NCBI GenBank assembly: GCA_965649825.1
Contig: OZ287703.1
Span: 372,001 to 436,000 of the forward strand
Source: Penicillus capitatus
Taxonomy: Eukaryota > Plantae > Chlorophyta
Length of the DNA stretch: 64,000 nucleotides
Direction: 5' to 3'
In this document: piece after piece, positions 1-64,000 of the stretch
Layout: every line of letters begins with the position of its first letter
Position numbering within the stretch: the first letter of the stretch is position 1
Position numbers and translations under genes: made by a program
Notes under the pieces: model-generated
Seen by the model: only the letters and a program-made list of their open reading frames with translations
What the model was told of the DNA's origin: nothing
Database searches by the model: none

Positions 1-1277
1 CCCCAGTCCTCGTCGATGTCTTCGTCGCTGTCAACCTTGTCCACAAGTTTCTCTGTTTTCTAATCACAGTATATCTCACACAAATGACATGAGATTAGAC
101 TGAGTGACTTGAGAGGATGCTTGCTGAGCGGTGCCCTCAGGTACAGCGTCGACAACCGACCAGTCGCTGTCATCTTTTTCGGCTGAGGTACGATTCTGAT
201 GTTCGCTGGCATCGTTGATGTGACGTTTTTCGGATTCTGGATCCCTTAAGGTTGTCTCGTCTTCCTCCTGATCTAACCGTTATGCAAAAGAGTGAGAAAG
301 CGTGATGTTTGCCTTCGGTTTTGATGGACTGGGATCTTCATCCCACGGAAGGTGTGATTCCTCCTCCTCGTGCATACGAAGCGTCCTCTCTGCCAACTGT
401 TGTCTTTGATCGTGTGTTTCCTTCAGTTTGTGCAAACTAGTATCCAGACACACCTCGTTCTCACTCTTTTTCGTCATGCCATGTATACCGGTAGAAATAA
501 CGCGTCCAAAATACATCGTTTTCCACCACGACAGGCACGATTCTCTTGTGAAGCTCTGCCATGAACGCATTCTCTTTTACGAGATTCTGAATGTCCTCTT
601 CCTTTTCTTCGACAGAAAACGTTTCTTTCCATTCTCGAAAGTCTTCTGTGTCTTCCGGCGCATCACAGTAAGTACTACTGTTTCGCTGCATCGCCGCTAC
701 CTGATCAGCCATTCCATTCTCAGATACACCACGCGCGCTTTCATATATGCAGAACAGTAATCTTTCGACGCCCACCTCTGCCTCAAATCGACTGAATTTG
801 AGCTGACCAGGCGATCGCTGCGAATCGTGCTTGATTCCTCTCGACATGGTATGCAGTCCCATCTCTGCTTCGATCACTCCAACAGACTACACTGGTCACT
901 CAGAGTTCTGAGTGCGTGCGATGACAGACGGCTACCTGATCGAAGAGCTCTTTGGTCCCAACAGCTAGTTGGTGTATACCACTTCCCACGCGTTGCCGCA
1001 TCGAAGCCATTCCCGGCAGAACGTGACTGGCCTGGCAGACCATCTCAGTCTATGATGCCATGCTCGGGCAATCGACCTTCTCGGGAAGACCTTCGATCGA
1101 ACGGATAGCCTCCGATGTCTCATCCTGCACAGCTCTGCCGAAATTCACGAGCTCCTTCGTCCAGTCCGTTGTCACAAAAGACGAAACGATATCGTCGACG
1201 TCTTCCCGCACAGACGATAGCACCGACGACGCCACATCCACGAAACGCGACTGGGAAGAACGACTACACATCGGCAT
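1..1277 (-). CDS. BSD domain-containing protein (multi-exon, 3' end runs off the window)
   Basis: Exon 461-877 has a BSD-like core (FSVEEKEEDIQNLVKENAFMAELHKRIVPVVVENDVFWTRYFYR). Spliced downstream exons give an acidic tail ending DSDEDIDEDWG at the window edge. Start codon uncertain. Confidence 0.75.
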
Positions 1278-1484
1278 GTCTCACCAGGCGATGGTAATTG
1301 TTAGCCTTCACTTACGCTTCTTTCTCGTCTTCTTCCGTCTCCTCTTTCCCGTCAGTTTCCTTCGGACCATCATGGTACCCTCAAGAAGCAGTACGCGGCT
1401 ATGGGAAGCGCACTTTGCCTGTCAGGGAGGCGATGAAATCCGAAAACATCGACATAATGCGTTTGGCAATATTAACGTTGTGAG

Positions 1485-2747
1485 ATGATGGACAGTGGTG
1501 TTAGCCGGGATTCTCGCGTAAACAAGCCATGGGTTGAGAAATAGTGAGCGACGCCGTGCATATGCGTTTGTTTCGATCGGGAGGCTGTCGTTGCAGTCGG
1601 CCAAAGGAGCTCGAAGATGTCGTGCATCAGACAAGCGCCGTGTCGATGCTGCGCGCCGCTTTGGAATCGCAATCGGTAAAGTCTCGCAAACAAGCGATGA
1701 CGTCGACCGCATCTGGATGCTTGTAGTTACCACACATGTTGTTCTATGGACCGCCTGGAACGGGCAAGACGACGGTGGCTCTGATCATCGCCCGACGTCT
1801 TTTCGGATCGACAGTTGGCGATCGCGTTCTCGAACTCAACGCGAGTGATGATCGCGGAATCGATGTCGTTCGGCACAAAATTAAAGCCCATGCGGCACGG
1901 GATGTTCAGGCATCGAGCACAGCACCCGCTTATCGATTGATTATCCTGGACGAGGCGGATTGCATGACCTCAGTAGGTCACATCATTGCCCTAACTCACT
2001 CAAATTCGCTATCTGCTGCATAGGATGCACAGAAAGCCCTGTTGCGAACAATGGAGGTCTACTCCAGTCACACACGCTTCATTGTGATTTGCAACTATGT
2101 GAGTCGGCTGATTGGGCCTCTGGTATCGCGATGTGCTCGGATCCGTTTCCAAACATTGCCGGACAAAGCTATGAGCGAGCGTATTGGCTGTATCTGCGAC
2201 GCCGAGGATCTGCATTTGGAGGGTGACAGCATGGAAGCATTGATCAGAGTTTCGGGAGGAGATCTGCGCCGTGCCATCATGCTCCTGCAAAGTGCCGTGA
2301 ACTTCAGCGGACCGCAGATTCAACTGTGACATCGTCTGCTCGATGCATCAACATCAAATGCGGTTTTTGTTCAAGGGCGACGATTCTGGACGTCGCAGGC
2401 TTTGTCCCCAACGATGTGATCGACAACTTCGAAGCCCTCAGCAAAACAGGCATGATCAATAGCCACACTGCCATTGTAGAGGCGATAAGAAACGGATACT
2501 CGGCACGGCAGATTCTCATGCAGTTTTCAGACCGTCTGCTGCGTAGCAAAGAGTACGACCAAGTTCAGAAGGTAGGAGGGACGTCGATACAGAGATCGAA
2601 TGTTGTGACGTCTCTTTCCAGGCCGAGATCTTCGAGGCCATGGCAGAAGTCGATGGAAACCTGAGTGATGGAGCTAGCGAAGTGTTTCAACTTCTGTTGG
2701 TCGGATCGGCCATTAAAAAAACCGTCAGCGACCGTATGGAGTTCTGA
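1485..2747 (+). CDS. RFC4: Replication factor C small subunit (RFC4/yeast RFC2-like), 6 exons
   Basis: Spliced protein has PWVEKYRP, Walker [20 protein letters not shown], Walker B IILDEAD, the SRC arginine finger and GDLRRAI. Five GT-AG introns of about 50 nt join the frames. Confidence 0.9.
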
Positions 2748-2949
2748 TGCCGGCCCTTGTCTCACTGCATGTGGTCTGAGACGCAGTGTCCATGACAACG
2801 ATACAGGTTGCAGTCTTATCTGTACATGTGTGCCGGCACATCGTGCCACAGTACAGTGTATTCAAGACACATGTTTGATTCTACGAACAGCACAACTGTT
2901 CACCATTGCACCGTCATCGGGCCGATCAGAACAAAAAAAACAAGACACA

Positions 2950-4213
2950 TCAACGCTTCTGCGTGCGTCTGAAGACATTAATCTTCTGAATGACCGTATT
3001 CGTCTTCGGCGCCGGAGGAACGGCAGTGGGATCGATGCGATCTGCCGGTTTGACAACGTAATCCCTTTCCGGCTGCGGGCGCATCACGCTGTACCTAATG
3101 CAACACATCAGCGTCCACCCCCCCCCCTCGCGGATGCATGCAGAGCTCGCACCTGAAGTCTGGATGTCCTGGCTTCAAGCCTTTCTTCTTCTCTGCTTCT
3201 TTCTTGTCGTGCGTCGCCCGACGACGCCGTGCAGCAAGAGCTTCCTGCATGCGCCCTGGTTCGTCGTAGCGCCGTGCTTCCTCAAAGATCGGCCGTGACC
3301 ATCGTTGCACAAGCTCGTTCGCCATCCGTCGATTCTCCTGCGTCTCATCGTTGATTCGACTACCGCACACCATGTTTCGGCCACAAAGCACCACTCAGAC
3401 GGGTTTCACCTCAGGAACATCACACGACTTCCGATCTTCGACATTTTGAGATTCGTTCGATCTGTCACATCGGCTGTGTCGATCGGAAGCTTCTGCAGAA
3501 TGCGGAGCACTGTGGTGCGGATCTTTATGTTTGGCAGTGTTCCGTCTGACAGGGGTTCGATCCATGACTTCAGGACTCCTAATAGACCTTCGTTTAGCAG
3601 TAATGGTTGTTTGTCTCTGTGTATACAGGCTTCCTCGACCTCGTCCAGCATTTTGAGTTTTTCTATCGCCGGTTCTCCTCTATCGTGACTTTTGATGTCG
3701 TTGAACGCCGCTTGCTCCATTCGTTTGAGCAATCCAGTCACCGAAGGCAACAGCTCGGCAGCACTCAGGAGTGGAAAACAGGGCCTTTTTCGAGGTTTGA
3801 CTCTTGGTTGTTTATCATCATCTATCTCCAGGACATTCTGAGATTCTCTCTGAGACTGGGTCATCTCAAGCGAAGGATGACCTACGGACGGGTAACTTGT
3901 ATGACTTAGCGCACTGTTTTCGCCAGTCAATTTTATGCGCCGCAAGTCAATGCGATACGACTTAGCTTCAGTGATACCGCCAGGCTTAGGGCGTTCACCA
4001 AGGTCGACCGGCTGCACGTCTTGCGTATTCGCGTTGAGTTGGGGTAACTACAGAACACCAACATCGGTAAGGCGTATATGATGGCTGATTCCGAGCCTCG
4101 CGGGACGGCTCGGTCGCCCCTTGGTCGTCATCGAAGTTAACAGTTCGGAAAATGTCTTCGTCCTCCGGAGGCGGTTCGAAATCTTCGCCTTCAGACTGAC
4201 TGCCCGCACCCAT
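2950..4213 (-). CDS. IWS1: IWS1/SPN1 transcription elongation factor (TFIIS N-terminal domain), copy A
   Basis: Contains PAIEKLKMLDEVE, LKSWIEPLSDGTLPNIKIRTTVLRILQKLPI, SKIGSRVMFL, ANELVQRWSRPIF and C-terminal DYVVKP. Three introns; the first (4048-4096) is GC-AG. Confidence 0.85.
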
Positions 4214-4223
4214 TTTGATTCGC

Positions 4224-4304
4224 GTCGATACAAATGAAAAGCGATACGTTGTCGACAAAAATGAAAAGCGCTGCGCTGTCGACAAAAACGAATGGCGATG
4301 CGCC
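4224..4304. repeat. 3 x 27-bp tandem repeat in the IWS1 5' region (copy A)
   Basis: Units gtcgatacaaatgaaaagcgatacgtt / gtcgacaaaaatgaaaagcgctgcgct / gtcgacaaaaacgaatggcgatgcgcc. Confidence 0.85.
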
Positions 4305-4423
4305 GTCCATAAAGGATCGGTCAATCGATTGATCGGATAAATCATCTTGGTCTATCAATCGGTACGATCCTTCGATTTACGTTTCGACGCTTTGGAAGGC
4401 GACTAACAGCGATCTCTGTTCGC

Positions 4424-4621
4424 ATGATGACGGATGCGACAGAGAATCCAAAAGCGCCTCTGCCGTTGATGAAATTCCCCATGAAGTTGAGAGGGAAGAA
4501 AAACGATACCATCATTGGTACAGGAGAGCCACGCAGCTTCGTCCAAGAATCATTGTCGACGGCTCTAGAACTGGCCGATTGTCGCATTCGCATGCAAAAC
4601 GCAAAACAAAACAGATCTTAA
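4424..4621 (+). pseudogene. Truncated TRM1 5' stub fused to unrelated sequence (65-codon chimeric ORF)
   Basis: Begins MMTDATEN, identical to the TRM1 start at 11390, then diverges completely. Confidence 0.5.
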
Positions 4622-7600
4622 ACCCCAAACATCGAAACAAGGTCATTATCCGCCTTTATTTGGCGGATGTGACACCGATGAAGTCACTCCCTGTCATGGC
4701 GCCGCCCATTTCGACAATGATTCCTATTGGTTGCGATGCTGAGCCATCGGACAGGATTTGACAACCTGCAATACATGCCAAAAACGTCAGCAGAGCAAAG
4801 GCGTTACGCTTTTAGTCGTCAAGAAAATTAGGCGACGCGATCCGACTCAATCTTCACGTAATCGCGCTCTCTTAAACCCAAACCTGTCCTAAGATTTTTT
4901 GTTTCCCATCATTATGTTCTCCACCTTATTTGCGTTTTAGAGCGTTATACACAAGGAATGCGCCTTTGCGGCACACTCAGGCAACTTTATGATGATTTGA
5001 TCTTGTTTCACGGCGACGTCGGAATTTGGCCACGTCGCACCTTGGCGACATGTGCTTCGGTACTTCGACTGCACTGGAGTCCAGATTCTGCGATGCTGAG
5101 CGATTGTCACTGTCGCCAAGATTTTCATCTGACGAGGTGACTTCCTCGGTCCGAGGGGGTATCCTTGCCGAAGGCCACTATCTGTCTTTTCACCTGGCCT
5201 TACGGGACCTTTTTCTCTGGTTCTCGTGTGGGGCTGACTCATCCGTCTTTTCAGTGTGGGGAAATTGAGGGACAATTCGCACCACGTCTTAGTTTTTTCC
5301 TGCACATTCTGTAAGGCAAGTTTGGTCATCCTGGACTGTGAAGACGCCGAGCAAGATTTTCAGCGCGCGCTTGTTCCATACCCGCCACTATATCCGACTT
5401 TTCAGGAGAATCTGAACTCGTTCCACCAACGAGAAAAAGCTGAACTCCGTCGGCGGAGCGGAGACCACATCGTACACAACTTCGACTTGTACAGCTCAAG
5501 ACGCAGCTCGGAGGATCAAAGCGTAGACATCGTAATACTCGGACTGGACGACCTGACTTCACCCGGTCCTACGGAAAACCGAAGTTGAGACGGAACAACG
5601 GGCCCAAGGAGAAGACGAATTATCATCTCCACTCATCAAAGAGCCCGGCGACAGTCACGTCGCGCGTTTTTCGTCTTTGGCCCCTCATAGCCAAAATTCC
5701 CTCATTTTGCATCGCTTCAATTTTTTGCAGAGAAATCGGCGTCGTCTGCATCCGGCAAGGCAGTTTTGTAGTCGAATCCAGCGTTGCCATGACCTCGGAA
5801 ACTGTCAAATCTCGTGATTTCTTACTGGCAATTGGCCAGTGCCTAAATGTTCGCGATTGACATCAACGTTTTATAGACGTGCGCATGCCAGCTGTCAGAA
5901 TACGCTTTATGATTGTCATTACTCTGCGGTTGTCGCATCATGTCTGCTTCGTTTTCTTGTGTCCTGGTTTTGAAGAAAGAGCTCGCTGAGGGTTTCTATC
6001 TTCGTCGAGGCACATTTCTCTTGCTCTAAGAGTCGGATGATACGCCTGCCTAGTGAAGTCATGTCACATCTAACGTATAAATCTGTGGATTCGAATCGAT
6101 CAAGACCTTTGATCCGTAAGCTTGTGAGTCTTCCCGCTGAATTGTCTCTCGTGCGCATCGATTCCGTCTAACACCATCGGCCACAAGTGACATGACTTCT
6201 TGAACATCCGCGTCATACGATTCGAACGCGGGAAACCTGCCTTATTTAGGCCAGCCACGTCCAAATACCGACACACTCTTTAGGTGTCATCAAATCTTGC
6301 GTCTTTACGCTAACAGCCTAAACCATCGCAACAAACCCTTCTGTTTTTTATTTCAGGGCACCACCGGTTCTCTCTAGTGGACGCGCGTGTCAATCATATT
6401 GCAATTGAAGATCGATGGAGAAGATATGCGTCGAATGTCTTTGTTCTGAAAAGTCACGGTAGCCCCTTTATCCCAAGTTTGGACTACAACAACAATGCAC
6501 ATCTTCTGGTCTATGGACGCAAGGAAATGTTAGTGGGCGCTAGAAAAAGAGAAGGATCCAACCTGATGCTTCATTTGTGAACTGTGTTAGAACCGGCACG
6601 GTTGTTATCAGACTGAATTTACGACTTTCTTAAAAGGTCACCGTCCAACAAAATTAATCAATATCATCTGCGCCTTCACAAAGTACCATAATGTGACAAC
6701 CGAGGAAAAAACGAAAATCCCTTGTTGCTGACTCCAGGGCAACACCAAAGGGGAATCACTAGAGAAGATAAAGTACTTGTCGTTTCCCAGACACGGACGT
6801 CTCCTCGTCCCATGCACGAGATGTAGAAATCTTGTCGTCTGCCGTAGCCATCGGAGACGGTTGGGTCGGTGCGTAACCACCTGGCGCGCCGACCATCGGT
6901 CGCGACAGGTATCAGCCTCTGACCTGGCTGTTAAATAACCATCGGGTGATGGATACGGAACGAGGCCTGAAGTTCACAGCCGTTAAGTATTGAGGTTAAG
7001 GAACCCCAACACCGCGTGTATTTTAAGGAAAGCATTCAGCATGTAGTCAATCTCGAATTCCATATATCTGAAAACTGATTGCTCTCATCGACGTCGTCTG
7101 TGTCCGTATTGACTCTTATTGTTCGTAGTTTGTCACAAGATTCGTGACATCTCATTCGACCGATCAGAAAAGATGGCTCCATTCAGATAGCAACTGATCC
7201 TTCTAGCATTTCGATGTCCAGATGGCAGTTTATTGTCCGTGGAAGGAGCAAATCACCCATATTCATGCATTCAAAATTGCATGCCCGGGAGACTGAGGTC
7301 TCATGGGAGTCATATTTGATTCATGTTTTTGCAATACCAAAAAACAGGAGATATTAGGTCAGTGCTTGACTTTCGGAAGGTTAATTCTTGTGTAGAGTTC
7401 AAGCCTTTCATACTAGTCCATCGTTTTAATGGCAGGCATGTATCTGCATAAGATTGGGCCAGTTGTGGATGTCGGCAATGCATACTTTTAGGTTTTCCTA
7501 GCAAATGATCTGTGCAAGCTCTTCGGTATGAATGTCGGTGTCCGTTTTTTGTCTGCCAAAGGCTGCTATTCGGCTATCACAATAGTCCTTGTGAGTTTTT

Positions 7601-7779
7601 CCGGGTAATGCATCCAGCCGTACGGAAGATCAAAGAAAAAAAACCTCTCGATTCTTAGTAGTCTATATTTTTTCGCTATGGATTTCTACAGTTGCATGCG
7701 CTTAATTAGCATATCAGCAACCCGACGCCCATTGTCAATTCATCGTTCAATCGTTCAATTAGATGATTCGTGCTTCCAT

Positions 7780-9260
7780 CCGTCGCTTCACATGTCTCAC
7801 AGCGTCTGCGACGATTAGTAGTCTATATGGACGATGTCTTGTAGCTCGGAGGGTCAAAATAGAGCAGCTTCATAACCTAGAGACAGCGTTTGCAATCTTG
7901 GAGGCACGGGGATGGCGAGTAAGGCCAGACAAGCGTCAGTTTCTACGAAACCTTCGAAGTTTTGGCTGTTTTATCTCCTCTGATGGTTGGCGGACTTCCA
8001 AGAGTGTCATTAAACGGTTGACAGCACCCCCGCTGTCCAAAAATCGCAAGCCTTGACACTCGGTCAGAGAAAAGTTTCAGCAACCATAGTTGGTCCGATT
8101 CATCCCCAAAGGTCGCCAAATGCAAGACTAGTTGGCCAAGGTAGAACGCTCCGGAAATGGAAGTGATTGGCATGAATTCTTGAGAAGTCTAGAAGAACAA
8201 ACGACGGAACACGCACATGCCTTTGAGAGAGATGTTTTTGCCAGTACAGATGATTCCAGTCAAGCAGGGGGCAAATGCCTTCTTCAGAAGGGGAAGACTG
8301 TTCGCTGCGCGTCTGGCCTGTGCCAAGGTCCCTTCAGCATCAATTATCTAATTATGTAGAGAGGGAAGCTATTGTCAAGGCACTCTGAACTTTTAGACCA
8401 TGGACGTTTAGGACGTAAGTGACAGTGTTTTTGGACAAGTTGCTATAGTAAGTTCCCAGAATCCAACTGATATAGCTTCGTCAAGAGAGCACTCGACGAG
8501 TTACAAGATAATTATCGAAAGATCCAATTTTTAAAAGGTAAAGCTAATGCACTATCGATTTTCTGTCAAGGCAGTCGTTGCTGTTTGTCTCCGATTGGCT
8601 GCCTGTCCGACAAGAAATACTCAGCTCCCTGCAGCCAGGATAAGGTATTGAACACGAAGGCTTCATACTAGCCCTTGAGAGACACTTCGGTATTGATAGG
8701 ACTAGCTACCTTCAATCAGAAAGGTTTAGACAATAGGTAGCGGACAAGGGCACTGTTGTCATATTAGCAGCCCCTAAACTTAACAACGGATTGTTAGAGA
8801 TAACTAGAATCTCATCGGCCGCATCCGGAGTATGCCACTAGAGAGTAATCATCGCAGTCGGAAGGAAGTGCTGCTTGCGGCTGGGACGGCATTGGATCGA
8901 GCACCACACACAACGACAGGATTCAGTTCCCAGCAGCTGATGATGAGTCGATCCTCGAGACTGAGTTGTCCCGTGGAGATTCTAGCTCAAAGGAGACAGA
9001 TGGTTTTCGGTCGGACGATCAAGGAAAGACGAAAACTGACTCGGGCGTGGGGAGATTGCTCAAAATTCCAGACAATAACAGAAGATCTCGTGTAGCTGTA
9101 TGATGCAGTAAGAATGGCGCGTCTAGACGCAAAGTTTTAACCCTTGTGGGGTTAGTTCCCACGAAGTGGTCGAAGATCAGTCGTTGTACATTTATGTGAC
9201 TCACGAGAAAAATCCGCAGAAAATGTCAATCGTTCATGTGTGCGAGCGATTGCTTAAAGC
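7780..9260 (+). mobile_element. Decayed Ty3/gypsy LTR-retrotransposon pol (RT-RNaseH-integrase)
   Basis: RT: YMDD at 7824-7835 followed by LETAFAILEARGWRVRPDK. RNase H-like: STDDSSQAGGKCLLQKGKTVRCAS and EREAIVKAL. Integrase end: RAPHTTTGFSSQQLMMSR. GPY/F-like: PLW..SHEVVE...IVHV. Many stops and frameshifts; no LTR found. Confidence 0.8.
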
Positions 9261-9349
9261 CCTTCGCCATGAACATTTAGGGCCGAGATACAAAAACAAA
9301 CTCAAGATCAAGATACAAAAATCGAAAGATCCAGGTAGATGCAAACATT

Positions 9350-9746
9350 GAGAGGAAAGTTACTGAACAGGAAAGCAGATGATTGTGAGTTCTTCGTTCT
9401 CTGCCGCTGCTGGCGAAAGAGTTTGGAGCGCGGGTCGAAATGATGGTACGAGGTTGTTGCTTGTCCATGGACAAGCAACGAGGGTCACCGTAAAGTGTGA
9501 GATCGAAGTGTCATTGGAGACGGCTGCTCGCCAGACATTCAAGATGAACTATCGTGTACTACTGCATCCGGGCTGTAATCTGCTTTTGGGACTTGATAGA
9601 TGGCGGAAAAAACAGATGTCAGCACATCCACGTAGTCGCTCGGTGAGCATCACAGGAAGAAAGATCAACAGTTTGTTGGCGCGACCAAAGATGGATAAGT
9701 ACGAAGTGAACGTTTACTGCATGAGGAACTTGGTCGCTTCACCCCA
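9350..9746 (+). mobile_element. Retropepsin (retroelement aspartic protease) fragment
   Basis: Frameshifted LL(D)TG-like site at about 9360-9372 (ttactgaacagga), then TRLLLVHGQATRVTVKCEIEV and the flap-end motif NLLLGLD. Cut off where the duplication begins. Confidence 0.6.
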
Positions 9747-9943
9747 GTCTCACTGCATGTGGCCTGAGACGCAGTGTCCATGACAACGCTACACGTTGCA
9801 GTCTTATCTGTACATGTGTGCCGGCACATCGTGCCACAGTACAGTACAGTACAGTGTATTCAAGACACATGTTTGATTCTACGAACAGCACAACTGTTCA
9901 CCATTGCACCGTCATCGGGCCGATCAGAACAAAAAAAGACACA

Positions 9944-11180
9944 TCAACGCTTCTGCGTGCGTCTGAAGACATTGATCTTCTGAATGACCGTATTCGTCTT
10001 CGGCGCCGGAGGAACTGCAGTGGGATCGATGCGATCTGCCGGTTTGACAACGTAATCCCTTTCCGGCTGCGGGCGCATCACGCTGTACCTAATGCAACAC
10101 ATCAGCGTCCACCCCCCCCCTCGCGGATGCATGAAGTGCTCGCACCTGAAGTCTGGATATCCTGGCTTCAAGCCTTTCTTCTCTGCTTCTTTCTTGTCGT
10201 GCGTCGCCCGACGACGCCGTGCAGCAAGAGCTTCCTGCATGCGCCCTGGTTCGTCGTAGCGTCGTGCTTCCTCAAAGATCGGCCGTGACCATCGTTGCAC
10301 AAGCTCGTTCGCCATCCGTCGATTCTCTTGCGTCTCATCGTTGATTTGACTACCGCACACCATGTTTCGGCAACAAAGCACCACTCAGAGCGGGTTTCAC
10401 CTCAGGAACATCACACGACTTCCGATCTGCGACTCTTTGAGATTCGTTCGATATGTCACATAGGCTGTGTCGATCGGAAGCTTCTGCAGAATGCGAAGCA
10501 CTGTGGTGCGGATCTTTATGGTTGGCAGTGTTCCGTCTGACAGGGGTTCGATCCATGACTTCAGGACTCCTAATAGACCTTCGTTTAGCAGTAATGGTTG
10601 TTTGTCTCTGTGTATACAGGCTTCCTCGACCTCGTCCAGCATTTTGAGTTTTTCTATCGCCGGTTCTCCTCTATCGTGACTTTTGATGTCGTTGAACGCC
10701 GCTTGCTCCATTCGTTTGACCAATCCAGTCACTGAACGCAACAGCTCGGCAGCACTCATTTCTGGAATAATCGAGTTTCTTTTTCGAAGTTTGGTTCTAG
10801 TGTGTTTCTCATCGTCCATCTTCAAAATCTTTCCAGTTTTTCTCTTGGGATGCGTCATCTCTAAGGATGGACGACCTACGGACGATTGCCCGTCAAAGTC
10901 TATGCGACGCAAGTCAATACGATACGACTTGGCTTCTGCAAGACCGTCAGGCTCAGAGCGTTCACCAGAGTCGACCGGCTGCCCGTCTTGCGTATTCTCA
11001 TTGACTTGGGGCAACTATAGTACACCGACATCGGTGAGGCGTATACAATGACCGAAGTCAAGCCTCGCAGGACGGCTCGGTCGCCCCTTGGTCGTCATCG
11101 AAGTTAACAGTTCGGAAAATGTCTTCGTCCTCCGGAGGCTGTTCGAAATTTTCGCATTCAGACTGACTGTCCGCTCCCAT
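9944..11180 (-). CDS. IWS1: IWS1/SPN1 transcription elongation factor, copy B
   Basis: Same motifs and intron positions as copy A; reading frame intact; first intron (11015-11063) is GC-AG. Confidence 0.85.
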
Positions 11181-11190
11181 TTTGATTCGT

Positions 11191-11271
11191 GTCGACAAAA
11201 ATGAAAAGCGATACGTTGTCGATACAAATGAAAAGCGATGCGCTGTCGACAATAACGAATTGCGATGCGCC
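11191..11271. repeat. 3 x 27-bp tandem repeat in the IWS1/TRM1 divergent promoter (copy B)
   Basis: Same unit as 4224-4304. Confidence 0.85.
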
Positions 11272-11389
11272 GTCCATAAAGGATCGGTCAATCGATGATC
11301 GGATAAATCATCTTGGTCTATCAATCGGTACGATTCTTCGATTCACGTTTCGACGCTTTGGAAGGCGACTATCAGCGATCTCTGTTCGC

Positions 11390-13422
11390 ATGATGACGGA
11401 TGCGACAGAGAATCTGAAAGAGCCTCCCGATGGTGCCATTATCCAAGAAGGTCCCGTCAAGATCGAACAGTTCGGCAACAAAGTCTTCTACAACAAAGCG
11501 CAGGCATGATGCCTTCTGTGAGACAGAATAGAATGATATGATTTGTCTAGTGCTCTAATCGTGACATCTCCGTTGCCGTACTGAAGCATTTTGAAAAGAT
11601 TAGACGGGAGGAGATTGCATCTGGGAAACTGAAATTGCATTCACGTCGAGGAAAGACCATACCGAACGCCCCTCGTTTACAGCCCTTTCTCGCTAATCAT
11701 GCCGTAGATCCCATTGCACGCGCTGTGATGCCCGGCAGAGATGATGTGACAGGAGATAGAAGGGTTGAAAATCTTTGAAGGTCTCACGGCATCCGGTTTG
11801 AGATCCATACGGTATGCGATGGAAGTCCCTGGAGTGGGTGCCGTTGTTGCCTGCGATCTGGACAGTACTGCTGTAGAGGCGACAAAAAAACATGCTGCCA
11901 TGAACGGCGTGGCTGATAAAATCTATCCCCTTCACGCAGACGCACATCTTCACATGCTTCAGCACCCTCAGGTTATCCACATGCGGTTGTCAAGCGAAGA
12001 AGTGCTTGCCGGTGTGATGCTGCAGTTTTATGATGTCATCGATCTGGATCCGTACGGAACGCCCGTGACGTTTCTTGACAGTGCGGTACAGTCGATTGCT
12101 GAGGGCGGCATGCTTTGTGTGACGGCCACGGATTCTGCCGTCTTATGTGGCGGCAATCCTGAAGTGTGTTACACAAAGTATGGCAGTATTTCACTTAAGA
12201 GGGGCTACTGTCACGAAATGGCCATACGCATTCTGCTACAATGTATCGACGCCCATGCCAACCGGTGCCATCCTCTGTCGAATCACACTTTCTGATGGCG
12301 GACTGGTGTTAGGTACAAAAGAGTGATCGTTCCAATCGTATCAATACATGTGGATTTCTATGTCCGAGTATTTGTTCGTGTGTTCACTTCGGCTCAATTG
12401 GCAAAATTCTCGCCGACCAAACTGGCTATGGTTTACCAGGTTGATCTCATTGTTTATAGCATCAGCAGATTCTCCATGACATGAGTGTGATGTAGAGTAC
12501 AGCGTGTGAGTCTTTTTACTTCCAGCCTTTGTGTGTCAAAAAGGCAGAAGGAAAATCTAATCCAAAATTTGGGCCAGCAACGGCACCGGCTGTTCCGCAC
12601 AAGTGTCCCGAAACGGACTCCAGGTTCAACGTGGGCGGTCCCATTTGGATAGATCCGATGCACGATGCCCAGTGGGTCAAAGCGATTCTGGAAGCCATAC
12701 GAAAAGAACCTGTACCTTACACAACACAGAGCAAAGTCGTGGGGTGCGCACTCTTTAGCTGCATTATGCAACGTATGTCTCACACGCTTCTGTCTGCTGC
12801 AGACTGCTGACTTCTATCCAAGAAGAACTCCTCGATGCACCGCTGTATATCGATCTGCATCTGCTCTGTAAGAACGTGCATGCCGTAGTGCCAACTATGA
12901 ACTACTTCACCTCGGCCATTGCCAATCAAGGATTCAGGCAGACATCCCTGCTTTGTTGTGGGCCCGACGGCAGATTGTTTTGCAGAGTTTCGTTGACGCA
13001 TTGTAATCCGAAGGCTTTCAAGACGGATGCTCCTTTTGACATGGTGTGGGATATGCTCCGTGCATGGATTAAGGAACAGCCACTCAATCAGAAACCTGAA
13101 CCTGGATCGGTAGCTGCGAAAATCCTTGAAAAGGTGAGATCTTTGTCCGTCAGGTTATTGGTGTACTTATCGACACTGTATGAACTAGGAAGTAAAATAT
13201 GACATTAAATTCTCGAACCGACCGGTCAGCAATGCTCGTAAAGCAGGCGTGGCTCGTTTTGTACCGAATCCGGCTCAGTGGGGTCCGTTGCCGCGTCACG
13301 GACGAAAACAGAAAGCAGGTTCGATCATGATTGCCGGCTCTCCGCAAATTATTGTTCTTGTTTATGGTTTAGAAGGTCAAGAAGAAACGAAGAGTTCTAA
13401 GAAACACAAACAAAATATCTAG
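11390..13422 (+). CDS. TRM1: tRNA (guanine-26 N2,N2)-dimethyltransferase
   Basis: Contains VFYNKAQ|CSNRDIS, EGLTASGLRSIRYA, DVIDLDPYG, EGGMLCVTATD, HEMAIRILL, GGPIW, GFR|VSLTHCNP and RFVPNPAQWGP. GC-AG introns at 11504-11550 and 12938-12985. Confidence 0.92.
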
Positions 13423-13775
13423 TTGCACTCAAATGCCTGTCCTTTTCATTCCTGAGTGTATTGGACATGCATGCGTCCATCGATTTGACGAACAGGGAAG
13501 CGACGAAAAGACGACCGTGGCGGACTATTGGTGTTTTGGTTGCGATTCGTGCAGTGGTCGTTTAATAGATCAAGCCAAATCTTGTCGGCTTTGCTATCAT
13601 CTCCGATTCCACAACGACAGGGACCCAGTGTAAGGACACACTCTTCTCGGCCCACTCGCCTGGAAGAGATCGCCGAAATCGTCTGAATTGCTCCGAAGCT
13701 GCATGCTAATTCTCATCATTCCTCGCCTGGTCGACACCGAAAAGGCTATGGCTGGATTGAGAATGCACAAAGCAG

Positions 13776-15395
13776 TTAGGCAGAAACTCGTCTTCTTACA
13801 GCAGATACAAGCATCGTCCGAACATCGTCTGGATCAATCGACGCCAATCGATCGCTCTGCGCGAGTCGTTGCAGTGATCGAGAAAGCTTTTCTGCCCGTT
13901 GCAGATCGAACATGGCCAGTCCTCTTACGAAATCGCGAAGTACTGGACGCTTTACATCGCTCAGCGTCTTCAACGCACTCACTTTTCGCACGATCGTCAT
14001 TCCGTCGATCGGCAGTCGCTGCTTTCGATCCTTCACGATTCCTGTCAATTCGATTGCCTCTTTAGCGGAGAATTCTCTCAGGCGTTCTTCCGAAAAGGTC
14101 TCCATCGCAAGTTTCGCCGTTATCTCTTCGTCATCCTCCACAATGCGCGACGCAGTCAATGCCTTCATCGAGATAATGATTTGCTTGCGTGTGAGTTCTT
14201 GTAGGCGTGTGTCGCGCGTCAGTTCCATAAAGATTGCCATCCACATGCCACTATTGGGCACACTGAGCTGCGAGAAAGCATGGACAATGCCGACGAGTTG
14301 TGTTGTGGAGAACGTCGTCAATCGCTGGCGTTTCGTCACTTCGATGGTCACCTGATCGACCAGATTGCGATTGATGGAACGGCTATTCGCGATGGAGAAA
14401 ACAAGAGCAGCCATGCGATCTTCTGATAGATCACGAGTGCGATGCATCGAGGCGATAAATCTCTCGACCATACGATCCAGTCGCAGGTCATGACGTCCGA
14501 GAAACGAGAGACTCTTCAGAATGCTCGGCAATCGAAGCTCGAATTCATCATCCGGGTTCCGCAGGGTGGCGATTTCTTCGATCAAAACATCGAGGAGCTC
14601 TTCCACCTGAGGCATGCCGGATGCAAGTCTGATGTGCTTCTCGAATCCAGTCGGCGCTTTCGAACGTGGTGCACTGGTTTCTTGCATCCGACTTCCGAGT
14701 CTCTTCTCCGCTCGTCGCATGAGTGTCCCACACGCGTGGATCATCGTAGCGATTTCGCGAATCGTCATCTCCTTGGCATACCCTCGTTCGATCGCCAACT
14801 TGGCAACATCATTAAGAAAGTGTGCCCGATTGTGGACCTTGAATCGAGAGCAGGAGAGAAAGAGACCGACGACATCGTCCTTTCGTGTGCTGCCGATCGT
14901 TCGGGCCGCCAGATCGAGAATCGATTGTAGTGCCTTTAAATGCAGATCGAATCCGGCGAAACGACATCTTGTTAATGCCGCCACGATCTGGCGCATCTGC
15001 ACATAGTCCTGTGCGTCGTGGAGAGCGTCCAGAATGTCGCGAGGATTTTCGAATCGCCGAAAGTCGATGTATGCATGCGGTGCTGCCGGATTCGGATAAT
15101 CCAGGTCTCGTTGTTTTTCGTCCAGTTCCATTCTTTGATATCGTGCCACTGTCGGAACGGCACTCTCGGCGAAAACTATCGATGTCGGCTTTCGTTTCAG
15201 CACTTTGAGATCGGCAAAGTCCCAGTTCTCGCAATTGTCATCCAGTTCGAGACGCAGAAGCGCATTTGAACGCGATGGCCTCGACTCTGTCTCTGTCTCT
15301 CTCGTAACAGTGCTTGTTCGTTTTTCGGTGGCGAAGTTACGTATGTACACGATTCGCATCCGAGCGAATCCAGATCGACGCAGGTGACCGAACAT
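13776..15395 (-). CDS. Organelle-targeted helical-repeat RNA-binding protein (OPR/HPR/RAP-family-like), intronless
   Basis: About 540-aa ORF with an Arg/Ser-rich N-terminus (MFGHLRRSGFAR) and repeated units such as LTTFSTTQLVGIVHAFSQLSV and LQELTRKQIIISMKAL. No clear RAP domain seen. Confidence 0.6.
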   Translation of the reverse strand: MFGHLRRSGFARMRIVYIRNFATEKRTSTVTRETETESRPSRSNALLRLELDDNCENWDFADLKVLKRKPTSIVFAESAVPTVARYQRMELDEKQRDLDYPNPAAPHAYIDFRRFENPRDILDALHDAQDYVQMRQIVAALTRCRFAGFDLHLKALQSILDLAARTIGSTRKDDVVGLFLSCSRFKVHNRAHFLNDVAKLAIERGYAKEMTIREIATMIHACGTLMRRAEKRLGSRMQETSAPRSKAPTGFEKHIRLASGMPQVEELLDVLIEEIATLRNPDDEFELRLPSILKSLSFLGRHDLRLDRMVERFIASMHRTRDLSEDRMAALVFSIANSRSINRNLVDQVTIEVTKRQRLTTFSTTQLVGIVHAFSQLSVPNSGMWMAIFMELTRDTRLQELTRKQIIISMKALTASRIVEDDEEITAKLAMETFSEERLREFSAKEAIELTGIVKDRKQRLPIDGMTIVRKVSALKTLSDVKRPVLRDFVRGLAMFDLQRAEKLSRSLQRLAQSDRLASIDPDDVRTMLVSAVRRRVSA

Positions 15396-15432
15396 CAAAT
15401 GCGACTGTCGATTTACAATCGACGCACACGGT

Positions 15433-17618
15433 TTATACATCGTCGTCATCGTCGAAGGGATCATCAAGAGGCATGTCTTGGTTCCCAGAAGCGGCTCCAA
15501 AGGAACTTCCGCTGGCCTTAGGAGTGTCATGCCGGTCGCTACTGTTTTCCTCAGCTGGTGGATCAGCTAATAACGCAAATTCGTGAACGGCCCCTCTAAT
15601 GACGTCTTCAGACGTCGGATCCGCGCATTCGCCACTCGAAGACACATCTTCGTACAGTGGCATTGCCTCTTCTTTGATTTCGATGCTCTCTTTCGAACCG
15701 GAATCTTCCATTCCGTAAGGAGCATCTCCATCGAATCTCGACGTTCCTGAGACGGGGTCGATGGCTTCGATGTCGAGATCCGGGGTATGTGGATCCACAT
15801 CTCCTTCTGCTTTATCCGCCCTCTGTGAATGCGGCTCATCAAGAGACGGATGCGTTTCAGCAAAATCCATCTGCATGTCGCTTGTCGGATGGCCGCCGTT
15901 TCCTGCCCAGAACGTAAGCCTAGATGATACGGCAGGGACGACCGATACCTCCAAGCATTGCAGCAGATCTGGGCAATTCTCTTTCAAACCGCACAGGCTG
16001 ATCCGGTCGATCTCCATCGATCACGATCTTCATCCTGCGTTGCACTTCTGACACTCCCTTCGCTTCACGTACTGTGTCTGCTGTCTGTTGTTTGGCAGAA
16101 CGAATCTCTCTGGTCTGGGATTGTTCGGTTAATCGAGCTGCCATTGGCACATCGATCTGGATGCCATTCGCCTCAGCTTTGTCCATCAGGGTGCGCATTT
16201 CGTTGCGGATTCTGGACTTCACCAAATTGATACGATGCATGCAATCATCGACGAGGTGACTGCTGTACCTAATCGGTCAGTCAATAGCCTTACGCAGACA
16301 GACACGGTGGCAGTGCACACCTGGGAAAAAAGGAATCGTAATGAGACATTGCTGCTCGGTGGTCTTCCTCTTGACGCACTCTCTGGAAAAATGCAGCTGG
16401 TGGTTCACTAAACACAATCTCATCATACTTCTCATCCACCACTGGTCTCCTTGTTGAAGGTTCACCTAAAGTGCACAGCAACCGTCATCTGCTTGCCTTT
16501 TCAGGCAAACATTTTGCACACTCGTCGTATAGAGCTTGAGGGAATGCGTCATAGCTATCGGTGGTCCGACGACATCGTCATGAAATTCGATAAACACCCC
16601 GATCTCAAACTCGCCCCATCCTGCAACACGTTCTGTTTGATAAGGCCAAGCGACGCGACTGCTTAATGAGAACACCCGTCTCTTCCAGCTCGTAAGGAGG
16701 TCTGTCGATAATGCGCTCTGGCTGAGAAAAACTTGGATGCAGATGGAACCGGACACGGCGAATGACGTGCGACAGATCAATGCCGCCAGGCGAACGAACG
16801 TACACCACCCAGCGATAGCATTTCTTCTCCGGCGCTTTTTTCCCTAAGTCACCCACCCCCTTAATCACTCACTGACTGTCACATCATTCTCACTCTTTAC
16901 CCAACCAGAAGGCAATGGATCCCACACAAATGGGCAGCACAAATGATCCATGCTCGATCCGCACTGTCCCTCTGCCATCTGTATAGATGGGAAAAGGATA
17001 GTCGATCACTTGCTCCTCCATTCTCTTTTCTTTCTTGGCAGAATGATCTCCCGTAGTTCTCTCACGGGCTGAAGATCCCACATGACCGGAGTCTGCCCGT
17101 CGACGGAGACCCTCCACGTCCGAGACGTCATTCTCGCCTTCGCTCTCCACATCCATGTCGCGAAGCTTTGTCGGCGCAACTCGGCGACGAGCTCGACCCA
17201 CTGACGGCAACGACGTCCCTTCGATTCTTCGGACAGATTCGTGGGCCGCCGAGCTGCCATGCGTCTCGAAATCGGTACCGCCTCCACTGCGACGCTCTTG
17301 TGTCACAGGAGGTTCGCGAGAAAGCCGTCCGCGTCCGCGTCCAGCACGCGAAGGCGGACGGCCTTTACGCTTCCCTCCTCGACGAATGGCCACAGGATTT
17401 CCACTGGACACAGAGACCGTCGCATAGCGTTCTGCCGAACGAACGCACGTTTTCTCTTCGGCTTTGGCGTCCGAATCGCGAACGGAAAGCGTACGATTCG
17501 AGCTCTGTTGCTGTTGGCTTTCGAGTTCAGCCTCAATCAATGGAAGCTGTTGCCCGACATCACGTTTCCAAGGAGAGCGTCCTCTTCCGCGTCGACCTCG
17601 AGCACTCGTTGGTGGCAT
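15433..17618 (-). CDS. YAF9: YEATS-domain protein (YAF9/GAS41-like) with long N- and C-terminal extensions
   Basis: Contains FWLG|KKAPEKKCYRWVVYVR, VRFHLHPSF, PPYELEETG|WGEFEI and PVVDEKYDEIVF, followed by a coiled coil and an acidic tail. Confidence 0.85.
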
Positions 17619-17670
17619 AGAGATTCTAATTCCACGACGAAGTGTCGTACTTTTTGAAAACGCATATCAC

Positions 17671-19128
17671 ATGGAACAGCATCGTTGGTCGTGCCTCGAA
17701 TCTGGCCTTATCGAACAAGTCGTTTTCTGTTTGAAAGCAACGCAAAGATGGAAACGCGACGGACGGTCTCTTCGCCTTATCAACCGCCACTGGTGTCTCG
17801 AAGTCGACCGGCACATTTTCAGCGTTGAACCACATGCGAGTCGTGATATCATCGCTCAGGATTTGCCCTCGTTGCTCAAGTTCTCACGCCTTGTCTCCCT
17901 CGATGCCACGCGCTTCGTCAGGGAATACGAGGCACAGAACTTTCCATCCTTGGGAATCCTTAGGCGTCTACCCCATCTCTCACGTCTGAAGCTTGCAAGT
18001 GACCGTTGGAATGGAATCGGCCTTCCAGCACTAATCACAATGCCCAGAATCCAGTCCCTTTGTCTCGAAACACAATCCCAAGCACACGTCACTCAAAAAG
18101 ACTTGCACTTTCTGAGCCGACTTCCGTTGAAAGAGCTTTCCATTCGCTGTCCTCTTCATCGAATGGAGCCTTTCTTTCGTCGATGTCGCAGTTTGGAATG
18201 GCTTGATGCCCAAGTATACCCTGGTGATGTGCGTTTTCCATACGACGCATCATTGCTCAATGGACTAAAAACCTTGAAACTGACTTTTCGCACAGCGGGG
18301 CATAGCTTTGAACTACCAGATCTGGGTTTCTTATCATCGGTGAGAAGTTTGACAGATATCGACGTGATGTCCTTCTGCAGTGAGGATTTGGACTGGTCGG
18401 TGCATCTACCGCATTTGAAGAGTCTCAAAATCGCAGTGGCATCGATGGACGTATTATCAACCGTGGCCTTCCTTCATACGCTGCAACGACTGGCGGTTTT
18501 CCACGTTCGAAGCAGTACATCGCAGTCACTCGATATGGGACACGTCATTCGACACGGCACTCAATTGCAATCCTTGCACTTGAATGGCTTCAAAGTCGAC
18601 TGTCAGCTCATCAAAGAGCATCTACAGGAACTTGAATCGTTGGCATTGGATACCTGCTGTTTCCAGAACAGCCAGTTCTTCTTCATGGATCTCAAACCTT
18701 TAAAGAAACTGGCATTTCACTGCATTCGAGATCCTTTTGCATCTCTTTGTCTAGGGTCTGCTGTTCTCACTCGTCTAACCGTTTTGAAGCTTTCTCTGAA
18801 ATCTGTCGATGCTGTAACAACAATTTCACGTCTCAAGCAACTCATCTGCTTGGGCCTTCGCACCTGTTATCCACTCTCTACCCATGCCTTACAACAACTG
18901 GGAACATTACCATCTTTGATGACATTTGGTGTTTCGCCACCCTTTCCAGAATCGTCTGTGAGCTTGTTCATGAACACGGACATGATGCGCCAGTTAGAAC
19001 TATTATACCTTCCAGATGCATGTTCCATTGTCGACGTCTCGTCTCATTCATTTTTCAAAAAGGAGGGACGACACCTCAAAATAGAAACAGAGCCAGAAGT
19101 CTTTGAATCTTTCATGCGTGCTGTTTGA
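17671..19128 (+). CDS. F-box-like / leucine-rich-repeat protein, intronless
   Basis: N-terminal WSCLESGLIEQV...LRLINRHW (F-box-like), followed by many LxxLxxLxL units. Confidence 0.65.
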   Translation: MEQHRWSCLESGLIEQVVFCLKATQRWKRDGRSLRLINRHWCLEVDRHIFSVEPHASRDIIAQDLPSLLKFSRLVSLDATRFVREYEAQNFPSLGILRRLPHLSRLKLASDRWNGIGLPALITMPRIQSLCLETQSQAHVTQKDLHFLSRLPLKELSIRCPLHRMEPFFRRCRSLEWLDAQVYPGDVRFPYDASLLNGLKTLKLTFRTAGHSFELPDLGFLSSVRSLTDIDVMSFCSEDLDWSVHLPHLKSLKIAVASMDVLSTVAFLHTLQRLAVFHVRSSTSQSLDMGHVIRHGTQLQSLHLNGFKVDCQLIKEHLQELESLALDTCCFQNSQFFFMDLKPLKKLAFHCIRDPFASLCLGSAVLTRLTVLKLSLKSVDAVTTISRLKQLICLGLRTCYPLSTHALQQLGTLPSLMTFGVSPPFPESSVSLFMNTDMMRQLELLYLPDACSIVDVSSHSFFKKEGRHLKIETEPEVFESFMRAV

Positions 19129-19770
19129 TATGGAAAATAAGGGAGAGACTTCTTTTCCATTTCTGAGTGTACAATTCTTGCCCGGTGTGTGTTCGTTTTT
19201 GCTATTATCTGGTTAACGAGTTGGCACTGTTGAGCATTCTGTCTCTAGCACGAAGCTATATGTCTTTTTTATGTATTCTGTCTTGAGCACGAAGATTCTA
19301 TAACAACGTCACCATCGAGTCAATATTCCACGGAAGAAATTGCAATGCTACTCGTTCTCATATGCTATGCTCTTCGATTTCTTTATCGAATCATAACATT
19401 CTTTAGTCTTTGATTTCAACTTGTTCTCTTTGTATGTGACGGTTGGCTGTGTGTGTGTTTCGTTTTTCTCTGACAGACATGGACAACCATTCTACTGCCA
19501 TTGCGGTTTCAATATTGGCCGCGTCATCAATGTATCAGTTCTATAATACAAACTCGAGTTATCGACATACGATCCCCACGCATTCGCCAATACTGTGGGT
19601 GGATATATGGGAGGATGGTTCGCAATTCGATCCATCAGAGTTGATAAATATTTCGGTGTGATCTGTGGTAAATCTCGATGAATTAAGCACGCGACAGAGA
19701 AAAAAGCGCTTCGTCTTTTTCGAAGATCGACAGGATCGATGCGTCTGCTCTGGATTTTGGCGCAAGCGTC

Positions 19771-20940
19771 ATGGAGTACGGAATCAGAAAACGCGTCGAC
19801 AAAATCCATCGCGAACTGCAGGAGATTCGCCAATCGCAATATCTCCCGCTTGTCGCTTCAAGACAAGGCATTGACACTCCCCGGAGAGATGCGCTAAAGC
19901 AGTTCGTTGCAGCAGAAGACGAAAATGGACGGGACCTTGTATCTGACGATTGGACAGTCGCTACGGCACAGTTCAGCGAGGAGCGCTTTCGACGCTACAA
20001 CGCAGAAAAGGACAGGCAAATGTTGTTGAGGGCACAGCGCGGGTAACAAAAGCCAAACGACCGAAGAAACGTGCCACGTCCTCTTCATTTCGGCCATAGT
20101 TTGCAGATGGGTTGTTTGCACGACGGATACGCGTCGGATCTTGAAAGAGATCGCCAACGCACGAATAGCAAAAATGCCAACATGTTTCACCAGGTGAGTG
20201 CTCTTTTGCTAGAGATCGTCCTTGTTGCGATGCGTTGTGACGCCATCTCAAAAAGGACGACTGGATGGAATGTTATCGCCGAACAGACTATCCTGAATAT
20301 CAGAAGGCAGAAGAAGCTCTTTCGGCAGATCTTTACGGCGGCGGTTCGAACGAGCACAGCGCCATTGTCTCGAATGCACACAACACCGCCTTTGAGAAAG
20401 CAGACAGTTCGCACACGAATGACACGTCGGGCGCTCTTCTGAAGAATCTCGCAAGGTTCGCGCGCTGTCCGTCTTGCGAAACGATGCGGGGTTGAACCAT
20501 TTGGTTAGTTGGTCGTCTGTCGTCGGTGACATTGCGGACGACACTCCGCGCGTCGTTTTTGAGTATAGAAGCGATAAGACATGTCGTCATCGCGGATTGG
20601 CGCAACAGAAGAAAATGCAAGATCGAGCCATCCGAACGATATCCGAACGATCGACAAGGCAGCGTTTGAAGGCTCTGCCCATTCCGGTGACAACATCACA
20701 ACCTATGTGAGATCTCTCTTGCGGCATCTGAGATTGCTTTGGCGGCTGTCTTAACGATTCCGCGACCGAGTGGATATATCACATAGGTACAAGCAGATGT
20801 TGGAAGAGCAAAAAATCAACAGACTTGTGAACTTGCATACGCGAAGAGCCTTTTTGACAAAGATGCAGCGACCTTTTGTGTTTCAAAGCCGTTGTCGTCA
20901 GTCGGGGAAGCGCGACACTTCTCAAGAGTTCGAGGTGTAA
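19771..20940 (+). CDS. Hypothetical protein with a C-terminal FAM161 (UPF0564)-like motif
   Basis: Four GT-AG introns keep the frame. The spliced C-terminus LKALPIPVTTSQPM|YKQMLEEQKINRLVNLHTRRAFLTKMQRPFVFQSR resembles the FAM161 core. True start uncertain. Confidence 0.5.
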
Positions 20941-21462
20941 AGTGCTCGTCGCTCAACATCAGCAACATATTGTCTGAAGAGAACCGACTTCCTTCGAGAC
21001 ACGTGCACCTCCTCCTCAGTTTAAACAGGAAAAGAGCTCTAGGGTTTTCTGTTTAGTAGAATCTACCTCTTACGGTTTTTTTTTTCGTTCTGTAACGGAT
21101 CTATTCTGCCAAAAATCTTTGAGTCAGAAGAAAGTGTTGCAGAGATGATGGATGCTACGGTGTTGACTAACGTGTTGCTTTTGAGGTTTCGTACACTCTT
21201 ACGCCAGACGGAAATGTATTTCTCTGCGTGGCATCAAAGGAGGAGTTTGCGACAATCCTCTCAGTTTCTCTCTCCTAACAGCTGACAATACACACACTGC
21301 TTTCTCAGAAGAGTGCAGACTGAATCCGTTGTGTTGCCAATGCAATAGCCTTTCCTCTTTTCCTAACGTAGATTAGAAGTGCAATATGATTTCTCGGACA
21401 TGGACGAACAGATTTGCTTTCGACTAATGAATCAAAGCATAAGTTATGTAGAAATTCATTCC

Positions 21463-24103
21463 TTCTATAGCGGTCACACCGCGAGAGAAAGCTGACGCGG
21501 ATACTCAGAAAGATGCCATATTAATTCGTAAACCACCATCGCTTCCAGTCAACAACATAAGCTAGACAGAATACTACTATCGTCTATGCCTTTTCTTGAG
21601 CCATCTATAGCAGTAAAAGATCAGTGCAGTAAAGACAACGCCGTACATGAAATGCACGAAGTGATCGGCTGTTGCCATCCCATTCCGGGCGGCCTGCTGC
21701 TCAAGTTTCTCCTCTTTGCGAAAAGTAAATCCTAAGTAAGACGCATCACCGCGTGTGCTCTGTTCTCCATCAGTCGGTGTTGCCTGTGCTCCGTTCTGCA
21801 AAAGCCAACCAGAATCAGCAGGTTTGTCTTCTGCAGTTGAAGATGTCACTTCGGAATGCTTGTCCGCGTCGTTCTCTCCAGCAGTCGAGCTTCTCTCTGC
21901 AGATGCTGCATCCGAAAGTTCATCTGTCGTCTCTTCCTCACGTCCTTCTGACTCTTCGGAGCTCTCGTCAATTGTCCCGAATGCCTCCATCGACTCCTCG
22001 TCCTCATCCGTCGGCACTTCGGTGTCGCGGGAGTCCTCTTCGACAGCGTCTCCATCGACTTCGGCGCTCGATTGCTGAGTGAAATCCTGCCCGGTATCTC
22101 CGATTGTCTCTTTCATGACGGCAATAGCGTCTTTCTTGGGGTCTTCTCTCTGGATAGTGTGCACGGCGCGTTCCACTCTCAAGGGCAGCCTTCCCGCATC
22201 GGGATCGTACCTATGTCGATGCGCATGAGAGCTCCATGTCAATTGCACAAGGAGGCCTTACTCTGGATGGTTCTTGTGGAATCTTGGATCGCCGCAGATT
22301 CCAGACGCCACAGCTTTCGGATTGCTGCAGTTCAGCAGCTCCATGCCTTGCAGTTCTTTCTCGAAAGGTTCGAAATCGCGGTGCCCTGCCTCGTGCAAGA
22401 GACGATAGAGTTCCAGATTCGGTCGGCGATAGAACTCCTTCAGCACGCTCTTTGCGTAGTTGACCATTGCCGGATCTTCTTTTCTGTAGTGGCCGACATT
22501 GGCCTTTTTCGAGGATCGCTTAATCATCCATTCCGTATAGGTTGGATGAAGATCCAAGAATTTTCCAATGTCTTTCATGACCTCCAGAGGACGCTACAAG
22601 CAGAATGTTCCACACGATGAGACCCTTAATGACAGGTTACCGAGAAGAACTTGTTTGAATTGACGATCTTGAATTGCGATGGATCATACAAGGTGAACCA
22701 CCAGGCAAGTTGTGGACCATACATGCCACGCAACACGTGCTCCTTTCCGACAGAATTACACTCATAGGAGCCTTTGCTATCTGTCAGTGTCACAAAAGGC
22801 CGCTGAGCACACTTGGTCTGAAATTTTACCACACGAAGCACACATCCCCAGCAGTCATTATAGTCGAATTCGCCATTGCCTGACAGCAGATGAATTGAAA
22901 GCCGACGTACATGAGCCAATCGGGGCACCTGTTTGAAAACTGCATTTTGGATCTTGTCCCACATCTTGCAGTCCTTCTCGTACGAGGCTCCAGAAACTCC
23001 GTGCCATCCAAGACTTGTTGCCAGGTCTCTTACGCATCACTTGAACTGTGTAAGACACCCCAGAATGGATACGACTGGTCGGGTCACGAAGAAAGACGAT
23101 GAATTTTCCGTGAGGAGCGATGACTTTAGCTTTGCAGGCAGAGAACGGAACCTGTGCACAGGATCCATCGTCATCACGAGTACGTCATGAATGTCAAGAG
23201 CACGCACCAGGAGATAGCTTGGACTGATCTCAAACAGACCGCCATTCTTTGGAGGCACAACAACACTCATGTTTGTTCCGTTCACTGAAACGGTCTTCCA
23301 TGGTCCTTTTTGATTTCTGCCCCAAGATTTCAGATAGGATATATAAGATTTGTTGCTGCCGGAATCCAAGTAATGAAGCTCCTTTTTTGCGTTAATCAGA
23401 CGGGGATGCACTCGAAAATGGTCGAAGAGTGTTGTCGTCCCTAATCGTCAAGACATAGATTTCGGAGGGCACTCGTGTCTGACCTACCTCCTTTCTGAAC
23501 ACCGATGCCTATGATTGTTGGCGGTGCCATTCCCTGGGTATCATTCTCTGGCAGTTTTCCAAATTCACAGCAGTTGGCGGATTCGGGTGTGGCAGCGCCG
23601 AACTTCGCTGGGACGCGAAAGGAGTAGTCTATGATGACTTGCAGTCCATCGACGCCACACAGGGCGAAAACGAAAAGACAGACGAACAGCGATGTCTTCT
23701 TCATCGAGCAATGTCCAGCGAAAAGAGTTTTCGCGATACGGAGGTGCCCTTCGTACGATTGATTCGCGACGACCTGAAACGACGGTCACGTCACGGTGTT
23801 TTTGTAAGCGCGACTAGCACTTTTGACTAAAAGCGATGACCATCTGGTCCGCCGTCAGTCCATCCAATGCATGCATGCATGCAAGCGATCGGGAATTTCT
23901 CAAGAAAATGATCCGTTGGATACAAATCGTCGACGTGAAAGTTCGAATGATATGTACCGAGTGAGACACTGAAACACTGTCGAACCTTCGATTCGCGAAT
24001 TTCTTGACCAAATGCAACACAAGTCATCCGTGTCGGACAGATTTCTGCCGACCGTTCCCGAAGTCTTTACGACACAAGCAAACTCGAAGCGCGTCTTGTC
24101 GAC
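21463..24103. repeat. Tandem segmental duplication, copy A (sulfotransferase + promoter + stub of neighbour)
   Basis: Aligns by eye to 25277-27917, from ttctatagcggtcaca to gtcttgtcgac. Confidence 0.9.
21577..23704 (-). CDS. PAPS-dependent sulfotransferase (heparan-sulfate 3-O-ST-like domain) with signal peptide and C-terminal TM helix, copy A
   Basis: Signal peptide MKKTSLFVCLFVFALCGVDG; 5'-PSB IIGIGVQKGG|TTTL; KELHY; EISPSY; 3'-PB LRDPTSRIHS; RGMYGPQLAWW; acidic stalk; TM FMYGVVFTALIFYCY. Six exons. Confidence 0.85.
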
Positions 24104-24152
24104 AGCTATAAAAGACGTCGCATTTTCATTCTGCACTCTCTTGGATAGCTAG
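24012..24152 (+). pseudogene. Truncated 5' stub of the membrane-protein gene at 27826
   Basis: MQHKSSVSDRFLPTVPEVFTTQANSKRVLST versus MQRKASVTERLLPTVPEVLPTSTNSNGVLST; stops after 46 codons. Confidence 0.7.
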
Positions 24153-25276
24153 TCAAAGAGTCGTTCTTTACAAGTCGTGTCGTTGGCTCGAGATCTTTTT
24201 GAGACGCCTGTCTTGTATGAGCGTTGACGCGCACTGCTATATCACCTTTTTCCAAGATTGATAGATGGCGGTCTCAGTCGCGTCGCTCTACTGGTACTGA
24301 GTGGGATTCTACGGAAGGTCCGCTATTCGGTTGCTGACTCCACCAGGGATGCCGCTCTTGTTCTACGGGAACGTTTTAGCAGCAGTCGCGAGACCAATGA
24401 CGACCATAGAGAGAGCATTGCAGTCATAGACGGCGAACGAAAGAACAGTCTACGTGACAAAACACTTAGAGATCACGCCTTTTCAAAATCAGAAACTTCG
24501 CCTAACTTGTTCCGATTCCCAGGTTCATCCTTTTGTTGATCCCTACTCCGTCCTTCGGTTGTTAGCGTGACACTTGTGTTCAAGGATCTACTTGATTTGA
24601 CATCGCGCGGAGTTTGGCCGACAACGTGTTCTTATTCTTTCCTATGTTAGTCGTCATATCAGCTACACGCCGCTCCCAACACTTAATACTTATTCAAGAT
24701 CCATTTCTTGTCTCTCAGGCAACTCGGTCGTCGTCTCTGAGTTGGAAACCGGCGATATCCCTTGCGGTTTTTTCCGAGGAGTTCTTTTTGTTATTGCACC
24801 TGTTGATTGCTCTCCAAGGGCCTCTAAATCACTACGAGGCAGCGATTATCTCCCTCGTCAACGATGAGATTCTCTGTTCGTTAGATTTTCCTTTGCTAAT
24901 ATCTCATTTTAGGAATGGATGCGCATCGCAGAAGATCTCACCCCAGAACAACGCGTTTCCGAATGGATGATAGCTCCTATTGTACAAACAACATGCTGAT
25001 CTTGAAATTCTGCAAGTACTACCGTGCCAAATGGAGTTGCATTTCTCGGCATGCTATCAACAGGGAAGTCTGCCACAATCCGAATGGTTTCCTCTGAAAG
25101 CTGACAAACATCCACTGCTCTCTCGGAATAGTGTGACTGAGTATAATGTGTAGCCAATTCAACAGCATTCTGTTTGCTCTTGACCACGGATAACTCCTTT
25201 GCACTCATTTGTGCATTGGCCAACAGTCTTTCGACCAATTACTCAGCGCGCAAGAAATATAGTCTGCATTTAATCT

Positions 25277-27917
25277 TTCTATAGCGGTCACATCGCGTAT
25301 GGGAGCTGACACTGGTACTCAGAAAAAAGGTCACTTCAGTAGTTAAAGCACTGTCGCTCGCAGCCAACGTCAGAAACCCCCTTGTCAATGAAATAGTATT
25401 AATCACTTTGCCTTCCCATAGCCCATCTGTAGCTGTAAAAGAGCAGCGCAGTAATGATAACACCGTACATGAGATGCTCGAAACGGTCGGCTCTCACGAC
25501 CCCAATCTGAGCAGCCCGTTGTTCAAAATCTGCTTTGCGAAAAGTAAATCCTAAGTATGACGCGTCACCGCGTCTGATCTCTTCTCCATCAGTCGGTGTT
25601 GCCTGAGCTCCGTTCTGCAAAAGCCAATCAGAATCAGCAGGTTTGTCTTCTGCACTTGAAGATGTCACTTCGGAATGCTTGTCCGCGTCGTTCTCTCCAT
25701 CGGTCGAGCTTCTCTCTGCAGATGCTGCATCCGAATGTCCATCTGTCGTCGTCTCTTCTTCTCGTCCTTCTAACTTATCGGAGCTCTCGTCAATTGTACC
25801 GAATGTCTCCATCGACTCCTCGTCCTCATCCGTCGGCACTTCGGTGTCGCGGGAGTCCTCTTCTGCAGCGTCTGCATCGACTTCGGCGCTCGATTGCTGA
25901 AGGAAATCCTGCCCGGTATCTCCGATTGTCTCTTTCGTGACGGTAATAGCGTCTTTCTTGGGGTCTTCTCTCTGGATAGTGCGCACGGCGCGTTCCACTC
26001 TCAAGGGCAGTCTTCCCGCGTCGGGATCGTACCTATGTCGACGATCATGAGAGCTACGCGCCAATCGCAGGAGGCCTTACTCTGGATGGTTCTTGTGGAA
26101 TCTTGGATCGCCGCAGATTCCAGACGCCACAGCTTTCGGATTGCTGCAGTTCAGCAGTTCCATGCCTTGAAGCTCCTTCTCGAAAGGTTCGAAATCGCGG
26201 TGCCCTGCCTCGTGCAAGAGACGATAGAGTTCCAGATTCGGTCGGCGATAGAACTCCTTCAGCACGCTCTTTGCGTAGTTGACCATTACCGGATCTTCAT
26301 CTCTGTAGTGACCTACGTTAGACTTCTCCTTAGATTCCTTCATCATTAAATCCGTATAGGTCGGATGAAGGCCCAGGAACTCTCCAATTTCTTGCAAGAC
26401 CTCCAGAGGACGCTACAAGCAGAATGTTCCACACGATGAGACCCTTAATGACAGGTTACCGAGAAGAACTTGTTTGAATTGACGATCTTGAACTGAGATG
26501 GATCATGCAAGGTGAACCACCAGGCAAGTTGTGGACCATACATGCCACGCAACACGTGCTCCTTTCCGGCAAAATGGCATTTGTATGGGCCTTCGTCGCC
26601 AGTCAGAGTGACAAAAGGCCGAAGACTGCAGTTTCTTAATGCTTCCCCGACATGAAAAACACATCCCCAGCAGTCATTATAATCAAATTCGCCATCGCCT
26701 TAGAAAAAATGAATCAAAAGATGAGAAAGATGAGCAAAATGAAATACCTGTTTGAAAATTGCATCTTGGCTCTTGTCCCACCTCTTGCATTCCTTGTTGT
26801 ACGAGGCTCCAGAAACTTCGTGCCATCCAAGTCTTGTTTCCAGGTAAGGTATGCATGACATGAATAGTGTGTGTCAGCCCAGAATAGATACGACTGGTCG
26901 GGTCACGAAGAAAGACGACAAATTTTCCATGAGGGACGATGACTTTAGCTTTGCAGGCAGAGAACGGAACCTGTGCACAAAGTCATCAAGTGCATGGCAT
27001 CAAATGTCAAGAGCACACGCACCAGGAGATAGCTTGGACTGATCTCAAACAGACCGCCATTCTCTGGAGGCACAACAACGGTCGTGTTTGTTCCGTTCAC
27101 TGAAACGGTCTTCCATGGTCCTTTTTGATTTCTGTCCCAAGATTTCAGATAGGATATATAAGATTTGTTGCTGCCGGAACTCAGGTAGTGTAGCTCCTTC
27201 CAAGTGCCAATCATCTGGGGATGCGCACGCCAGCGGTCATAAAGTGTCGTCGTCCCTAATTGCCAAGACATAGATTTCGGAAGGGGGGACTCGTGTCTGA
27301 CCTACCTCCTTTTTGAGCACCGAGGCCTATGATTGTTGGCGGTGCCATTCCCTGAGTATCATTCTCTGGCAGCTTTCCAAATTTACAGCAGTTGGCGGAT
27401 TCGGGCGTGGCAGCGCCGAACTTCTCGGGGACGCGAAAGGAGTAGTCTATGATGACTTGCAGTCCATCGACGGCACAAAGGGCGAAAACGAAAAGAGAGA
27501 CGAACAGCGATGTCTTCTTCATCAGGACTACCAAACCGAAGTGCTGCTGCGCAGCAGCAGGCGTATTCTGTTTGATGGATTTGCGCCGACTGTATTGGCG
27601 CGATCGATCGACTCCTTTTGTCTTTGCTTGACTCGCGTCTTTTTTCGGATACAAAGAGATGATTTGTCGCCTCTTATTTAGAAAGTGTAACTCACAACGA
27701 GCGATCCATAATTGCTCAGCAGGTTAATCTGTTGGACGAAATTGTCGATGTGCACTCTGTGACATGTGCTGCTGTTGTTACATTAAATCATCGCTGAAAT
27801 TTCGAACTGTGAACTTTTCTACAAAATGCAACGCAAGGCATCCGTTACGGAGAGACTTCTGCCAACTGTACCCGAAGTCTTGCCGACGTCGACAAACTCG
27901 AATGGCGTCTTGTCGAC
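25277..27917. repeat. Tandem segmental duplication, copy B
   Basis: Direct repeat of 21463-24103. Confidence 0.9.
25399..27522 (-). CDS. PAPS-dependent sulfotransferase with signal peptide and C-terminal TM helix, copy B
   Basis: Contains IIGLGAQKGG|TTTL, KELHY and LRDPTSRIYS; same exon structure as copy A; frame intact. Confidence 0.85.
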
Positions 27918-28614
27918 TACCAATGCTCTCCATCTTGTCGACGGCGAGTGCGAAATCCAGGATTACGGCGAATCCGCAGCAAGAGACACAAACAACAGAT
28001 TCGCAGACGACAATGGCACTGGAGAGCGAGCGCCTACCGCAGATAACCCCGGTTCAAAAACGGATGAAATGAGTAAAGCGTGGCGAGAGCGGCAATGGAT
28101 TATTATTGTGTGGGCTCTGTTTTCCTCCATACTGATGATACTTATCATAGTATCTGATCACCTTTATACCGGTAAGCTTCGCTTTACAGATTGTCTCTAT
28201 TAACGTGCTTGTGTAGCGTACAAGATTTTTCTTTCCATTGGTCCTTCCGCTGGTTTCATCGCATCCATACTTTATTTCATTTCTTTGACGAAGGCTGGGA
28301 ATGGATGCTGTTGCGTCAAAAAAATTGCCACGATTGTTCTCATGCTCAGCGCTCTTGCCTTCGTCCTCGGCATCCCTAACGCGATTCTGTTATTTTGGAG
28401 CCTTAACAATTCAGAAGACAGCGTGGATACAGATACACGAAATGATTTACTATTATCCGCTGTCCTTCTCATGGGCATTCATGGAATTCTCAGCCTCGTG
28501 CCGTTCCGTAAGTGCACTAAGGTGCAGTCTTACGACCTTTCCAAGGAACAACTCAGTGCACGATGCCTCAGCTTTGAGAATCATGTATCAATTTCCGATA
28601 ACGTTGTTGTCTAA
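27826..28614 (+). CDS. Small multi-pass (about 4 TM) membrane protein
   Basis: Hydrophilic N-terminus, then hydrophobic helices WIIIVWALFSSILMILIIV, GFIASILYFISL, IATIVLMLSALAFVLGI and LLLSAVLLMGIHGILSL. One modelled intron at about 28171-28223. Confidence 0.6.
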
Positions 28615-28984
28615 ACTCGATACGAGGATAGGATCACCAACCAACATTCGTATCGTAATCTTAAGGGGACGTAAGTATTCCGTGTACATGGACTCTTCAA
28701 AACGGACGACACATTGTATGCATTTGCAGTATGTCGCATTAGATTCTGTTGACGAGGACAGTTTGCGAAGCATATTTGGACGGTGGACGGAAATCCATCT
28801 CAGAAAAGGTGTCCATTACAAATGAAAGCAAAATGCAGATACCATCGCATTCTCCAGCTGCATTCCCGTGGCATATATAATGTTCCCCGTAACGATTAAG
28901 GTTAACCCAACATCAAGTGACGTCCGTGACAGAAGTCGAGTATTACTGAATGCTGGCAAATACAGACAAGTACTATGGATGTCT

Positions 28985-29687
28985 TCACTGTTGTTGTGTG
29001 GACCATAAGAGGATGGAGAATTTGGTAAACAGGGAGAGTGAAACCAGGATGTGTGTCATGCACAGAATGACAGATGCTCCAACGAAGACATCCCGATTGA
29101 GAATTTCGTTATCTCGTCCATACTCGCCGTCGACAAACACGTAAAGCACCAAAAACAACCCACAGAACACTTGAGCACAGCTGAAGATCATCATCGACAG
29201 TATAACGATCGTGAGAGAGCGATTCGTTTTATTAAGATTGGGACGTGCCGACGTGAAAAATACAATCGTACCTAGAACAGACAGACAGAGGTCATTGTGC
29301 TCTATGTTAAGGGTGAGCGAACTGATGATGGACGGCAAGAACAGAATGACAATGAAATAGCTTGTCACAGGCCGGAGGATGACAATGGCCATAACAAGAA
29401 GTGGTATCGATATCCAACTCAATGCATAAGGCACGAGACTTAGGTATGTCTCTGTGTCTAGCGTTGTTACCACGCCACCATTGAAAAAGACCTAAGGCAA
29501 AGATAACGAAGCAGTTGGCGATCGGTGGGCCTTACAGAAGGTCGCGAAAATGCCGACACGTCATCGCCGTCCAGTTCTCGCGCGGGACGCTCGTCTTCTG
29601 GTCGATGACGATGGTTGACATAGGAGAGACGACAAACGAGAGCGCACTTCGAGATTTGTGGTAGTTTGGCAACAGAGGAGCTTCCAT
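28985..29687 (-). CDS. Small multi-pass membrane protein, probable distant paralog of 27826-28614
   Basis: ORF 28985-29473 is strongly hydrophobic. Two upstream GT-AG introns link it to a start MEAPLLP at 29687. Confidence 0.55.
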
Positions 29688-29885
29688 TCAGAAATTCGCC
29701 TCGCAAGAAAGATGTGTCTCAGGACGTTCGTTTCAAATAACACCGCGCGTCTCGTAATAAAATGGATTACATTGATCGGATAACTATTCAAACCCTTCCT
29801 TTCTCTTTCCTCCCTGCCGTCATGACTTGTCAGATATATGACGGTTAGTGACGACGATGACATGTCTCATGGCACGCTGCCATCA

Positions 29886-32575
29886 TCAGCTGCTGCAGGC
29901 AACACACTCCTCTTTGTTATCGACAGAGCAGATTCTTTTGAGCGCTTGCTGATCCACGGTAAACTTGATGGCATCGGCAGCGGCACGGGTTCTGAGATAG
30001 TACATTCCAGTCTTCAGTCCTTTCTTCCAGGCGTAGAAGTGAAGGGATGTGATTTTCTGGAAATTGGGCTCGCTCATGTGAACGTTGAAGCTCTGGCTTT
30101 GGTCGATGAAGGCACCACGATCGACAGCCATATCCACCAACACACGTTGCTTGATCTCCCATACCGTCTTGTACAGATCTTTCAGGTTTTGGGGAAGCTG
30201 CAGATTGGCAACGCTGCCATTCTCGGCAATCAAGGCATTCTTAATGGCTGGCGTCCAGTAGCCGAGACGAACGAGATCTGACAATAGGTGCTGATTGACT
30301 ACGGTAAACTCGCCAGAGAGCACACGACGGACATAGATGTTGGAAGTATACGGCTCAAAGCACTCATTGTTGCCAAGAATCTGCGATGTCGATGCCGTCG
30401 GCATAGGAGCGACGAGAAGCGAGTTGCGCACACCGTATTGGGCAATGTCCGATCGGAGGACATCCCAATCCCATAATCCCGAATCTGGAACGACGCCCCA
30501 CATGTCGAACTGTAAGATGCCTTTGCTGACTGGACTGCCATCGTAGCTCTTATAGGGACCATGCGTCTTGGCAAGATCACAAGATGCCTTCAGAGCGGCA
30601 TAGTATATGGTTTCGAAGATGTGTTTGTTCAGCTGTGCCGCCTCTGGTGAATCGAAGGGGTATCCCAGGAGCAGAAAGGTATCTGCCAATCCCTGTACTC
30701 CAATGCCGACGGGGCGATGATTCATGTTGGACTTTTTGGCGATGTCCAGCGGATAGAAACTGACATCGATGACACGATTGAGATTCCTGGCAACGGTCTC
30801 CGTCACTTCTGCTAATCGCTTGAAATCGAAATAACGCTCGGCAGCATCTAGACTTCCGACCAGCTTCCTTCTCTCCTTGCCTCTCTCTGTGTTCTTCTCA
30901 CGCACAAATCGCGGCAGTGCAATCGATGCCAAATTGCACACGGCCACTTCGTCTGGTGCCGTGTATTCCACGATCTCTGTACAGAGGTTGGAGCATTTGA
31001 TCGTTCCTAGGTTCTGTTGATTGGATTTTCTGTTGCAGGTGTCTTTGTAGAGCATATACGGAGTGCCCGTTTCGACCTGAGCTTCCAAAATGGCAAACCA
31101 AAGCTGCTGTGCTGCGATGATGCGCCTGGCACGTCCATCTTTTTCGTATCGCTCATACAGTGCTTCAAATTCTTCGCCCCATACATTCTCTAACCCAGGC
31201 GCCTCGTTTGGGCAAAAAAGACTCCACTGTTCGTTATTCTCCACGCGCTTCATGAAAAGATCATTGACCCACAGACCATAGAACAGGTCGCGTGCACGTG
31301 CCTCCTCCTTTCCATGATTCTTGCGGAGATCAAGGAAATCGAAGATGTCTGCATGCCATGGCTCCAAGTAGATAGCAAAGGCTCCCTTTCTCTTGCCGCC
31401 GCCCTGATCGACATAACGCGCCGTATCATTGTAGACACGTAGCATCGGCAGTATCCCATTGGACTTCCCTGCACACCCAGATCCTTCATTGTGTGGTGTC
31501 CTTGTGTGATGGAGCTCCTACCGTTGGTGCCACGGATGTAGCTTCCGGTGGCACGGATGCAATGAATACCAACGCCGATGCCCCCTGCGGATTTGGAGAT
31601 GCATGCACAGTTCTTCAGTGTGTCATAAATCCCTTCAATTGAGTCGCTCTCCATGCAGATCAAGAAACAGGAGGAGAGCTGTGGGCGTCCAGTGCCGGAA
31701 TTGAACAGTGTCGGCGATGCATGCGTGAACCATTTCTCCGAGAGGAGATGGTATGTCTCGATGGCTGCATCAATGTCTTCTTGATGAATACCGACAGCAA
31801 CGCGCATGAGCATATGCTGAGGACGCTCCACAACCTTCGAATTCATGCGTAAGAGATACGAACGTTCCAAAGTCTACACACAGCAAAGAGGACTCTTAGA
31901 GGCAGTGCTTCCTTTTGTGGAAACCCTACTTTAAATCCAAAGTAGTCGTAGTCAAAGTCTCTATCGTATATAATCTCGCTGTCCAGTCTATCCGCATTCT
32001 GTCATCACACATCGCTTTTGAGGAGTGCGACGATCGTAAGTTACGTACGTCCATGATAATCTGATAGATCTTAGAGTCGATGAGCGGCGCCGCTTCACCG
32101 TTCACCGAGTTTTTGTGCTGGTACATACGCTTGATCCTAGATGACACTTTCAGGACAGAAAAGAATGACAGGCTGATGTGACGTTTCTGAGAAGGATTTG
32201 ATCGTGTTCTTCTGAAGATTTGAGACAGCAATACGCGCAGCCAACTGTGATGTGACCGTCGATAGATAGGCATTCCCTCGAGGTGTCGGTGCTTACCACA
32301 GCATAGTCTGGATGCATCGGTGTCATAGAGGCTGCCGTTTCGGCGGCCAACTCATCGAGTTCAGACGTCGTCACACCACGATAGACGCCAGCCGTGACCT
32401 TCTGCGCTACGACCGCCTATGACCACACCTCTTCCGATCTGGAACTCCGTCAACCCGCGTCGCTGACCGGATCACAGAATTCCGGATTCAGTCCATAACT
32501 CAGTTTGGTAATGCGGGCCGTGATCTTGTCGAAGAAGACCGGTTCCTTGCGACCGTCGCGTTTGATGACGTACAT
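29886..32575 (-). CDS. RNR1: Ribonucleoside-diphosphate reductase large subunit (class Ia)
   Basis: ATP cone MYVIKRDGR; HASPTLFN; QLSSCF; SNLCTEI; CNLAS; [13 protein letters not shown]; KTGMYYLR; C-terminal CVACSS; plant-like insertion [15 protein letters not shown]. Six exons. Confidence 0.97.
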
Positions 32576-33196
32576 CTTCGATCCGCGTCGTCGTCGTCAA
32601 CCTAAAGCCGCGCGACACATCTCATCGTCGAACCTCAGGCGTGACGACGAAGTTATCCACGTCGCGTTGTGTGAGGCCAGTGTCAAAACGCAACGTCGCC
32701 GAAAAAGGGCGCTAGGTCGAGTGTGTCGAGACGTGATCTGTGGCACGTGTACGTCGATAGACCGCGTTCGATTTCAATCGTCGCACCCGGTGACTCTACC
32801 TCGCGTTCGCGCGTACCTTTGGCGTTATGCTCGCGGGTCTGAAGAAAGCAAGAGGCGGAGACAGAAACGGCGGCAAGATAATGAAATGGGTCGCGAAATG
32901 TTTGACATTTCATCAGACGTCCCGTCAAAGAAGCGTCCCGAACGCGACCAAATCTTACATTGTGTATCGCGTCCCCTATCTCTCTGTGTTCGACTGTCCG
33001 ACAAAAAAGCACCCATCAACGAAAGACCGTTCGTTCAAGCACACCGAGTAAGAGAGACCGACGCGTGTCAACACGACGGCGTAATGTAACATACCACTTG
33101 TGCCATGTGTCTTCGTTCCGCAAGACGATGCGACATGACGCCAACTGATGTGCGGTGGAGTGTTAGTTTGACACAGTCTGTGGTTTTCTAGTCCTC

Positions 33197-35352
33197 ATGG
33201 GCAACAAACAACCAAAAGCTGCGGCGTCAGAGTCGCCCACTACTAAGGGAGGAACGCCGCCGAAGGTCTCACCTGAACAGGAGACGGGCCCCAAAGCAGA
33301 GAGCTCGTTGTCATCGGATAACAGTCCCTCCCTTCCTGCTTATGACCCAGAAAAGGAAGAGACGAAAGGACCTGAACTCTCAAGCGGCAGGAACAGAGGA
33401 ATGGACGTTGCCTTGTATAATGAACTCAAACAGGAGGAAGCCAAAGAGGCCGAACAAGAGGAGACAGTGACGCCTCCTGTTCCGGTGGCTGATGATGTCG
33501 CCAAAGAAGATTTGAAAGAGGAACCTGTGGAAGAAGATTCAAAGGAAGCATTGGTCGAGGAGACTTCTAAGGAAGAACCTGTTGAAGACGACAAGGCTGA
33601 AGAGGAAGAGCATCCAAAAGATGAGGCTCAGGAAGAGAAGAAAGAACCTGATGTGACGTTAGCAGCAAACGAAGCTAGTCAGAAGGTGGTGATGCCTCCA
33701 TTGGCGCTTGACAAAATCGATCAAACACCTCCAGTGCAGGCAGAACCTGAAGAGGTCGTTTGAAACGTATGTCTGTTATCTCTTGAGTTTTCTATGCGAT
33801 ACAGGATGATCCAGACCTGATGGCACCGCCTGTGGTCTTGACAGATGCCATGAGTTCACTGAAAGACACAGACATTGGTCCAGGAGCAGAGACGTCAGCT
33901 AAGAAATTAGCAGCGGAGACGTCAGATGCCGTCATGTTGGCATCGCCGATCACACATCACGAAGTGTCATTGGTTGAGCCTGTGCCAGTGACAACGATGG
34001 TAGAGGCGCCGCCAGAGAGAGACAGCATATCCATAGAAGACAGTGTTTCGGCAGCCGATGCGGATGCTTTGTCGAATCCGGATGGCATTGCCGAACCGAG
34101 TACGTTGACATTGGAGCCCAGAACACTGAACGATGTTCCGGAGGACTCGATTTCTTTGACCAGCAGTGCTGCCAGAGGAGAGGACGAGATGCTCATGAAC
34201 ATCATGGGCACCAGCACCGCCTTTCCGGCAGCGACGTCGAATGAATCCGTCCGTGGCAGTGTTGCCGTTTCGGAGATGACTTTTGACGAATCGCAGTGGG
34301 AGACGACGCAGAACGTAGAGATGACACCCCAGGCATCCACCGAACTTAACGATTTCCCATCCATGCTGCATGTCTGCTTCAGCGTCAAGGCAGACGCCTC
34401 CGTTGCCGTGCGCTTCACATACGGAGAGCTGCCAGAGGAAGAGGTCGTGGAGGAAGAAAATATATCACAAATAGTCGCCACAACAGTTGATATGATTTTC
34501 CAAAATATCGTCCAACTGGCCAAGGCCGAAGAAACGAGACACAAGGAAAAGGCACCCGAGATCGAACAAGTGCCGGAGACGCAGCCCATCGTCGAAACGC
34601 AGAAAGAAGAGAGCACCTCCGAGAAACCTCCAAACGAAGAGCTTCCCCTTCCCGCGGCCGAAATCATCGAAACAGATGTTTCTCTGCCTCGGAATGTGGA
34701 GGAGCCAATTGTGAGAATGAAGATGGAAGAGATAGGTGGTACCATAAAAGTGCGTTTCTTCCACAGCGGCGAAGAGATGTCTCTGCAGAAGTATCCATCT
34801 CGTGTATCGGACAATCAGTCAAGCGTCGTCCTCAAGACTCCATTCACAGACATAATTTCGGAATCACAAGATTTGAGTGGGACACTAGACAATGTTCCGG
34901 AGCTCGATACAGAACAGCTCAAAGTGGAAGCTGATAAGACTTGTGAAAAACCAGAAGAGACAGTCGAGACGGCTCTGCAAGAAGCGGCGGATCTTGCTGT
35001 CGAAGTGGAACAGACTCTAGAGACGAAGTTAGAGGACGCTGATGCCTCTGCTAAAGAGACCTTGTCACCGAGTACATCGGGCGATGCCAAGAAGCCGAAG
35101 AAAACGAAGAGTCGGAAAAAGAAGAGCTTATCGGGCGAATTGGGCACAAGACAATCGCCCGGACTTCGCTCATCCTTATCAGGTGCGCGTGCATCTCCAG
35201 ATCCCGAAGGCAATACGAGAGCATCTGTGATAAATGTAGATGGGACCGCTTCTGTTGACAGCACAGGTGCCCCTGCTGCCAAACCGAAGCCGCAAGCAGG
35301 AAGAAGCGCGAAAGGCCGCGGCCGCGGTCGAGGGAGGACACAGGCCAAGTAG
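33197..35352 (+). CDS. Acidic, low-complexity hypothetical protein (about 700 aa, 2 exons)
   Basis: Two long Glu/Pro/Thr-rich ORFs joined by a GT-AG intron near 33757-33806; N-terminal MGNKQ; basic RG-rich C-terminus. Confidence 0.7.
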
Positions 35353-35945
35353 TCGATTCTCTGCCTTCATAGTGTCACGTAGCCGCCTTATGAAATGAAC
35401 ACGTTTTCCATTTTTCGCTGACCTGGCTCAACTGAGTGCGAATCACTCAATGGTCAAGGATACGGCAGTTGTCAGTCTTCATCATCGCACCCTCCAAAAG
35501 AGTGGAAGTTTTGTTGATCGACCCGAAGAGCCTGATGCGCGATGCCTCTCTATGGAGCGCATCGAATCGTTGGGGAATGCGGTGACACCTGGGATGTAAG
35601 CATCCACTCAAACGAGACAGTGAGTGAGATCTAGAAATCTCTCTTATCGACTTTGAGACAGATATGCTCGGGATCGTTCGATTTATTACAGCATGATTGT
35701 TCCGATCGTTCGTTCTTATGTAGAGAAGACTAACGCGTCGCAGAGTGTTAGGCTCATTCTATTCCAGACGAGACGTACGTGAGCGATTCCGATTTCGGCA
35801 GGGCAGTGTTTAGAAGATGTCGGTGTCTGTCTGTTGGATGCAGAGATGACGACCTTGCTGTCGACTGCCCCTATCCGCTGCTTTCACAGATAGCCCTAAT
35901 CATGTGCAGGACATAACGTTGGGCGGTGCTGCACGACAGCGGGTA

Positions 35946-36640
35946 TTATTTTCTACTGAATCTCAAAAACCTGTTCGCCGTCCATATGATCTCACACTTC
36001 TGCGGCTTCGAATAAGGTTGGATGGGATGGTAGAGGCCCGTCCATTCGATAGAGGAAGGGTGAGGTTTTCTTGTTCCTTGGCCAGAAGCAAGAGAAGATA
36101 ATCTGTTGCCAGACAGACTGCAGAGAGCCGTCTCGCAGGCGCAGAACACACATGCTCGTCATATGTGTCAAAGCAATCAAGCGCCGCCTGTCGACACACG
36201 CACCAGATGTCCGTTTGAAGACTTGGAACTCCGCGCCGCAAATGCATGATGGAAGAGATCTTCAGATCTGCTCCTTTTAGTTGCTGCCTCGCCATGACAT
36301 CATTTCTCGCACCAGTTTTACCTAGAGAAGGGAATCCAGTGCATGCTTCGCGCAGACTTCATACTGTGTAAGGCATCCAGGAGAACTTCAAGTGAACTAC
36401 TACTTTGTTGTCTGCTGTCCCGGACATTCATATCATTCCAGTGCACGCTACACAGTGGGCCAATTAGATAGAGGAACACCGTTCGTTCCACTCTCGGGAC
36501 TCTACATATCAAATCTTGAGACAGCCTCAGAAAAGATACCACCTTTGCACTACAGAGCCATTCATGACCCGCAGGGAACATCCAAAAATCCTCTCCGGAC
36601 GATACCGTATGGCACCCCGCGATCACTAGAGTCCGCATTC
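35946..36640 (-). CDS. Possible spliced hypothetical protein
   Basis: A GT-AG intron (gtatgaag...ctctag) joins LEVLLDALH to SKTGARNDVMARQQLKG in frame. No family recognised; both ends uncertain. Confidence 0.25.
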
Positions 36641-36776
36641 TACTGTTCTCGCTTGAGAGAGGCAGATGTCCATCGGATGGGATCCAAAAATAGAATAGGG
36701 CGTGTCGGATATAGAGGTGCATTATCTAGGAAGCATCCACATCAAGCACCATCCGTCGCTACGGCCATTCGGTTCG

Positions 36777-37730
36777 ATGGATGCCGCGCTTCGCTCAGAG
36801 GGGACTTCTTCGAATGACAATGCCGTTACGATTGGGTCCGAGACCTCGCACGAAGAGACATTCGCCTGTTTCTGCGTCGAAGGCCACATGCGTTATGTTC
36901 CGCTCAGTGACATCCAACGCTACCCGACGTCCCTTCTGGCCGATATGTGTCGTGAATGCTCGGACTGTCTCAGCGGCATTCCGGTCCACGTGAACAAAGA
37001 CGTCTCTCTTTTCGATTGGATCATTGAAGTCTACAGGTGCTATCGGATAGCATCCATGGACCGTCAAGGCTGTCGGGTGTGATGGTATAGGGGTAGACAT
37101 TATGAATGTCCATTGCCATCAGTTCCGATGGCAGAAATCGAGAGGGAATTGGATTTCTTCCGGCTGCCGTCGTTCGAGGAATTAGAATTGTATGTCCGTG
37201 CGGATTGGCATCGAAAGCGTCGCTTGGATAGCATTCAACAACTGAAGACGCAGATTCTGAAACTGCTCTCCAACAACTCCCCGTTGAAATCGTCCTTTGA
37301 GTTTCTCCTGTTCTGGAACCAAGACAAGATCTGGACGGACTGCATCAATGTAGGAGCACCCTGTCACATCACTCGACAGGAAGGGGATGATGATGTGACG
37401 TCTGTGCAGGTCGAATTGCTGTGGAATCATACGGAGCCACAATACTATAACGAAGAGGCTGCCATCCTGAACATTCTTTTCAAATCAGGATTCGTGCGTC
37501 CCTGGACTTGCACAAAGATCTTTATGTCTCGTGAGCATCTCTTCATGGAGAACAAGCCCAAGAACTGGTCGATGGGATTTCCCATACTCACTCCAGTGAC
37601 GCTCAGACAGTTCAACACCGAGTTTGAGAAGTATGGCTTTGCCATGTCGCAAGAATTCTCACACGTTTGCATCGGGAGCGATAGTTTTACAAAAGTCGTC
37701 TGCATTCCGTACATCAGAATCTCCTATTAG
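36777..37730 (+). CDS. BTB/POZ (KCTD T1-like) domain protein
   Basis: Contains FCVEGHMRYVPLSDIQRYPTSLLADM, VNKDVSLFDWIIEVYR and IERELDFFRLP. One intron. Confidence 0.8.
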
Positions 37731-37797
37731 CCGTATCCTCTCCGGTAGATACCGCGCTTGCATGCTTGATTGGATGATTGTGCATGACCGATGAAGA

Positions 37798-40249
37798 TTA
37801 TTTGCATTGAAATGCTGACCGTCGTTGCTGAACACACTGTTTAATGACTTTTTCGTACGAAGCTGCTGATCGAGACCAACTGAAATCTCGCTCCATTGCT
37901 GACTGCATCCGTCTCCATCCTTCTTTGTCATGACTAGAGACCACGACAGACATTTCTGTCCGACCACAAAGATGGCAGACGGCCGTCTACCTGAATGTAT
38001 CCAGTGCCCGATCTAAGGCTCGAATAAGGTGATCGATATCTGGTTGCCGGAAGAGAAAACCATCTCCTGTGGGATCTCCAAACGGATTGAAATCTTCGAT
38101 GGTGTCAAGGAGACCACCCGTTGCATGGGCAACAGGAATCGTGCCTAAACAACAACCGTCTGCTGCGAAGATCGGTCGGTTTCGACAGAGGACCGTAGCG
38201 AATGGCAAACTGTTGGGTCAGGCCACAAGGCTCGAAACGCGATGGTGTCAAAACGATGTCACATCCTGCCAGGATGCGATGTGACAGGGGGACAGAGAAT
38301 CCAACGAAGCCATTGAACGATCCCCTAAACCACACGATGAAGTCCATATTGATCGCATCAATGCCGAAGACTTGTGTGTTTCTTCTGCTTCTTTCATTTG
38401 CTGTTCGAATATGGCATCGCCTGTTCCTAACATAACCACTTGGCAGCGATTGGCCATCATCCAAGGAACGGCCCCCAATACAAGATCCGGTCCTTTCTGG
38501 GCATCTAGTCGTCCAATGTAACCGATTAAGGGCGTCTTTGAACTCGTCCGAAATCCAAGTTCTCGCTGGAGGCTGAGTTTGCATTTTGCTTTGCCCGATA
38601 GATCTGCATAGGAATACCTACACGAAAGCGCCCTGCATTGCCGCGATCGGTTTTCTGACAGTACCGTTCCGTGATGTAAGCGTCCGTTTCTGGATTCCAC
38701 TCCTCAGTGTCGATGCCATTGATGATGCCGTTCATCACGTTTTGTCGGCATTGAAGCAGTGGATGGAGTCCCATAGCGCCCTTGGGTGTCATCATGTCGA
38801 AAGCATGCATGCAACTCACCGTCACAATGCGATCCGCCGTTACGAGTCCTCCCTTCAGCAGATTCATCGAGATATATCCATCAGCCGCCACCCATTCCAT
38901 CATCCCATAATGCGACTCAGGGATGCCCAAGTTATGAAACATGGCTGGAGATTCGATCCCTTGATGCGCCAAGTTATGCACCGCCCTAAAATCTTGCGCA
39001 TTCCAAGAGAAGGCACAGAAGAGGAGCTCCACAAGATGCAGCCACTGGATACATAAACGCCATTTGGTCGATACTTCGCTTCCAGGTAGACTGGAATCAA
39101 CGCCGTGTGCCAATCATTGGCCAGAAACAAGACACTCTCGCCGTACAGCCGTCTCTGATTGGAGATAGGATCGTGGCACAAGATATGCAACGGCGCTTCG
39201 CAGGCGGCCATACTCAAAATGGCAAATCTGCAATGCACGCCATCGATTCCATAGAGCGTCGTGATGTCTCTCTGTGGACATGCCTGTAGGTATTGTCTTT
39301 GAATGTACCCAAGGCGTCTCCGTAAGGATTTCCGCTTCGATGAAAACAGGGATGATCCACGAACACCACATCCACATCCTTCGTTCGGACAGCATAGTAC
39401 TTTACACGTTGCAGTCCTCCGTGTCCCATATCCAACGTCACATCACACCCAGAATCCCGTGCCTCGGCGTAAAGCACATCCGTCGTGCCATTCAGATACC
39501 TGCATTTCTGCACGTCCGGCGGGCAGCGTTTGTGTGAGATGAGTGAGATGCACCTTGGTGTGATGATCATGACTCGGTGTCCTTTCTCTGCTAGTGCAAA
39601 CGGAAGAGACCCTGCCACATCTCCCAGTCCTCCTGTCTTGCTGTACGGTGCCACTTCTGCACTGACAAACACAATCTGCAGCCGCTCTTCCAGCTCCGTA
39701 TCCGCGACTGGCTTGGCACGAGGTGGTGGTGGCCCATCAGCTGGTTCCTTTGCTTTCGACGATGGCTTCGTCGACATTGAATGATAAGCTTTCAATCCGG
39801 TTGACGACATCTTGGACAGATCTGTCTGCGAAGAGAGCGCCGCTTTCTCATTCTTGGCACTGTTCTTCGATTCTCTCTTCGATCGGCGATCTGCACGAAC
39901 GAACTTGCCGAAGGGATCAGTGGTGGGAATGACGACCGTGACGTCGTGACGCTTCTTCGACTTGGGCAGCGAGTTTTGCGTTCTCTCTGCGTATGCGTTC
40001 GATTTCTCGAGTCACGATGTTGACGTCATCGGAGAGAAGGACGTAGGAATCGTCCCATGCATCTCCTTGTGAGATGACGGCGTCGTCTTCCGATGCGACG
40101 CGACGTCTTGGCGATCGCTGCCCTTGCCGTGAGGAACGAATCGACGTCCGTCGTCCAGCAGGGCACAGAAAACGCGTCGAGACGACACGATCTCGACGCA
40201 GCGACAGAACAGCGCGAGACGGAAGGAATGGAGGACGAACGATCCACAT
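37798..40249 (-). CDS. SS1: Soluble starch synthase I-like (GT5), plastid-targeted
   Basis: Contains [75 protein letters not shown] and DFSWSRSA. Arg-rich transit peptide; GC-AG intron at 39228-39283. Confidence 0.92.
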
Positions 40250-40294
40250 CTGGTCGCTTTGACGTGACGTCGACCTCTCCACCTCCTTGTCGTC

Positions 40295-40680
40295 ATGGGA
40301 CTCTGGAGTCTAGTTCAAGTCGAGGCACACGGCAACATCCCTCTCTCCAACGCCATACGTGTAGGGATGCTTAATGCTGCTCAACGGAATCTGTGTCCTG
40401 AACAATGAACGATTCTTGGAGCAGTGTATGACGACCGCTCTCTATCCGTCCTACCGAGTGCAGGTGTTCTGTGGATGCAGATGGATTTGGCTTCTCCTAT
40501 CTGCAGAGCGGTGCGAGCAGCATGGGGGTGAAGTCCAATGTCATCCACGCTATCAAATGGTTTCAAGTCATGCGAAGTGCGCCTGTCACATCACATGTTG
40601 ATCGAAGGAGATGTCTGTTTGTAGCGCCACTGATTCCGCTGAATATGATTGTCATTCTGGTGAAGCTCGTTTTCGGATAG
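40295..40680 (+). CDS. YOS1: Yos1/IER3IP1-like ER-Golgi membrane protein, 4 exons
   Basis: Spliced protein MGLWSLVQGCLMLLNGICVLNNERFLEQYGFG...VIHAIKWFQVMRTPLIPLNMIVILVKLVFG matches the Yos1 pattern. Confidence 0.85.
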
Positions 40681-40767
40681 TCTGTCCATCTATTGGTATG
40701 TCCCTTTGATTAAATGACGTCCTTGTCACATCAGCTATGCTACAGCATCATTGTCCAACGTGTGAGA

Positions 40768-42541
40768 TCACTCTTGATGGTCAGAGGCCACAGAGGGCAG
40801 AACAGAGTTGCCATCTTGTCGGCGCTTTTCATAGAATACCATATAGGCCTGAGAAGAGGCGACCTCCGATGTCTGGACACGTTTGACCAAAGAATCGTTC
40901 AGTTTGAACCACATTCCATTCTTCTGCAAATATGTCCAGTAATGCCCTCCATTCAGCGTGCCTCGATGCGAAATGACGGCGATCAAATGATACATCCATG
41001 ACCTACATACAGCGTATCCCTCTCTCGCCATAAAAGAGTGAGAAAAGTGTGACTTTGCGGAGGTCATTGAACAGATTGATGAAATATCTAAAATCGCTGG
41101 GCATTCCACATGCATCTCCAGCTTCTTTGATCGCATGGTGCGAGAATTGAAGTCAAATCGCTTTAGGTGTACAACGAGAAGTTTCGGACATTGCGTCATG
41201 GTCGTCTTCTTGACTGCCTGATCACGAACACCGTCACATCAACAGTGTATTCCCATAGCAATGCGATATCACACACGTTTCGAAAACAATCACAGTGATC
41301 ACACATCCAGAAAGGCACGATCTCCACTCTGTGAAAATCTCGTAGACAATCCTGAAGTGTTTTCTTCTGCTGTGTGGCGGCGGGCACTTGGGAGAGAGGC
41401 GGCGGATCTGTATGATTATTCCATTCCTGAGCAGAATACGCCTCATAGTTGTTGGCCGACAGCGTTTTCAGTTTCTAACAGACACGAACACACACGTCTC
41501 GCTGTTCTCCCAAATACATCTTCAACAAACCAAATGACACCTTATTGCGCAGACATCCTTTCTTCCGTTTCGGATGACTACAGGCGGCGCAGCGACCGCA
41601 TCTTCGCAAAGCCTTCTTCCTTATTCTCTGTCCTGCTAAGGAACGCCGTTCAGGCTGTTTCAACCATTCCTCCTGCTGTTGATTTCTAGAGGGCGAAGTG
41701 GTGGGTGAGGAGGCTGCCGCCTCAAGGGTCGATGTGGCATTGGATGAGCGATCGCGACCATTCAAGACACCGCCTTTCGCATTTGGTTTCTTAGGCGTCA
41801 CCGAGTGGAGTGATAGAGAATGATCGACGAACGTCTCGTCAATGCGCGATGTATAACCACACACTTCGCAGCTTAATGTCGTTTGGAGCACGCCCTTGAA
41901 TAGACTCTCTGTCAATCTCTGCCCTCCTACACCATCGCCGTAAGGCTGGATGGATGGAGGTCGTTGGCTCAGTGATGTGTGACCTGGATGGTGTGTCAAG
42001 GCTTCGATCGCGAGCAGCCAGAAATCGTGGGCATCATGCATACCACCGTCTGCGAATTCGGGCTCGATGGACCACAACGCCCGCAGCAGTGTGGGGACGG
42101 CGAGTGGTGTGTGGTTCGTTGAGGAAAATTCCTGGACGACACGTCCCTGCGCCATCTTTCATTAGCCATCCATCTCTCGATGAAGAAACGCGATACGAGT
42201 TGACAAACGAGGCACGTTTCGGCGGTGCACCGACGCGTCGTCGTCGACAAATCGTCGTTGTCGTCATCGTCGAGATAAAACTTCGCAATGGCGGGGATAT
42301 GGGCGAGGACCTGTATCAACCGTCCGTCGCTGTCCGATAGCGCACCAACCGTAGAGACATCACGCACTTGAAGGACGCAGTTGATGTAGCAGGTGCAGCC
42401 AAGGTTCACGAGACCACGCAGCGCAACTTGGCCCACAGTATCCTGTACATTCCACGGAGGCGATAAACAAAGCGCCGTTTTCGATGCTGTGAAACGCACC
42501 TCGATCGAGAGCATCGATTTTCTGGCGCCACGCGTTTCCAT
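40768..42541 (-). CDS. Ubiquitin-specific protease (C19, USP22/UBP22-like catalytic domain) with an inserted CXXC-like motif
   Basis: Cys box GLVNLGCTCYINCVLQ; HDAHDF; finger CEVC...CDHC; HLKRF; His box HRGTLNGGHY; NDSLV; AYMVFY. Confidence 0.88.
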
Positions 42542-42607
42542 GACATGCAGTTCGAGCGCGATGCGGTGGGGCAATGTAATAAGTCTTTGATGGGACAGAC
42601 GTGACCG

Positions 42608-43561
42608 TCAGCCGTTGAAGTAGACCGTTACAGCTTTGACGATGGCGTTGATGATCATAACTTCCACCTCCAAACGCGATGCATGACACAAGGGCGCAGT
42701 ACATTCGATGAGCGCACAAAGATCGACATTCCGTGGCAGATACAACATCACAAGCGTCTTCCGCGATTCCCACGAACCGACCAATGCCAACGCCTTCTCC
42801 ACGTACTGTCCCAAATCTGACCCACGACCGAGAGGCGTGTAATCTTGGTGTTGGTAATCGGGTCCACCCCAAGGAGGCGAGAGGAACACGACATCGGGTC
42901 GCATACCGCGTCCCACGTCGAAAACGTCGCCCTGGAGGAACTCGATCTTGTCCTCGACGCCGTAAACATGGGCGTTGTTGCGGGCCATGTGTAGACGAGC
43001 GCAGTCGAGATCGACGGCGATGACGCGATGTCCATGTGCGGCGAATTGAATCGCATTGCCGCCGACGCCACAGCAGGCGTCAAGAACGAGTAGTGGCGTC
43101 TGGAGGCGGCTGCATTTTTGGGCGTGGTGTTGGGCGAGACATTCAGGGGTCACGGAATACCATCCCTCTTGATCCAGTCGGATCCCTTCGTCGAATCTGG
43201 AGAAGAGACTGTAGCGCTGAAGCCAGTAACGCACGAAACGACGACCCAGTGACTTGCGCAAGGCTGCGGCTTCTTTGTTGCGTGGAGGATGCGGGGAATG
43301 ACATCTGCGTCGTTTCTTAGGCGGATTCTGTCGTTTGGAAGTGCCGAAAGAGAGAGGCAGTCCGAGTTCAGCCCGTTCCTTTAACGACGGATCTCTCGAC
43401 GCCTCTTTGTCGCTGATGCCGCTGTCCTCTTCAGACGAGAGCGCGACGACGCCGACGTCCTCAAATTCGGCGACGGTGAATTGCGAGGCGTTAAGGGAGA
43501 GGCCCTCGGGCAGTGGTCGTCCTTCCAGATAATCGATAGCACTATAACGACACGATGCCAT
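42608..43561 (-). CDS. TGS1: Trimethylguanosine synthase, intronless
   Basis: Contains YWLQRYSLFSRFDEGIRLDQEGWYSVTPE, DACCGVGGNAIQFA and FLSPPWGGPDY. Confidence 0.92.
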   Translation of the reverse strand: MASCRYSAIDYLEGRPLPEGLSLNASQFTVAEFEDVGVVALSSEEDSGISDKEASRDPSLKERAELGLPLSFGTSKRQNPPKKRRRCHSPHPPRNKEAAALRKSLGRRFVRYWLQRYSLFSRFDEGIRLDQEGWYSVTPECLAQHHAQKCSRLQTPLLVLDACCGVGGNAIQFAAHGHRVIAVDLDCARLHMARNNAHVYGVEDKIEFLQGDVFDVGRGMRPDVVFLSPPWGGPDYQHQDYTPLGRGSDLGQYVEKALALVGSWESRKTLVMLYLPRNVDLCALIECTAPLCHASRLEVEVMIINAIVKAVTVYFNG

Positions 43562-43573
43562 TCTGCACGTGAA

Positions 43574-44801
43574 ATGATCCACACGACGCGTCCCTTGACG
43601 CAGCTGCGGCCTGTCATTCGACGGCCAGCGATCCGACATTCCCGCTGTGTTGGCATGACGATGCAACGTGGTAGGGAGAGACCAGAGAGGACGATGGAGT
43701 GATCCGTGTGTGGTGCTAGCGAAGCGAAACGATGAGCTATGGGCATTGGACTTTGATGGAGTCGTTTGCGATTCCTGTGGGGAAAGCAGTCTCTCGGCAT
43801 GGAAAGTCCGGCATTGGTCAAACGTTGGCTGGTATTCGTGAGATCGTGCGTGGAATAGGCGGCTGCTCGCGTCTGGCCAGAGCTGATGGCAACGGATCAG
43901 GCATCGAAACAAAAAACCGCAATTCTGGACAAGATGCGTATCGTTCGGCCCGTTGTCGAAACGGGGTCAGCCATAGGCCTTCACTCTCTGAGCGTTGGCC
44001 GCTTTTGGTGATAGATACGAGAACATCGTGCAGATTCGTTGTCTCCTCGAAGGAATGGACACGGAGGAGATGCTTCTCCACTGGAATACGATCTTGCCAG
44101 AGCGTATGGAGGAATGGAATCTGCGTCGATCTGAGGTGACGTTTCCTCAAGGCAGCCAGCCATCAACCATCCCCCACAACTATCGCTGTGCATAGCTCGT
44201 TGAGTTATTCGGCGCGACACGCGATGCCTGGATGGCAAGGGATCTGGCATCATGGCTTGCACCCAATGAAATTTTCGACGGCCTTCCTGAGGCATTGCCT
44301 CATCTGATCGAACGTTCCACTGTCTATATCGTCACGACGAAACAGGTGTGGGATTGAACTTGAGGAGACGTGGCCGAGTCCCATGGTTTCTAGGCGCGCT
44401 TTACTCATGTTTTGTTGAGAGACAAGGCCAAGATCGATTTCCCGCTGGATCGCATTCTGTCGACAACGGTCTCGGGGCAACCCAAAACTGAAATTCTCCA
44501 GCAGCTTCAGCGAGAGCACGGCGATCGGCGTTACTTCTTTATCGAAGATAAACTCTCGACCCTTGATAAGGCAAGCAGCCATCGAACGCACAAACATCTG
44601 TGAAGTGACGTCTATCGGAATTAGGTTTGCGCAGATGACAGCCTGCATGACTGGACGCTGTATTTGGCCGATTGGGGATACAACACCGCAAAGGAACGCG
44701 CTCGCGCATCCGAGAATGCAAGGATCGAAATCATCAACCTCAGTCGTTTTGTTTGGCTACTCGAAAACGGTGTCGTGCCGAAGACAACGCGGGGCGTGTG
44801 A
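43574..44801 (+). CDS. HAD-like hydrolase (conserved plant/algal/cyanobacterial type), probably plastid-targeted
   Basis: Contains ALDFDGVVCDS, RPVVETG|YE, YIVTTKQ|ARF, GQPK, FIEDKLSTL and LADWGYNT. Seven exons; GC-AG intron at 44571-44624. Confidence 0.85.
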
Positions 44802-44852
44802 GATGAGCGCCAACGTGACAAGTGACGTGACCGTTCGCCAGACATTGCGTCT

Positions 44853-46816
44853 ATGGATTTCCACATACCGTGTCTCTTCCACTGCGCCCTGTGCGGCGAA
44901 GATAAGCCGATTGATGACGCTGAGCCGCTGGACAACTGTACCTGTCTGTTCTGCCATCGTTGTTTAACGGTTTATCTCGCACAGCAACTCGAGAACAAGC
45001 GGCATCTCCTGGAGAGACAGTCGTTCGAAGAGCATTTCGAAGTGCAACGCACAGGGACGTATGTCGACGACGAAGGACTGATACGCCCAGCGACGGTGGA
45101 GGACGTCGCATTCGGAAACGACTGGGAGGACTCGAGCGTTACGCTCACGCTTGAGGATGGCGGGGAAGTGACGTCTACTTACTGGCGCGTCGCTTTTGCG
45201 GATGAGAAATCGGCGACGATGTCTATGGGAGGGTATGCATGGGTCGAATGTCCAGGAGAAGGTTGCTATGGCATCATCAGCAAGAGCGAGTCGCGGACCC
45301 TCTGCCCCGATGCCTTCGATCAGTTTCTGGAAGCGGAGACGATAGCACATGCCCGTCTGAGTGGCTGCATTCGGTGTCCTTATGAGGATTGCCGTTGCCT
45401 GATCGAACGCCTTGATACAGGAGAGAGATCGGGAAAGCTGATAGGGTCCGATCATGGAGAGCACTACCGTTTTCGATGTGCTGGCTGTCAGCGTGATTTC
45501 TGCGGCGTGTGTTTTGCAAAGCCCTATCATACGGGATTCAATTGTCTGCAGTTTCGAATGCCCAACTGCCGTTACTGCGAACAGAGACTCGATCCTGTCG
45601 AGAGAAGAAGCCTCGAGCGCAAAAAACCGCGGGATCTGACAATTCAACAACTCAAGAGACTCGCCAGACATGCAGCAGTGGACAGCTCCTGGTGTCTGGA
45701 GAAGAGTGATTTTGTTTTCGTGGCCGAGCGCATACGATCTGTCTGCAACAAACCAGAATGTCGGGGATTCTTAAAGAAATCCTGCACCAAGAAGCTGCCT
45801 TGCGGACACGGATGCTGCGGCGTTGGACCGGATGCCAATGATCCCAATATCGTACACAGATGTCTTCCATGCTTTGAACCGGATTGCCCACATTCCAGTT
45901 CCGAGTTCGATGGCTGTCAGATCTGTTGGGAATCGTTTGCTACGCGTCCCTGCATCGAGCTCTCCTGCAAACATCTCATCCATCTAGGTAGGATGGTACT
46001 GTGCAGGAGTGAACGGATAGCTGAAGGAAGTGCATTGCAGAGTGTGCACGGGAGCGGTTGATGCAAGGATATCCTGGTCCTTCCATTAGTTTCAACCATC
46101 TCTACTGTTCCATGTGCGGAACAGCTGGAAGAGAGAACCCTGCCGTGCAGATTGCAACATCTGATTGTTCGTTTGATCATCCACTTCTGAAGAAAGAGAT
46201 CCAACCCGTGCTCCAATTGAGGGAACGTGTCGTAAAGCTTGCAATGGCACGTCTCAAAGCCTCTGACGATATTAAAGATGAAGTCTGGTCCTTTAGAGAT
46301 CAATCGAATACATGTGGACCAGTGCTGCTGGTGTTTAGGCATTGCAGCCAGGAGGCGAATTTCATGGACGCCCTGCAGACTACGCCTTGAAGAAGTACAT
46401 GTTCTACCTGTGCTCCAAATGCAAGAAGCCCTATTTTGGTGGACTACGTGACTGTCAAGCCGCCGCAAACAACGCCGCAGAGTTCAATCCAGAAGACCTC
46501 ATCTGTGGAAGCTGCTGTGCCGTTGCTGCCGGACAGAACTGTCCACGTCATGGAACGACCTTCATTGAATGGAAATGCCGGTAGTACATTGAAACCATAT
46601 GTGTCTGCGAGCCTTGTCTCCTGGTTCAGGTATTGCTGCGACGTGGCCTGTTGGTTTTGTTGGGGGACAACGCATTTCTGTGATCCCTGTCACCGTCATC
46701 TGACACAGCAGATCAAGCCTTGTCGAGGAGAGCAGTGTCCCCTCAAAGTGGAACACCCCAAGCCAGGAACGGAGTTCTGTCTGGGTTGTGCTCTCTGTCG
46801 TCATCGTTACGAATAG
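44853..46816 (+). CDS. E3 ubiquitin ligase: RING1-IBR fused to a MYCBP2/Highwire-type RING plus tandem-cysteine (RCR) module
   Basis: RING-like CALC..CTCLFCHRC..CPGEGC; IBR CPYEDC..CAGCQRDFCGVCFAKPYHTGFNC; MYCBP2-like VCNKPEC..CTKKLPCGHGCCGV..CLPC; RING CQIC..CKHLIHL..C..CSMC; TC module YFGGLRDC..ICGSC..CPRHG..EWKCRYCC..WFCWGTTHFCDPCH..CPL..HP..EFCLGCALC. Confidence 0.85.
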
Positions 46817-46944
46817 ACAGGAGACACCTTCGACACCGTCTTTGCCGGAGATGTTTGTGAGCTACAAGAACTGAGTGTGGTTTCGTGGATCTATGTGAGT
46901 CGTGGGTCAGTCGTCATGGGAAGTCATTCGGTACATGTTAAACG

Positions 46945-48291
46945 ATGTTGATGCTACATATGCGTATGTCGTCTTCGAATACAACGGCGCTCGTTCCGTG
47001 CAGCGGCCGTCCGTTACGAAGGATCTGTACTCAGCGAGGTGATCTCGGCCGAAAGCGTATCTGTAGAAAAGAGATGGTGACGCCCGGAACGCGTTGGTCT
47101 GTTGCGGCGGTACCTCTCACCTCCTCGGCACGCGTTTCAAGTAAACAGAACTTCGGAGTGCATGTGCGTGTACCTCTCCTGTGGGAGTGACTAGTCTCTG
47201 ATCGGATGAGAAAACTCAAAACGATGCAAAAGTATGTGTGTGCTGTTCATGACATGCATTGAGGGATTTGAGAATCTCCTGAAGGACGGCGTTTCTTCCG
47301 TTTATCTGCGCCGGAGATCCAGATTTGAAAACAACGGCAGAGGCTCTGCGTTACTTGAGTGAAATATCAACTGTCATTGAACTGGGCGTACCCTATACGG
47401 TGATCAATCACACACGATGCTGCTGCACTTTCCTCGATCTCCCCTTATTTATGTAAAGGATCCTTTGGCAGATGGTCCTGTCATTCACGGTGCCGCTACA
47501 CGTGCCCTAGAACAAGGTCGCATTCATCTCCAAACGTCTTTTCACGGTCACAGAAGAATGATGTGACAGGCACGACACTGAACAAAGTACTGGACATGCT
47601 CTCGACGGTTACACCTGAACTCACGTGTCCAGTACTTCTGTTTACATACTTCAATCCCATCCGTGCACGGGGTCTCGATGTCTTCTGTCGTCGGATCCGA
47701 GAAGCAGGCGTTTCGGGTAGATCTATGGATTTCGCTGTTTTGTGCGAAGGGTCATGCATGATAAGGTTTGCTCGTTCCGGATCTGCCACTGGAGTTGACG
47801 CATGAGATACGGGAGGCCTGTGGGAAGGAAGGCATCGAATTGACGTTGCTTGTGACGCCGACCACACCCAAGGAACGCATGAGAGAGATCGCCAAGTACA
47901 CTCAAGGATTTGTGTATCTCATCAGCGTCACGGGTGTCACCGGAATACGTGCAGAGCTTAATCAGAAACTGCAAACTCTGATCGAGATGCTTCATGACAC
48001 AACAGAGAAATCGGTGACCACTGCCGTCGATGGATACACCGTCCGTGCAGATCTGTCGGTGCCGATGGCTGGCTGTAGGTTTCTGTGGGTTTTGGTGTTT
48101 CGACGGCCGAGCATGCAAAACAGCTACGAGAATGGGGCGCCGATGGCGTCGTGGTTGGCTCTGCTTTAGTCAAGGCACTTCACGTGCGTCCCTCTCCTAC
48201 CCCCTTCTCAATTTTCTCACCATTTCTGCAGGAAGGCGGCATTCCCAAAATGAAAACGGTGGCTCAGTCGATTCAGAGCGGAATTGCTTAA
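46945..48291 (+). CDS. TSA1: Tryptophan synthase alpha chain, plastid-targeted
   Basis: Contains [19 protein letters not shown]|[43 protein letters not shown] and [12 protein letters not shown]. Confidence 0.93.
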
Positions 48292-48391
48292 GAACTACCT
48301 AACTTTGTTAGTGAGTACAGCATCGATTGCAGTGTCTTCCAAACAAAAAGGCCATCTCGAATCCACGCAAACAGATCCAGTCCAAAACGTC

Positions 48392-49447
48392 TCAAGCCTG
48401 ATCCACGAGCATCGAAATCGCAGATTGGACGTCATTGTTTGTGGCCTGAAGGGCCGTTCTGGCTTGAGACTCGTCAAATCCCATCGATACCAACTGACGC
48501 ACGGCATCGTCCGAAACGGCCACGACTCGTGCCTGCAGCGATCGGCATCAAACATAGGACGTTATACAAAGAGAGACACAGACTCTGCCCTGTGCGCCTC
48601 CTGCTGCACCGTTCTGGTTCAAGTGCTGTCTCCGTCTCCGAGCATTCCGGGCAGTATGCATCGTGACGATCGGTCGAGGAGGACTGGCACCCAGTAACCG
48701 TCCAATCGTACATCCCAACAGCCGACAAACGATCTTTGGAAACTGAGATGCATCGCGGCTCTCACTCAAAAAGCGAATCGCACGTCAGCCTTACTCGAAA
48801 CCTGCGAATTCGTAAAATATTGGAACGGTATGTGAATCCGGCCAAGGTTCCGCACAGAGCTGCCGCCATCGACCCACTGCCAGTCGAGAAGACCAATTGC
48901 AGTCCCATCAAGTACGTAAACACCTATCACGGCGCACGATCCCCTCACCGTCTCTCACTCTGTAACGATCTACTTTATCCGACAGTGGGATGCCAAAGAG
49001 TGTAAATTTCCTTGACGGTGGGATGTCGAAGATGAACTGCAGGAAGGAAGCAAAGATGAAACCGTAAGGACCAGATGGGATGTTCTTGAATCCATAGGCT
49101 ATCTGCATCGCCGTCTGCAGTCCATAGGACAACGTCGCAACGACTGTCGTGTAGGCTCCAAACTTGGCACTGCCCGTTTGGCGTTCCAACACGCGAAAGT
49201 AATAGAGCAATCCCGCTCCAAAAAACATCTCTCCGGTATTGCGAAAGACAAAGCTCTGAACGAACGTTCGAACGGCGGGGTGGAGTGTTTCTACGAGGTC
49301 CAGACGCGCCGCTTGCCACAGAATGGAGGAACCCGTCGTCGTGTAGAACAGAGCCTTCGTGACGGGGGCATTGACTAGAGGCAGAAGGACAACGTCGACA
49401 AGGGTGCTCGCTCGTCGAGGAAGGCTCTTACCAAATCCAGCACTCAT
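48392..49447 (-). CDS. Rhomboid-like pseudoprotease with C-terminal UBA domain (UBAC2/RBL20-like)
   Basis: Contains NAPVTKAL, LLYYFRVLERQTGSAKF and SGPYGFIFA. Spliced C-terminus VSDDAVRQLVSMGFDESQARTALQATNNDVQSAISML is a UBA domain. Confidence 0.85.
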
Positions 49448-49526
49448 GATGAAGTGAGTTCGTTGGCCACGAGGAGCGACACTTGGACGAAATGTTTGAT
49501 TGTTCGTCGTGTGAATTGACGGAAGG

Positions 49527-49873
49527 ATGAATTCGGCATCGTCGATCGACGAGAAATGGGATCAGGTGATCGATCTCTTCCTCAGACGAACGGTCTATGG
49601 AGCCGTGGCCGGAGGCATCGCCGGCGCCGTGCTGTGTCGTAAGGACGCGAAAACGAGGCGACGGTATCGAATGCGCGGATGCGTCGTGTCTAGGACGACC
49701 GGGGGCAAAACTGGCGTTCTTGGCATTTGGGGCCGGATTCGGTTCTGGCGCCGCATACCAAGAGAGTAGCAAAGAGGTGCGCCGGGTCGATTGGGGCGCG
49801 TGAGGTTGGGAGTGTGTTCGTGCAGATGGAGACGATTCTTCAACCGAGACGCGCACAAGGGACATTGGACTAG
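49527..49873 (+). CDS. MIC10: MICOS complex subunit Mic10, 3 exons
   Basis: Contains IDEKWDQVIDLFLRRTVYG, two hydrophobic helices and the glycine motif FGAGFGSGAAY. Confidence 0.85.
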
Positions 49874-49994
49874 GCCACAAGAGAGGTGCCATCACTCTGA
49901 ATGTCGCTTCGTTCACATTCCAGTGCAAAGATATTATTCCTTTCGAATCTGTTTTAATCCCTTTTTCCCGAAGACGACACAAATGAATATCTTG

Positions 49995-50699
49995 TTAAGA
50001 GATGGGTGCTCGAGGTAGTGTTCTGCAAGTGATGGCGCCGCTGGCGACCATCATCGGCTGACCGTCGTACGTGGCAACCCCGTTATCGTCTGTTTGCATC
50101 AACGGCTGGAGTTTCTCCCAGATCTTCTGTTTCTTGATACGGTTTTCGGATTCCGGCGGCGCTTCGCTCGGACCGATACGGATCCGCTCGCCGATGACGG
50201 CATCGGGTGGAGGCAGAAGTGGAGCGACTTTGCCGTTCTCTTTGTCCGATGCACAGAGCAGCATCCCGTGGGATTTGATACCACGGAAATTACGTGCTTT
50301 GAGATTGCAGAGGACGACGACAGAGCTCAAACTTAGGTCTTCGGCAGTGAGGTAGGGTACCAGTCCACTGCAAATCGTCCTTGGTTCCTCCTCTCCGACG
50401 TCGATCTGCTCGACAAAGAGGGCATCGGCGTCCGGATGCCGCTCGCATGACAGAATTTTGCCCACACGAATATCTAAAGCGGAAGGTAACGGTGTCTCTT
50501 CTTTGGACGCTACGGTTGCCTCTCCTTGCTCTGGCGTGTCTTGGATCGCGAAGCATCGCCGGCCTGATCTCTGATAGAATGCCGATATAGGGTTCTCGCG
50601 TAAGAGAGACAGCCGTCGACGCGTGCTCGGAAATGGATGGCTGGGCAAGGGGAGTCTTCTGGTGTTGACGAAAAGAACGCGTCGGACCACACTCGCCAT
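49995..50699 (-). CDS. Stand-alone EMAP-II/Arc1p-C-like tRNA-binding OB-fold protein with organellar transit peptide, intronless
   Basis: Contains LDIRVGKILSCERHPDADALFVEQIDVGEEEPRTICSGL, NLKARNFRGIKSHGMLLCAS and PPPDAVIGERI. Confidence 0.88.
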   Translation of the reverse strand: MASVVRRVLFVNTRRLPLPSHPFPSTRRRLSLLRENPISAFYQRSGRRCFAIQDTPEQGEATVASKEETPLPSALDIRVGKILSCERHPDADALFVEQIDVGEEEPRTICSGLVPYLTAEDLSLSSVVVLCNLKARNFRGIKSHGMLLCASDKENGKVAPLLPPPDAVIGERIRIGPSEAPPESENRIKKQKIWEKLQPLMQTDDNGVATYDGQPMMVASGAITCRTLPRAPIS

Positions 50700-50842
50700 C
50701 GGTCTTGTCGGATTCTGTCCTGCTCACGCAGCAATAACGATCGTCTATCTGCATACACGCATCCATGCATCAATACGACGACACAGACGTGCGGTGTATC
50801 GCCTCAACTAAATCGCACAATCTTCAAAAGACGAAGGCACCA

Positions 50843-52190
50843 ATGAGCGTCGTGGGGTTTGCGGTAGGCGATCACCATGCACGCAATGCGACGTGCCGAA
50901 TAAAACACCAGGATGTCGCTACATGTCTCAAAGAATGGTGGGGAGATGTCAGCGCGTCGGAAAAACTCTTGTCAACGCTGCGTACATTCGTGGCGGCGAA
51001 TGAAGATGTCTCTCTCAGCGAGAACTATCGCAACGGGCTGGCGGATGACATCAACTTGCTGACGAACGTTTGTCGGGGTAACGAATGGCATTCCACACAA
51101 ACATGTCTGTGCCCTAGGCTCTCTTTCAGAACGCACTCAATACTTCGACATCTCCCACAGTCGCGTTGCTGCTGATAAAGGTGAGATCCACAGACGGAAG
51201 AAAACGAGGACAAGTTTGGAAAAAGGTGCTCAAGATTCTTTCGCGAAAGGAGGTTAATCGTAAGAACATCGGCACGTTGTCTTATCGCCCACGACACAGC
51301 ATTCATTTCCTCTTCATCGTATTACAGGCCGAGCAGGAATCTCGACGGTACTCGAGCAGATGTCGTCGAGTTGGCGACAACCAGACATCGCATCCGAAGC
51401 GGCGAATCTCGTTCTCAATCTCTGTTACGAAAGGAAGAACGTCCAGACTGTGCTCGAGCTCAACGGCGTGCAGAGCCTGCTTCGTATTCTGAATACCAGA
51501 CATGAAGAATCGCAAGCAAATGCTGCAGGCGCTTTGCAGAGTATCTGTTTTCAAGTACAGACACGTCGGTGAGTTGTGTACGTATGTTTACCTTTTCGGT
51601 TTTGAGGACATCGGCCGGCGAGCAGTGCGCGGTACGTGCTGTACTCGGAGGCTGGTTCAGCTCACACGGTCGAAGAATCCGACGGTGCGGCTGCGAGCCA
51701 CAGGGGCTCTGCACAATATTTCATCCGATCCAAAAGTACGCCGCTGCTGCTAGGAAGCATTCGATGGAAAGTGTTTTGCGGCGTGCAGGCCATTCAAGAG
51801 ATCCGACAGGCAGACGGAATCCCGCGTTTCGTCTCGCTGCTCAACAACGACGAAGACGTGTCGTTGAAGAGCTCTGTCGCCGGAGCGATTCAGAACATGT
51901 CGCGAGAAACGGCCAGTCGACTGCTCATTCGTGATCTGGGCGCAGTGAAGCCTCTGACGTTACTGTTGTCGTCAACAGACACGCAATCGCAAATCTGCGC
52001 CGCAGGCACCTCCTTACCTGTCGACAGAAGCTCCATTTCATCTTAGTGTCATTCAGGTGCCCTGATGAATCTCCTTGCCACGAATATGGTATCTCCAAAG
52101 AGAGATCGCTTCTTCGCTTTCCTTGCAAACAGCATCAGTTTGTCGAGTGTGTTGGAAGCGATCGACAAAGCATTGCCGTCTTCAGTATGA
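50843..52190 (+). CDS. Armadillo-repeat protein
   Basis: Repeated ARM helices EAANLVLNLC, NAAGALQSIC, RATGALHNIS, SVAGAIQNMS and CAA|GALMNL. GC-AG intron at 52006-52056. Confidence 0.8.
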
Positions 52191-53468
52191 GTAAGAATTC
52201 TATCACAGATGATCCGCATTGCCTTTGTCATCTGCGAGAATACTCTAATCGAGTAAGCTATTAAGAAGCTGGGATTTAACACTTCTCATGAACGCGTTTT
52301 CTTTGTGAAGCCCTAACTGATGAGTGTCTGTCTGTATTTCTACGTTTTGTTGCATCTATACTTAATGAAGTCTGGATCATTGTGTTTAGCCAAGTCATAA
52401 AGATATGTCGTACTTGGATTCTTAGTTGTTCATGTACGACATCAGGTTTTCTGGAATAGCTCTGCCGTTGCAATATGTTCAGTTCTTTTTGTTGTCTATT
52501 TCTAAATGGCTACATTTCTAGTAACTTCACTAACAATTAGTCCTCTATTTACAGCGCCGTCGTCTACGGTCGACTTTGCCGCACGATGCGGTCTCGCCGG
52601 AAATACGTTGCGCGTATGTCGAACGTCGCGGAGACGGTGTGGAGCAGGAATGGACAAACCTCCACTGCTGTGTTGCTGCGTCCACTGGATACATCGTTCT
52701 CGAATACGGCCAGACTCAGTGGTCCATCTCTACAACGTCACGTCCGACGGTTTGCGCAAATCTGAAACTTACAAACCCGACCTAGCGGAATCGCACACGG
52801 CTCCGCAAATCCGACTGGAATCGCCGCGAAACATGCACCGCTTTTTTTAACGTCGTGGTGGCGACTTCACAAAGCGATTGAGACCAGAAGAGCAGTTGTT
52901 TTTTCTAACGCAGCAGCACCCTAGCGTCCTTTACGGTGACCGTCGCGTTGCGGCCACGCATTATAGAGTTTACACACACCGAAGTGCGTTGGACGGGTTG
53001 TCCAAGACTTTATCGTATTAGCTCATATCCTGGAACACGTCGCCTCAGCGACAAGGATACTCTCTATCTTCGCCGCCATTCCCGCCTTCGTGTTTAATAA
53101 GACAATAGTAAACTGTCTGGGTAAAACGACGCTGTCAAAAACCTTCGCGGAGTTTTATCTTCCCATCCGATGCGTAGTGAAACGAGTAACGACGTTGTCG
53201 GATGCGCCTTCTGTTCTAGAGACGTGCTCGAAACACGCGTTCAGGAGAATGTTAACTGTGAAAGCCTCTTTTGCGATGGCCTGTGAGGAAAAAGAATGCG
53301 ACAGCGAAGTGCGTTTTTTGTTCCGCGACGGGAGTCTGGGGATGTGTATGCGATGTAATGGCCATGTAGCTGCGTACGGTTCTGTATGAGAAGATGCATG
53401 TCCGCTCCAGGAACATCGGCAGCTGTGTAACAGGCAGAAATCGACTGAGAACTCCGTCGCGGAACAAC

Positions 53469-53476
53469 TATAAAAG
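53469..53476 (+). promoter_or_regulatory. TATA box candidate upstream of the PAN/apple gene
   Basis: TATAAAAG about 100 nt upstream of the ATG at 53570. Confidence 0.4.
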
Positions 53477-53569
53477 CGGGCCGAACGCCTCGGTGTTCAC
53501 TTCTCAGGTTTTCTACTCTTCGCCGTTTGGGAATTTGAAATTACGTTCGAGTCGCTCCGGTGTCTAAAG

Positions 53570-54463
53570 ATGTATTACGTGTTCGCTGTCGTTTTGTCCT
53601 TGTTGTCGACGGCAAGTTACTCTTCCGTCTCGCAAAGGCCGTTTACCTGAATGACTACAGGGAGTTCTGTCGCAAGCGGCCGTCCCTATCGAAAATCAAG
53701 GACGCACTCTTCAAGCGCCATGTTCGTTCGATGTTTTTCTCGACGCAATAACAGTGTGCGATTTATGTAGCTGATCCGCCAGTATTCCGCGGAACCGACT
53801 GGTATGGTAAGATGATAAATCGCAAAAGTCTAGTGTAGAGATCTTATGCTGCTGTGACGCAGGAAACGATATCACGAAGTACCAAGTTACTTCGGCACAG
53901 GCATGTTGGGATAAATGCAAAGAGCATCAGGAACCGAATCAGTCAATGAGTAAACAAACGAATGACGTTAACTTTCAATCTAACTAACTTTCGTTGTTAA
54001 GAATGTGTCGCGTACATCTATCGCCCGGATCACTCTGGCGATTGTTATCCCAAGCACACCGTAGGCCCTCCAAGCCCATGTGACGGGTGTGAAGGCTTTA
54101 ATACCGAGGAAGACGTAAACGAGTGTTCTTCCCTTTCTTTTTGCAGAAGCCTTGTGTTGGCCGTAGCTTTCTCTTCTAAACGATCCTAACGTGTACTACG
54201 GGAAGGATAGGCCCGGCAGCGACATTAAACAAATAACAGATGTCGATCAACCTACCAAATGTCTCCAAAAATGCAAAGATCATAACCAAGATCCAATCCA
54301 AAGTACTATCTCGCTTCCGTCTTAACCACTCACTATTCCATGTGCAGCGGTGGAGTGCAAGGCATGGCTTTGGAGACGCGACTATCACCACTGCTATCTC
54401 AAACACGACCCGCTCAATCCCAAGACGGACGAACCTGCCTGTGTGCTTGGAGAGATGCCCTAA
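53570..54463 (+). CDS. Secreted 196-aa protein with two tandem PAN/apple domains (7 exons, absent from the ORF track)
   Basis: Exons 53570-53611, 53661-53721, 53771-53806, 53863-53949, 54002-54114, 54167-54302 and 54348-54463 (591 nt) splice in frame. Product: signal peptide, then GTDWYGNDI..SAQACWDKC..CVAYIY..CYPK and GKDRPGSDI..KCLQKC..CKAWLW..CYLK. Confidence 0.8.
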
Positions 54464-55348
54464 CATCCAAGAGAAACCGCCGTCCGCAACAATCTTCACG
54501 AACGAAGCATATCTTTCTTTTGTACTCAAAACCGCTCGGTTTGCTCTCGACTAGAAATCTATCTCTTTACGTCACGGTTCAAATGAAACCGATTATTTCC
54601 AAGTCCGCGGAGGTTTTGTCCGTCCGCGTAAACAAGGTCATGTATAAACTGAAACGATCAGAATCATTGTAAGAACATCAAGGCGTGTTTTGTTGCAAAC
54701 CATGCTGTCGTTGTTTACATATCCCGACTGTGAATGAACACTTTCGACGGGCTTACGACCGTTGTCTACACTCAATACCGGTAGAGCTTTTGCGGCTCGA
54801 ACATATGGACCAGGAAAACGTGAACGCTAAATGGCCAAAACGCATCATTGATTTTGAGGACTGTGCTCAGCTGACAACAGGCGAGCTCATGTGTACGGCC
54901 CTTCTCTGAAGAGTTACCACCGACAGGGCGTTGTTCTTCCGGGGGCACCTTTTACTTGCTATCTGCTTCTCTTTTTTACCTCTCGCCTACGCCGATATTC
55001 GGCTTGGCGTGTCTTTGAGCTCATGGAAAGTGTCCATGAACGGACGGCGTCAAAGACTCATAGACACGCACATCAGGACTGCTAGCCTTAAATCGAAACG
55101 CGGAGAAGCAATCGCCGATGGCACTTCAGTTGTTTGGCAATAGCCAACCTGTTACATCGGTACGACCATGTTTCAGTGGTACAAAGAAAAATAAACAGAC
55201 GCAATTTCCCAACGTACTTACCGAACACAAAGAGCACATTTAAGTTTCCTCGTCCGTCGCAAAACTGATCACGGTGACGAGTCACCATAGCTTACTACTT
55301 CAAGCGTTGACTCCTACTAATAAGAAGACACTTTGACGCTTCTACACT

Positions 55349-58176
55349 ATGGAGGACAGCGTCAACTCTGCATCTGTCACTGAATTCGACCGAGAAATCG
55401 TAGAGCCACTTCGCGAAAACTTCGCGAAAGCGAATCTATCAGACGAGACGACGCCATTGACAGAACGCGATCTCAAAAACACGGAAGATATAGCGTACTG
55501 GAAAAAAGAATGTCAACAGGCCAGAGGCGCAGCCGAGGCAGCAAAGAGAGAGGCGGATGCCTTTCTTCAGTGCTACGCCGAAATGGAAGAACTGTTACAA
55601 ACAAAAGAGGAGGAGCACAATCGTTTGAGAGTGCGTCTCCAATCTCTTGAGTACCAAGTCGAAGCCGCCAACCGAGAGACTCACCAATGGCGCACCGATT
55701 TCGAACGCCTCGGAGAAGAAATCGAGGTCGCACGAGCCACTGAAGTGTCGTTTTCGAGAACAAGTATTGGTATTCAAGTGTGGGAGACAGAACTGCAAGC
55801 AAGAACCTCTATCACGGAGCGCTTCAGAGCGCTTCGTCGTTGTCTTAGTGTGAACTCGGGCTTCTGACATCGACGGTCGACGCATGGCAACAGACAGACG
55901 AACCAGAACGGCAATCATCTGAAAAAGTGAACGAGACAAGCAGAAACGCAGAAATCGAAGGGGTCTTGGTGAGCAACCGCTTTTTAGTGGTCCGCTAAAC
56001 GTGCGACAATGTGCTTGTTAAAGGTATCGTGCTTGGATGAGGTGCGCGAGAGCTCAGCTTTTCTGATGGAGATCTGCTCTCAAATGACTGCCGAAGAACC
56101 TTATCCTTCGATAGAGAGCAGCACGTCCGATTCGGCGGTGTCCAAGGCGATCGACTGGGAAAGCGCCGAACATAATAAGCGCATCGAACGGCTGAGAGAA
56201 GAGGAACAAGATTTGACGTCGACTGCCTTCTCATCATGCGAGAGTTTCTTCAGCTTGTTCGTTTGATAGGTGTCAGATTCAAAAGAGGACGCATCAGATT
56301 GACAAGCTCGCCCACAAGTACCGCAGTATCGTTGCGCATTTCGACAACGAGGTCCGCGAAATCGACGTCTGCTGCAATGGCCATGCTGCCGAGCTCGACG
56401 TTCTGACGACGATCGGCGATCGATTCGAAACCTTAGCGCAGTTACAGAAGTCGAGAGCGGAGTGGTTTTCGATGAAAGCGCGAGATCAGAAACGTGTTGC
56501 GATCGAAAGCATCGAAGATGATCGAGCCGATACCCGATGCAAAGTACCTTCATTGAAGACCCAAATTCTCGACAATCCCTGCTCTAGGGACAATGTAACT
56601 CGAGATTCCTTCAAACAAAACAACAGGAATCGAAAGTGGTCGAATTTCTGCGGCCCGGCGAGTGGAGTCATAACAGCGAGTGTCTGCAAGTACAAGTTTC
56701 TGCCGAATTATATCCATTACGTCATCATCGACAGCGAATCAGATTTCTGCCGTTCAGGCGCAGCTAAGACAAGAGCTCCTTGAGAAAGAAGCCGAAATAC
56801 ACGATCTGCGATCACAGATTCGACGAATGAAGACGCATTTCGGTAAACATGCGGTCTTCTCCGTTAGCCGTGCCCGCCCACTCTAAGTACCAGGAGATAA
56901 CCAAAGCGGATCTCTGACCGAGTTTCGTGAACGACGCAGTGTCGATCTTCTGGACGAAGCGGCATCCGATCTGGATTCCATCGAGAAGAAGATAAAAGAT
57001 GGCACCGAACGCATTGTCACTCTGTCTACCGATCTTGTCGAACTTGCACAACACAAAGAAAATACAAAACGCGAGATCATGGAACTGCACGATCATAAAC
57101 AGGACCTTTTGCGTCAGGAACAGGTAAACAAAGAACTCTTCTGTAGATGAACTGATAGGGCAGCTGCAAGATCACTCGTCGATCTCTCGAGGAGATATCC
57201 TTGACGATTAAGGCGCGACAAAAAGAAGACAGATCCCTGGAACATCAGATTGATCGTAAAAAAGGCATAATGGATGAAATGACTCTGGCATGTGCCGAAA
57301 AAACGAAAAGCGATGTGGAGCAAAGACGACTTGACAGTGCCGCCGGACAGCGGCGTCTAGAACAAGTAAAGCCGTCACTTTCATGTCCAGCACAGCATCG
57401 ACCATGTACTTTGTCAAATGCAGACGCTTGATCAGAAAACGAGCCAGCATAAAGAAGAGACCTATGGTGCAAGAGTAAAGCAGACAAAGCTTCAATTGGA
57501 ATGTATCGAGCAGCAGCTGCACTCGCGCCGTCGCGAATTGCAATCCGTCAGTGCAGCTATTGGTGAACAGGTTAGAATGCGGAACATGAAAAGAACGTTT
57601 GTGCGACACTTAATGCAGACAGAGTACTTGGGATCGCTGCGCGTACAGGCGAAGAGATATCGAAAATCGTCCAGAATCTATCTCGAAAGAATTCATTCGC
57701 TGCAACAAGAAATTCGTCATCATGAGACGCAACTGCAGAAACGTACATCGCTGTCAAGTGCTTTGGAGACTCTCAATCGTCAAATCGATGCCGCCAGAGA
57801 GAATCTTCAGAAGACCCTTGCCGAACGTGATCGCCTCGCTCAGGTAATGTCGATCTCGTTCGATGTTTACGACGCCGATGTTCGCTCTGTCATGATGACT
57901 AACCAGGAGGCGAAGGAGTTAGAACGCAACAGAGAGAAAACAGAAGAGTGTGGCCATGCGATGGCGAATCGACAGCCTTCTAACATGAATCATCCGCCGC
58001 GGGAATTGGGATACGAGGCAGGAGACGAACAAGTCGCCGAAGATCTTGCTGTTGCTAGTGATGCCGATATCCGGCAGCGGATTCTTCGGTTAATTGAGGA
58101 TGCGAAATCTGTCTCGGATGACGGTAAAACTCAGCTCAAGGAGAAAGAACAGCTTGACACGAATGGTTTGATTTAG
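55349..58176 (+). CDS. Long multi-exon coiled-coil protein
   Basis: Successive heptad-rich E/Q/K/R/L exons (55349-, 56009-, 56680-, 57201-, 57418-) with intron-sized gaps. Internal exon boundaries only partly resolved. Confidence 0.6.
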
Positions 58177-59570
58177 ATCGAGGTCCGTTGACGGAAGTGT
58201 TGATGAAATGCATCAGTTTTCTTTGCAAACTCTTTCGCGCTTTTATCAGAGTGCGTCGCGACGCGCAGTCACATCACTTATCAATGTAACAAATGTAAAG
58301 TGCTCTTGTGTCAAATCGAGTTACTGCGAATCATTGATGCTAAAATCATCAAAGCGCGCAAAATCAAAACATTAGACGAATCGAAAGGTCAAATACGCCT
58401 CCCGATTGTAAATCGAAATCAAAAGAATCGAAGTAGACGAAAAAAACATCAAGGAATAACATTGGAAACAGGTAGACCATCAATACGACAAGTACGACTA
58501 AAAATTGATTAAGAATCTGACGATCATCTTCTAGTTCTAGTTGCTGCCATCGCGCTTTGACGAAAACCTCGAAGCCAGCCACCGATCAATCAATCAATCG
58601 ACTGTAGAAAACATCGAAGATCGATTTGCGGACTTAAGATCGGCGATCATCCGTCTATCGAAACGACATGATCGGAACCAATTACTTGCGTAGCTGGGAG
58701 GAATAACGAGATCGGACACGCCGCCGGATGTTGATGGAATCGATCTACGATTACTTTAGCGAAACGGGATGATCGACTAGAAGCAGATCGCAACGCGTGC
58801 GATTTCGATTCGAAGATACACGAAGTTTTCGCGTCGATTTGCCAAGAAAATGGGCAACTGATCGAAGTCGACTGTATAATAAATGGCCATATTGAAATAA
58901 TCGACGCGATGCGATAGTTCAGTTACCGATCAATTTATACATATCGCGACAGCAAAGTGCGATAGGATTTGTCACGGTCACGCATATTTGCAAAATCGGA
59001 ACTTTAGTTTTTGCCGATCGACGGATCAGCAAAAAGATCTGTCGAATACACTCATCGATGAATCGTTTTTGTCAAATACCTACCTCCATCTGTACAAAGC
59101 GGACGAATAGCAGAAAAACTCTTCGATCGATCGATCGATCTTGAGAAACATCAATCTTTGATTGGCCGAGTATGCATCCATTATACATCCATCGAAACGA
59201 TCGACCCGATGCGATCCGTCAGTTGTAAGTCGATCAGTGAAATGTCGTTATCGCGAGGTTCGTTGAAATGCTTCTCCTGGACTTAATTTTCGATTGTCTA
59301 TTTATTTACACAAAAGATTTATAGAATACTTTTTTGATCGATCGCCTTTTTCTGACTGCCGATTTCGTTCGAACAGAGTGATTTGATGATACAGAAGAAA
59401 TTCTAAACTGGTGAATCGAAACCCGTTAAACGATTGAACAAATGAAACGACTGGATTTACGCGCCAGAAGGTGAAAGTGAGTCATCACGCCACATCAGCC
59501 GAATCGATATGCCGTTTCCGTCCGTGCAGCGAAAATTCTTAGCGGTATACGTTTCGGAAAGCACGTCTAC

Positions 59571-59645
59571 TGTGAGGATCCACCCGAAGCGTCATGGCGC
59601 AGCTCGGCTATATCGAGAAGTACGACGCGGGGGTGGATCCTTGCG
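59571..59645 (+). other. Long imperfect hairpin in a GC-rich island
   Basis: ggatccaccc (59576-59585) pairs with gggtggatcc (59631-59640). The stem is extended by G-U pairs and by gcgtc/gacgc, with an inner ctcg/cgag hairpin. Confidence 0.6.
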
Positions 59646-61438
59646 CCGGATTCGAAGGAGGGTTTCCCATCAGTGTTGACCCGGTTGAGTCTGGCACGCC
59701 CGCGCCGAGTTGGATGGGTTCCGGCGGGGAATGGACATCGTCGCGCCAAGTTCGGGGGCCGACGATAGGGTCGCCACCAGAACAAAGACTTTTGTCCGCT
59801 TACTTTTGCACCTAATAGAGGCCGAAGGACGCGGAGAGCGTGCCTTATCTCGCAAAATTTCAGGCCGCGAGGTTTCTTTTTTGCATCGACCGGCGCTTTG
59901 TCGCTTTCTTTGCCGAACCGGGACGTTTCGCTGACATTTTGTAAGATGATAAGGCGCCTCGGTTATCGATGCAGGTGCAAAAGTCGCATCCAGCGCGATT
60001 CTCACGTTCTTCTTTTTTGCTGGATTCGTTGAACTATTGTTCCATTTGAACGCATACCGTCTGATTTCTTTCCTTTTCTTTTCTATTTAAGCACTCGTGT
60101 TCGGAGTTCACACTGACGGAAGCGTGGTCGGTCAATTTCGATCAACAGCTGTTACCTTCCCTGTCACCGCATTAGGACAGATATTCCCTTCCGAATCATG
60201 TCATTTCGTAACTGCTTATGCGCGTCCCTGTTGTAGATCCTTCCTCGTTCGTTATTCATTCACGTCTCTAGCAATCTACCCCACGGAACGAGTGTGTAAT
60301 TGCAACCGTTATTCTTGCTGTATTCCCGCCATAATGCTTGTTTCCGCATGCGTCATAACAGAAACAAAGACTATTCCCATGAAGCGAACAGCTTCTTCCT
60401 TTGCGCTCCACTCTTCAAATATCTTCTAACTAACCAAGTTTAGTAGCACTAGACGAAAGTACCATCGCGATGAGTTCAACTTTTGACATTTGTCATAACA
60501 GGTGTTACGCACTTCAGGCTAACGAGGAATCAGTGTCTTACTGTAGCGATGACGCGACGCGTGAAACGACAGAGATTTCGCGAAGCAACTTATGTCAGTG
60601 ATGTAACGTGACACTGCGTTTTGTGTACTGACTCCTCATCATCATGTTTTCTCACAGTCACCTGACTAAACTGTAGATGAAAACGTCGCGTCGGACGATG
60701 GGACTGCGTGACTCTCAACTGCCGCGTCAGACGCTTACATTAGATGCGTCCGACGCAATGTAAGATACACATTACTTGGCGCGATTCGTCTGTCTCGTTT
60801 CCGTGGCGTCAAGCTCTGCGTCTTGGTCGGCCAACCGTGACGTGGGCCCACGAAAACTGTGACTCTCACTCTTCCACAGCCATCCTCACAGATCTCACTC
60901 GAATCCCATTAAATCTGATGGGACATTCACAGCCTATACGAGCTCTGCACCACTAAAACACCTGCTTCACTCTAATGAGGCCGCGCATGACTCCTCTGCG
61001 CTAAACACACAATGAATCTAATCAGAAGACCAACTAACCTATAAAATCCACTTGTGCGTACCTCAAAAAAACAACTCTTGCCGAATACTAATCCATTAAC
61101 GCTAAAAACAAGCAGCAGAACCGTGCATTTGAGCCCCCAGAGCCGCGAGCAATCCCCTGTTCGCCAGAACCCCTGCATCCCGATTCGCTGCCGCCAAAAA
61201 AATCCGTCACCGCCGAAAGCGTATTCGCACAATGCGCTAACCGAGTTCGCGCCACTTTACAGTAACACGGCTACTTTCCACAGAGGGCGTCGCTTGAGCT
61301 AAAACTTGGCACGAAGGCATCATCGGAGATCCGCTATCCAATGCCGAAGACAGTTCCCCGAACGACGGCCCCGTCGCTGAGAACCGCGAAGTCGCATGGC
61401 GCGCAGATTCAAGTGTAATGCGCATGCATGGAAAGGAG

Positions 61439-61492
61439 ATACGGCCGAGGACGCCGTATGCGAAGCAACGTATACGACGCCCTCGACCGTAT
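61439..61492 (-). other. 24-bp hairpin with a 6-nt loop
   Basis: Arms 61439-61462 and 61469-61492 differ at 4 of 24 positions; on the minus strand 3 of the 4 are G-U pairs. Confidence 0.7.
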
Positions 61493-62219
61493 GGGAGGCC
61501 TGAAATGCGAACGACACGACTTCCGCTGTGCTAACGTCACATCACCTGCATCACTCAGAGTAAGCGGCCCGCCGCCGCCTCTGGCCGTCAGCGAGCGGAG
61601 CTGGCTGGGCGCGCAATAACAGGAAAGTCCATCGTTGCCGTTCCAATTAAGATTCTAGTGTTTTCAGAGAGTTGAATTACTTAGAAACATGTTCCGGCTT
61701 ATCTTTACAGGTAAATAATGTGACATTCAAGAAAGGACAGCAATCTCGAGATGGACTTTGAATTTCCTTGTCAGACACTTAAATGTTGATCGAAGAGAAT
61801 GTGTTCATCAAATTGTCAACAATTGTGCGTTGGATGTCAAATCGTGCGCTCGCTTCTTATCATTTGTTACATTGACGTTACCTGCCTTCTAATTTCACCT
61901 GATATCATTTGTAAAGAGAAGATTCAATGTTGAATGACATAACAGCAGGTTTTTAGCGACTCTGTGTTCAATGCCAACATCACATCTCTTCAGAATATAA
62001 CTCAATGACAAACAGAAGAATAGCTTTCAAGCGTCAACCCATCCTCTTGCGAATTTCAGGAAACCAATCACCACCACAGAAAGACAAACTCATGCGATGT
62101 GAGCAACAGTTCAGTTGGTCCGCTGTTTGATGCATTGCCGTGTTCACATCGATGTAAAGAATAAGAATCTGATCAATTGTGCAGCCAAACCTTGACAGTT
62201 TGAAACAAAATGGAGGACT

Positions 62220-64000
62220 CTAGAGATGTCCAAGGAAAATAGCATCTGTAATCATGTCTGCAAAGACCTTTCCAAATGCAGAAGCCAGTGCGTCTGCTAC
62301 ATTAGCGTTCATTGCAATGTTCTGGAAAACTCTTGACAGATCTGCATCTCCAAGCGCCTCATGAAATACTCCATCTGCCGCGGCGGCCATTTCCTAAACA
62401 GCAGGGCATTCATCAACTTCCAAAGCAGCATTAGAAGGAGCAACACCTGCAGTCGATCGACACACGCGTGCTCTCCAAAAGCTACGGTGTGTACACTCAG
62501 GGGACGGTATTGTTCAGCCATCTCCCACATCTTCTCCATTACGAATCGAGGATCATCATGTCCATCGCCATCGGACATGAAGATGAGGACAGGCAGCTCA
62601 GTGGCCTCTCTGTTGCTCAGAATATCACATGCCATATTCAAAGGAGGCAAGAAGGCTGTGTTCCCTTCGTTACATTCCAGAAGCTCCAGGTCTGCTTGAA
62701 GCGGCACCCTTTGCATCACCTGCCGGGCAGAATCATCGAACTGAATGACACTGACGAGATCCGTCGTCGACTGATCTCTCAATCTCTGATCCAGGAACTG
62801 TTTGAATGCGTTAGAGAGATGATCCCAAGGATCTCCCCACATCGATCCAGACTCATCCAGACAGAATATGAAGTGAAATCCAAGGCGGGAATTGACCTAA
62901 GGTACAAACACTCTTCAATGAAGGATTCCAACATGCTTCATTCGCGTACTTCACAGTTTCCAAACACATCTTTCCACATCAATTCAAACGTCGCATCATC
63001 GTTATAGTGCTGAACAAATTCATGCATCATCTTGTCAGTGTCGTGCGTGATTCTGCAGAAGAGCAAATGGATGTCCTTCTCCTTCAGCCTTGCCATAACG
63101 CCGCTCGCTGTCAGTCCATGCGGATCACCCTCCGGATACCTAGATCCCAAAACCTCATTTCTAGCTGTCCATGTGCAAAACTGTTCGCACACCTGTCGTC
63201 TCCACAGTCATTGATACTTTGTCCGTGTCCAGGTGCGTCACCGATGAACACACAGAAACGAACCTTGCTTTGCCAACCATGCATGTCAGCCACAGCATCC
63301 AACGCTCCCAACACATCTTCTGGAGTATCCGTTCCGCCGCTTGCTGAACAACGGCCAAGGAAATCTGTCACGTCGTTTGTGTCCGAAGTGAACGATAAGA
63401 GATCAATTCTGTCGACATCTCCATAGTCTTTGTACGCGACCATGGCAAAACGATACTCCAACTCAATGTCGGGATGCTCTTGCTTGATCTTCTGAGAGAT
63501 ATGTTCTGAGATTCCCTACAATCAGCACTCGATCACCTTACATCGCCGATGACGATTCCTACCTTGATCTGCTCTTTGGCAGCGCTCATCCAATACATCA
63601 TGGATCCGGTACAGTCGAGGGCAAAACAGATATCCACCGTGAATGCAGATGGCTTGTTTCCTCTCAACAGCTTCGCTTCTCGTTCAGTCTCCATCGCTTC
63701 CAACAGAGTCGGAAACACCGTCTCATTGTTCTTCAGAATATCTTTGACTGTCTTCGCCTCTCCTTCGCGGAATAGAGCAGCGTTTTGCCAATCGATGAGG
63801 TTCTTCAAGTTTGATCTGTGCAGTCTGGCTGCACTTTGCATTCTGTCCGAGATGCTTTCTAAAGCATCTGGCACCATCTGAGGCAATGCCGCCGTAATCC
63901 ATTTTGGATAGCACTTCTTGACAAAGAACTGTTCCGGACCAACGCCCATTGCCAAAACATCAATTCCCAGATCTTCTTCAATCTTGTGGAGTACACTTGC
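62220..64000 (-). CDS. Tandem von Willebrand factor A (VWA) domain protein, 5' part beyond the window
   Basis: VWA with MIDAS DICFALDCTGSM..YKDY..GGTDTPED..IGDAPGHG, and a second VWA FIFCLDESGSM..VIQFDD..T..IFMSDG..HTVAFG. Stop at 62220-62222. Confidence 0.85.

Follow-up and report, generated by a model that had tools for sequence, protein, structure and literature searches.

A compact green-algal gene predicted to encode a RING-Cys-relay-class ubiquitin ligase with an RBR-type RING1-IBR at its N-terminus

Judged from its sequence, a locus in the 64-kb window (the whole stretch of Penicillus capitatus DNA that was analysed, 64,000 nucleotides) is a single nuclear gene whose product is a small ubiquitin ligase, rich in zinc sites, of the RING-Cys-relay (RCR) class. 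The coding sequence occupies 44853..46816 on the forward strand, as do all features described below, and comprises four exons encoding 598 amino acids. Our preferred reading, to which we assign a probability of roughly 0.6, is a compact RCR-class enzyme in which the RCR RING would serve as the point of entry, ubiquitin would be relayed from C495 to C547, and an RBR-type RING1-IBR would play an accessory part.

The C-terminal end of the protein provides the basis for this assignment. By homology, its last 250 residues are a full counterpart of the MYCBP2 catalytic module, consisting of RING, linker helix and tandem-cysteine (TC) domain. A phmmer comparison with the PDB matched aa 348-596 to the MYCBP2 RCR structures 6t7f and 5o6c at E=6e-53, a sequence match that is far above chance level. 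The RING domain (aa 353-406, 45909..46123, spanning intron 1) aligns with that of MYCBP2 and is recognized by Pfam as zf-RING_5 at aa 355-405, and the linker helix (aa 425-455, 46178..46270; helix 426-452 in the AF2 model) aligns with the MYCBP2 linker. The TC domain (aa 463-598, 46357..46813) spans intron 3. Foldseek, run with the AF2 model, related the TC domain and RCR fold to 5o6c and 6t7f at E about 2e-20 with TM 0.63-0.67; the full-length model has a pLDDT of 86.9 and a pTM of 0.77.

In the phmmer alignment, C495 (46453..46455, in GGLRDC within the loop aa 488-510) falls under the upstream relay cysteine C4520 of MYCBP2, and C547 (46658..46660, in WFCWGTTHF) under the downstream catalytic cysteine C4572. 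The codons of both had been placed exactly by an earlier, sequence-only reading of this DNA, whose proposals of a complete MYCBP2-type module and of a non-metazoan RCR-class ligase are likewise borne out, the nearest named relatives being green algae. H558 (46691-46693) occupies the position of the catalytic His H4583 and is the putative partner of C547, with D509 (46495-46497), at the position of MYCBP2 E4534, as its putative acidic partner. C495, C547 and H558 are each invariant in all 165 relatives; the acidic position is Glu in 94 and Asp in 35 of them (129/165 together), and the motif FC[WF]G[TS]TH is strongly conserved. Segment by segment, conservation in the family is highest in the RCR RING (0.59), followed by the TC domain (0.56), the IBR (0.51) and RING1 (0.32-0.35). 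The C495 loop has the lowest pLDDT within the TC domain (67-74), which would fit the MYCBP2 mediator loop, reportedly a mobile element. Taken together, the protein appears to be an RCR-class ligase from outside Metazoa with predicted relay activity.

The reaction would then proceed in four steps. E2~ubiquitin would bind the RCR RING as in MYCBP2, ubiquitin would move as a thioester to C495 on its mobile loop, C495 would relay it to C547, and H558 and D509 would assist its discharge onto a nucleophilic group of the substrate, with a hydroxyl as the likeliest acceptor. The chemistry of this last step may, however, differ from that of MYCBP2. In MYCBP2 the preference for threonine is conferred by the pocket residues F4573 and F4586 (PMC9527308). 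The algal protein has neither of them, carrying W548 and L561 instead, and at the second of these sites the family is variable (Q 45, A 24, W 19, P 17 and F only 10 of 165). Together with the exchange of the catalytic Glu for Asp, this may point to an enzyme with an intact relay that would not be threonine-selective and would act on lysine, serine, a non-protein hydroxyl or some other nucleophile. Against such a shift, the Cys-His pair and the surrounding motif are strongly conserved and the residue at position 4573 is aromatic in 155 of the 165 relatives. We regard a different acceptor as possible, at clearly less than even odds. The replaced pocket residues concern selectivity rather than the relay. 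A preference for threonine or serine cannot be deduced from this sequence, which retains the Cys-His core, with Asp in place of Glu, but has a different pocket.

At the other end of the protein lies a RING1-IBR of the RBR type. The N-terminal part of RING1 (aa 8-40, 44874..44972), delimited by alignment A2 and by profile matches to RBR RING1 domains, contributes the ligands C11, C14, C29, C31, C34 and C37, position 31 being His in most relatives. The last ligand pair, C133-P and C138 (45240..45272), is invariant in A2 and kept in at least 90% of alignment A3. The IBR (aa 172-233, 45366..45551) was assigned from Pfam PF01485 and from its ligand columns, most of which are invariant among 45 sequences; all eight ligands are present (C175, C180, C209, C212, C217, C220, H226 and C231). 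For this sequence PF01485 scores 23 bits at aa 158-231, slightly under the cut-off of 24.3 bits; of 18 family members 16 are hit, the strongest at E 4e-10. On the full 598-residue protein Pfam reports RING and IBR only. Searching the PDB with an N-terminal family profile retrieved RBR ligases at 7e-11 to 4e-5, and RING1 matched HOIL-1, ARIH2, HOIP, RNF216, CUL9 and RNF144A, with HOIL-1 and ARIH2 as the best solved examples. There is a single IBR-type stretch, and the region after it has no RBR match in the PDB or Pfam. Lacking an Rcat/RING2 with its catalytic cysteine, the protein is not an RBR ligase; on this point, as on the RBR character of the N-terminus, the sequence-only reading was right.

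We consider the RING1-IBR most likely an accessory platform that the whole family has inherited, which would bind ubiquitin or E2~ubiquitin or regulate the enzyme; ubiquitin probably does not enter mainly through it. The alternative, put forward in the sequence-only reading, is that it constitutes a second productive dock for E2~ubiquitin, feeding C495 either alongside the RCR RING or in its place, which would give the enzyme two entry points. Among solved structures, the N-terminus is indeed closest to E2~Ub-binding RING1-IBR units (HOIL-1, ARIH2, HOIP, RNF216), and in RBR ligases as they are known RING1-IBR always works for a catalytic cysteine further downstream. At least 90% of 45 diverse sequences retain the zinc ligands of RING1 and IBR, the IBR is well conserved, and the pTM of the model may suggest a fixed arrangement of the domains. 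However, within the core conservation is lowest on the surfaces of RING1, which in chlorophytes also accommodates some 85 inserted residues, the animal-type giant PHR proteins carry the same RCR module without any RING1-IBR, and the isolated MYCBP2 module is said to be sufficient in vitro. Two productive entry points therefore seem doubtful to us, and we retain the RCR RING as entry with the RING1-IBR as accessory.

The chlorophyte insertion in RING1 includes a small putative domain that had been overlooked. In the second loop of RING1, which separates zinc ligands 6 and 7, roughly 55 residues (aa ~62-118, 45036..45206) are predicted to form a Tudor/SH3-like β-barrel, with strands at 67-71, 77-86, 95-100 and 105-108 in the AF2 model. 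Foldseek matched it to the Tudor domains of PHF1, PHF19, PHF20, Pcl and LBR with probability 1.0 and TM 0.65-0.82, at E values of only 0.04-0.1, and the superpositions give an rmsd of about 2 Å over 53-60 alignment columns. A Pfam search with nine of these inserts yielded no match. The barrel is specific to the chlorophyte subfamily, with a column occupancy of 0.18 in the 45-sequence alignment.

A further element overlooked before is a zinc module directly preceding the RCR RING and shared with MYCBP2. Its first ligand pair, C239-R-Y-C242 (45561..45590; C239 invariant, C242 kept in at least 90%), probably combines with C298/C303, and the resulting CRFC...VCx4C element, whose loop is most often 14 aa long, is also present in MYCBP2. 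The zinc core (aa 297-347, 45741..45893; VCx4C..SCx5CGHxCxG..CxxCx4C) recurs almost throughout the family, vertebrate MYCBP2 (P0144 4364-4405), nematode RPM-1 and a stramenopile giant among them, and has no relative in the PDB, in Pfam or by Foldseek. We also considered whether the module could have decayed from an Rcat. Its first zinc site shares the spacing CxxC-x14-Cx4C with RBR Rcat domains, but profiles with and without the CRFC element match no RBR ligase in the PDB, their sole matches being at chance level (a Cas12f zinc ribbon at E=1.3), and neither Pfam nor Foldseek provides a link; the idea thus found no support.

The variable loop of this module holds a helix / extended loop / helix element in the green lineage (aa 259-296, 45627..45740; AF2 helices 264-273 and 284-295). 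Three independent lines point weakly to a SAP-like identity. A profile search of the PDB found the SAP region of RFFL/CARP2 (1y02) at E=1.5e-3 and the C-terminal domain of CDNF/MANF at E=0.012-0.5; Pfam gives SAP (PF02037), SAP_RNF34_RFFL and ARMET_C, all sub-threshold; and Foldseek with the sub-model places MANF and CDNF first (TM 0.75, rmsd 1.1 Å over 35 aa, E above 1). A SAP-like insert had been proposed earlier as an interruption of the MYCBP2-type module; an insert of this kind is weakly supported, but it sits upstream of the RCR RING and leaves the crystallised RCR module intact. In our preferred reading, the green-alga-specific barrel and helix pair would stand in for the huge substrate-recruiting scaffold of MYCBP2 and probably direct the enzyme to a partner protein or, possibly, to chromatin.

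How far this architecture extends became visible only by exhaustive profile searching, which returned 694 cluster representatives at E<=1e-30; word-indexed homologue searches started from the single protein, A1 or A3 each gave the same 13 proteins, without MYCBP2. About 144 of 178 family proteins examined combine IBR and RCR, which makes this the commonest architecture among them, and the 178 represent at least six eukaryotic supergroups. Hosts of the combination are green algae, charophytes, amoebozoans, stramenopiles and rhizarians as well as one metamonad and one kinetoplastid. The hybrid is not the local graft that the sequence-only reading had taken it for. That reading had named, as one ground for its own refutation, an architecture already common and characterised; of this only the first half holds, since the fusion proved to be common but, as far as we could find, uncharacterised. 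The literature searched contains no description of an IBR-RCR or non-animal RCR family, and a 2010 survey of plant RBR genes lists four RBR subfamilies, this one not among them. Some members are auto-named "RCR-type E3", and automatic names of this sort seem to be all that databases have for the family.

In a more far-reaching interpretation, RING1-IBR-RCR would be the ancestral pan-eukaryotic form of RCR ligases and a bridge between the RBR and RCR classes, both RINGs would feed the relay, the algal Tudor-like and SAP-like elements would target the enzyme to chromatin or to a specific partner, and ester-linked (non-lysine) ubiquitination would take place outside animals. As a combined proposal we hold this to be unlikely.

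Much further down in probability is a protein without relay, that is, a plain RING ligase or a non-catalytic zinc-finger scaffold. Nothing specific favors it beyond general caution, and the invariance of two cysteines and one histidine in 165 of 165 relatives across eukaryotes is hard to explain without catalysis, so we consider it very improbable. The notion that two adjacent genes for the RING1-IBR and RCR parts were misjoined is already refuted by the sequence itself, and we give it practically no weight.

The gene model supports this last point in several ways. The ATG at 44853 is preceded by in-frame stops, and exon 1 is an unbroken open reading frame (44853-45987) that runs from RING1 through IBR and the pre-RING module into the first half of the RCR RING. 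It is followed by exons at 46041-46282, 46348-46580 and 46630-46816 (TAG included); the three introns, predicted from the sequence, measure 53, 65 and 49 nt, each GT..AG, and their junctions are consistent with the full-length homologues P0004-P0007. An 88%-identical relative (L001) keeps the 598-aa frame and the exon structure, with indels confined to introns 2 and 3, and the Bryopsis orthologue is a single open reading frame without introns. Both parts are likewise present in homologues that come from transcriptomes of Neobodo, Luapelamoeba, Platysulcus, Norrisiella and Nonionella. A single spliced gene, as originally proposed, agrees with all of these observations, and separate genes for the two parts are contradicted. 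As for the surroundings, the upstream neighbour gene resembles a HAD-type hydrolase by eye and has no match in a Pfam search, and tRNA and Rfam scans of the window gave no matches.

To our knowledge, work on MYCBP2-type relay ligases has been confined to an animal protein of 0.5 MDa. A single polypeptide of 600 residues would be far easier to express, crystallise and mutate, and a compact RCR enzyme would open the study of the cysteine relay and of ester-forming ubiquitination. That an RBR RING1-IBR is linked to the module throughout the family is relevant to the origin of the cysteine-dependent ligase classes, and given the wide spread of the family, RCR enzymes may perform non-lysine ubiquitination in eukaryotes generally and not just in animals.

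Compared with MYCBP2, the algal protein shares the RING, the linker helix, the TC domain with its FC[FW]GTTHF motif, both relay cysteines, the catalytic His, the acidic residue and the zinc module directly upstream of the RING. It differs in its length of 598 aa instead of about 4,600, in the absence of RCC1-like, PHR, Fbxo45-binding and B-box regions, in the replaced pocket Phe residues, in an extra loop of about 15 residues after the RING, and in having, instead of those regions, a RING1-IBR of RBR type together with the predicted Tudor-like barrel and the putative SAP-like insert. Given this length and the missing giant scaffold, the protein is of the RCR class but not a PHR orthologue.

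With the RBR ligases (HOIL-1/RBCK1, ARIH2, HOIP, RNF216, RNF144A, parkin) it has in common a RING1 of the pattern C3[H/C]C4 that closes with C-P-x(3-4)-C, after which come a helix and a canonical C6HC IBR, HOIL-1 and parkin being matched by fold as well. In place of the Rcat/RING2 acceptor domain and the RBR catalytic cysteine, however, it continues with a second RING and a TC domain. The β-barrel, a predicted fold, superposes on the Tudor domains of PHF1, PHF19, PHF20, Polycomblike and LBR, but it has no match to a sequence family and is inserted within a RING finger loop. The SAP-like element shares with RFFL/RNF34 (CARP2, 1Y02) and the MANF/CDNF C-termini a stretch of some 35 residues in which two helices flank an extended loop, and the pattern L..L(K/R)..........C.EK.(E/D)(L/F); unlike them it is inserted inside a zinc module, and its matches all fall under the family thresholds.

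The ligase locus comprises one plus-strand gene with a 598-residue product, as revealed by three-frame translation of positions 44700-46900 and inspection of splice signals. Its start ATG at 44853 is preceded by in-frame stops, and the four exons (44853-45987, 46041-46282, 46348-46580 and 46630-46816) are separated by introns of 53, 65 and 49 nt, every one GT..AG. The span 44853-46816 and the cysteine codons 46453-46455 and 46658-46660 given by the sequence-only reading are exact. Exon 1 is an uninterrupted reading frame that runs from RING1 through the IBR and a pre-RING zinc module to halfway through the RING-Cys-relay (RCR) RING, so the main claim made for the ligase is independent of splicing. 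Its closest relative by nucleotide identity, the metagenomic sequence L001 (ENA ERZ25074695, 944,726 bp; 88%), keeps the 598-residue frame across identical junctions, with indels confined to introns 2 and 3. The Bryopsis orthologue is a single intronless reading frame, and transcriptome-derived homologues carry both halves together. Exon 1, L001, Bryopsis and these homologues agree, and support the RING1-IBR and RCR parts being a single predicted gene.

The neighbours are ordinary housekeeping genes and show nothing that would join them to the ligase as a functional cluster: fragments of a USP-type deubiquitinase (41475-42574, minus strand; PF00443, slightly below cut-off), a TGS1-like cap guanine-N2 methyltransferase (42608-43912, minus; PF09445, 7.8e-35), tryptophan synthase alpha (47563-48169, plus; PF00290) and a tRNA-binding-domain protein (49995-50699, minus; PF01588). 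Only about 50 bp (44801-44852) lie between the upstream reading frame's stop and the ligase ATG; so short a gap, along with introns of 49-65 nt, suggests that the nuclear genome is very compact. Scans for tRNAs and Rfam families had no match anywhere in the 64-kb window.

The sequence-only reading had described an RBR-type RING1-IBR without the catalytic RING2 (Rcat), followed by a MYCBP2-type module, and this domain assignment was right. For the N-terminal half, a profile built from 18 diverse N-termini matched RBR ligases best among solved structures, namely HOIL-1 (E 7e-11), ARIH2 (2e-10), HOIP (5e-8), RNF216 (1e-6), CUL9 (3e-5) and RNF144A (4e-5), with matches extending from RING1 to the start of the IBR and ordinary RINGs scoring lower. 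Pfam IBR was matched in 16 of the 18 members; in the ligase itself it covers residues 158-231 at 23 bits, slightly below the 24.3-bit cut-off. The RING1 ligands are C11, C14, C29, C31 (His in most relatives), C34, C37, C133 and C138, those of the IBR C175, C180, C209, C212, C217, C220, H226 and C231. Pfam and PDB profile comparisons found a single IBR-type stretch and no Rcat-like sequence downstream of it.

Residues 348-596 were aligned to the MYCBP2 RCR module (6t7f, 5o6c; E=6e-53) by phmmer against all PDB chains. GGLRDC falls under MYCBP2 GGEARC and WFCWGTTHF under FFCFGTTHF, which places the two proposed relay cysteines, C495 and C547, at C4520 and C4572. Across 165 tandem-cysteine (TC) domains of the family, aligned with MAFFT, neither cysteine varies, nor does the histidine that corresponds to H4583. 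The downstream site of MYCBP2 consists of a Cys-His-Glu triad and a hydrophobic pocket taking the threonine methyl group (PMC9527308). At the E4534 position the ligase has Asp (Glu in 94 and Asp in 35 of the 165 domains), the aromatic neighbour of the catalytic cysteine is Trp, and the F4586 position, not conserved across these domains, is Leu. Since Cys and His are invariant and the pocket positions differ or are unconserved, the relay and catalytic core are, judging from the alignment, retained, though selectivity for threonine cannot be taken for granted. Beside the catalytic cysteine L001 has WFCHGNTHYC where the ligase has WFCWGTTHFC; flanking residues of the active site therefore drift even among close species.

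The best-supported reading is a MYCBP2-like relay, in which E2~Ub would bind the RCR RING and ubiquitin would pass from the E2 onto C495, from C495 onto C547 and from there to the substrate. The pocket differs from that of MYCBP2, so transfer to some other nucleophile in place of threonine is a serious possibility for the last step of the relay. The earlier suggestion that RING1-IBR offers E2~Ub a second entry to the relay appears unlikely to us; family conservation is highest in the RCR RING (0.59) and TC domain (0.56), followed by the IBR (0.51), and lowest in RING1 (0.32-0.35, ligands excepted). In the favoured MYCBP2-like relay, RING1-IBR would act as a conserved accessory platform and the Tudor-like and SAP-like modules as lineage-specific targeting devices.

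Two elements had been overlooked. The first is the pre-RING zinc module (core at 45741-45893, plus strand, residues 297-347; 4364-4405 in the vertebrate MYCBP2 P0144), the segment between IBR and RCR RING patterned CRYC ... VCx4C..SCx5CGHxCxG..CxxCx4C. It is conserved family-wide, including vertebrate MYCBP2, nematode RPM-1 and a stramenopile giant, falls outside the crystallised RCR construct, and has no Pfam family or solved relative by Pfam, PDB profile and Foldseek searches. Its variable loop, which has 14 residues in MYCBP2 and many other members and 50-60 in the green lineage, holds the SAP-like element (residues 259-296), which the sequence-only reading had recognised but had described as interrupting the MYCBP2-type module. 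Sub-threshold Pfam matches to SAP, SAP_RNF34_RFFL and ARMET_C, profile matches to RFFL/CARP2 (E=1.5e-3) and CDNF/MANF (0.012-0.5), and a Foldseek ranking topped by the C-terminal domains of MANF and CDNF (rmsd 1.1 Å over 35 residues) are weak but agree with each other in pointing to a SAP-like nature.

The second is an insertion of ~85 residues between RING1 ligands 6 and 7, confined to chlorophyte members, which forms a small beta-barrel in the AF2 model. Foldseek matched it to the Tudor domains of PHF1, PHF19, PHF20, Pcl and LBR (TM 0.65-0.82, rmsd about 2 Å); as Pfam finds no match, the predicted barrel is called Tudor-like at fold level only. P0017, a 1312-residue protein of the trebouxiophyte [Myrmecia] bisecta, has two additional Tudor-like units upstream and a truncated TC domain followed, by eye, by two apparent methyl-CpG-binding-type repeats and a PHD finger. 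This domain set hints at a chromatin link, yet the gene model is possibly fused.

The full-length AF2 model, built with a 45-sequence alignment, has a mean pLDDT of 86.9 and a pTM of 0.77, which suggests a defined domain arrangement. Low-confidence stretches are the post-barrel linker, an IBR loop, the loop at residues 407-424 and the C495 loop (67-74), whose MYCBP2 equivalent is mobile. The 407-424 loop (46124-46177, plus strand; ~15 residues, occupancy 0.39, pLDDT about 66) directly follows the RCR RING in green-lineage members only, and shows a conserved Gln and Asp-His in a nine-sequence alignment.

An exhaustive HMMER search of 1.84 billion cluster representatives with the family profile gave 3,032 matches with E<=1e-3, of which 694 reached E<=1e-30 and the top 150 E<=1e-83. 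We dissected 178 proteins with sub-HMMs (profile matches, members of their clusters and 13 from a word-indexed search). IBR and TC co-occur in ~144 of the 178, a proportion biased by a ranking that favours full-length matches, nearly all with the pre-RING module too and 91 with a strict RING1 motif. Despite this bias the fusion is plainly frequent and is not a singular graft; it occurs in green algae (Bryopsis, Chlamydomonas, Sanguina, Myrmecia, Cymbomonas), streptophyte algae (Chara, Chlorokybus), a fern (Pteridium, transcriptome only), Amoebozoa (Balamuthia, Luapelamoeba, Cavenderia), Metamonada (Anaeramoeba), a kinetoplastid (Neobodo), a stramenopile (Platysulcus) and Rhizaria (Nonionella, Norrisiella). 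Automatic annotation has labelled some of the members, for example, 'RCR-type E3 ubiquitin transferase', 'E3 ubiquitin-protein ligase highwire/mycbp2' or 'IBR domain-containing protein'. The architecture is thus common, but the literature covered holds no published description of it, of the family or of a non-animal RCR enzyme; the supplementary bioinformatics of Pao 2018 and Mabbitt 2020, outside that scope, may mention such proteins. The family is absent from a 2010 plant RBR survey, and reviews (PMC9527308 among them) present the RCR class as first exemplified by MYCBP2.

The ligase belongs to a large, ancient family that appears not to have been studied; its chlorophyte-specific form carries two additional modules, Tudor-like and SAP-like, and its interest lies mainly at the family level. 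The sub-HMMs also recovered giants of 2,400-4,700 residues with pre-RING module, RING, linker and TC but without IBR. One from a transcriptome of the stramenopile Cantina marsupialis (P0130/P0177, about 3,950 residues) carries this set C-terminally; giant proteins with a terminal RCR module are therefore not restricted to animals. By its predicted defining features the ligase is neither an RBR enzyme nor an orthologue of the giant animal-type MYCBP2/Highwire (PHR) proteins, but a member of the RCR class.
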